From Coprobacillaceae bacterium (GTDB lineage Bacteria > Bacillota_I > Bacilli_A > Erysipelotrichales > Coprobacillaceae): a stretch of 32,000 bases of DNA. Under the pieces are notes generated by a model. The model was given only the letters and a program-made list of their open reading frames with translations, did no database searches and was not told the DNA's origin. The position numbers and the translations under genes were made by a program. The stretch is taken from the NCBI GenBank assembly GCA_963675915.1, contig OY780959.1, positions 780,001-812,000 on the forward strand, read 5' to 3'. Of this stretch, positions 1-32,000 are shown piece after piece. Within the stretch, counting starts at the first letter, position 1; each line of letters starts with the position of its first letter.

Positions 1-618
1 GTTCGCCAGATCCTTGATGGTAGTGATATTGTGCTTGCGCAACACTTCCTGGGATTTTTTGCCGATACCATGGAATTCCTTGATATCCATCGGCCACATC
101 AATTCTTTAAGGTTTCTTTTGGTAAGAATCGTGATTCCCATCGGTTTTTTCATATCGCTGGCCATCTTGGCCAAAAACATGTTATGACTGATACCGATTG
201 AACACTTCAGGTTCAAGGTTGCATAAACTTCGTTTTGTATTTTCAACGCCAGTTCATAGGGATCCTGGTAAGTGCCATCTTCAAAGCCGGCAGTAAGATC
301 AACATAACATTCATCGATTGATCCCACCAGCAACTGTTTGGAATAAGTGGCAACAATTGCGAAAAACTGATTCGACAGTTTGTTATAAAGTTTGAAATCC
401 GGTGGTCTGACAATCAGGTCCTTGCATAGCTTGCGGGCTTGAAATAAAGGCATTGCAGAATGAATTCCCAATGCCCGTGCTTCATAAGATGCAGTTGTTA
501 TTATCGCCCGGGGGCTGTCTCTGGTGATCACCAGGGGTTTGTCAGCCAGCGAGGGTTCCTGGCAGACTGCCGCCGAAGCGAAATAAGCGTTCAAATCGAT
601 ATGGAAGATGATTCTCAT
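1..618 (-). CDS. dinB: DNA polymerase IV (Y-family, DinB), N-terminal ~205 codons; the 3' end runs off the window
   Basis: Not in the ORF track because it is open at the window edge. Manual translation from the ATG at 618-616 gives MRIIFHIDLNAYFASAAVCQEPSLADKPLVI...GSIDECYVDLT...SIGISHNMFLAKMASDMKKPMG, which are the Y-family (UmuC/IMS) palm motifs. The start overlaps the recN stop as ATGA (615-618). Confidence 0.85.
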   Translation of the reverse strand, partial: MRIIFHIDLNAYFASAAVCQEPSLADKPLVITRDSPRAIITTASYEARALGIHSAMPLFQARKLCKDLIVRPPDFKLYNKLSNQFFAIVATYSKQLLVGSIDECYVDLTAGFEDGTYQDPYELALKIQNEVYATLNLKCSIGISHNMFLAKMASDMKKPMGITILTKRNLKELMWPMDIKEFHGIGKKSQEVLRKHNITTIKDLAN

Positions 619-2267
619 CCGATTTCCTCTTGGGCCTGAAGCAACAGATTGCGGGCATGATCAAGTGATTCGGGCGAGAGATTTTCCGAAGAAATCATTT
701 TTGCCAACTCTTCGACTTGACCCTCGAAATCAAGCTGTTGCAAAACAACCTGAGTCTTTTTGCTTTTGACCTGTTTTTTGATGAAAAGATGCTGGTTGGA
801 ATAGGCAGCCACTTGGAAAAGATGGGTTATGGTGATTACCTGGCAACTTTTGGCGATACTGGCCATTTTGCGGCCGATTGCCGCCGCCACTTTTCCACTT
901 ACGCCAGAATCCGCCTCATCGAAAATGATTGTTTCAATGGTGCTGTCTCGAAGCGTGATAACTTTGATTGCCAACATCACGCGGGACATCTCCCCTCCCG
1001 ATGCCACTTTGGCCAGCGGTTGGAGATCCATGCCGATGTTGGTGGAAATCAAAAACTCCACTCGGTCGAATCCGGTTTTGGTCAGCGGACCTTTTTCAAA
1101 ATCAACTTTGAAATTGACATTGACCAGATACAGTTCCTTGAGCTGCTGTTTGATATCTTTTTCAAACTTAAGACTTGCTTTTTTGCGGGTTTTCGAAATC
1201 TTCTCGGCCAACTTTTCAAGCACTTGTTCCTTCTCCTTGATCAGGGATTCCAAGCTGGTGATTTGTTCATCGCGGTTAGTGAAAGCTGCGATTTTTTCAG
1301 CAAGTTCTGCTCTGGCTGCCAAGATTTGGCTTTGTGAGGGACCGTAAATTTTTTTCAAATGATTGAACTTCGCCAGGATATCCTGAATCTCGGTGATGCG
1401 ATATTCATCGACGTCGACAGTTGTAATTTTCTGTTCAACCAATCCGGCGTGGTCTTCAATTTCATAGAGTTTGTTGTAAATTTCATCGTATTCCTGGCTG
1501 TAATCACCATAATTGTTGAGCTCGGCTAGATAATTCAGGCTCTCGTTCAATGATGAAATGCTGTTTTGGATATAATGTTTGAAAGCATCGAAATTATCCT
1601 GAATCTGGGCATAATTATCGATTGCCGACTTTTCTTCAAGCAAAGCATCGAAATCAATGTTATCGATGTCAATTTCATCGATTTTGGTCAGACGGGCTTC
1701 GTAGAATTCCAATTGTTCGTCTGAATACTCCTGCGATTGGAGATTATTAAGCTTGCTGTGAAGTTCGACATATTCTTGATAGATGCTGGTATATTCGAGC
1801 TTGTATTTCTCACTGCTGTCATCAAGTTTGTCGATAATCCCAAGATGATTGCGGGGATTGAACAAAAACTGAGTGTCGAACTGATTGTGAATCTCGACCA
1901 TCAATCTGCTTAAAGCTGAAATCAAGGATTGGGTCGTAGTGCGGTAATTAAGCTTGTAAACTGCCCGACCGGTTTTATAAATGGTTTTGGAGATGACAAT
2001 CTGATTGTCAAATTCAATTCCGGCTTCATCAAAAAAATCAACGATTTCTTGATGATTTGAACTAAATATTCCCTCAATTATCGCTTTATCACAGTCATCT
2101 CGGACGAAACCGACATCAGTACGGTTTCCGCTAAGTTGACCGATCGCGTCGATAATGATTGATTTTCCAGCTCCGGTTTCCCCGGTCAGCACTGTCATTC
2201 CTGATGTGAAGTCGATATTAAGTTTTTCTATGATCGCAAAATTCTCAATATATAAACTCTCTAACAT
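615..2267 (-). CDS. recN: DNA repair protein RecN (SMC-like ATPase)
   Basis: 550 aa. It has an N-terminal Walker A (GETGAGKSIIIDA), a long coiled-coil middle, and a C-terminal signature plus Walker B (SGGEMSRVMLAIK...IIFDEADSGVSG). It sits after tlyA, as in Bacillus. Confidence 0.95.
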   Translation of the reverse strand: MLESLYIENFAIIEKLNIDFTSGMTVLTGETGAGKSIIIDAIGQLSGNRTDVGFVRDDCDKAIIEGIFSSNHQEIVDFFDEAGIEFDNQIVISKTIYKTGRAVYKLNYRTTTQSLISALSRLMVEIHNQFDTQFLFNPRNHLGIIDKLDDSSEKYKLEYTSIYQEYVELHSKLNNLQSQEYSDEQLEFYEARLTKIDEIDIDNIDFDALLEEKSAIDNYAQIQDNFDAFKHYIQNSISSLNESLNYLAELNNYGDYSQEYDEIYNKLYEIEDHAGLVEQKITTVDVDEYRITEIQDILAKFNHLKKIYGPSQSQILAARAELAEKIAAFTNRDEQITSLESLIKEKEQVLEKLAEKISKTRKKASLKFEKDIKQQLKELYLVNVNFKVDFEKGPLTKTGFDRVEFLISTNIGMDLQPLAKVASGGEMSRVMLAIKVITLRDSTIETIIFDEADSGVSGKVAAAIGRKMASIAKSCQVITITHLFQVAAYSNQHLFIKKQVKSKKTQVVLQQLDFEGQVEELAKMISSENLSPESLDHARNLLLQAQEEIG

Positions 2268-2270
2268 AAT

Positions 2271-3071
2271 TTACCCTCTAAAAGTTTCATGAGCTTTTAA
2301 AACTAAAGCTTCAATATCCATCTCTATGTTTGATTCACCTTTTTTGAAATAACTTAAAAATTCGATATTGCCGTGGCCTCCGGTAATTGGTGAAAAATCC
2401 AATCCCTGGAGACCGAGGTCGTTGTCGTTTGCATATTTGATTACATTCTCAATTGCTTTTTGATGAACAGCAGGATCTTTGATGATTCCTTTTTTTCCAA
2501 TATCTTCGCGGTCCGATTCAAACTGCGGTTTGATTAAAGCAACCACTTCACTTCCTGGTTCCAGGATGTCTTTAAGCGGTTCGAAAATCAAACGCAATGA
2601 AATAAAAGAGACATCGGTACAGATAAAAGATGGAATCCCTTGTTCAAATAAATCTTTGGTGGCATACCTGAAATTGGTTTGTTCCTTGACAATCACCCGA
2701 GGATCATTGCGTAGCTTCCAAACCAACTGATTGGTTCCGACATCGATTGAGTAAACAAGACGGGCCCCTTTTTGGAGGCAACAGTCAGTAAAACCACCGG
2801 TAGAAGATCCAACATCGCCGACAATTCGGTCAGTCACGTCGATATTGAACATTTCCAAAGCTTTTTCCAGCTTCAAACCACCGCGGGAAACATAGGGCAT
2901 TACATTGCCTTTTACCGTGATTTTCGAATCAACCGGTACTTTGGTTCCCGGCTTTTCAATCCGGTCATACTGGTCATAGACAATACCCGCCATGACAGCC
3001 CGTTTGGCTTTCTCACGGGAATCGAAAAATCCCTGTTCTACAAGTAAAACATCAATTCTTTCCTTTTTCAT
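2271..3071 (-). CDS. tlyA: TlyA-family rRNA 2'-O-methyltransferase (S4 domain + FtsJ-like methyltransferase)
   Basis: 266 aa. It has an N-terminal S4 RNA-binding motif (RIDVLLVEQGFFDSREKAKRAVMAG) and a SAM-binding motif (DVGSSTGGFTDC). The position downstream of dxs is conserved. Confidence 0.85.
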   Translation of the reverse strand: MKKERIDVLLVEQGFFDSREKAKRAVMAGIVYDQYDRIEKPGTKVPVDSKITVKGNVMPYVSRGGLKLEKALEMFNIDVTDRIVGDVGSSTGGFTDCCLQKGARLVYSIDVGTNQLVWKLRNDPRVIVKEQTNFRYATKDLFEQGIPSFICTDVSFISLRLIFEPLKDILEPGSEVVALIKPQFESDREDIGKKGIIKDPAVHQKAIENVIKYANDNDLGLQGLDFSPITGGHGNIEFLSYFKKGESNIEMDIEALVLKAHETFRG

Positions 3072-4929
3072 TGCCCATGACCTCCTCCACTAGATTCGCT
3101 AAATGCTCAAGACTGATTTTTTCATGATCCATAACTTCGCTGATGGTTCCCTGAGGCGGATAGCAGTCATTGATTCCCATGGTTTCAAATTGGCAGCTGG
3201 ACCCGTTTTTCATCAGATACTCACCGATATTTGTTCCAAGCGAATTGCAAAGCAGATCCGTTTCATAGACAATCACCGGTTTGGTTTCGCCGGCAAGAAG
3301 CTCCAGGATATTGAAATCCATCGGTTTCAAGAAGCGGGCGTTGATTATTCTTATATTATAGATATACTCCCCGAAGAAAGAATATACTTTATTGACATTA
3401 TCACCATAGCAGATGATGGTCAGATCGTAATTTTCATCATTAATAACTTCCCAAGTTCCAATCTCAATTGATTGGTCGAGACAGCATGGGATATTGTCAA
3501 CCGAATTACGAGGCAAGCGGATAAAATATGGATGGTCATTTCGTTTGAAAGCGGTATTGATATAAGCTTTAGCTTCGAAACTATCACGCGGCGCAAAAAG
3601 AACAATATTGGGCAGCGGCATTAAAAATCCGATATCAAAAATCCCCTGATGGGTTGAACCGTCGCTCCCGACAATTCCCGCCCGGTCAATTGAAACCAGA
3701 CAGGGAATATCCATTCTTGCCAGATCATGATTGAACTGATCATAACTCCGTTGCATAAAAGATGAATAGATCGACAAGAACGGTTTTTTGCCTCCTAGTG
3801 CCAAACCGTTTAACAGGGTTGTTGCATGTTGTTCGGCGATTCCCACATCGATTGAACGTTTAGGGAATTTGGCAAAAATATGATCAAGACAGGAACCTTT
3901 GATCATGGCAGGAGTGACTGCAACTATGTCCTTGTCCTGTTCCATCAAAGCTTCAAGGTGTTCGGCCACCACACAAGACCAGGAAGTCTTGTCGGAAGTG
4001 ACGCTTTTGATTTCACCGGTATTGACATTGAACGGACCAATCCCATGCCACATTCCAGTGGTATCGCACTGGGCATGTTTGTAACCCAAACCTTTTTTGG
4101 TATTGAAATGTAAAACAATTGATTTTTGCGATTTTTTGGCGATATTGAGCGCTTTGATGACTTCGTTGATGTTATTGCCGTCAACTGGACCATAATATTG
4201 CAGATTAAAGTTCTGAAAAATAGAATCAGTGATTAGACTTCTCCTAAATACATCCTTGATATTCTTGAAAACATTGAACAATGCTCGGCCAAAGCGCCCC
4301 CGACGGGCCATTGGTCGCATATCGTCTTTCAAGGAATTATAGCGGTTGGAGATTCGGATTTTGGCTAAAAAATCATGGAAGCCCCCCACCGGTTGCGAAA
4401 TTGACATCGCATTGTCATTGAAGATGACAATTACTTTGTTATTGATTGATCCCAAATGGTTCAAAGCTTCCAGCGATTCACCCGAAACAATCGAAGCATC
4501 ACCGATGATTGCAATCACCTCGTGACTCTCATGATTCAAATCACGCGCAATCGCCATTCCGATTGCTGCTGAAATGGACGTTGACGAATGACCGGCTTCA
4601 AAACAGTCATAGACCGACTCGGATCTTTTTTGAAAACCGGAAAGACCATTAAATTGTCTCAAGGTATCAAAACGGTTGGCACGGCCGGTGAGAATCTTAT
4701 GGATGTAAGATTGATGTCCGACATCAAAAAGGAATTTGTCATAAGGTGAATCGAAAACATAATGCATTCCGACAGTCAATTCGACAATACCCAGATTGCT
4801 CGATAGATGGCCTCCGGTTTTGGAAACCGAGTCAATTGTGAAACGGCGGATATCGCAGCATAACTGTTCCAACCCGCTTTTAGAAAGTTCTTTTACAAAG
4901 GAGGGACTTTTTATTTCTTCAATTTTCAT
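3052..4929 (-). CDS. dxs: 1-deoxy-D-xylulose-5-phosphate synthase
   Basis: 625 aa. It carries the DXS signatures GGHLSSNLG, DVGHQSYIHKILTGR and the TPP motif IIGDASIVSGESLEALN...NDN. The stop overlaps the tlyA start by 20 nt. Confidence 0.95.
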   Translation of the reverse strand: MKIEEIKSPSFVKELSKSGLEQLCCDIRRFTIDSVSKTGGHLSSNLGIVELTVGMHYVFDSPYDKFLFDVGHQSYIHKILTGRANRFDTLRQFNGLSGFQKRSESVYDCFEAGHSSTSISAAIGMAIARDLNHESHEVIAIIGDASIVSGESLEALNHLGSINNKVIVIFNDNAMSISQPVGGFHDFLAKIRISNRYNSLKDDMRPMARRGRFGRALFNVFKNIKDVFRRSLITDSIFQNFNLQYYGPVDGNNINEVIKALNIAKKSQKSIVLHFNTKKGLGYKHAQCDTTGMWHGIGPFNVNTGEIKSVTSDKTSWSCVVAEHLEALMEQDKDIVAVTPAMIKGSCLDHIFAKFPKRSIDVGIAEQHATTLLNGLALGGKKPFLSIYSSFMQRSYDQFNHDLARMDIPCLVSIDRAGIVGSDGSTHQGIFDIGFLMPLPNIVLFAPRDSFEAKAYINTAFKRNDHPYFIRLPRNSVDNIPCCLDQSIEIGTWEVINDENYDLTIICYGDNVNKVYSFFGEYIYNIRIINARFLKPMDFNILELLAGETKPVIVYETDLLCNSLGTNIGEYLMKNGSSCQFETMGINDCYPPQGTISEVMDHEKISLEHLANLVEEVMGNEKGKN

Positions 4930-4931
4930 AT

Positions 4932-5780
4932 CTAGTGATCACGTCCCCTTATCAGATTTACTATTTTTTCAAGATCCCCATTCTTGCTGTCATGCACTTC
5001 AAGCATGGAATCGATTGCCTGGAAAAGTTCATCCAGCTTCTGATTCGACTCTTCAAGGCCGAGGATGCTGACATATGTCGACTTTTGGTTGTCAATGTCG
5101 GAACCGACTGCTTTACCGATTTTTTCAAAGCTTCCGGTGACATCGAGAATATCGTCTTGAATTTGGAATGCCAATCCCAAATCCAAACCCAGTTTTTCAT
5201 AAGGTGTTGGTTCGACCTTGGCAATGAATGCGGCCATTTTGAAACTTACGGCAATCAAAGCACCGGTTTTAAGCGAATGCATTTTTTCCAGGATTGCGGT
5301 GGTGACTTGATGATTCTCATTCAAGATATCGATTTCCTGTCCCAAAATCATTCCATTGATTCCTGAAGCCTGATAAAGACTGTCAATCAGGTCTATTTTG
5401 GTTTCACTGTCTAATTTGGGATTGGCGATAATGATCCGGTTAGCCTCGTTTAAAAGGCTGTCTCCAGCAAGAATGGCAATCGCTTCGCCAAAGACCTTGT
5501 GACAGGTCAGTCTTCCCCGGCGGTATTCATCATCATCCATGCCCGGAAGATCATCATGGATCAAAGAATAGGTATGAATCATTTCGATTGCGCAGGCGAT
5601 ATCAAGATAATCCTGATAATCGATTCCCAGTGAGTTCAGGGTTGAAATGAAGATCAGTGGCCGGATCCTTTTCCCTTTTCCGTTCAATGCATATGCCATT
5701 GCTTCAGCAGTTACGCTTTTAGGCAATTGATTGACGATAACATTTAGTTTTTCATTGATTTGATTTATATAAAGCTCCAT
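4932..5780 (-). CDS. ispA: (2E,6E)-farnesyl diphosphate synthase / geranyltranstransferase
   Basis: 282 aa. The first Asp-rich motif is LIHDDLPGMDDDEYRRG and the second is FQIQDDILD. Confidence 0.9.
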   Translation of the reverse strand: MELYINQINEKLNVIVNQLPKSVTAEAMAYALNGKGKRIRPLIFISTLNSLGIDYQDYLDIACAIEMIHTYSLIHDDLPGMDDDEYRRGRLTCHKVFGEAIAILAGDSLLNEANRIIIANPKLDSETKIDLIDSLYQASGINGMILGQEIDILNENHQVTTAILEKMHSLKTGALIAVSFKMAAFIAKVEPTPYEKLGLDLGLAFQIQDDILDVTGSFEKIGKAVGSDIDNQKSTYVSILGLEESNQKLDELFQAIDSMLEVHDSKNGDLEKIVNLIRGRDH

Positions 5781-5783
5781 ATT

Positions 5784-6002
5784 TTATCCCTCTGGAGTAT
5801 AATCCTCTACTCCGTTTGAAGTCATTATCTTGGCAACCCGATCCTCGATATTGGTAAGTTTGGAATTGCAGATTTTTGACATTTCAATTCCTTCCTGGAA
5901 CAGTTTAACACTGTCTTCCAAAGAAGTTTGTTCGCTTTCAAGACTCTTGATGATTTCATTGAGTCTGGTCATTGCTTGTTCAAATGTAATTTTATTTTCC
6001 AT
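5784..6002 (-). CDS. xseB: Exodeoxyribonuclease VII small subunit
   Basis: 72 aa helical protein (FEQAMTRLNEIIKSLESEQTSLEDSVKLFQEGIEMSKIC). Its ATG overlaps the xseA stop by 1 nt (TAATG). Confidence 0.85.
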   Translation of the reverse strand: MENKITFEQAMTRLNEIIKSLESEQTSLEDSVKLFQEGIEMSKICNSKLTNIEDRVAKIMTSNGVEDYTPEG

Positions 6003-7351
6003 TATTCTACCCTCGCTTTAACTTTTCCATCACTAAGTCTGATGGAAACTTCGTCATCCTTGCTTAGCTGTTTTACCGATTTGACCAGCGAATCGTCTTT
6101 TTCGACAATCGAATAGCCCCGGGTCATTATCTTAAGGGGGCTGAGATTGTCAAGATTGACAATCGAGTGATCCAAATCGCTTCGAGACTTATTCAATTTG
6201 GCAGCTAGAAGCTGGTTCAAAATCAGTTGATTGCGATCAACGATGTTTTTTTGTCTCGATACAAATCCTGAAGAAATATTGACAAACCGATTATGCATTT
6301 GTCCGTAATTCGAACGACTCTTGGTCAGTCCCAAATCCATCAAGTTGAAAAGCTTATTGGTCAGATGGTCAAGGGTCAACCTCGAAGACGCGTAGATCTT
6401 GTCAGGATTTTTAAAGACGTAACTGTTTTCCAGAATGCGCAATTGCTCTTTGTTTTTCTTGATAAGCCGGTCCATCAACGTCAATAACATGTTTTTGTTG
6501 GAATTGATTTCCACCAACAGCTTGTTGACATCGACAGTCGCTGCCACCGCCGCAGCAGTTGGCGTTGCCGCCCGCAAATCAGCGACAAAATCCGCAATCG
6601 TCGTATCGGTCTCATGGCCGATTCCGGTGATTATCGGGATTGGATAGTCATAGATGGTCCGTGCGAGTCTTTCATCATTGAAACAAAACAAATCCTCGAA
6701 ACTGCCCCCACCTCTGGATATGATTACCAAAGGGAAGTTGTATTTCCTGATATTGTTCAAAGTGGTGATGATATCCTCTACTGCCTGTTTACCACTGACC
6801 TTGACTGGAAAGAAAAACATCTGGCAAAATGGAAAGCGGTTTTTGATGGTTCGATAGATATCCGCCTGAGCTGCAGTTGGTGATCCACAAAGAATTGCCA
6901 CTCTTGAAGGCATGCTTGGGATGGGAAGTTTATGACTTTGATCAAAAAGTCCTTCCTGAGCCAGCTTTTTTTTCAAATCTTCAAATTGCTGGTAAAGCGC
7001 TCCGATTCCATCAAGCTGAACATCTTTGACATAGATATTGTATGTACTTGAACCTTCGTAGATTCCGACTCTGCCCTCGACAAAAACACTCATCCCATCT
7101 TCAAGTTTGAATTTTATTTTGCTGGTCAGTGAACGGAAAACCACACATTTGATAACGGAATTGTCTTCCTTTAAAGTGAAATAAATGTGGCCTTGTGAAG
7201 TGTAGGCAACATTTGAAAGTTCGCCTTTGACCAGGACATTGTTTAATTGGACATCCTGGGCGATATAAGCTGAAAGATAGCGATTTAATCCGGAAACTGT
7301 TAAATAGCTGCGCGAGTTTTTATTATTGTTCAATTTTGTTGAGAACTCCAT
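6002..7351 (-). CDS. xseA: Exodeoxyribonuclease VII large subunit
   Basis: It has an N-terminal OB fold (YLTVSGLNRYLS...VKGELSNV...GHIYFTLKE) and a catalytic core (ISRGGGSFEDLFCFNDE, TGIGHETDTTIADFVAD). The ORF-track start at 7378 is a GTG. I prefer the ATG at 7351 (MEFSTK...), the ATG closest upstream of the conserved N-terminus. The start is uncertain by about 30 nt, and the gene overlaps the nusB 3' end. Confidence 0.9.
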   Translation of the reverse strand: MEFSTKLNNNKNSRSYLTVSGLNRYLSAYIAQDVQLNNVLVKGELSNVAYTSQGHIYFTLKEDNSVIKCVVFRSLTSKIKFKLEDGMSVFVEGRVGIYEGSSTYNIYVKDVQLDGIGALYQQFEDLKKKLAQEGLFDQSHKLPIPSMPSRVAILCGSPTAAQADIYRTIKNRFPFCQMFFFPVKVSGKQAVEDIITTLNNIRKYNFPLVIISRGGGSFEDLFCFNDERLARTIYDYPIPIITGIGHETDTTIADFVADLRAATPTAAAVAATVDVNKLLVEINSNKNMLLTLMDRLIKKNKEQLRILENSYVFKNPDKIYASSRLTLDHLTNKLFNLMDLGLTKSRSNYGQMHNRFVNISSGFVSRQKNIVDRNQLILNQLLAAKLNKSRSDLDHSIVNLDNLSPLKIMTRGYSIVEKDDSLVKSVKQLSKDDEVSIRLSDGKVKARVE

Positions 7352-7739
7352 TGATGAACTTGAAAGAATCATCGTCACAATATTTTTTAGCCAGAACGAT
7401 TGCTTCGTTCAAGGCAATGTTTCTTGGAGTGTATTCATTCACCATTTCACAAACAGCTATCAACATAATCGCCAGTTCCATTTTCGACAATCTCTTGATT
7501 GTCCAACCTTTTTTAAGGTTCTTATTGATCAAAATTTGATAATCTCTGAAATTATCCAAGGTTTTTTCAACCAATTTCATAGACTCGTTCATTTCGGTCT
7601 CTTTATTTTTGAAGCTTGGGTCATTGACCAGATTATCAATTACATCAGCCCGTTCGTTAGGTTTCATCAGGTATTGATAAATCGCGATAACCGCCTTTTC
7701 ACGGATTACTTTTTTTCTTACTTTAACTACTTCTGTCAT
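7323..7739 (-). CDS. nusB: Transcription antitermination factor NusB
   Basis: NusB-like helical protein (REKAVIAIYQ...AIMLIAVCEM...LNEAIVLAKKY...KFINGVL). I moved the start to the ATG at 7739, which follows AAGGAGAATAAA. The 13-codon upstream extension in the ORF track has no SD. Confidence 0.85.
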   Translation of the reverse strand: MTEVVKVRKKVIREKAVIAIYQYLMKPNERADVIDNLVNDPSFKNKETEMNESMKLVEKTLDNFRDYQILINKNLKKGWTIKRLSKMELAIMLIAVCEMVNEYTPRNIALNEAIVLAKKYCDDDSFKFINGVLNKIEQ

Positions 7740-7749
7740 TTTATTCTCC

Positions 7750-7782
7750 TTTAAAATAAAATGTTTGATTCGCATCAAACAT
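7750..7782 (-). terminator. Intercistronic hairpin plus U-tract between asp23 and nusB (weak terminator or attenuator)
   Basis: On the minus strand, ATGTTTGAT-GCGA-ATCAAACAT forms a perfect 9-bp stem (7761-7782). It starts 1 nt after the asp23 stop and is followed by TTTTATTTT, then the nusB SD. Confidence 0.5.
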
Positions 7783-7783
7783 T

Positions 7784-8128
7784 CTAAAATTTAACCGCTT
7801 TTACATCGATATCCACCAGAAGGTTGTTGATACCGGTCATTTCATAAGCGGTGTTGTGAATTTTGGTTTGGAGTTCGCTGATTACGTTCGATACGTTCAT
7901 TCCGTAATTGACGCAAACTTCAACTTTGATATTGACCTGATTGTGTTTGTTAACCTTGATTTCAACCGGTCCGGTTACACCGGGTACCCTGATTGAACCA
8001 GCTCCTGAAAGGTTTACTCCGTCGATTTCCCTGACACTTTTGGTCACAATCGATTCGAACACATTCTGAGAAATATTCAATTCGCCATAATTATTTTCTT
8101 TTTCAATTTTATAATAGTCTACACTCAT
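7784..8128 (-). CDS. Asp23/Gls24-family alkaline-shock/envelope stress protein
   Basis: 114 aa. The sequence ISQNVFESIVTKSVREIDGV...VNIKVEVCVNYGMNVSNVISELQTKI is typical of Asp23 (DUF322). Bacillus has the equivalent yqhY upstream of nusB. Confidence 0.85.
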   Translation of the reverse strand: MSVDYYKIEKENNYGELNISQNVFESIVTKSVREIDGVNLSGAGSIRVPGVTGPVEIKVNKHNQVNIKVEVCVNYGMNVSNVISELQTKIHNTAYEMTGINNLLVDIDVKAVKF

Positions 8129-8152
8129 ATTTATAGCTCCTTTAATATAGAT

Positions 8153-8181
8153 ATTTTACCAAAAATACCGATTTTTAACAA
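8153..8181 (-). promoter_or_regulatory. Sigma-A-type promoter for the asp23 operon
   Basis: The minus strand reads TTGTTA-17 nt-TAAAAT with TGG immediately upstream of the -10 (extended -10). It lies about 25 nt upstream of the asp23 SD AAAGGAG. Confidence 0.55.
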
Positions 8182-8202
8182 GCAATATCAATTATCCGCT
8201 CA

Positions 8203-8248
8203 AACAAAAAAAAGACACAATGAGTCCTAAAAAGTTTATCATTGTGTC
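8203..8248 (-). terminator. Rho-independent terminator
   Basis: On the minus strand GACACAATGA (8248-8239) pairs with TCATTGTGTC (8223-8214) as a perfect 10-bp stem with a 15-nt loop, followed by TTTTTTTT. Confidence 0.75.
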
Positions 8249-8278
8249 AAAAATTATTGATTAACTTGTTTAGATCTC
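8206..8278 (-). ncRNA. Candidate ~70 nt small RNA (or leader) defined by its own promoter and terminator
   Basis: It lies between the promoter at 8285-8313 and the terminator at 8203-8248, downstream of the separate efp terminator. It has no SD-preceded ORF. I recognise no family. Confidence 0.3.
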
Positions 8279-8284
8279 TTGGGT

Positions 8285-8313
8285 ATTCTAGCAAAACCAA
8301 ACCGGTTTGTAAA
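8285..8313 (-). promoter_or_regulatory. Sigma-A-type promoter in the efp-asp23 spacer
   Basis: The minus strand reads TTTACA-17 nt-TAGAAT with TGC immediately upstream of the -10 (TGn extended -10). Confidence 0.5.
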
Positions 8314-8337
8314 CTAGAATTGTTTTATACTTTTAAT

Positions 8338-8360
8338 AAAGAAAACCCCTTGGCAGGGGT
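8338..8360 (-). terminator. Rho-independent terminator of efp
   Basis: The minus strand reads CCCCT-GCCA-AGGGG followed by TTTTCTTTATT, starting 6 nt after the efp TAA. Confidence 0.7.
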
Positions 8361-8365
8361 CTTGA

Positions 8366-8923
8366 TTAAGCACGTCCTTGGTATTTTCCATCAACTGTTG
8401 AAACAACCACGATTTCACCCTCTGATATGAATAATGGAACTTTGATTTGGTATCCTGTTTCAATAATTGCATTTTTAGTTGCACCAGTTGCAGTGTCACC
8501 TTTGACTGCTGGTTCTGTTTCGATGATTTTGAAAGGTACATTGATTGGCAATGATACACCTAATACTTCACCTTCAAATGAAGTTACTTCAACTTCATCA
8601 GTTTCTTTCAGGAAGTTGATTTCCCATTCCAGGTTTTCAGCAGGAATTTCGATTTGTTCGTAAGTACTCAAATCCATGAATACCAGGTTGTCACCATCTC
8701 TGTAAAGATATTGTTTTTTATCTTTGTCGATGTGAGCACGAGCAACTTTTTCACTGTTTCCGAAAGTAACTTCGGTAGTTGATCCGGTTCTCATGTTTTT
8801 CATTTTAACCCGAATATTTGCAGCTGCACGAGCTGTCTTATTATGTGAGTAGTCTAATACTACATACAGGTTACCATCATATAAGAAAGTAATCCCTGGT
8901 CTTAAATCTCCAACATTAATCAT
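8366..8923 (-). CDS. efp: Translation elongation factor P
   Basis: 185 aa, colinear with Bacillus EF-P as I recall that sequence (MINVGDLRPG...MRTGS...ETEPAVKGDTATGATK...VPLFISEGE). The loop tip is KTAR32AAA rather than KPGKG. Confidence 0.95.
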   Translation of the reverse strand: MINVGDLRPGITFLYDGNLYVVLDYSHNKTARAAANIRVKMKNMRTGSTTEVTFGNSEKVARAHIDKDKKQYLYRDGDNLVFMDLSTYEQIEIPAENLEWEINFLKETDEVEVTSFEGEVLGVSLPINVPFKIIETEPAVKGDTATGATKNAIIETGYQIKVPLFISEGEIVVVSTVDGKYQGRA

Positions 8924-8953
8924 ATATAATTCTCCTTTACAACGTTCCGTACT

Positions 8954-8983
8954 ATTATATCAAAAATGACTTGTAATTGTAAA
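8954..8983 (-). promoter_or_regulatory. Sigma-A-type promoter of efp
   Basis: The minus strand reads TTTACA-18 nt-TATAAT with TGA immediately upstream of the -10. It lies about 30 nt upstream of the efp ATG and abuts the comGG stop. Confidence 0.6.
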
Positions 8984-8987
8984 CATA

Positions 8988-9362
8988 TTATTCCAATATT
9001 TCATATAATTCAACGGTGTTGGCCACTTTGTCTAGGATTATCCGAACTGAATAAGAACTTGCGGCGTTGTCAATATCCACCATAATCTCAATCAAATCCG
9101 ATTCCGGCGATGATAAGGTGGTGTAACTGTAACTGTATTCCTGATACTCAATTGTGCCGTTTTGAAGTTCCCCAAGACTGATTTCATTTTTAAGACTGGC
9201 CACCAGATAATTCATCCCCACCCTGGCATCGGCTATTTTTTCATTGGTCGTTACCGCCCGACCCATTATCTCAATGTCATTTACAACAAATGAAATTGCT
9301 GTTATTGTCATCATGAAAAAGATCAAAACGACAATCAGGACATTGCCATTGTCATCTTTCAT
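8988..9362 (-). CDS. comGG: ComGG-like minor pseudopilin (last gene of the comG operon)
   Basis: It has an N-terminal hydrophobic helix after NG|NVLIVVLIFFMM, and the size and position match comGG. The start is set to the ATG at 9362, preceded by GGGAG. The ORF-track start at 9377 is a TTG. Confidence 0.5.
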   Translation of the reverse strand: MKDDNGNVLIVVLIFFMMTITAISFVVNDIEIMGRAVTTNEKIADARVGMNYLVASLKNEISLGELQNGTIEYQEYSYSYTTLSSPESDLIEIMVDIDNAASSYSVRIILDKVANTVELYEILE

Positions 9363-9768
9363 AATCGCTCCCGACAAGATAGATGTTATTTTGGCCTTGA
9401 GTTTTAAGCTGTAAATAAATCAAAGAGTCAGATACGTAGAACCGAATATCTTCAATATTGCTACAATAAACCACATATCCCGGGGTTCGAATCAATCGGT
9501 CGCCATCAAGTCTAATCTGGTTTTCCTGTCCGGTATGATCTTGATAAATCAACCTGGCACCATACTGAATCTTTCTGGCGGTAACCAGGTCATTTCCAAG
9601 CTGGATCAGACCGGCTTCAAGGTTGGAGCCGACTGAAAAGTCATGGTTTATCAAAGTCAAAGAACCAAAAACCGGAAGCAACGAGACAATCATCAGGGTG
9701 ATTGAAAATGACAATAACAGCTCCACCATGGTAAATCCGTCAGACAAGTTTAATAATCGCAGTTTCAT
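9352..9768 (-). CDS. comGF: ComGF-like minor pseudopilin
   Basis: Prepilin-type N-terminus LSDG|FTMVELLLSFSITLMIV with Glu at +5. The start is the ATG at 9768. Confidence 0.65.
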   Translation of the reverse strand: MKLRLLNLSDGFTMVELLLSFSITLMIVSLLPVFGSLTLINHDFSVGSNLEAGLIQLGNDLVTARKIQYGARLIYQDHTGQENQIRLDGDRLIRTPGYVVYCSNIEDIRFYVSDSLIYLQLKTQGQNNIYLVGSDYER

Positions 9769-9916
9769 CAACAGGCACCTTCTGTAATTTTTCTTTGATT
9801 TCCACCGCTTTGTGAATAGTTTGACTGTAAGCTCCCATCAGTGGGATCAAGACCCCCACCATGATCAAAAAGGCCAGCAAACTTGCAATCAGGGAATTTC
9901 CCGCCTTATTTGACAT
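9740..9916 (-). CDS. comGE: ComGE-like small pseudopilin
   Basis: About 58 aa with KAG|NSLIASLLAFLIMVGVL and no Glu5, as in ComGE. The start is ambiguous between the ATG at 9916 and the TTG at 9934. It overlaps the comGD 3' end. Confidence 0.5.
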   Translation of the reverse strand: MSNKAGNSLIASLLAFLIMVGVLIPLMGAYSQTIHKAVEIKEKLQKVPVDETAIIKLV

Positions 9917-10310
9917 AACAATGACCGGTGCCAAGGTTGATTACGATCTTTTGGGTTGTCGTCCCCTTGACCAAGTTGATTGAATTGGCCTGGCTGATGT
10001 TTCCTGATTTATTGAAGTACAGCTGGAGACTCTTGTCAAAATGGCTGTTTGAAAGCTGGTATTCAATTTCGAGATTATCATGGTCAGTAACGGTTAGAGC
10101 GTCATAATCAAAATCCAGATAGGTTTTTTCATGGTTGATCAATGAATTGCTTTTGGCATAGTCGATATAGGCCAATACCTGGTGGGCCTGCTTTTTGACG
10201 TCACGACTCAACGGTCGAGTTAACAAAGGCAAGGATACCACACTCAGGATCAGGGTGATTGCAAGACAAAAAATCATCTCAACCATGGTGAAACCTTCTT
10301 TAGCGGGCAT
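9906..10310 (-). CDS. comGD: ComGD-like minor pseudopilin
   Basis: Prepilin N-terminus MPAKEG|FTMVEMIFCLAITLIL. It overlaps the comGC stop by 11 nt. Confidence 0.7.
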   Translation of the reverse strand: MPAKEGFTMVEMIFCLAITLILSVVSLPLLTRPLSRDVKKQAHQVLAYIDYAKSNSLINHEKTYLDFDYDALTVTDHDNLEIEYQLSNSHFDKSLQLYFNKSGNISQANSINLVKGTTTQKIVINLGTGHCYVK

Positions 10311-10602
10311 AGGCTTGGCCGTTTTGAATGTAAATTTCCTTGCCGTTGGGACAAACGGTCTGTTTTTCAGTCAGATACGGCGGATTGGTGGCAGTCAGTT
10401 CGTCAATCGACGTTGGCAGGTGGCCCGTTTCAATCTCATAGAGCAAAATCTGGGAATTTACCACTTCCAACAAAGCTTCGGTGCCTTTGTCCTTGACCGT
10501 ATTGTTTTTGCTGGTGACATTGGGGATGACTAAAAGCAGCAAAATCAGGACCACCGAAAGGCAGAAAATCATCTCAATCAAAGTAAATCCTTTTTGGTTC
10601 AT
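10300..10602 (-). CDS. comGC: ComGC major competence pseudopilin
   Basis: 100 aa with MNQKG|FTLIEMIFCLSVVLILLLLVIPN, a class III signal sequence with Glu at +5. A strong SD (GGAGGAATT) precedes the ATG. Confidence 0.85.
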   Translation of the reverse strand: MNQKGFTLIEMIFCLSVVLILLLLVIPNVTSKNNTVKDKGTEALLEVVNSQILLYEIETGHLPTSIDELTATNPPYLTEKQTVCPNGKEIYIQNGQAYAR

Positions 10603-10611
10603 AATTCCTCC

Positions 10612-11610
10612 TTATATTATTTTGATGACGTCCATCATCGGAATGACCACAGCCAGATAGATGCTGATAATAAAGAAGCCCACAAATCCGAAAGTCAGCG
10701 GCTGGATTATCCTGATAAACAAATTAATCCGGTTGTCAATCAGCTGTTTTTGGGATTCGATATACAGATTAAGGTTCTTGTCATTTTGGTTGTTCTGGAT
10801 CATCAAATAGAAATAACTTTTCAAATAATCATTGAAGTAATCGAAGTTGGTTACAACATCCTCGACCGCATTCCCCTTCTCGATTTCCACCTTCAGTTCA
10901 TGTACCAGCATTTTAATATCGTTGTCACTGATCTGGTCATATAGAATGGTGATGATGTTGGTGGTGTCATAACCGGCTTTCAACAATTCGTTATAATAGA
11001 TTGCGAATTTCAAAGAATAATAGCTTTTGATAGCTGATCCGATCAGCTTGACTTTGCACAGGATATCAATTATTACAAAAGAGTTGGTCTTAATACTAGA
11101 CCAGATCACTACCGCCAAGATAATCACTGCCATGGTCAAAATGACCATCAGATACGGAAACCAGTTTAAAAAGCCAAAGACCAGCCGCGAAAAACCGGTG
11201 CTCGTAATTGAAAAGGATGTGAACAGACTGTTGATCTGGGGAATCAGGCTGATGATCAGAAATATCGAAAAGGCCACCAAAAAAAGCAGCAACAAAAGCG
11301 GATAGGCACTTTTTTTGATAATCATCATCCGGGTATTGTGGTGTTCGCGAGCCAGTTTAACTGCCGTTGTTATCGCCTGAGCAAGGTTGATTCCTTTGTT
11401 GAAAAAGTAAAAATATTCCAGAAAAACCGGAGGCAGCCGGACTTGACTGATTACTTCGCTTAGTGGCGTTCCTTGTGCGACGCCAACAGCCATCTTTTTT
11501 GTGACCGGAGTTTTATATACTTTGAGAATGATTTCAAACACATCATCGACGGGATAGCCCTGGTCAAGATAAAGAGCAATGGTTTCAAGGGCTTCAAGAT
11601 CAGAGTTCAT
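10612..11610 (-). CDS. comGB: ComGB, type II secretion/type IV pilus platform protein (GspF family)
   Basis: About 332 aa polytopic membrane protein with a duplicated GspF-like architecture. The ATG at 11610 overlaps the comGA stop. Confidence 0.85.
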   Translation of the reverse strand: MNSDLEALETIALYLDQGYPVDDVFEIILKVYKTPVTKKMAVGVAQGTPLSEVISQVRLPPVFLEYFYFFNKGINLAQAITTAVKLAREHHNTRMMIIKKSAYPLLLLLFLVAFSIFLIISLIPQINSLFTSFSITSTGFSRLVFGFLNWFPYLMVILTMAVIILAVVIWSSIKTNSFVIIDILCKVKLIGSAIKSYYSLKFAIYYNELLKAGYDTTNIITILYDQISDNDIKMLVHELKVEIEKGNAVEDVVTNFDYFNDYLKSYFYLMIQNNQNDKNLNLYIESQKQLIDNRINLFIRIIQPLTFGFVGFFIISIYLAVVIPMMDVIKII

Positions 11611-12586
11611 CAAGCAGCTCTTCTTTTTGCCTCTGGCTCAAAGCCCCGGTTTTTACGAGTTTGGCGATATTCTTCTGAAAACTGTATGTTTGATATTCCT
11701 GGCGGCTCAGGTACTTGACGATATTGGTCCGATCAATGTATTCGCTGATTAAAACAAGTTGATCGGCATCGTTGAAGACAATCTTCAAACAGACCACCCC
11801 TTGAAGCGTTTCTTTAAGGTCGAAAGCGGTGACTCCCAGATTCAAAAGTCGGACAATTCCCTGGGTACATCTGGAAGCGTGGATTGTGGTACAAACCAGA
11901 TGGCCGGTCAAAGTAGCCTGCACAACCGCATTGGCAGTTGCTCCATCCCTGATTTCACCAATCATGATCACGTCAGGATCATGGCGGAGAATCTGGGCCA
12001 ATGTGTTGCCATAATTAATTTCCAAAGCCGGATTAAGTTGAATTTGAAGACAGTAGTTTTTGGCTATCTCAATGGGATCTTCAATTGATATGATATTCTT
12101 GTCGTAGTTTTGATTGATATAATCAAGAATCGAATATAAAGCGGTTGTCTTGCCCGATCCGGTTGTTCCACATAATACAACCAGCCCCTGATTTTTTTTA
12201 GCTAAAGAAATGAAGTACTCATTAATTGTCTCATCAAGGCTCAATTGATCGATTCTTACGGTCTGATGGTTGTCAAGAATCCTAATCACCAGGGAATCTT
12301 TCTGCCTTGAGGGCATCGAAGACACCCGAAAACTGTAATTTATTCCCTCAAGTGACAGATTGAAACTGCCAGTCTGGGGTTTCAGTTTGAAATTGGTATC
12401 AATCTTGGCGATGTAACGGATATAATTAATCAGTTTTTCACCTTTAACTTTACCAAGGCTCCGATAGGGCGTCATCTTCCCTGCTATCCTGAGATTGATC
12501 TTGCAGTTCTGGCTGCAGACAAGATGGATGTCGCTGCAGGACATGCTAAGGGCATAAAGAATCAGATTGTTTAGGGTCGTTTCCAC
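11600..12586 (-). CDS. comGA: ComGA, competence pseudopilus assembly ATPase (GspE/PilB family, short form)
   Basis: 328 aa with Walker A GTTGSGKTT, an Asp box IEDPIE, Walker B VIMIGEIRD and a His box TGHLVCTTIHA. It starts at a GTG after CAGGAGGTGATCGC. Confidence 0.9.
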   Translation of the reverse strand: METTLNNLILYALSMSCSDIHLVCSQNCKINLRIAGKMTPYRSLGKVKGEKLINYIRYIAKIDTNFKLKPQTGSFNLSLEGINYSFRVSSMPSRQKDSLVIRILDNHQTVRIDQLSLDETINEYFISLAKKNQGLVVLCGTTGSGKTTALYSILDYINQNYDKNIISIEDPIEIAKNYCLQIQLNPALEINYGNTLAQILRHDPDVIMIGEIRDGATANAVVQATLTGHLVCTTIHASRCTQGIVRLLNLGVTAFDLKETLQGVVCLKIVFNDADQLVLISEYIDRTNIVKYLSRQEYQTYSFQKNIAKLVKTGALSQRQKEELLDEL

Positions 12587-12652
12587 GCGATCACCTCCTG
12601 TTATATATATTCTCGCAAAACAAGACGATTACTTCATAACATTCAAAATGTG

Positions 12653-12682
12653 AAAAACCGTCAATTTAATTTTGACGGTTTT
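12653..12682 (-). terminator. Rho-independent terminator after pmbA (symmetric A/T flanks)
   Basis: AAAACCGTCAA-7 nt-TTGACGGTTTT forms an 11-bp stem with T-rich flanks on both strands. Confidence 0.8.
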
Positions 12683-12699
12683 GGTTATGGTTTATTTTA

Positions 12700-14034
12700 T
12701 TATTCTCCGGAAATTGATACTTCTTTGAACAAGATTGAAGGTGCACCAAGACCACTATATGAAAAATAGAGGTCGCTGGCGATTTCGTCAATTTGCTCAT
12801 CAAGTAAGGTGAACAGATTTCCAGCAATCAAAATCAGGTTGATTGGAGTGGTTTTCGCTCCATTTTCGACTTGATATCCGGAACATTGAAGAGAAAAATC
12901 TCCAGTCAGTCCGTTCATCCCGGCATGCAACCCGGCAATTTTAGTTATCAGCAAGCCGTTATCCAGCAAATTAAGCAATTCATCTTGGCTTTTGTCCAAC
13001 GGTTGAATATAGAAGTTGGTCGGATGGACATCCACCGCTTCGCGGTATCCCGGTTTGAATCCGTTTCCGGTTGATTCAACTCCGGCTTTTTTGGCAGTCT
13101 TGAGGTTATGCAGGAATGACTTGATCACTCCGTTTTCAACTACAGTCTTTCTCAAACAAGCTGTCCCTTCGTCATCAAAGCTTGAAGAGTTGACCTGATT
13201 TTCTTTTAGCGGGTCATCGATAATCGTCAGTTTGGAGCTGAAAGTTTTTTGACCAAGCTTATCTTTAAGTTTGCTCAATCCCTTATTGACACGATCACCG
13301 CTGAAACTTGAAGAAAGGGCCCCGAGCAGGGAAACCATCGCTTCGTTTTGGATTATCAGATCATACTTTTGGGATTTTACCTTCTTGGCCTTCAACATTC
13401 CGGTCGCCTCACTGACAACCTTGTGAGCCAGCTTGTCCAAATCGAATTCTTCAACTGCAAATTTGATTTGGTAATCGAATCCGGTTTTGACATCCCCTTC
13501 TTCTTCGACCATGATTGAAGTCGTCATTACCGCATAGTTGGATTTTTGGGCCAAGTCAAGCCCATAACTGTTGATCAGTTTGACCTCTTTTTTGGCCATT
13601 GAGAAGTTGGTCGACATCACCTGTTTGATCCGCGGATCCTGCTTCAGGACTTTGCCTTCAAGTTTTAAAAGCAGATCGATGATTTCCGGAGTTTTGATTG
13701 TTTCAAGGTCCGGATAGTACATCTCCACGTCTTGATATTCACCGGCTTTTTCATTGAAAAGTACCTCATCATCACTATCAATGATTTTGGCACTGGTGAT
13801 TATTTGGTAAAGCAGATCGTCGATTTGGGAATTGTCGAATTTCTCCGTAAAGGTGTTCCCCTGTTTTCCGTTGTAGATGCCCCTAATCGAAAGACCGGTA
13901 ACTTCACTGAGGTTGTAGTCATCAACCTTTGATTGATATATTCCCACATCAAGCGATTTGCGGGTTGACTCGTATAGTTCCAAAGAAGTTATTTTCATTT
14001 CTTCGGCTTTTTTCAGCAATAGTTCATAGTTCAT
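12700..14034 (-). CDS. pmbA: PmbA/TldE-family protein (non-catalytic partner of TldD)
   Basis: PmbA_TldD fold (GLHAGMNGLTGDFSLQCSGYQVENG...) with no HExxxH motif. The start is set to the ATG at 14034 (MNYELLLKKAEEM), overlapping the tldD TGA by 1 nt. The 32-codon ORF-track extension lies inside tldD. Confidence 0.85.
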   Translation of the reverse strand: MNYELLLKKAEEMKITSLELYESTRKSLDVGIYQSKVDDYNLSEVTGLSIRGIYNGKQGNTFTEKFDNSQIDDLLYQIITSAKIIDSDDEVLFNEKAGEYQDVEMYYPDLETIKTPEIIDLLLKLEGKVLKQDPRIKQVMSTNFSMAKKEVKLINSYGLDLAQKSNYAVMTTSIMVEEEGDVKTGFDYQIKFAVEEFDLDKLAHKVVSEATGMLKAKKVKSQKYDLIIQNEAMVSLLGALSSSFSGDRVNKGLSKLKDKLGQKTFSSKLTIIDDPLKENQVNSSSFDDEGTACLRKTVVENGVIKSFLHNLKTAKKAGVESTGNGFKPGYREAVDVHPTNFYIQPLDKSQDELLNLLDNGLLITKIAGLHAGMNGLTGDFSLQCSGYQVENGAKTTPINLILIAGNLFTLLDEQIDEIASDLYFSYSGLGAPSILFKEVSISGE

Positions 14035-15425
14035 CAGATTTGTCCTCCTCTTCCACCGACTGACATTTGGGTTACCCTGATAGTCGGTTGTCCGACATCG
14101 ACTGGAAGCGATCCGCTGACAGATCCGCACATTCCCTGAGCCCGGGAAAGATTGTCACCCACCATGTCGATTTTCATCAGAACCTCGGCTCCATTTCCGA
14201 CCAATGATGCACCCCGAACCGGTTTTGTGATTTTACCATCTTCAATTAAATAACCTTCCTGAACAGCGAAGTTGAAATCACCGGTAGCCGGATTAACCGA
14301 TCCCCCGCCAAGACTGGCAGCGAAAAGTCCGAACTTGGTATTGGTGATGATTTCATCAAACGTGCTGTCGCCATTACAGATGAAAGTATTGTTCATCCGT
14401 GAAGTCGGCTGATACGAATATGATTGTCTTCTTCCGCTTCCAGTTGAGATGGCCCCCATTCTCCGGCCATTAAGCTGGTCGACCAGATAGCCTTTGAGAA
14501 TTCCGTTTTCAATCAGCACATTGCGTCCGGTGAAATTCCCTTCATCATCGATATTTGAAGAACCCCAGGCGTTGGCAATGGTCCCATCGTCGATGGCGCT
14601 GACCGCATCGCTGGCAATCTTCTGCCCGATTTTGTTGGCAAAAACCGATTGGTTGCGGGCTACCGCTGTTGCTTCAAGAGGATGACCGCAGGCTTCATGG
14701 AAAATCACACCGCCAAAACCGTTGTTGATGACAACATCCATCACGCCGCTAGGACATTCCTGGGCATTGAACATGGTGATGGCTTTTTTCGCCACTTCGG
14801 CTCCGATTTTTTCCAAATCGATTTCATCATAGAATTCCAATCCTTTGGCTGCTCCGGGTGCCATATGGAAATCCTGAATCTGACCATCTTTTTCCACGAT
14901 TGCCGTGATTGAGATCCGAGTCCGCACCCGACGGTCTTTGATGTATTTTCCCTCACTGTTGGCAATCAAAACATCCTGGTGACTGTCAAGATAGGTCACA
15001 TTTACTTTGGAAATCATCTCATCGTAGTTTTTAGCACTAAGATATGCCTTTTCGATAATACCTTTTTTAAAATCGACACTGTAGTCGTCGGGCATTTTCA
15101 AGATCCGATGGCGATTTTTATAATGAATTTTCTTAAGAGGAACCGCCTGGGTTGTCGGCTCACCGGTGAAGTTGGCCGCCAGATCCCGGGTTGTTTTTAA
15201 AAGATGATTAATGTCATTGTTGTTGGTATTGGCATAAACACTCATCTTGTCATGATAAATCCGGATCCCAATTCCATAGCTGGTACCGCTGTTGGCTTTT
15301 TCAATTTTACCGTCAATCTGGTTGATTGCCGTGGTAAATTTGTCTTCTTCAAATATTTCAACAAAATCTGCTCCAGTTGCCAGTCCTGCAGCGATTATTT
15401 TTTTACACGCCTCAATATTAAGCAT
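14034..15425 (-). CDS. tldD: TldD-family zinc metalloprotease
   Basis: 463 aa with the HExxxH motif in GGVIFHEACGHPLE and the C-terminal GDFNFAVQEGYLIEDGK motif. An SD (GGAGG) lies 8 nt upstream of the ATG. Confidence 0.9.
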   Translation of the reverse strand: MLNIEACKKIIAAGLATGADFVEIFEEDKFTTAINQIDGKIEKANSGTSYGIGIRIYHDKMSVYANTNNNDINHLLKTTRDLAANFTGEPTTQAVPLKKIHYKNRHRILKMPDDYSVDFKKGIIEKAYLSAKNYDEMISKVNVTYLDSHQDVLIANSEGKYIKDRRVRTRISITAIVEKDGQIQDFHMAPGAAKGLEFYDEIDLEKIGAEVAKKAITMFNAQECPSGVMDVVINNGFGGVIFHEACGHPLEATAVARNQSVFANKIGQKIASDAVSAIDDGTIANAWGSSNIDDEGNFTGRNVLIENGILKGYLVDQLNGRRMGAISTGSGRRQSYSYQPTSRMNNTFICNGDSTFDEIITNTKFGLFAASLGGGSVNPATGDFNFAVQEGYLIEDGKITKPVRGASLVGNGAEVLMKIDMVGDNLSRAQGMCGSVSGSLPVDVGQPTIRVTQMSVGGRGGQI

Positions 15426-15592
15426 TTTGAAACCTCCATTTCAGTATCTTTTCTCTCTTTTACTATCATATTTCACAACTTAACACAAAATGAATTTAAT
15501 TGATAATGAAAAGTATCATCGCTTCAAAATCATGGTTAAAAAACAGCTGAATTCATTTATGTTCCTTTAATTTTACAACTATTTTTTCCTGA

Positions 15593-15622
15593 ATTCTAGA
15601 AAAAATTTTAATGGTGATTCAA
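15593..15622 (-). promoter_or_regulatory. Candidate sigma-A promoter upstream of tldD (implies a ~160 nt leader)
   Basis: The minus strand reads TTGAAT-18 nt-TAGAAT. I found no better -35/-10 pair closer to tldD. Confidence 0.4.
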
Positions 15623-15651
15623 TTATTTTTATAAGTCTTATTAAAACTTTT

Positions 15652-15683
15652 TATCAAAAAAAACAGCCAATTTAAAATTGGCT
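15652..15683 (-). terminator. Rho-independent terminator of the GRE/fsa operon
   Basis: The minus strand reads AGCCAATTT-TAA-AATTGGCT followed by GTTTTTTTT, about 10 nt after the fsa stop. Confidence 0.8.
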
Positions 15684-15692
15684 ATATTAATC

Positions 15693-16373
15693 TTAGATAT
15701 TTTGAATTGTCTTATCCACTCCATACATATCATGCCAGTCGGAATTGAAATCCTTGACTGCCTTATCAATGTTCGGATTGGCAAATATCGCCTTTAAAAT
15801 GGCAAAGGGGGCAGTAATTGCCTGGGCGTTGGAATTGAATGAATCCCTTACTTGACGAACACCCTTGAAACTGGCTGCCAGAATTTTACAGTCATAATTG
15901 TCGTCTTCGATTCTTTTGGCCAATTCAAAGATCAACTCTTGGGGATCACCACCGAGATTTCCAATCCGATTTACATATGGTGCGATGTAATCGGCATCAG
16001 CCTCAAGGGCCATATATGCCTGCATCAAATCGTACACTGCAGTAGCGGTCACGTTGATTCCTTCGGTTTTGAGTTGCTTGATGGCTTTGACCCCTTCGTA
16101 TGAAACAGGGACTTTAATGTAGACCTGGGCGTCGATTTCGTCGATGATGCGGTGGGCTTCAGCGACTATGCCGTCACATTCAGTGGCGATTACTTGAACG
16201 TGCAAACTCCTTTCATTACCGATGATTTTGCGGATTTCTCGCATGTGGTCGAAAAAATTTTCCGGATTGGTCTTTTTAACAATCGAAGGGTTACTGGTAA
16301 CTCCGGAAATCGGCAGATATTCGACTGCCTCCTTGATTTCTTGCAAATCAACTGTGTCAATAATAAATTCCAT
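15693..16373 (-). CDS. Fructose-6-phosphate aldolase-type class I aldolase (Fsa/TalC subfamily of the transaldolase fold)
   Basis: 226 aa, colinear with E. coli FsaA as I recall it: GVTSNPSI, LHVQVIA (Gln), the Schiff-base Lys in YIKVPV, and LAASFK. It has YIAPYVNRIG (Tyr/Asn, as in Fsa) rather than the SPFVGR of small transaldolases. Confidence 0.85.
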   Translation of the reverse strand: MEFIIDTVDLQEIKEAVEYLPISGVTSNPSIVKKTNPENFFDHMREIRKIIGNERSLHVQVIATECDGIVAEAHRIIDEIDAQVYIKVPVSYEGVKAIKQLKTEGINVTATAVYDLMQAYMALEADADYIAPYVNRIGNLGGDPQELIFELAKRIEDDNYDCKILAASFKGVRQVRDSFNSNAQAITAPFAILKAIFANPNIDKAVKDFNSDWHDMYGVDKTIQNI

Positions 16374-16386
16374 GATGGTTCTCCTT

Positions 16387-17307
16387 TTATTTTATAATAT
16401 TGATTATTCCGTTAAGGCTCAAAATCTTGTAGAACTGCTCCATTTGCGCTTTGGTAAAACGTTGCAGTTTGGAATCAAGCGGGTACTGCCGGTCCAAGCG
16501 ATCATACTTGGCACCAGCAAGGTAATTGTAGTTGAGCAGTTCGTATTTCACCTGGGGATCAAGACTGATCAGAAAACGACTGATCGTAGCAAGATTTGAA
16601 GATGTTGCGGTAATATCAGGAATGAGAGGGGTGCGGATAGTCACCCGCTCATGATAAGGACCACAAAGCAGTTTTTGGATATTGGTTTTAATCAGTTGCG
16701 ACGACACACCGGTGTATTTCAAATGTTCATCATCATCGAATATTTTCAAATCGACATATATTTGGTCGACCAAAGGGATGATTTCCTCGATCACCTGAAA
16801 TGGCGCATGTAAAGAGGTTTCCAAGGCGGTATGGATATTTTCGTGGCTGCATTTTTCCAAGACGGATTTTAAAAAATCCGGTTGAGCCAGAGGTTCCCCG
16901 CCCGAAAAAGTAACTCCCCCGCCGTATTTGAAGAAAACCTGGTCCTGTTTGATAGTTTCCATTAGTTTCGCGACATCATATTCTTCGCTGTCATAGCGCA
17001 GCGCCAGCGCCGGGCAGGCTTCAATCAGATTGTCGAAATCGCCCGGGTAGTCATAGTTGAGATATGGTCGGCCCCCTTTAAAAAGCATCTGACCGGGTCG
17101 GGCCTGGGCGGCGCATCTGCGACAGGAGATGCACTCGCTGATAATGAAGAGCGGCAGGCGCTTGAAGGAAATTCCTTCAGGATTTTGACACCATTGGCAT
17201 TTTAACGGGCACCCTTTGAGAAAAACCGTGGTCCGCAGTCCATCACCATCGTGAATTGCGAATCTCTTGATATCGAAGATAAGGGCCTTAGATTGAGTCA
17301 TAAGCAT
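16387..17307 (-). CDS. Glycyl-radical enzyme activating enzyme (radical SAM)
   Basis: 306 aa with the radical-SAM CX3CX2C motif (GCPLKCQWCQNPE). Extra Cys clusters (CISCRRC...ACPALAL) are typical of activases that pair with eliminase-type GREs. It also has GVTFSGGEP. The start overlaps the GRE 3' end by 20 nt. Confidence 0.9.
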   Translation of the reverse strand: MLMTQSKALIFDIKRFAIHDGDGLRTTVFLKGCPLKCQWCQNPEGISFKRLPLFIISECISCRRCAAQARPGQMLFKGGRPYLNYDYPGDFDNLIEACPALALRYDSEEYDVAKLMETIKQDQVFFKYGGGVTFSGGEPLAQPDFLKSVLEKCSHENIHTALETSLHAPFQVIEEIIPLVDQIYVDLKIFDDDEHLKYTGVSSQLIKTNIQKLLCGPYHERVTIRTPLIPDITATSSNLATISRFLISLDPQVKYELLNYNYLAGAKYDRLDRQYPLDSKLQRFTKAQMEQFYKILSLNGIINIIK

Positions 17308-19645
17308 TCCTTGCGATGATTTCGTTTTGAAGTTTGTTGTCGAGTTCTACAAAATAAGCAGTATAGCCAGCCACCCGAATAGTCAGTGACTGATGATTTT
17401 GGGGATTTTCTTGGGCATCAAGCAAATCATCGCGATTGACAACGTTGAACTGGATATGCGGTACCTCAAGATCGACAAAGGCTCGCAAAAACGACTCGAA
17501 CTTCTCTTTGCCTTTGGTACTGGTAAAAAAGTCAGGCAGGAATTTCATATTCAACAAGCCGCCGTTGGTTGTAAGACTGTTATTCATCCGGGCGACAGAT
17601 TTCAAGACTGCAGTCGGGCCGGAACGGTCACGGCCGTAGACCGGCGACATTCCCCCGTCGGCCAGCGGTTCCAAGGCATTACGGCCATCAGGAGAGGCTC
17701 CGACATTTTCTCCCATAGGCACATGGGCGGAAACCGTGTACATCCCGGTATGATATTTGCCACCTCGATAATTGGTAAAGTCCTTCAACCTGGTGTTAAA
17801 ATACTCCGCCCATTTTGCTCCCATTTCATCGACCCATTGGACATCATTACCGAACTTGGGGGTTCGTTTCAAAAGTTGGGTCTGGATTATCTCATGACCT
17901 TGGTAATCAGCTTTCAGGGCCTTAAGAAGTTGGTGTCGGGTAATCATTTCCTTGTCGAAAATCTGATCTTTCAGGGCACTTAACGAGTCGGCCAGCGAAG
18001 CAATCTGGATCATCTGAATTCCCGACAGATTGTATTTGGCCCCTCCTCTGGTCACATCGATACCTTGGTCGAGGCAGTCAGCGACTACGGTTGATAAAAA
18101 TGCTGATGGCAGGCAGTCCTGATGGGCTTTTTCAACTTTGTTTTCAATATCGATCATCTTTTCAATGAAATAGTCCAACTGTTTTTGATAAGCTGCTTCA
18201 AAGTCTTGATAAGTTTTAAAATCTTCGAGATTGCCAAGATCCAAACCGAGCTTGGCACCGGTGATCAAACAGCGGCCGTTGTTCAATGTCAGCTCAAGAA
18301 CTTTATTGAAATTGAACATGGCGGCATCGCTCCAGCCCAGATTATTGCCCTGGGTCGTCAGTTCGACACATCCCACAATCGCATAATTATAGGCATCACC
18401 GGGTTCGATCTCCAGATTGGTAATCAAGGGTTCGATAATCGCCTCGTCATTGAAGAATTGGGGCATTCCCGAGCCCTGGGCGACCACTTCAATCGACTTT
18501 TGAATCAGTTTTGATGATGACTGGCGGTTCAGTCTGACTGAAAGGTTCGGTTGGGGCAATCCGATGTCTTTTTGAGCCTGTAACAGCAAGAATGAAAGAT
18601 CATTGGCATCATCCTCACCATCTTGATTCAGGCCTCCGATAGCGACATTGAAACCGATTGGAAAACCGGCGAAGTATTTGGCACTATGCTCATTGCGCAA
18701 GTAGACGATCTGGTTGAACTTCAAATAAAGAGCCTCGATTATTTCCAAAGCTTCGTTTTCGCTTAGGATGCCTTTTTCTATATCATTACGGTAGTAAGGA
18801 TATAGATACTGATCAACCCGTCCGGGCGAAAATGATGAGGCATTGGATTCCATATGGAGAATCACGAACAGGAACCAGAGAGCCTGAACTGCTTCATGGA
18901 ATGTTTCAGGGGCCCTTTGAGTCAGGTTGCGACAGATTTGTCCTACCTGGGTCAGCGAATCTCGATAAGGATGCTCCTGTCTTGTCATCTTGGAAATCAA
19001 ATCATGATAACGCCCGATAAACTCAAGCGCCCCTTCAAGGGTGATGATTGTACATTCATAAAATTCTTTTTGGGATTCATCTGCCTTTTCCAAATGGCCT
19101 TGCGCAAGTTGGAGCAGTCCCTTTGGACCTAATTTCAGCCAAGTAGCCACATCGGGACAGATATGTCCCTGAGCATGGTCTTTCTGATTGATCTTGACGA
19201 CCTTGGCAATAGCTCCGATTTTATCGCCATAGTTGTTTAAAATCTCATGCTCGAGCGATTTGTCATGCCAGAAAGGATAAATATGCTTTTTGAAGTAATC
19301 GATATCCTCAAAATGAACTTTGAATTTATCCTGGGGGCGGGATTCGAGAGTCTCGAATTCCTGCATGACCCAGGCACAGCCGCTTTCAGGAAAGACTACC
19401 CCCGAACGGACGCCTTTGGTCCGATTGGCGACAATCAGCTCCTCTTTTTCCACGCTTATTTCCATTCGCTCCAAAGCCGCTTTCAAGGACAAAGCTCTTT
19501 TTTTGGCTCGGGTTTGGTCGGGATTGTTTTGATAGACTTCAGTGATGATCTTGGCTTGTTCAATTGAAACGTAACGCGGCTCCTCCAGCATTTTTCTCTT
19601 GAGGATGTCAATCCGTTCGAATTTGGGTGGATTTGTTTTTGTCAT
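17288..19645 (-). CDS. Glycyl radical enzyme, PFL2/dehydratase-lyase (eliminase) clade; substrate unknown
   Basis: 785 aa with the glycyl loop LTIRVAGYTAYFVEL near the C-terminus. The thiyl loop is AIVGCVELT (Cys plus Glu, not the Cys-Cys of pyruvate formate-lyase). It also has the HMESNASSFSPGRVDQYLYPYY motif shared with YbiW/PflD-like enzymes, from memory. Confidence 0.9.
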   Translation of the reverse strand: MTKTNPPKFERIDILKRKMLEEPRYVSIEQAKIITEVYQNNPDQTRAKKRALSLKAALERMEISVEKEELIVANRTKGVRSGVVFPESGCAWVMQEFETLESRPQDKFKVHFEDIDYFKKHIYPFWHDKSLEHEILNNYGDKIGAIAKVVKINQKDHAQGHICPDVATWLKLGPKGLLQLAQGHLEKADESQKEFYECTIITLEGALEFIGRYHDLISKMTRQEHPYRDSLTQVGQICRNLTQRAPETFHEAVQALWFLFVILHMESNASSFSPGRVDQYLYPYYRNDIEKGILSENEALEIIEALYLKFNQIVYLRNEHSAKYFAGFPIGFNVAIGGLNQDGEDDANDLSFLLLQAQKDIGLPQPNLSVRLNRQSSSKLIQKSIEVVAQGSGMPQFFNDEAIIEPLITNLEIEPGDAYNYAIVGCVELTTQGNNLGWSDAAMFNFNKVLELTLNNGRCLITGAKLGLDLGNLEDFKTYQDFEAAYQKQLDYFIEKMIDIENKVEKAHQDCLPSAFLSTVVADCLDQGIDVTRGGAKYNLSGIQMIQIASLADSLSALKDQIFDKEMITRHQLLKALKADYQGHEIIQTQLLKRTPKFGNDVQWVDEMGAKWAEYFNTRLKDFTNYRGGKYHTGMYTVSAHVPMGENVGASPDGRNALEPLADGGMSPVYGRDRSGPTAVLKSVARMNNSLTTNGGLLNMKFLPDFFTSTKGKEKFESFLRAFVDLEVPHIQFNVVNRDDLLDAQENPQNHQSLTIRVAGYTAYFVELDNKLQNEIIARNAYDSI

Positions 19646-20403
19646 ATTGTGGTTATTCCTTTTTCTTTGATAATTTCATTTTGTTCATCAAGCAATTCAT
19701 CACTGATTATCAGGGCACTGACATCTTCAAGCGCCCCGAAGATATAATTGCCGTATTCACTGAATTTGCGCTGCTCGCAAATCAGATAACTGGCTTGGCT
19801 AGAAGCGATAATCTGTTCCTTGAAGTTGCCGTCCTCGATATGATAGGTTGTCAGCTGATCCTGGATCAGATCGATTCCCACCACACCCAGAAAAGCGCGG
19901 TCGATTTTAAACAGTCTGATCATTTTAAGTGCGACACTGTCCCAAAAACCATCCCGTTCCTGGTTAATCTTGCCGCCAATGAAAATCACTTCGATATTCC
20001 GGGCTTGAATGAGAGAATTCAAAACATCAATCATATTGGTGACTACAGTCAGATTGAAGTCTAGTTGGCTGATTTCGCGGGCCAGTTCGATATTGGTGGC
20101 CGAAATATCGAGAAATACGGTTTCATCAGGTCTGATCAGTTCTGCGGCCTTTCTGGCAATAATCAAGCGTTGGGGACCGGCAATTTCCTTGCGCTGTTCC
20201 AAAGCGAAAAGATGTGGATTTTCCTTTAGTGCCACCGCCCCGCCATAAGTTTTTTTAAGCAGTCCCTTGTGCTCTAATAAAGTGAGATCCTTACGAATGG
20301 AATCTTCGCTAATATCAAACCGTAAGGCCAACTCCTTGACAGTCACCCGACCCGATTTGGTGATCATTTCCACTATCAAATCATGTCTTTCACTCGCAAA
20401 CAT
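19642..20403 (-). CDS. DeoR-family transcriptional regulator (HTH + sugar-phosphate-binding DeoR C-terminal domain)
   Basis: 253 aa with an N-terminal wHTH (ERHDLIVEMITKSGRVTVKELALRFDISEDSIRKDLTLLE) and a DeoR C-terminal domain. The stop overlaps the GRE ATG (ATGA). An SD (GGAGG) precedes the ATG. Confidence 0.85.
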   Translation of the reverse strand: MFASERHDLIVEMITKSGRVTVKELALRFDISEDSIRKDLTLLEHKGLLKKTYGGAVALKENPHLFALEQRKEIAGPQRLIIARKAAELIRPDETVFLDISATNIELAREISQLDFNLTVVTNMIDVLNSLIQARNIEVIFIGGKINQERDGFWDSVALKMIRLFKIDRAFLGVVGIDLIQDQLTTYHIEDGNFKEQIIASSQASYLICEQRKFSEYGNYIFGALEDVSALIISDELLDEQNEIIKEKGITTI

Positions 20404-20494
20404 CTCGACGACCTCCTATTATTATTTGGTATTGTTTTATCCTGTTTGTTATTATTATACACCTATTCGGCGAGATTAACTCGGATTTCATAAA

Positions 20495-20525
20495 TATGAA
20501 AAGACTCCGTTATTATAACGGAGTC
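20495..20525 (-). terminator. Rho-independent terminator of the ABC transporter gene
   Basis: The minus strand reads GACTCCGTTA-TAA-TAACGGAGTC (10-bp stem) followed by TTTTCATATTT. Confidence 0.8.
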
Positions 20526-20538
20526 ATGATAATTTGAC

Positions 20539-22896
20539 TTATTCGCTTCGTAAAGCTTCGACCGGATCTTTTTTGGCGGCCATTTTGGCGGGAATGAAGC
20601 CACCGATAAAGGTCAATACGATACTGATGATTACCAGTCCGGTCGCATGGACAATATCAAGCTGAGCCACGTTTTCCAATTCAGTCATTTCATAGAGCAC
20701 TGCATTGGCAGGGATGGTCAGAAGATATGCCAGGGAAATCCCCAGCAATCCCGAACAGGCTCCAATAATGAAGGTTTCGGCATTGAAGACCCGGGTGATA
20801 TCTTTCCCCCGCGCTCCCAATGCCCGCAGGATTCCAATTTCCTTGGTTCTTTCCAAAACGGAAATATAGATAATAATTGCAATCATGATCATTGAAACTA
20901 TCAGTGAAACCGCGGCAAAAGCCACCAGGACAATAGTCACCCCATCCATGATGGTTCCCGACAGATTGGTAATAGTTGCTGCCAGATCAGTGTATTCGAT
21001 TCGAGCATCGTCATCAAGTCCTTCATTCCATTGATCGAGATAATCGATCAGTTCTTCTTTGGCATCGAAATTGACGGGATAGATTGAAATTGATTCGGGA
21101 ATATAACTGGCTCCCAGACTGGCCATCATTTCATCTTTGGTGATACTCGCATTCAGGGAGAATCCGGCTGAAGGCATCCCACTATATTGACCGGGATATC
21201 CCGAAGTGCTTTGAGTCGCAAAACGGCTGCCATCCAGGACATTATAGTCAAGTTCCTGTTGATCTAGAACAATTTGCGAGTTTTGGGCAGCGGCGATATA
21301 ATCAAGAGCCAAAGCATCGCTGTAGGCAATTCCCGAATCGAGAATCGAGATCGCCGAATCCGATTTGATTCGCATCACAGCAGTGATAGTCAATGTTGTG
21401 GCATTGTCGCTGTCATACAAGTCGGAAAGATCCCCGGCGGAACCGTTAACTACATAATAGTTGCCGGATTTTTGATAGTAATCGTCATTATCAACAAGTT
21501 TATAACTTGTCCCCACTATCTCATCAAAACTGATGGTTTCATTGGAACTGTCAAATCCCAGTTCGTTAAGGATGGTTTTATCAAGCTGGTTGTATTCATC
21601 GACAATTAAAACCAGATCAGTTTTTGAATGAGGCAACTCTCCGGCCAAAACGTCATAGTATTGCGAAAAGTAATATCCGCTGTCCTGATTGTCCTTGGCA
21701 GGATAACTGAAGAAGTTGGCAGTGCTGGTATTGATAGTAGATACTGTTTGGTCGACTTCTTTTAGAATGTTCATCTCCACACTTCTGGAATAAGATATTC
21801 CATCATAAAGGTTTTCGTCAATCCCATTGATGTAATCAAGATACTCAGAGGTTATCTCGTTGGTATGGACCACCAGGTTTTGGGATGAATCATAGACATG
21901 GACTGCCTCATCATCGGGAAACTCCTCGGCTTCGCTTTGGGTATTGCGGCCCATAGCGGATATCATCGAAATCGCATTACGCGAAATTGTGATTGGATAA
22001 TTCGATAATGAGTTTTTCTCAAAGTTGTCTATTTGGATATCAAAACCGTTGGAAAGTGACAGCACCAGAGCGACCCCGATAATCCCGATACTCGAAGCAA
22101 AGGCAGTCAAAGCAGTCCGACCTTTTTTGGTCATGATGTTTTTTCCTGAAAGTTTCAAGGCAGTGAAGAAACTCATGCTGGTCTTGTTGGGACGATAATT
22201 GTCTGATTCGCTGTCAATTACTACCGGATTCGAGTCCGTGAGGATATGACCGTCCTCGAATTCCACCACCCGGTCGGCATAACGGTCAGCCAACTCCGGA
22301 TTATGAGTAACCATAACTACCAGCTTATCCTTGGAAATTTCCCGGATCAGCTGCATTATCTGTTCGCTGGTTGTGGTATCCAGGGCTCCTGTTGGTTCAT
22401 CAGCAAGAATGATATCGGGATCATTGGCCAAAGCCCGGGCGATCGCCACCCTTTGCATCTGACCGCCGGAAAGCTGGTTGGGTTTTTTGTGGATATGGTC
22501 GGACAATCCGACTTTTTCCAGCAGTTCCATCGATTTGCTGCGTTTTTGAGCACCGGAGATTCCCGAAAGGGTCATTCCCATTTCGACATTGTCAATCACA
22601 CTAAGATGGGGAATGAGATTGTAACTTTGGAAAATGAAACCGACACTGTTGTTGCGGTACGCATCCCAGTCGGAAGCTCTGAACTTTTTAGTTGAACGGC
22701 CGTTGATGATCAAATCACCGGATGTGTATTGGTCCAAACCACCCAATACATTCAAAAAGGTGGTTTTTCCAGAGCCACTTTGGCCCAGGATAACGACGAA
22801 TTCCTGTTCTTTGAAATTGAGCGATACCCCATCCAATGCTTTTTGAGTGAATGTACCGGTTGTATAAACCTTGGTAATATCTTTTAACTGAATCAT
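20539..22896 (-). CDS. Fused ABC transporter ATP-binding/permease protein, MacB/FtsX type
   Basis: 785 aa. The N-terminal ATPase has GQSGSGKTT, LSGGQMQRVAIARAL and ILADEPTGALD. It is followed by one TM helix, a ~370-aa extracytoplasmic domain and a C-terminal FtsX-type 3-TM module (ERTKEIGILRALGARGKDI). Confidence 0.9.
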   Translation of the reverse strand: MIQLKDITKVYTTGTFTQKALDGVSLNFKEQEFVVILGQSGSGKTTFLNVLGGLDQYTSGDLIINGRSTKKFRASDWDAYRNNSVGFIFQSYNLIPHLSVIDNVEMGMTLSGISGAQKRSKSMELLEKVGLSDHIHKKPNQLSGGQMQRVAIARALANDPDIILADEPTGALDTTTSEQIMQLIREISKDKLVVMVTHNPELADRYADRVVEFEDGHILTDSNPVVIDSESDNYRPNKTSMSFFTALKLSGKNIMTKKGRTALTAFASSIGIIGVALVLSLSNGFDIQIDNFEKNSLSNYPITISRNAISMISAMGRNTQSEAEEFPDDEAVHVYDSSQNLVVHTNEITSEYLDYINGIDENLYDGISYSRSVEMNILKEVDQTVSTINTSTANFFSYPAKDNQDSGYYFSQYYDVLAGELPHSKTDLVLIVDEYNQLDKTILNELGFDSSNETISFDEIVGTSYKLVDNDDYYQKSGNYYVVNGSAGDLSDLYDSDNATTLTITAVMRIKSDSAISILDSGIAYSDALALDYIAAAQNSQIVLDQQELDYNVLDGSRFATQSTSGYPGQYSGMPSAGFSLNASITKDEMMASLGASYIPESISIYPVNFDAKEELIDYLDQWNEGLDDDARIEYTDLAATITNLSGTIMDGVTIVLVAFAAVSLIVSMIMIAIIIYISVLERTKEIGILRALGARGKDITRVFNAETFIIGACSGLLGISLAYLLTIPANAVLYEMTELENVAQLDIVHATGLVIISIVLTFIGGFIPAKMAAKKDPVEALRSE

Positions 22897-23002
22897 ATGT
22901 TACTCCTTGTAAGTTTGCTTTTGATACAAAAAATTGATTTCCTGTACAGTATATCACATCCACTATGAACTGATTATGACAAAAGCAAAATAAAGTTAGC
23001 TT

Positions 23003-23030
23003 ACAATAAAGACGGACCGATTCCGGTCCG
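23003..23030 (-). terminator. Rho-independent terminator of katG
   Basis: The minus strand reads CGGACCG-GAAT-CGGTCCG followed by TCTTTATTG, about 15 nt after the katG stop. Confidence 0.75.
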
Positions 23031-23045
23031 CCCATTGTGATTGAT

Positions 23046-25253
<2,208 letters not shown>

Positions 25254-25367
25254 TCACTTGTTCGATATTATTGTATTATTATAAAGTGATAACGCTTTCA
25301 TCTATCATCATTATACACTAAGATTGAGTAAATAGTATCATTTAATCAATCTTTTCAGTTTTTTAAT

Positions 25368-25389
25368 GTGATTAAAATGTGACTAAAAT
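25368..25389. repeat. Tandem 11-bp direct repeat in the katG upstream region
   Basis: GTGATTAAAAT followed by GTGACTAAAAT (10/11 identical, one helical turn apart), about 127-148 nt upstream of the katG ATG. Confidence 0.6.
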
Positions 25390-25594
25390 CAAAGAATTTC
25401 AGCATAATCCGCTTTTTAAACATAAAACGGATGCCTTGATTCAACTTATCCAAGATTGTTATTCATGTTATTATCAACTTTACTTCAATACATGGAAATG
25501 CAAATATTTACAACTGCCAAAGAATATCGGGCTGATTAAATTTGTTTAATATTCAAATATCAATTCCTCAATCCAAATACTTTCACAGGAACAT

Positions 25595-25622
25595 ATAAAA
25601 ATAGACAAACCTCAGTTTGTCT
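25595..25622 (-). terminator. Rho-independent terminator after the MBL hydrolase gene
   Basis: The minus strand reads AGACAAAC-TGAG-GTTTGTCT followed by ATTTTTAT. Confidence 0.75.
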
Positions 25623-25639
25623 AAAATAGATTGGATTAT

Positions 25640-26254
25640 TTAAACCAGATAGTAGTTCGAAGCCAACTCTTCCTTTAAAGTTGTGAACTCTCCATGTCCG
25701 GGATAGACATTGGCATCAAAATCCAGTTCCTTGATTTTCTTGATCGTTTGTCGGGTATCATGTTTTGATGAGTTCGGGAAATCGAAGCGCCCGATGGCTC
25801 CCTTGAAAAGCACATCACCGGCAAACAGGGCGTTTAAATCAGTAAAATGAATCATGGATGAACCTGGGGTGTGACCTGGCATGTGCAAATACTCGAATTT
25901 GAATTCGCCGATACCCTTGATTTCATCGGCAATGGTGAGCGCTGCTTCAATTGCCATGGGACTTGAATAAACCGATAGGTTTAAATTCGGATCACTGGCG
26001 GTAGCTATCCCTTCACTGTGAATGTAGACGGGCATTGAGAAACGATTGACCAGATAGTCAACTGCACCAATATGGTCATAGTGGCCATGGGTCAGCAGGA
26101 TTGCCAACGGCTTCAATTCATTCAATTCCAAAAAATTCAATACTTTCTTTCCGATATCTCCGGGATCGATGATCAGGCAGTTCTTTGTTTCCTCGTTAAA
26201 AACGACATAACAGTTGACCGCCATTTGTCCTAGAATCAGTCTTTTGATCTTCAA
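25640..26254 (-). CDS. MBL-fold metallo-hydrolase (glyoxalase II-like)
   Basis: 204 aa with the HxHxDH motif (LTHGHYDHIG) and downstream His/Asp ligands (HMPGHTPGS, GDVLF, PGHG). It starts at a TTG 7 nt after AGGAGG. Confidence 0.85.
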   Translation of the reverse strand: MKIKRLILGQMAVNCYVVFNEETKNCLIIDPGDIGKKVLNFLELNELKPLAILLTHGHYDHIGAVDYLVNRFSMPVYIHSEGIATASDPNLNLSVYSSPMAIEAALTIADEIKGIGEFKFEYLHMPGHTPGSSMIHFTDLNALFAGDVLFKGAIGRFDFPNSSKHDTRQTIKKIKELDFDANVYPGHGEFTTLKEELASNYYLV

Positions 26255-26269
26255 ATTTTCCTCCTAACA

Positions 26270-26290
26270 AAAATAAGCCTGAATAGGCTT
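26270..26290 (-). terminator. Hairpin plus U-tract overlapping the rpmG stop
   Basis: The minus strand reads AAGCCT-ATTC-AGGCTT followed by ATTTTTG. The rpmG TAA is part of the stem, and the SD of the MBL gene follows directly. Confidence 0.55.
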
Positions 26291-26438
26291 ATTTTTTTTC
26301 TTTATGAACTGTTTTTTTGTTACATCTTGGGCAGTATTTATTTACTTCCATTCTAGTAGGGTGATTTCTTTTATTTTTAGTTCCAATATAGTTTTCTTCA
26401 CCACATTCAGTACATTTGAAAATAATATTATCTCTCAT
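26289..26438 (-). CDS. rpmG: 50S ribosomal protein L33 (zinc-ribbon, four-Cys form)
   Basis: Not in the ORF track (49 aa). Manual translation gives [49 protein letters not shown]. An SD (GGAGG) lies 8 nt upstream. It has the CxxC...CxxC motif. Confidence 0.9.
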
Positions 26439-26513
26439 GCGTTTTACCTCCTAGTCGATAAGTCTTACTGATACATATTAGCATAATCAAAGTATTAATT
26501 CTAGTGTTTTTTT

Positions 26514-28598
26514 CTAAATTCCATATAATTCGACGTATTTGTCCAAAACACCACGGACAACGTCTCCAGCCGAGTGACTTGATGAGTTACCGGACACATT
26601 GACATCCTGACGATACGCGATGCAGGCAAATGCCACTAACGGTTCGTCATTTTCATCGACAATGTAACCTACCAACAAGTGGTTAGGATGATCCTCGCCG
26701 GTCGAATAATCGTAAACTTCGGCAGTTCCGGTTTTGGCGTAAACTTTGTACGGGGTCCCTGCAAAATACCAGTGAGCCGTACCATCAGTCCGGTCCACAC
26801 AGGCTTCCATCCCCTGCTTGATCTGTTCAAAAGCAGTTGTCTGGTTGGAAACGTCATCAAGAATCTCAGTTTGATGTTCATAGATGAAGATTCTTTCTCC
26901 AGTATCGTCATAGACATAGGCGTCCTGTAAAAAGTGCGGTTGAACCCGATAGCCGCCATTGGCCAATGTCGAGACATACTGGGCTACCTGGATCATCGTA
27001 TACGAGTCATATTGCCCGATGAATTCATCGAGCAGGAATCCTGGGGATGTTGAACTTCCCACATATCCCAGCTGTTCGTTGGGAATGTCAATCCGGGTTT
27101 TCACACCGAGTCCCAGTTCTCCTTGGGACAGCCGAGCCATCTGGAAAGCCACTGGATTGATGTAAAGTGCGTCACCATAAACATAGTTGGCACCGCCAAG
27201 CATCATGGCCACCCGGAACATATAAACGTTCGATGACATCGCCATGGCGTCGACTTCATTGATCAGTCCCATGTTTTTCCACGAACTTTTTTCCGGAGTA
27301 CCCTTGATTTTAATCGGGGTGTCCATCAGATACGTATTTGGCAGAATCAGGCCGTATTTGAACCCGATATAAAGCGAAGAACCCTTGATGGTCGAACCGA
27401 TCAGATTGGTATCCAGGTAGTTTCCTGAAGCATAATCATAGACATCTCCGGTTTCCTGATTGATGGTTTTCCCACTCATGGCCAGAATCGATCCATCATT
27501 GGGGTCCATCAAAGTCAAAAACATCTTTGAGAAGTATTCATTGCTGGTGCGGTTTTCAACCAACTCCTGAGTGATCAGATTGTCGGCATATTGCTGGAGC
27601 TGCCAATCGACGGTCAAGCGAATATTGGCTCCGGATGAGCCGTTGGACAGATAGTCGATTGCTGAGTTTCCGTTAAGATCGTATGAAAGGGTATATTGGG
27701 AATCGGTTCCCCTTAAAATGTCTTCATATTGTTCTTCAAGTCCAGAAACCCCTACTCGTGAATCCCCTGAATAGCCAAGAGCAATCAGTTCATCCCTGAT
27801 TTCATAAGGGAGCCCCTGCTTTTTGGTGGTTACTTTTCCCAGTACCTGACGGAATTCGCTGCCATACTCATAAGCTCTAGTCCAGTCTTTGGTAACCTGA
27901 ATCCCTTCAAGCATGTCCAGTGATGAAGCGATGACACTGGCTTCTTCAACCGAAATGTCCGAAATGATCACCGATGAAGATCCGGTATAATCAATCAGAT
28001 ACTTCAGCCGGGCTCTTTCAAGCTCGTCGCTGGTCATGTTTTCATCAAGATAATCTTCAGTTATTCTTTCAAGCAAAGTCTTATAATAGTTGTCATCGAA
28101 GTTCTCGCTGTCACGAAGCCGGAGTTCCTCTTTCTCTTCTGGAGAAATCAGATTGTCCAGTTCATCGGCAAAATAGTAGATGTAATAATCCTTTTTCTCG
28201 CGCAAAGTTATTTCCGAGTCGTCGAAACTGACATTTGCAGTCAGAAAATTGATGATTGTTTCTATTTGAGCCGGGACCTGGTCACCGTCATAATAAGTCA
28301 CATTTATAATATAAGTGTTGGAAACCAACGTGTTATAATTGGCATCCACGATATTGCCGCGAGGTGCATCATTGGTGTAAACCCTTCGGCCATATGTGTC
28401 CAGGACGGTCAGATAATGTTCGTTCTCCACCAGTTGGACATAGCCCAGCCGGACCATCAGGATGGCTATTAGCACCGTTGCAATGGTAATAATCACCTTA
28501 AGCCGGAAGATTACCAGATTGTTGATCTTGGTTCGCTCTTCATAATTGGCTTCGGAGAGCCCTTCGAATGCATGTTCCTTTTTTTTCTTTAATTTCAT
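26514..28598 (-). CDS. Class B penicillin-binding protein (PBP2-type transpeptidase)
   Basis: It has an N-terminal TM anchor, a PBP dimerisation domain and a transpeptidase domain with STIK (SxxK), SSN (SxN) and KTGTAE (KTG). The start is set to the ATG at 28598 (MKLKKKKEH). The ORF-track start at 28631 is a TTG without an SD. The PBP-rpmG adjacency resembles Bacillus pbpA-rpmGA. Confidence 0.9.
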   Translation of the reverse strand: MKLKKKKEHAFEGLSEANYEERTKINNLVIFRLKVIITIATVLIAILMVRLGYVQLVENEHYLTVLDTYGRRVYTNDAPRGNIVDANYNTLVSNTYIINVTYYDGDQVPAQIETIINFLTANVSFDDSEITLREKKDYYIYYFADELDNLISPEEKEELRLRDSENFDDNYYKTLLERITEDYLDENMTSDELERARLKYLIDYTGSSSVIISDISVEEASVIASSLDMLEGIQVTKDWTRAYEYGSEFRQVLGKVTTKKQGLPYEIRDELIALGYSGDSRVGVSGLEEQYEDILRGTDSQYTLSYDLNGNSAIDYLSNGSSGANIRLTVDWQLQQYADNLITQELVENRTSNEYFSKMFLTLMDPNDGSILAMSGKTINQETGDVYDYASGNYLDTNLIGSTIKGSSLYIGFKYGLILPNTYLMDTPIKIKGTPEKSSWKNMGLINEVDAMAMSSNVYMFRVAMMLGGANYVYGDALYINPVAFQMARLSQGELGLGVKTRIDIPNEQLGYVGSSTSPGFLLDEFIGQYDSYTMIQVAQYVSTLANGGYRVQPHFLQDAYVYDDTGERIFIYEHQTEILDDVSNQTTAFEQIKQGMEACVDRTDGTAHWYFAGTPYKVYAKTGTAEVYDYSTGEDHPNHLLVGYIVDENDEPLVAFACIAYRQDVNVSGNSSSHSAGDVVRGVLDKYVELYGI

Positions 28599-28689
28599 TT
28601 TATCACCGTTTTTAATTATAACCCAATTCAATATTCAAGTAAACGAAATAACGATCTTGAAAATGTAAAAATATGGGACAGGTTTTCGC

Positions 28690-29292
28690 TCACTTGTTTA
28701 ATTTGGACTTTCCAGGTTTTTTTTTAGCATTGTCAGTTATTAAATTCTCCAGTATTTTATCGATCCGTTTTTTTCTGGTGGCCGGAGTCTTGGCCTGATT
28801 TAGCCAGTGGATCAGCTGAAGTTGCTTGGAGTTGGACAGTTTGATGAATTTTTCATATTGGACGCGGTTTGCTTTTAGTTTTTTGGCCAGATCATCTGGC
28901 ACTTCGATATCATCCAAAGCGCTGTAGGCCTGTTCCCACATTCCGTTTTCGTGGGCCAGCTCCACTTCTGACATCCCGGCAGGCTTCATTTGACCTTGAT
29001 CGATCAGCATTTGAGCCCGTTGGCGGTTTTTTAGTGACCAGATGCTGTTTTTGCGACGGGGAGTCAGGCGGATGATGAACCGATCATCATCAATACTGAA
29101 CATCTGACCGTCAATCCAGCCAAAGCGAATTGCTTCAATTACCGCTTCATCAAGTCTGATTCCTTGAATCCGGGACTTGGCTTTCTTGATTTCCAGCCAG
29201 ACCATATCCTTTTTTTGATGATTTTTATCCAGCCAATCGGTCCATTGGTCCAGATTCTTGCATTTAAGCCACTTATCGGGTTTGGTTACCAT
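28690..29292 (-). CDS. YdeI/OmpD-associated family protein (function unknown)
   Basis: About 200 aa. WLEIKKAKS...LDEAVIEAIRFGWIDGQ...RLTPRRKNSIWSLKNRQRAQMLIDQGQMKPAG matches my recollection of the YdeI/OmdA family. The start is set to the ATG at 29292, after AGGAGAG. Confidence 0.65.
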   Translation of the reverse strand: MVTKPDKWLKCKNLDQWTDWLDKNHQKKDMVWLEIKKAKSRIQGIRLDEAVIEAIRFGWIDGQMFSIDDDRFIIRLTPRRKNSIWSLKNRQRAQMLIDQGQMKPAGMSEVELAHENGMWEQAYSALDDIEVPDDLAKKLKANRVQYEKFIKLSNSKQLQLIHWLNQAKTPATRKKRIDKILENLITDNAKKKPGKSKLNK

Positions 29293-29354
29293 GAATATCA
29301 CTCTCCTGTTTTAATGCGACTATGGCTAAATAAATTATATCACAACAGCTACAA

Positions 29355-29383
29355 AAACAAAAAAACTCTGCAAAATGCAGAGT
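29355..29383 (-). terminator. Rho-independent terminator of lepA
   Basis: The minus strand reads ACTCTGCA-TTT-TGCAGAGT followed by TTTTTTTG, immediately after the lepA TAG. Confidence 0.85.
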
Positions 29384-31198
29384 CTATTCGTCAACAGATA
29401 ATATAGCCATGAATGCTTCTTGTGGAATTTCCACCGAACCAACGGATTTCATCCGTTTTTTACCTTCTTTTTGTTTTTCAAGAAGTTTTTTCTTACGGGA
29501 AATATCCCCACCATAACATTTAGCCAGAACGTTTTTACGCATTGCCTTGATTGTGGTCCGGGCAATGATTTTTCCTTGAAGAGCCGCTTGAACCGGGACC
29601 TCGAACATTTGTCTTGGAATCAGCTCTTTTAGCTTCTCACAGATAATTTTTCCTTTGTTGTAAGCGAAATCCTTATGGACGATTGTCGACAAGGCATCAA
29701 CCACTTCCCCATTCAAAAGAATATCCATTTTTTGAAGTTTGCTTGTGCGATATCCGATCATCTCATAGTCGAAAGAAGCGTAACCTTTGGTTGATGATTT
29801 CAGTTTGTCAAAGAAATCGTAAACAATTTCCGATAACGGCAGATTGTAGACTACGTTTCGGCGGGTATCGTCAATATACTTGATATCAACATATTCCCCT
29901 CTTTTTGCCTGACAAAGTTCCATAATCGAACCGACGTATTCATCCGGTGCCATGATTGAAGCTTTGACATAAGGTTCTTCAATATGCTTGATTTCCTGAG
30001 GCGGTGGCAACAGCGAAGGGTTGTCAATGACAACCATTGAGTCATCAGTCATGAAAACATGATAACTAACCGATGGTGCGGTCGCAATCAGTTCCAGGTC
30101 GAACTCGCGTTCAAGACGTTCCTGAATTACATCCATATGCAACAATCCCAGGAATCCGCAACGGAACCCAAATCCCAATGCTTGTGATGTTTCCGGTTCG
30201 AAAATAAGAGCTGAATCGGATAGTTTCATTTTCTCCAATGCTTCACGTAAATCTTTGTAACGGGCATTGTCAATCGGATACAATCCACAAAATACCATCG
30301 GATTCAACTGACGGTATCCCGGCAACTGTTCCTTGCTTTGATTTTCCAAAGTCGTGATTGTATCCCCGACATGGACATGTTCGATATTTTTAATCGAAGC
30401 ACTGATCCAGCCAACTTCACCGGTAACCAGTTCTTCCTTTTTAACTTCTTTTGGAGTTCGAACCCCAACTTCGATAACCTCATATTCAGCTCCGGTTGCC
30501 ATGAATTTAATGGTATCCCCGACTCTGATTTTACCTTCCTTGATTCGCACGAACACCAATACCCCGCGGTAGGCATCGTAAAGCGAATCGAAGATCAGGG
30601 CTTGAGTCGGATTGTCAACCGACCCGCTAGGAGCCGGTACTTCACTGACAATCATTTCCAGAACATCTTCGACATTCAACCCGCTTTTGGCTGAAATCAA
30701 TGGTGCGTGTTCAGCCGGCAAGCCGATCACATCTTCAATTTCCTGAATCACCCGATCCGGATCGGCACTTGGCAGATCCACTTTATTGATAACCGGAAGG
30801 ATTTCCAAATCATTATCCAAGGCCAGGTAGACATTGGCCAAAGTCTGGGCTTCAACTCCCTGTGCGGCATCGACAACCAGGATGGCCCCTTCGCAGGCAG
30901 CCAGCGATCTCGAAACTTCATAAGTGAAGTCGACATGGCCCGGTGTATCTATCAGATGGAAAAGATAAGTATTTCCATCTTTGGCAGTATAGTGCAACTG
31001 TACTGCATTCAATTTTATTGTAATTCCACGTTCTCTTTCCAAATCCATACTATCTAAAAGTTGAGCTTTCATTTCTCTGTCACTAACTGTCTTAGTTAAC
31101 TGCAGAATTCGGTCAGCCAGTGTACTTTTACCATGGTCGATATGAGCAATAATTGAGAAATTACGAATTTTACTTTGATCTAAAGTCAATATGTTCAC
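29384..31198 (-). CDS. lepA: Translation elongation factor 4 (LepA)
   Basis: 604 aa with G1 [10 protein letters not shown]3 DTPGH, G4 NKVD and the LepA-specific C-terminal domain. It starts at a GTG. Confidence 0.97.
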
Positions 31199-31214
31199 CC
31201 ACTTTCACATAGTG

Positions 31215-31243
31215 ATTATAACAAAAAACCAAAGTTAAAACAA
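31215..31243 (-). promoter_or_regulatory. Sigma-A-type promoter of lepA
   Basis: The minus strand reads TTGTTT-17 nt-TATAAT with TGT immediately upstream of the -10 (extended -10). Confidence 0.55.
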
Positions 31244-31272
31244 TGAGATAATGCACAACGTTTTGCGATAAT

Positions 31273-31590
31273 TCAGCCGTCCTGACCGGTGAAAGAATAT
31301 TTATCCATGAAAGAAATTTTTTCACATATGATATTGAATTTTTCCGCCTGGTTGTAGTTGATTCTTCCCTTGATTCCAATCATACTTCCAATCGTGCAGA
31401 CATCAATCATCATTTTGGCAATGGCTTCCCACAGGATCACCGGAATAAAATCATATTCGTGTTTTCCCCCACTTATCAGCATATTACGCTGAACCTTGAG
31501 GACGATTTCAGTTTCTTTCGAACCGTTGCAATTTTGGTACATCTCGGAAATTTTGGCAATCTGACCCACAATGACTACTTCGTTCATCAT
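31273..31590 (-). CDS. Short single-stranded DNA-binding (OB-fold) protein without an acidic C-terminal tail (SsbB-like)
   Basis: 105 aa. NEVVIVGQIAK...YDFIPVILWEAIAKMM...GSMIGIKGRI...ISFMD aligns by eye with the SSB pattern (N.V.LVGRL.KD...DF..C..W...AE....KGS...V.GR...V.F). It ends ...YSFTGQDG with no DDxPF tip. An SD (AAGGGGGTG) precedes the ATG. Confidence 0.6.
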   Translation of the reverse strand: MMNEVVIVGQIAKISEMYQNCNGSKETEIVLKVQRNMLISGGKHEYDFIPVILWEAIAKMMIDVCTIGSMIGIKGRINYNQAEKFNIICEKISFMDKYSFTGQDG

Positions 31591-31611
31591 ATCGACACCC
31601 CCTTTTGCTTG

Positions 31612-31640
31612 ATTTTATCGTAACATTAGTCTGAAGGCAA
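31612..31640 (-). promoter_or_regulatory. Sigma-A-type promoter of the SsbB-like gene
   Basis: The minus strand reads TTGCCT-17 nt-TAAAAT. It is preceded by the direct repeat TTAGGAAT/TTAGGAAAT. Confidence 0.5.
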
Positions 31641-31770
31641 ATTTCCTAAATTCCTAATTTCTCAGTAACGAGAATCCAGGCCGCTATTTTATTCATTAGC
31701 GGACACCAGTCGCCAGTGAACATCAAACATTGCCTGAAATCAGGAAAATTGATTGAATCCTGCGATTTTT

Positions 31771-31802
31771 TCAAAATAAAAAAAGAGTAAGTGCTTACTC
31801 TT
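31771..31802 (-). terminator. Rho-independent terminator of acpS
   Basis: The minus strand reads AAGAGTAAG-CA-CTTACTCTT followed by TTTTTTATTTT. The acpS TAA is inside the stem. Confidence 0.8.
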
Positions 31803-32000
31803 CAATTATTACATATGCAATTGCAATATCATTTTCATGTGAAATCGATACATGAGAATTAGGAAAATTCAAATACGGTTTGCCCGATTCATCATTGAGG
31901 ACTGACAGCGACTTGAATGTATGCTCGAGTTTCTGGTCACTGGTAGCTTTGTAAAAAGCCTCCTTGACGCAAAAGCGCGATCCGAGATACTGCCGTTTCG
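31795..32000 (-). CDS. acpS: Holo-[acyl-carrier-protein] synthase, C-terminal 67 codons; the 5' end is off the window
   Basis: Not in the ORF track. Manual translation gives ...KRQYLGSRFCVKEAFYKATSDQKLEHTFKSLSVLNDESGKPYLNFPNSHVSISHENDIAIAYVIIEE*. It carries the AcpS motifs (RF..KEAF.KA, GKP, SISH). Confidence 0.8.
   Translation of the reverse strand, partial: KRQYLGSRFCVKEAFYKATSDQKLEHTFKSLSVLNDESGKPYLNFPNSHVSISHENDIAIAYVIIEE

Follow-up and report, generated by a model that had tools for sequence, protein, structure and literature searches.

Architecture of the operon

The window, i.e., the whole 32-kb stretch of Coprobacillaceae DNA analyzed here, contains four ORFs, all on the minus strand and between two terminators, which encode a DeoR-family regulator, a glycyl radical enzyme (GRE), its activase, and an FSA-type aldolase. 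Their coordinates and strand match those given in an earlier, sequence-only reading when the ORFs are re-read on the minus strand. The four genes form a real, tightly coupled operon and are presumably co-transcribed:

20503–20525, minus strand: intrinsic terminator belonging to the MacB-like ABC gene upstream (10-pair stem, 5 GC pairs, T-rich tail)
20404–20502, minus strand: operon promoter and leader, read from sequence
19642–20403, minus strand: deoR, first operon gene, DeoR-family repressor of 253 aa (HTH_DeoR and DeoRC domains)
17288–19645, minus strand: GRE of 785 aa, PflD superclade, predicted anhydro-sugar-phosphate C-O lyase (isomerase), from domains, PDB matches and a neighbor-joining (NJ) tree
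18362–18370, minus strand: Cys loop codons for Cys426 (thiyl radical), Val427 and Glu428 (general base), CXE motif
18323–18358, minus strand: residues 430–441 (TTQGNNLGWSDA), clade-specific loop 3' of the Cys loop codons, candidate specificity determinant, from alignment
17366–17368, minus strand: Gly760 codon, glycyl radical site in RVAGY, inside the PF01228 match
16387–17307, minus strand: GRE-activating radical-SAM enzyme (TIGR02494), 306 aa from the first ATG, likely true start 17301
15693–16373, minus strand: FSA-type class I aldolase of 226 aa (NF009299), predicted to split 1-deoxyfructose-6-phosphate into glyceraldehyde-3-phosphate and hydroxyacetone
15663–15685, minus strand: intrinsic terminator closing the operon (10-pair stem and 3-nt loop, then TTTTTTTT; T8 run)

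The deoR stop and the GRE start overlap as ATGA at 19642–19645, as seen directly in the sequence, and the GRE stop codon, TAA, occupies 17288–17290. The 20-nt overlap previously proposed for the GRE and the activase holds from the first activase ATG; counting from the second ATG (17301) gives 14 nt, which is likelier because the Thomasclavelia ramosa activase starts at the equivalent of this second ATG and overlaps the GRE by 14 nt. Between the activase stop and the aldolase ATG is a 13-nt spacer containing AAGGAG. Terminator-like hairpins are indeed found at both operon ends (20525–20503 and 15685–15663), the former marking its upstream edge. The description of the unit as self-contained is not upheld: functions for uptake and phosphorylation and a hydroxyacetone reductase are missing, and no PTS, kinase or reductase is encoded within the 32-kb window, which counts against the reading favored below.

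The DeoR regulator and the leader

The deoR product carries HTH_DeoR (PF08220, 8.6e-17) and DeoRC (PF00455, 1e-38) domains and reaches no cut-off among the NCBIfam equivalog models. In 52 of the 73 related loci whose upstream sequence is long enough, a DeoR homologue lies no more than 5 kb from the GRE. A TATAAT box (20459–20454) and AGGAGG (20417–20412) are present 5' of deoR, and the leader contains the elements AAACAATA (20437–20430) and AATAATAA (20456–20449 and 20426–20419), as well as a palindrome, TTTCATATTTATGAAA, at 20501–20486. Among 46 regions upstream of deoR genes, 30% contain AAACAATA and 37% contain AATAATAA, the corresponding figures for 606 other upstream regions being 7–8%; together with the palindrome, these elements make up a candidate operator. 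The operon is probably repressed by its own DeoR, with relief when a pathway sugar phosphate, the presumed effector, builds up.

The glycyl radical enzyme and its position in the family

The GRE matches PF02901 PFL-like (4.7e-194) and PF01228 Gly_radical (1e-28, residues 664–766). The GCVE and RVAGY motifs recognized earlier are found at residues 425–428 and 757–761; Cys426/Glu428 align with Cys431/Glu433 of 8ID0 and with Cys433/Glu435 of glycerol dehydratase (GDH), and the Cys-loop CXE motif has the catalytic role given in PMC13450708. With a single Cys instead of the Cys-Cys pair of pyruvate formate-lyase (PFL), the protein is an eliminase-type Cys-x-Glu enzyme, as first proposed, and not a PFL. 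General full-length similarity extends to all characterized GRE types, yet an identity as choline TMA-lyase, hydroxyproline dehydratase, sulfonate lyase/dehydratase or PFL is barely credible: equivalog scores, including those for the CutC, HypD and sulfopropanediol dehydratase groups, are far under the NCBI cut-offs (HypD 577/1100, CutC 533/1050, HpfG 546/1000, HpsG 492/1000, PFL 159/994), and partner genes of these pathways are absent from the window and related loci.

The PDB search ranks 8YJO (E. coli PflD) and 8ID0 first, with 601 bits; GDH (1R8W) is third with 547 bits, YbiW scores 412 bits, and the diol dehydratase 5I2A is below PflD. Sequence identity is about 40% to PflD, 36% to GDH and 34% to YbiW. 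In an NJ tree, the window GRE and its relatives form a separate clade within a group that also holds two related sequences (P0131 and P0124), E. coli PflD and 8ID0 and has 100/100 bootstrap support, whereas GDH, YbiW and the remaining representatives at 50% identity lie outside. The segments NQxDxxQGH, ESNASS, FAGFPxG, YTVSAHVP and LADGGxSP, which align with known substrate-contacting residues of GDH, are common to the GRE and PflD and absent from YbiW and GDH in the alignment. Canonical PflD and YbiW can be told apart at 58 positions, of which the clade agrees with PflD at 27 and with YbiW at seven.

Could the GRE be a B12-independent glycerol or diol dehydratase, with the aldolase merely an unrelated neighbor? 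It has the fold, size and CXE motif of the Clostridium butyricum GDH (1R8W/1R9D), keeps the residues aligned with His164, Asp447 (Asp440 in the GRE) and Tyr640, and falls within TIGR01774, the 'formate C-acetyltransferase/glycerol dehydratase' subfamily (739 bits, cut-off 678); PflD itself is 42% identical to GDH, which counts against our main reading. The tree, however, places the GRE outside the GDH lineage and firmly with PflD, its identity to GDH is low, and His281 of GDH is replaced by Ser270 (ESNASS vs ESNGHS). Genes for 1,3-propanediol dehydrogenase or microcompartments are neither present in the window nor conserved in about 80 related loci; a linked FSA aldolase is conserved instead. 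A glycerol or diol dehydratase is thus very unlikely. The enzyme placements that the sequence-only reading had named as refuting it (glycerol/propanediol dehydratase, CutC, HypD, sulfonate lyases) therefore do not apply to this GRE.

Some features of the GRE depart from PflD and count against the main reading, among them the identity of only about 40%. Its score with the NCBI PflD equivalog, 723, is below the cut-off of 1109. At 18 positions the clade agrees with neither PflD nor YbiW; eight of these sit in loop 430–441 beside the catalytic Cys, each kept in 74 or more of the 83 clade members. This loop reads TTxGNNLGWSDA in the clade vs SIPGRTYGLHDI in PflD. Residues 540–547 are likewise clade-conserved, with YNLSGIQMIQ in place of YNFSGVQGIG.

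Activase and aldolase

The activase has Radical_SAM/Fer4_12 domains (TIGR02494, 267 bits, cut-off 174), a C33-x3-C37-x2-C40 motif, and Cys residues 59, 62, 65 and 98 for an auxiliary cluster. A homologue occurs at 79 related loci and, where its position is listed, immediately follows the GRE.

The aldolase is a TAL_FSA protein that scores 289 bits with NF009299 'fructose-6-phosphate aldolase' (cut-off 214) and retains the full set of E. coli FsaA catalytic residues: D6, N28, Q60, K87, T111, A131, Y133, R136, S168 and K170. A Tyr equivalent to Tyr133 is the mark of aldolase rather than transaldolase activity; YIAPYVNRI with this residue, plus Lys87 and Gln60, bears out the earlier view that the enzyme is FSA-type and not a transaldolase. 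The GRE has a linked FSA aldolase at 52 of the 63 related loci. FSA enzymes have an established stereospecificity for D-threo ketose phosphates of the fructose type; the choice of GRE substrate is narrower because this stereospecificity limits the possible GRE product.

Relatives and their neighborhoods

The module is shared by about 80 species-level genomes, the majority from gut Erysipelotrichales, and the gene set is therefore not a chance association. In four clade members (L073, L077, L078 and L079), a Frw-type PTS adjoins the GRE, its best-matching components being 53% (FrwC) and 70% (FrwB) identical to proteins of the E. coli pflD locus. The EIIC of L073 is 78% and 71% identical to the Enterococcus and Streptococcus EIICs that adjoin canonical PflD orthologues; these orthologues are 81% and 99.6% identical, respectively, to 8ID0 with bound 1,5-anhydromannitol-6-phosphate (AM6P) and are followed by activase, FSA and Fe-ADH. 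The substrate, earlier called open, is less so because of these four PTS-linked relatives and the FSA stereospecificity. A PTS in cis in only four of about 80 relatives counts against the main reading; among the best 120 matches to FrwC, none comes from Thomasclavelia or Erysipelotrichales-named genomes beyond the query's own Coprobacillaceae MAG. Other neighbors in some relatives are an FGGY kinase (L016, L080), a ROK kinase (P0131) and an ABC transporter (P0121).

These observations bear on a further alternative: the same radical ring-opening or C-O cleavage followed by FSA cleavage, but with a third substrate specificity in the PflD superclade, e.g., for another anhydro- or deoxy-sugar phosphate supplied via a kinase or a different transporter. 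The distinct clade at about 40% identity to PflD, the conserved loop that flanks the residue aligned with the substrate-binding Asp447 of GDH, the lack of a PTS at most loci, the kinases or ABC transporter next to some members or sister sequences, and the precedent of paralogous E. coli and Streptococcus GREs of this family that already split substrates all speak for it. It nevertheless appears unlikely: the conserved FSA partner confines the product to a fructose-type ketose phosphate, the four PTS-linked clade members have the type of PTS that is paired with canonical PflD (as the L073 EIIC illustrates), and no conserved neighbor points to another substrate.

Comparison with the E. coli systems and a proposed pathway

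An 'anhydroglycolysis' pathway in E. coli was reportedly described by Ma et al. in JACS in 2024. The reactions of PflD, YbiW, FsaA, FsaB and GldA and their pathway are reviewed in PMC13450708 (section 5.7) and PMC12441222 (section 5.1); the substrate is 1,5-anhydroglucitol-6-phosphate (AG6P) for YbiW and AM6P for PflD (PMC13450708; PMC12441222). The sequence-only reading had given both E. coli GREs as AG6P dehydratases. This literature is real and the substrate is right for YbiW, but PflD uses AM6P and the window enzyme groups with PflD, not YbiW; the term dehydration does not fit either, as the characterized relatives open the ring in a redox-neutral reaction, acting as C-O lyases (isomerases). 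The gene arrangements cited as parallels, ybiW-ybiY-fsaA and fsaB...pflD-pflC, do exist.

With the AM6P branch (PflD-PflC/FrwCBD/FsaB/GldA of E. coli and Streptococcus/Enterococcus loci; 8YJO, 8ID0), the window module shares the CXE Cys loop, the superclade, the active-site segments, an activase adjoining the GRE, a linked FSA-type aldolase and, in four clade members, the Frw-type PTS. Unlike in that branch, the GRE forms its own sub-cut-off subclade with a different loop; the activase belongs to a longer type (306 aa vs 260–292 aa) that carries an auxiliary Cys cluster, and its family is closer to YbiY (41%) than to PflC (34%); a translationally coupled DeoR stands at the front, in place of the AraC-type YijO of E. 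coli and the SorC- or PRD-type regulators of the Firmicute loci (Enterococcus also has a divergent DeoR); and PTS and Fe-ADH/GldA are lacking in cis. The AG6P branch (YbiW-YbiY-FsaA, with YbiV, of E. coli; 8ID7, 8YJN) similarly combines GRE, activase and FSA with no adjoining PTS, and several window-clade relatives have a YbiV-like HAD phosphatase next to the module; the window GRE, however, is outside the YbiW lineage, where the active-site segments are ESNGHS, SAGSPLYQN and GCIETAVGGKWGYRCTG.

The observation of the four-gene unit is thus confirmed and its first interpretation is partly supported. The operon is probably a catabolic core under DeoR control, of the kind found in anhydroglycolysis, converting an anhydrohexitol-6-phosphate via 1-deoxyfructose-6-phosphate to glyceraldehyde-3-phosphate and hydroxyacetone. 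From its relatives we infer the substrate and reaction of the GRE: the former is most likely 1,5-anhydro-D-mannitol-6-phosphate, with its C2 epimer AG6P a possible alternative. The activase would use S-adenosylmethionine to install the radical on Gly760; during turnover, the radical would pass to Cys426, which would abstract the C2 hydrogen of the 1,5-anhydrohexitol-6-phosphate. Glu428 would deprotonate the C2 hydroxyl, the ring C1-O5 bond would break, and return of the hydrogen would yield 1-deoxyfructose-6-phosphate. The aldolase, with Lys87 forming the Schiff base and Tyr133 as acid/base, would then release hydroxyacetone and glyceraldehyde-3-phosphate, the latter entering glycolysis. Uptake with phosphorylation, probably by a Frw-type PTS, and reduction of hydroxyacetone would be encoded outside the operon.

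In this anaerobic, gut-type bacterium, the operon would represent a variant of the anhydroglycolysis pathway published in 2024 and not new chemistry, one that uses a separate branch of the enzyme family and has no sugar-uptake genes alongside.

Operon anatomy and surroundings

The four genes studied here, encoding a DeoR-family regulator, a glycyl radical enzyme (GRE), its radical-SAM activase and an FSA-type aldolase, probably constitute the catabolic core of an anhydroglycolysis-type pathway, in which ring opening by the GRE would be followed by FSA cleavage. The open reading frames are arranged head to tail on the minus strand, and both Pfam and NCBIfam support each assignment.

Features of the operon and its flanks (window coordinates)
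20525-20503, terminator-like hairpin, upstream bracket
20459-20454, TATAAT box 5' of deoR
20417-20412, AGGAGG 5' of deoR
20403-19642, minus strand, deoR, DeoR-family regulator, 253 aa
19645-17288, minus strand, GRE gene, glycyl radical enzyme, 785 aa
17307-16387, minus strand, radical-SAM activase gene; second ATG at 17301
16373-15693, minus strand, aldolase gene, TAL_FSA protein, 226 aa
15685-15663, terminator-like hairpin, downstream bracket

The deoR stop and the GRE start share an ATGA, the GRE stop falls within the activase frame, and a 13-nt spacer containing AAGGAG separates the activase from the aldolase, as an earlier, sequence-only reading of this DNA had described; the terminators that it placed on either side of the unit correspond to the two terminator-like hairpins. 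One junction is refined: the activase probably starts at the second ATG (17301), giving a 14-nt overlap with the GRE gene, a start favoured because the same spacing is found in the Thomasclavelia ramosa module, where the two genes overlap by 14 nt. The four genes would be co-transcribed.

The rest of the window is housekeeping DNA (recN, dxs, ispA, xseA, nusB, efp, competence-pilus genes, tldD/pmbA, a MacB-like ABC protein, katG, a PBP and lepA). No PTS, kinase, permease or alcohol dehydrogenase was found within the 32-kb window, in keeping with the earlier remark that the operon has no PTS component, kinase or permease. An Rfam scan of the window gave no matches, and nothing in its base-composition profile points to recent transfer. 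All ORFs taken as genes in the window are on the minus strand. The tldD and pmbA-type metallopeptidase ORFs (12700-14130; 14034-15425) overlap by 97 nt as listed; the GTG start of the downstream one is probably too far upstream, and a Met is present at residue 33 (MNYELL...). katG (23046-25241) lies one gene upstream of the oxygen-sensitive GRE operon and occupies the same place in L068 and L071, two related loci from Coprobacillaceae metagenome-assembled genomes (MAGs); E. coli katG is ~8 kb from pflD, and the proximity is probably a coincidence.

The regulator and its upstream region

The regulator combines an N-terminal HTH_DeoR domain (PF08220) with a C-terminal DeoRC sensor (PF00455) and reaches no equivalog model. 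Coupled to the GRE at the front of the operon, it probably autoregulates in response to a pathway sugar phosphate, which would be the inducer. Between the deoR -10 box and the ribosome-binding site (within window 20404-20502) are two A-rich elements, AAACAATA and AATAATAA, which are candidate DeoR operators: they occur in 30% and 37%, respectively, of 46 deoR upstream regions vs 7-8% of 606 other upstream regions, an enrichment that is suggestive at most because these loci are related by descent. At window 20486-20501, immediately past the upstream terminator, there is a perfect 7+7 palindrome, TTTCATA-TT-TATGAAA; the corresponding place in L068 holds a similar element, ATTTTCA...TGAAAAT.

Ring-opening GREs of E. 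coli

As summarized in two reviews, E. coli YbiW opens 1,5-anhydroglucitol-6-phosphate (AG6P) and PflD opens 1,5-anhydromannitol-6-phosphate (AM6P), both yielding 1-deoxyfructose-6-phosphate (Ma et al., JACS 2024; PMC13450708; PMC12441222). The same summaries have the substrates delivered by PTS and the product cleaved by FsaA/FsaB to glyceraldehyde-3-phosphate and hydroxyacetone (PMC13450708; PMC12441222). There the PflD/YbiW class is now called GRE “isomerases”, and the mechanism is outlined as follows: the thiyl radical takes the C2 hydrogen, the C2-OH loses its proton to the Glu of the CXE motif, and the C-O bond of the ring is cleaved (PMC13450708; PMC12441222). The reaction is therefore a redox-neutral ring opening, not a dehydration. 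The E. coli functions given in the sequence-only reading are right as to the anhydro-sugar phosphates and the 1-deoxyketose product split by Fsa, and wrong as to dehydration (PMC13450708; PMC12441222). The GRE-activase-Fsa neighbourhoods that it had described exist at both E. coli loci, ybiV-ybiW-ybiY with a divergent fsaA, and gldA-fsaB-ptsA / frwC-frwB-pflD-pflC-frwD.

The activase and the aldolase

The activase exceeds the TIGR02494 cut-off (267 > 174) and carries the CX3CX2C motif (C33/C37/C40) as well as a second group of Cys residues (C59/C62/C65/C98). Against the fructose-6-phosphate aldolase model NF009299 the aldolase clears the cut-off (289.4 > 214), and it scores far under the cut-offs of transaldolase models. 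Aligned with E. coli FsaA and FsaB, it keeps Asp6, Asn28, Gln60, the Schiff-base Lys87, Thr111, Ala131, Tyr133, Arg136, Ser168 and Lys170. Tyr133 stands at the position of FsaA Tyr131, which is Phe in transaldolases; this established Tyr/Phe switch marks FSA aldolases off from transaldolases. Model score, catalytic positions and Tyr133 all favour the earlier view that the protein would act as an aldolase and not as a transaldolase. In the donor pocket, FsaA Leu107 is replaced by Ala109, which might suit a hydroxyacetone or 1-deoxy donor. The aldolases of the window, T. ramosa and C. ragsdalei share this Ala, and that of Collinsella has Gly.

The GRE belongs to the PflD superclade

The GRE consists of PF02901 (residues 10-645, 4.7e-194) and PF01228 (residues 664-766, 1e-28) and matches 37 solved GRE sequences over their full length. 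Its glycine loop, RVAGY (757-761, with Gly760), fits the RVxG[FWY] pattern, and its Cys loop, GCVE (425-428, with Cys426), supplies the CXE motif, Cys426-Val-Glu428 aligning with Cys431/Glu433 of 8ID0, the AM6P-bound PflD structure. The enzyme passes TIGR01774 (the PFL2/glycerol-dehydratase subfamily; 739 vs a cut-off of 678) and no equivalog model; against the PflD equivalog NF007437 it reaches 722.9 bits vs a cut-off of 1109. A role like that of CutC, HypD, the sulfonate enzymes or pyruvate formate-lyase is most improbable, since all scores fall far under the curated cut-offs. For pyruvate formate-lyase, which the sequence-only reading had already set aside, TIGR01255 gives 159 vs 994, and the GCVE loop has a single Cys instead of the Cys-Cys pair.

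Among PDB entries, the two PflD structures, 8YJO (E. coli) and 8ID0, rank first (601 bits each), followed by the B12-independent glycerol dehydratase of Clostridium butyricum (GDH; 547) and YbiW (412). Identities are 40% to E. coli PflD and to 8ID0, 36% to GDH and 34% to YbiW; because PflD and GDH are themselves 42% identical and raw identity is not decisive, a tree was built. The input comprised 123 full-length representatives of 50%-identity clusters, 22 window-clade members and reference enzymes, and the distance-based neighbour-joining tree was bootstrapped 100 times. The window clade has 100% support; it joins the nearby cluster representatives P0131 (100%) and P0124 (66%), and then E. 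coli PflD and 8ID0 (100%), with GDH, YbiW and the other representatives outside. The window GRE therefore falls within the PflD superclade and yet in a separate subfamily, consistent with the PflD equivalog failure (723 vs 1109), and by sequence it is a member of that superclade, not a PflD orthologue. Of the kinship to YbiW and PflD proposed earlier, the PflD side stands (601 bits, 100% bootstrap); YbiW lies outside the group.

Five segments, NQxDxxQGH, ESNASS, FAGFPxG, YTVSAHVP and LADGGxSP, are common to the window GRE and PflD in the alignment and absent from YbiW and GDH; they align with known substrate-contacting positions of GDH. Where GDH has ESNGHS, containing its His281-Ser282 pair, the window GRE has ESNASS. 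A glycerol or diol dehydratase, which the sequence-only reading had kept as its alternative, is accordingly very unlikely: the tree places the enzyme outside the GDH lineage, GDH His281 is lost, the FSA gene is conserved, and propanediol genes are absent from the window and not conserved in the ~80 related loci. A search for basic residues common to PflD and YbiW and missing in GDH, as candidate phosphate ligands, gave none that was clear-cut.

Three canonical PflDs can be told from four YbiW-type enzymes at 58 positions; of these, the clade consensus is PflD-like at 27, YbiW-like at 7, like neither at 18 and variable at 6. Residues 430-441, directly after the Cys loop, account for eight of the 18 “neither” positions; here the window clade has TTxGNNLGWSDA vs SIPGRTYGLHDI in PflD, and Asp440 of this loop aligns with GDH Asp447. 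To judge from the alignment, the loop is the best candidate for altered substrate recognition.

Related loci

A one-genome-per-species scan yielded 80 related loci (numbered within L006-L085) with GREs 59-71% identical to that of the window. Most hosts are Erysipelotrichales (Thomasclavelia, Massilimicrobiota, Faecalibacillus, Catenibacterium, Dubosiella, Longibaculum and Solobacterium); others are Clostridium, Paenibacillus, Pectinatus, Collinsella and Epulonipiscium. The orthologue of T. ramosa by itself accounts for 1970 indexed blocks of the assembly collection. Clustering of all neighbouring ORFs produced four large families only, namely GRE, activase, DeoR and FSA. By tblastn, the activase is present in essentially every locus, FSA within 5 kb of the GRE in 52 of the 63 loci with enough downstream DNA, and DeoR in 52 of the 73 with enough upstream DNA. 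The module of four genes is thus conserved and mobile, and its genomic surroundings differ, for example in T. ramosa.

L068 and L071 are syntenic with window 6000-31200 on both sides of the module: one flank has katG, a metallo-beta-lactamase-fold gene and a PBP, the other has tldD/pmbA, pilus genes and efp, and the flanking proteins are 48-94% identical to those of the window. Both carry deoR-GRE-activase at the same site, without the FSA aldolase and without the MacB-like ABC gene (window 20539-22896). The window GRE is 71% identical to that of T. ramosa vs 63% to these syntenic copies. The comparison suggests that the window lineage underwent a module replacement or gained the aldolase.

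A Frw-type PTS, the type found at the E. coli pflD locus, adjoins the GRE in only four of the ~80 relatives (L073, L077, L078 and L079). Its components are EIIA_2 and homologues of FrwB and FrwC, which reach 70% and 53% identity, respectively, to their E. coli counterparts; in two of the four loci PRD-type regulators accompany this PTS. The EIIC of L073 shares 78% identity with one of Enterococcus and 71% with one of Streptococcus canis. Immediately downstream of each of these two is a canonical PflD orthologue (81% and 99.6% identity to 8ID0, respectively), followed by an activase, an FSA and a GldA-like Fe-ADH. The same transporter type, as judged from these homologies, feeds both canonical PflD and the window-clade GRE, which is the strongest available argument that their substrates are the same or very similar. 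A FrwC homologue was sought in Thomasclavelia as an uptake route for genomes lacking the PTS; among the 120 best matches none is named from that genus, the named ones coming, besides the query's own Coprobacillaceae MAG protein, from Enterococcus, Streptococcus, Clostridium, lactobacilli and other non-Erysipelotrichales.

Other neighbours vary, some resembling those of the E. coli loci and others hinting at alternatives. Eight YbiV-like HAD phosphatase homologues occur in the related loci, five of them beside the module; such genes are seen in L060, L064, L069 and L070, and that of L069 overlaps the aldolase stop. Aldo-keto reductases (L015) and FGGY kinases (L016, L080) are occasional neighbours. 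GFO/IDH/MocA oxidoreductases, whose family includes 1,5-anhydrofructose reductase (AFR), lie within or beside the module in L012, L042, L055 and L079; tested as possible AFRs, they gave generic PDB matches, with AFR (2GLX, 4KOA) at E values of 1e-13 to 5e-23 and never best. Among sister sequences, the cluster representative P0131 neighbours a ROK kinase, and P0121 an ABC transporter and a second GRE.

These varied entry genes, the distinctness of the clade and its altered loop 430-441 would fit a third substrate specificity with the same chemistry, a tentative alternative that the stereospecificity of FSA and the shared PTS type both limit. The window clade would then form a third functional subfamily of ring-opening GREs, its post-Cys loop fitting an anhydro- or deoxy-sugar phosphate besides AG6P and AM6P that enters without a Frw PTS in most gut Erysipelotrichales; this too is possible and somewhat doubtful.

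Two sets of comparison contigs show further arrangements. L088, a metagenome contig, carries the P0121 GRE (56% identical to that of the window) in the order sugar ABC transporter, AraC regulator, activase, a 623-aa protein without a Pfam match, GRE, second GRE and second activase; the second GRE is much more distant (28%), and no aldolase is visible in the 14 kb of this contig. L089 and L090, of the Streptococcus canis type, hold two GRE systems in tandem: a cellobiose-type PTS with a YbiW-like GRE (53% identical to E. coli YbiW), and a Frw-type PTS with a PflD-type GRE, then one activase, one FSA and one Fe-ADH; an additional radical-SAM gene is cut at the locus start. Because the PflD-type GRE is 99.6% identical to 8ID0, that structure comes from a close Streptococcus relative.

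Proposed pathway and its significance

The favoured reading remains ring opening of a known anhydrohexitol phosphate followed by aldol cleavage. The activase would install the radical on Gly760 of the GRE, and ring opening of a 1,5-anhydrohexitol-6-phosphate would then fall to Cys426 and Glu428. The PflD placement and the Frw-type PTS make the manno epimer the favoured substrate, and the gluco epimer is possible. The FSA aldolase would then convert 1-deoxyfructose-6-phosphate to glyceraldehyde-3-phosphate and hydroxyacetone, with uptake and the fate of hydroxyacetone handled by genes outside the operon.

This is not a new kind of system, because the pathway type and the enzyme class are already published. 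What sets the operon apart from known anhydroglycolysis systems is that its GRE belongs to a separate subfamily whose active-site loop is clade-specific, that its activase is of a longer type, that a DeoR regulator is translationally coupled to it, and that the module is separated from PTS and reductase. The window-clade subfamily itself is apparently uncharacterised.

One review describes 1,5-anhydroglucitol as a clinical marker of glycaemic control and names its 6-phosphate as the cause of neutropenia in two inherited diseases (PMC12441222). Gut bacteria that destroy anhydro-sugars are of practical interest because of these clinical roles, and operons of this type occur in very common gut Erysipelotrichales. 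Should the clade be isofunctional with PflD, anhydroglycolysis would have a wider known host range and a core that can be separated from its transporter; if the altered active-site loop instead reflects a new substrate, a further overlooked sugar may take part in gut carbohydrate metabolism.
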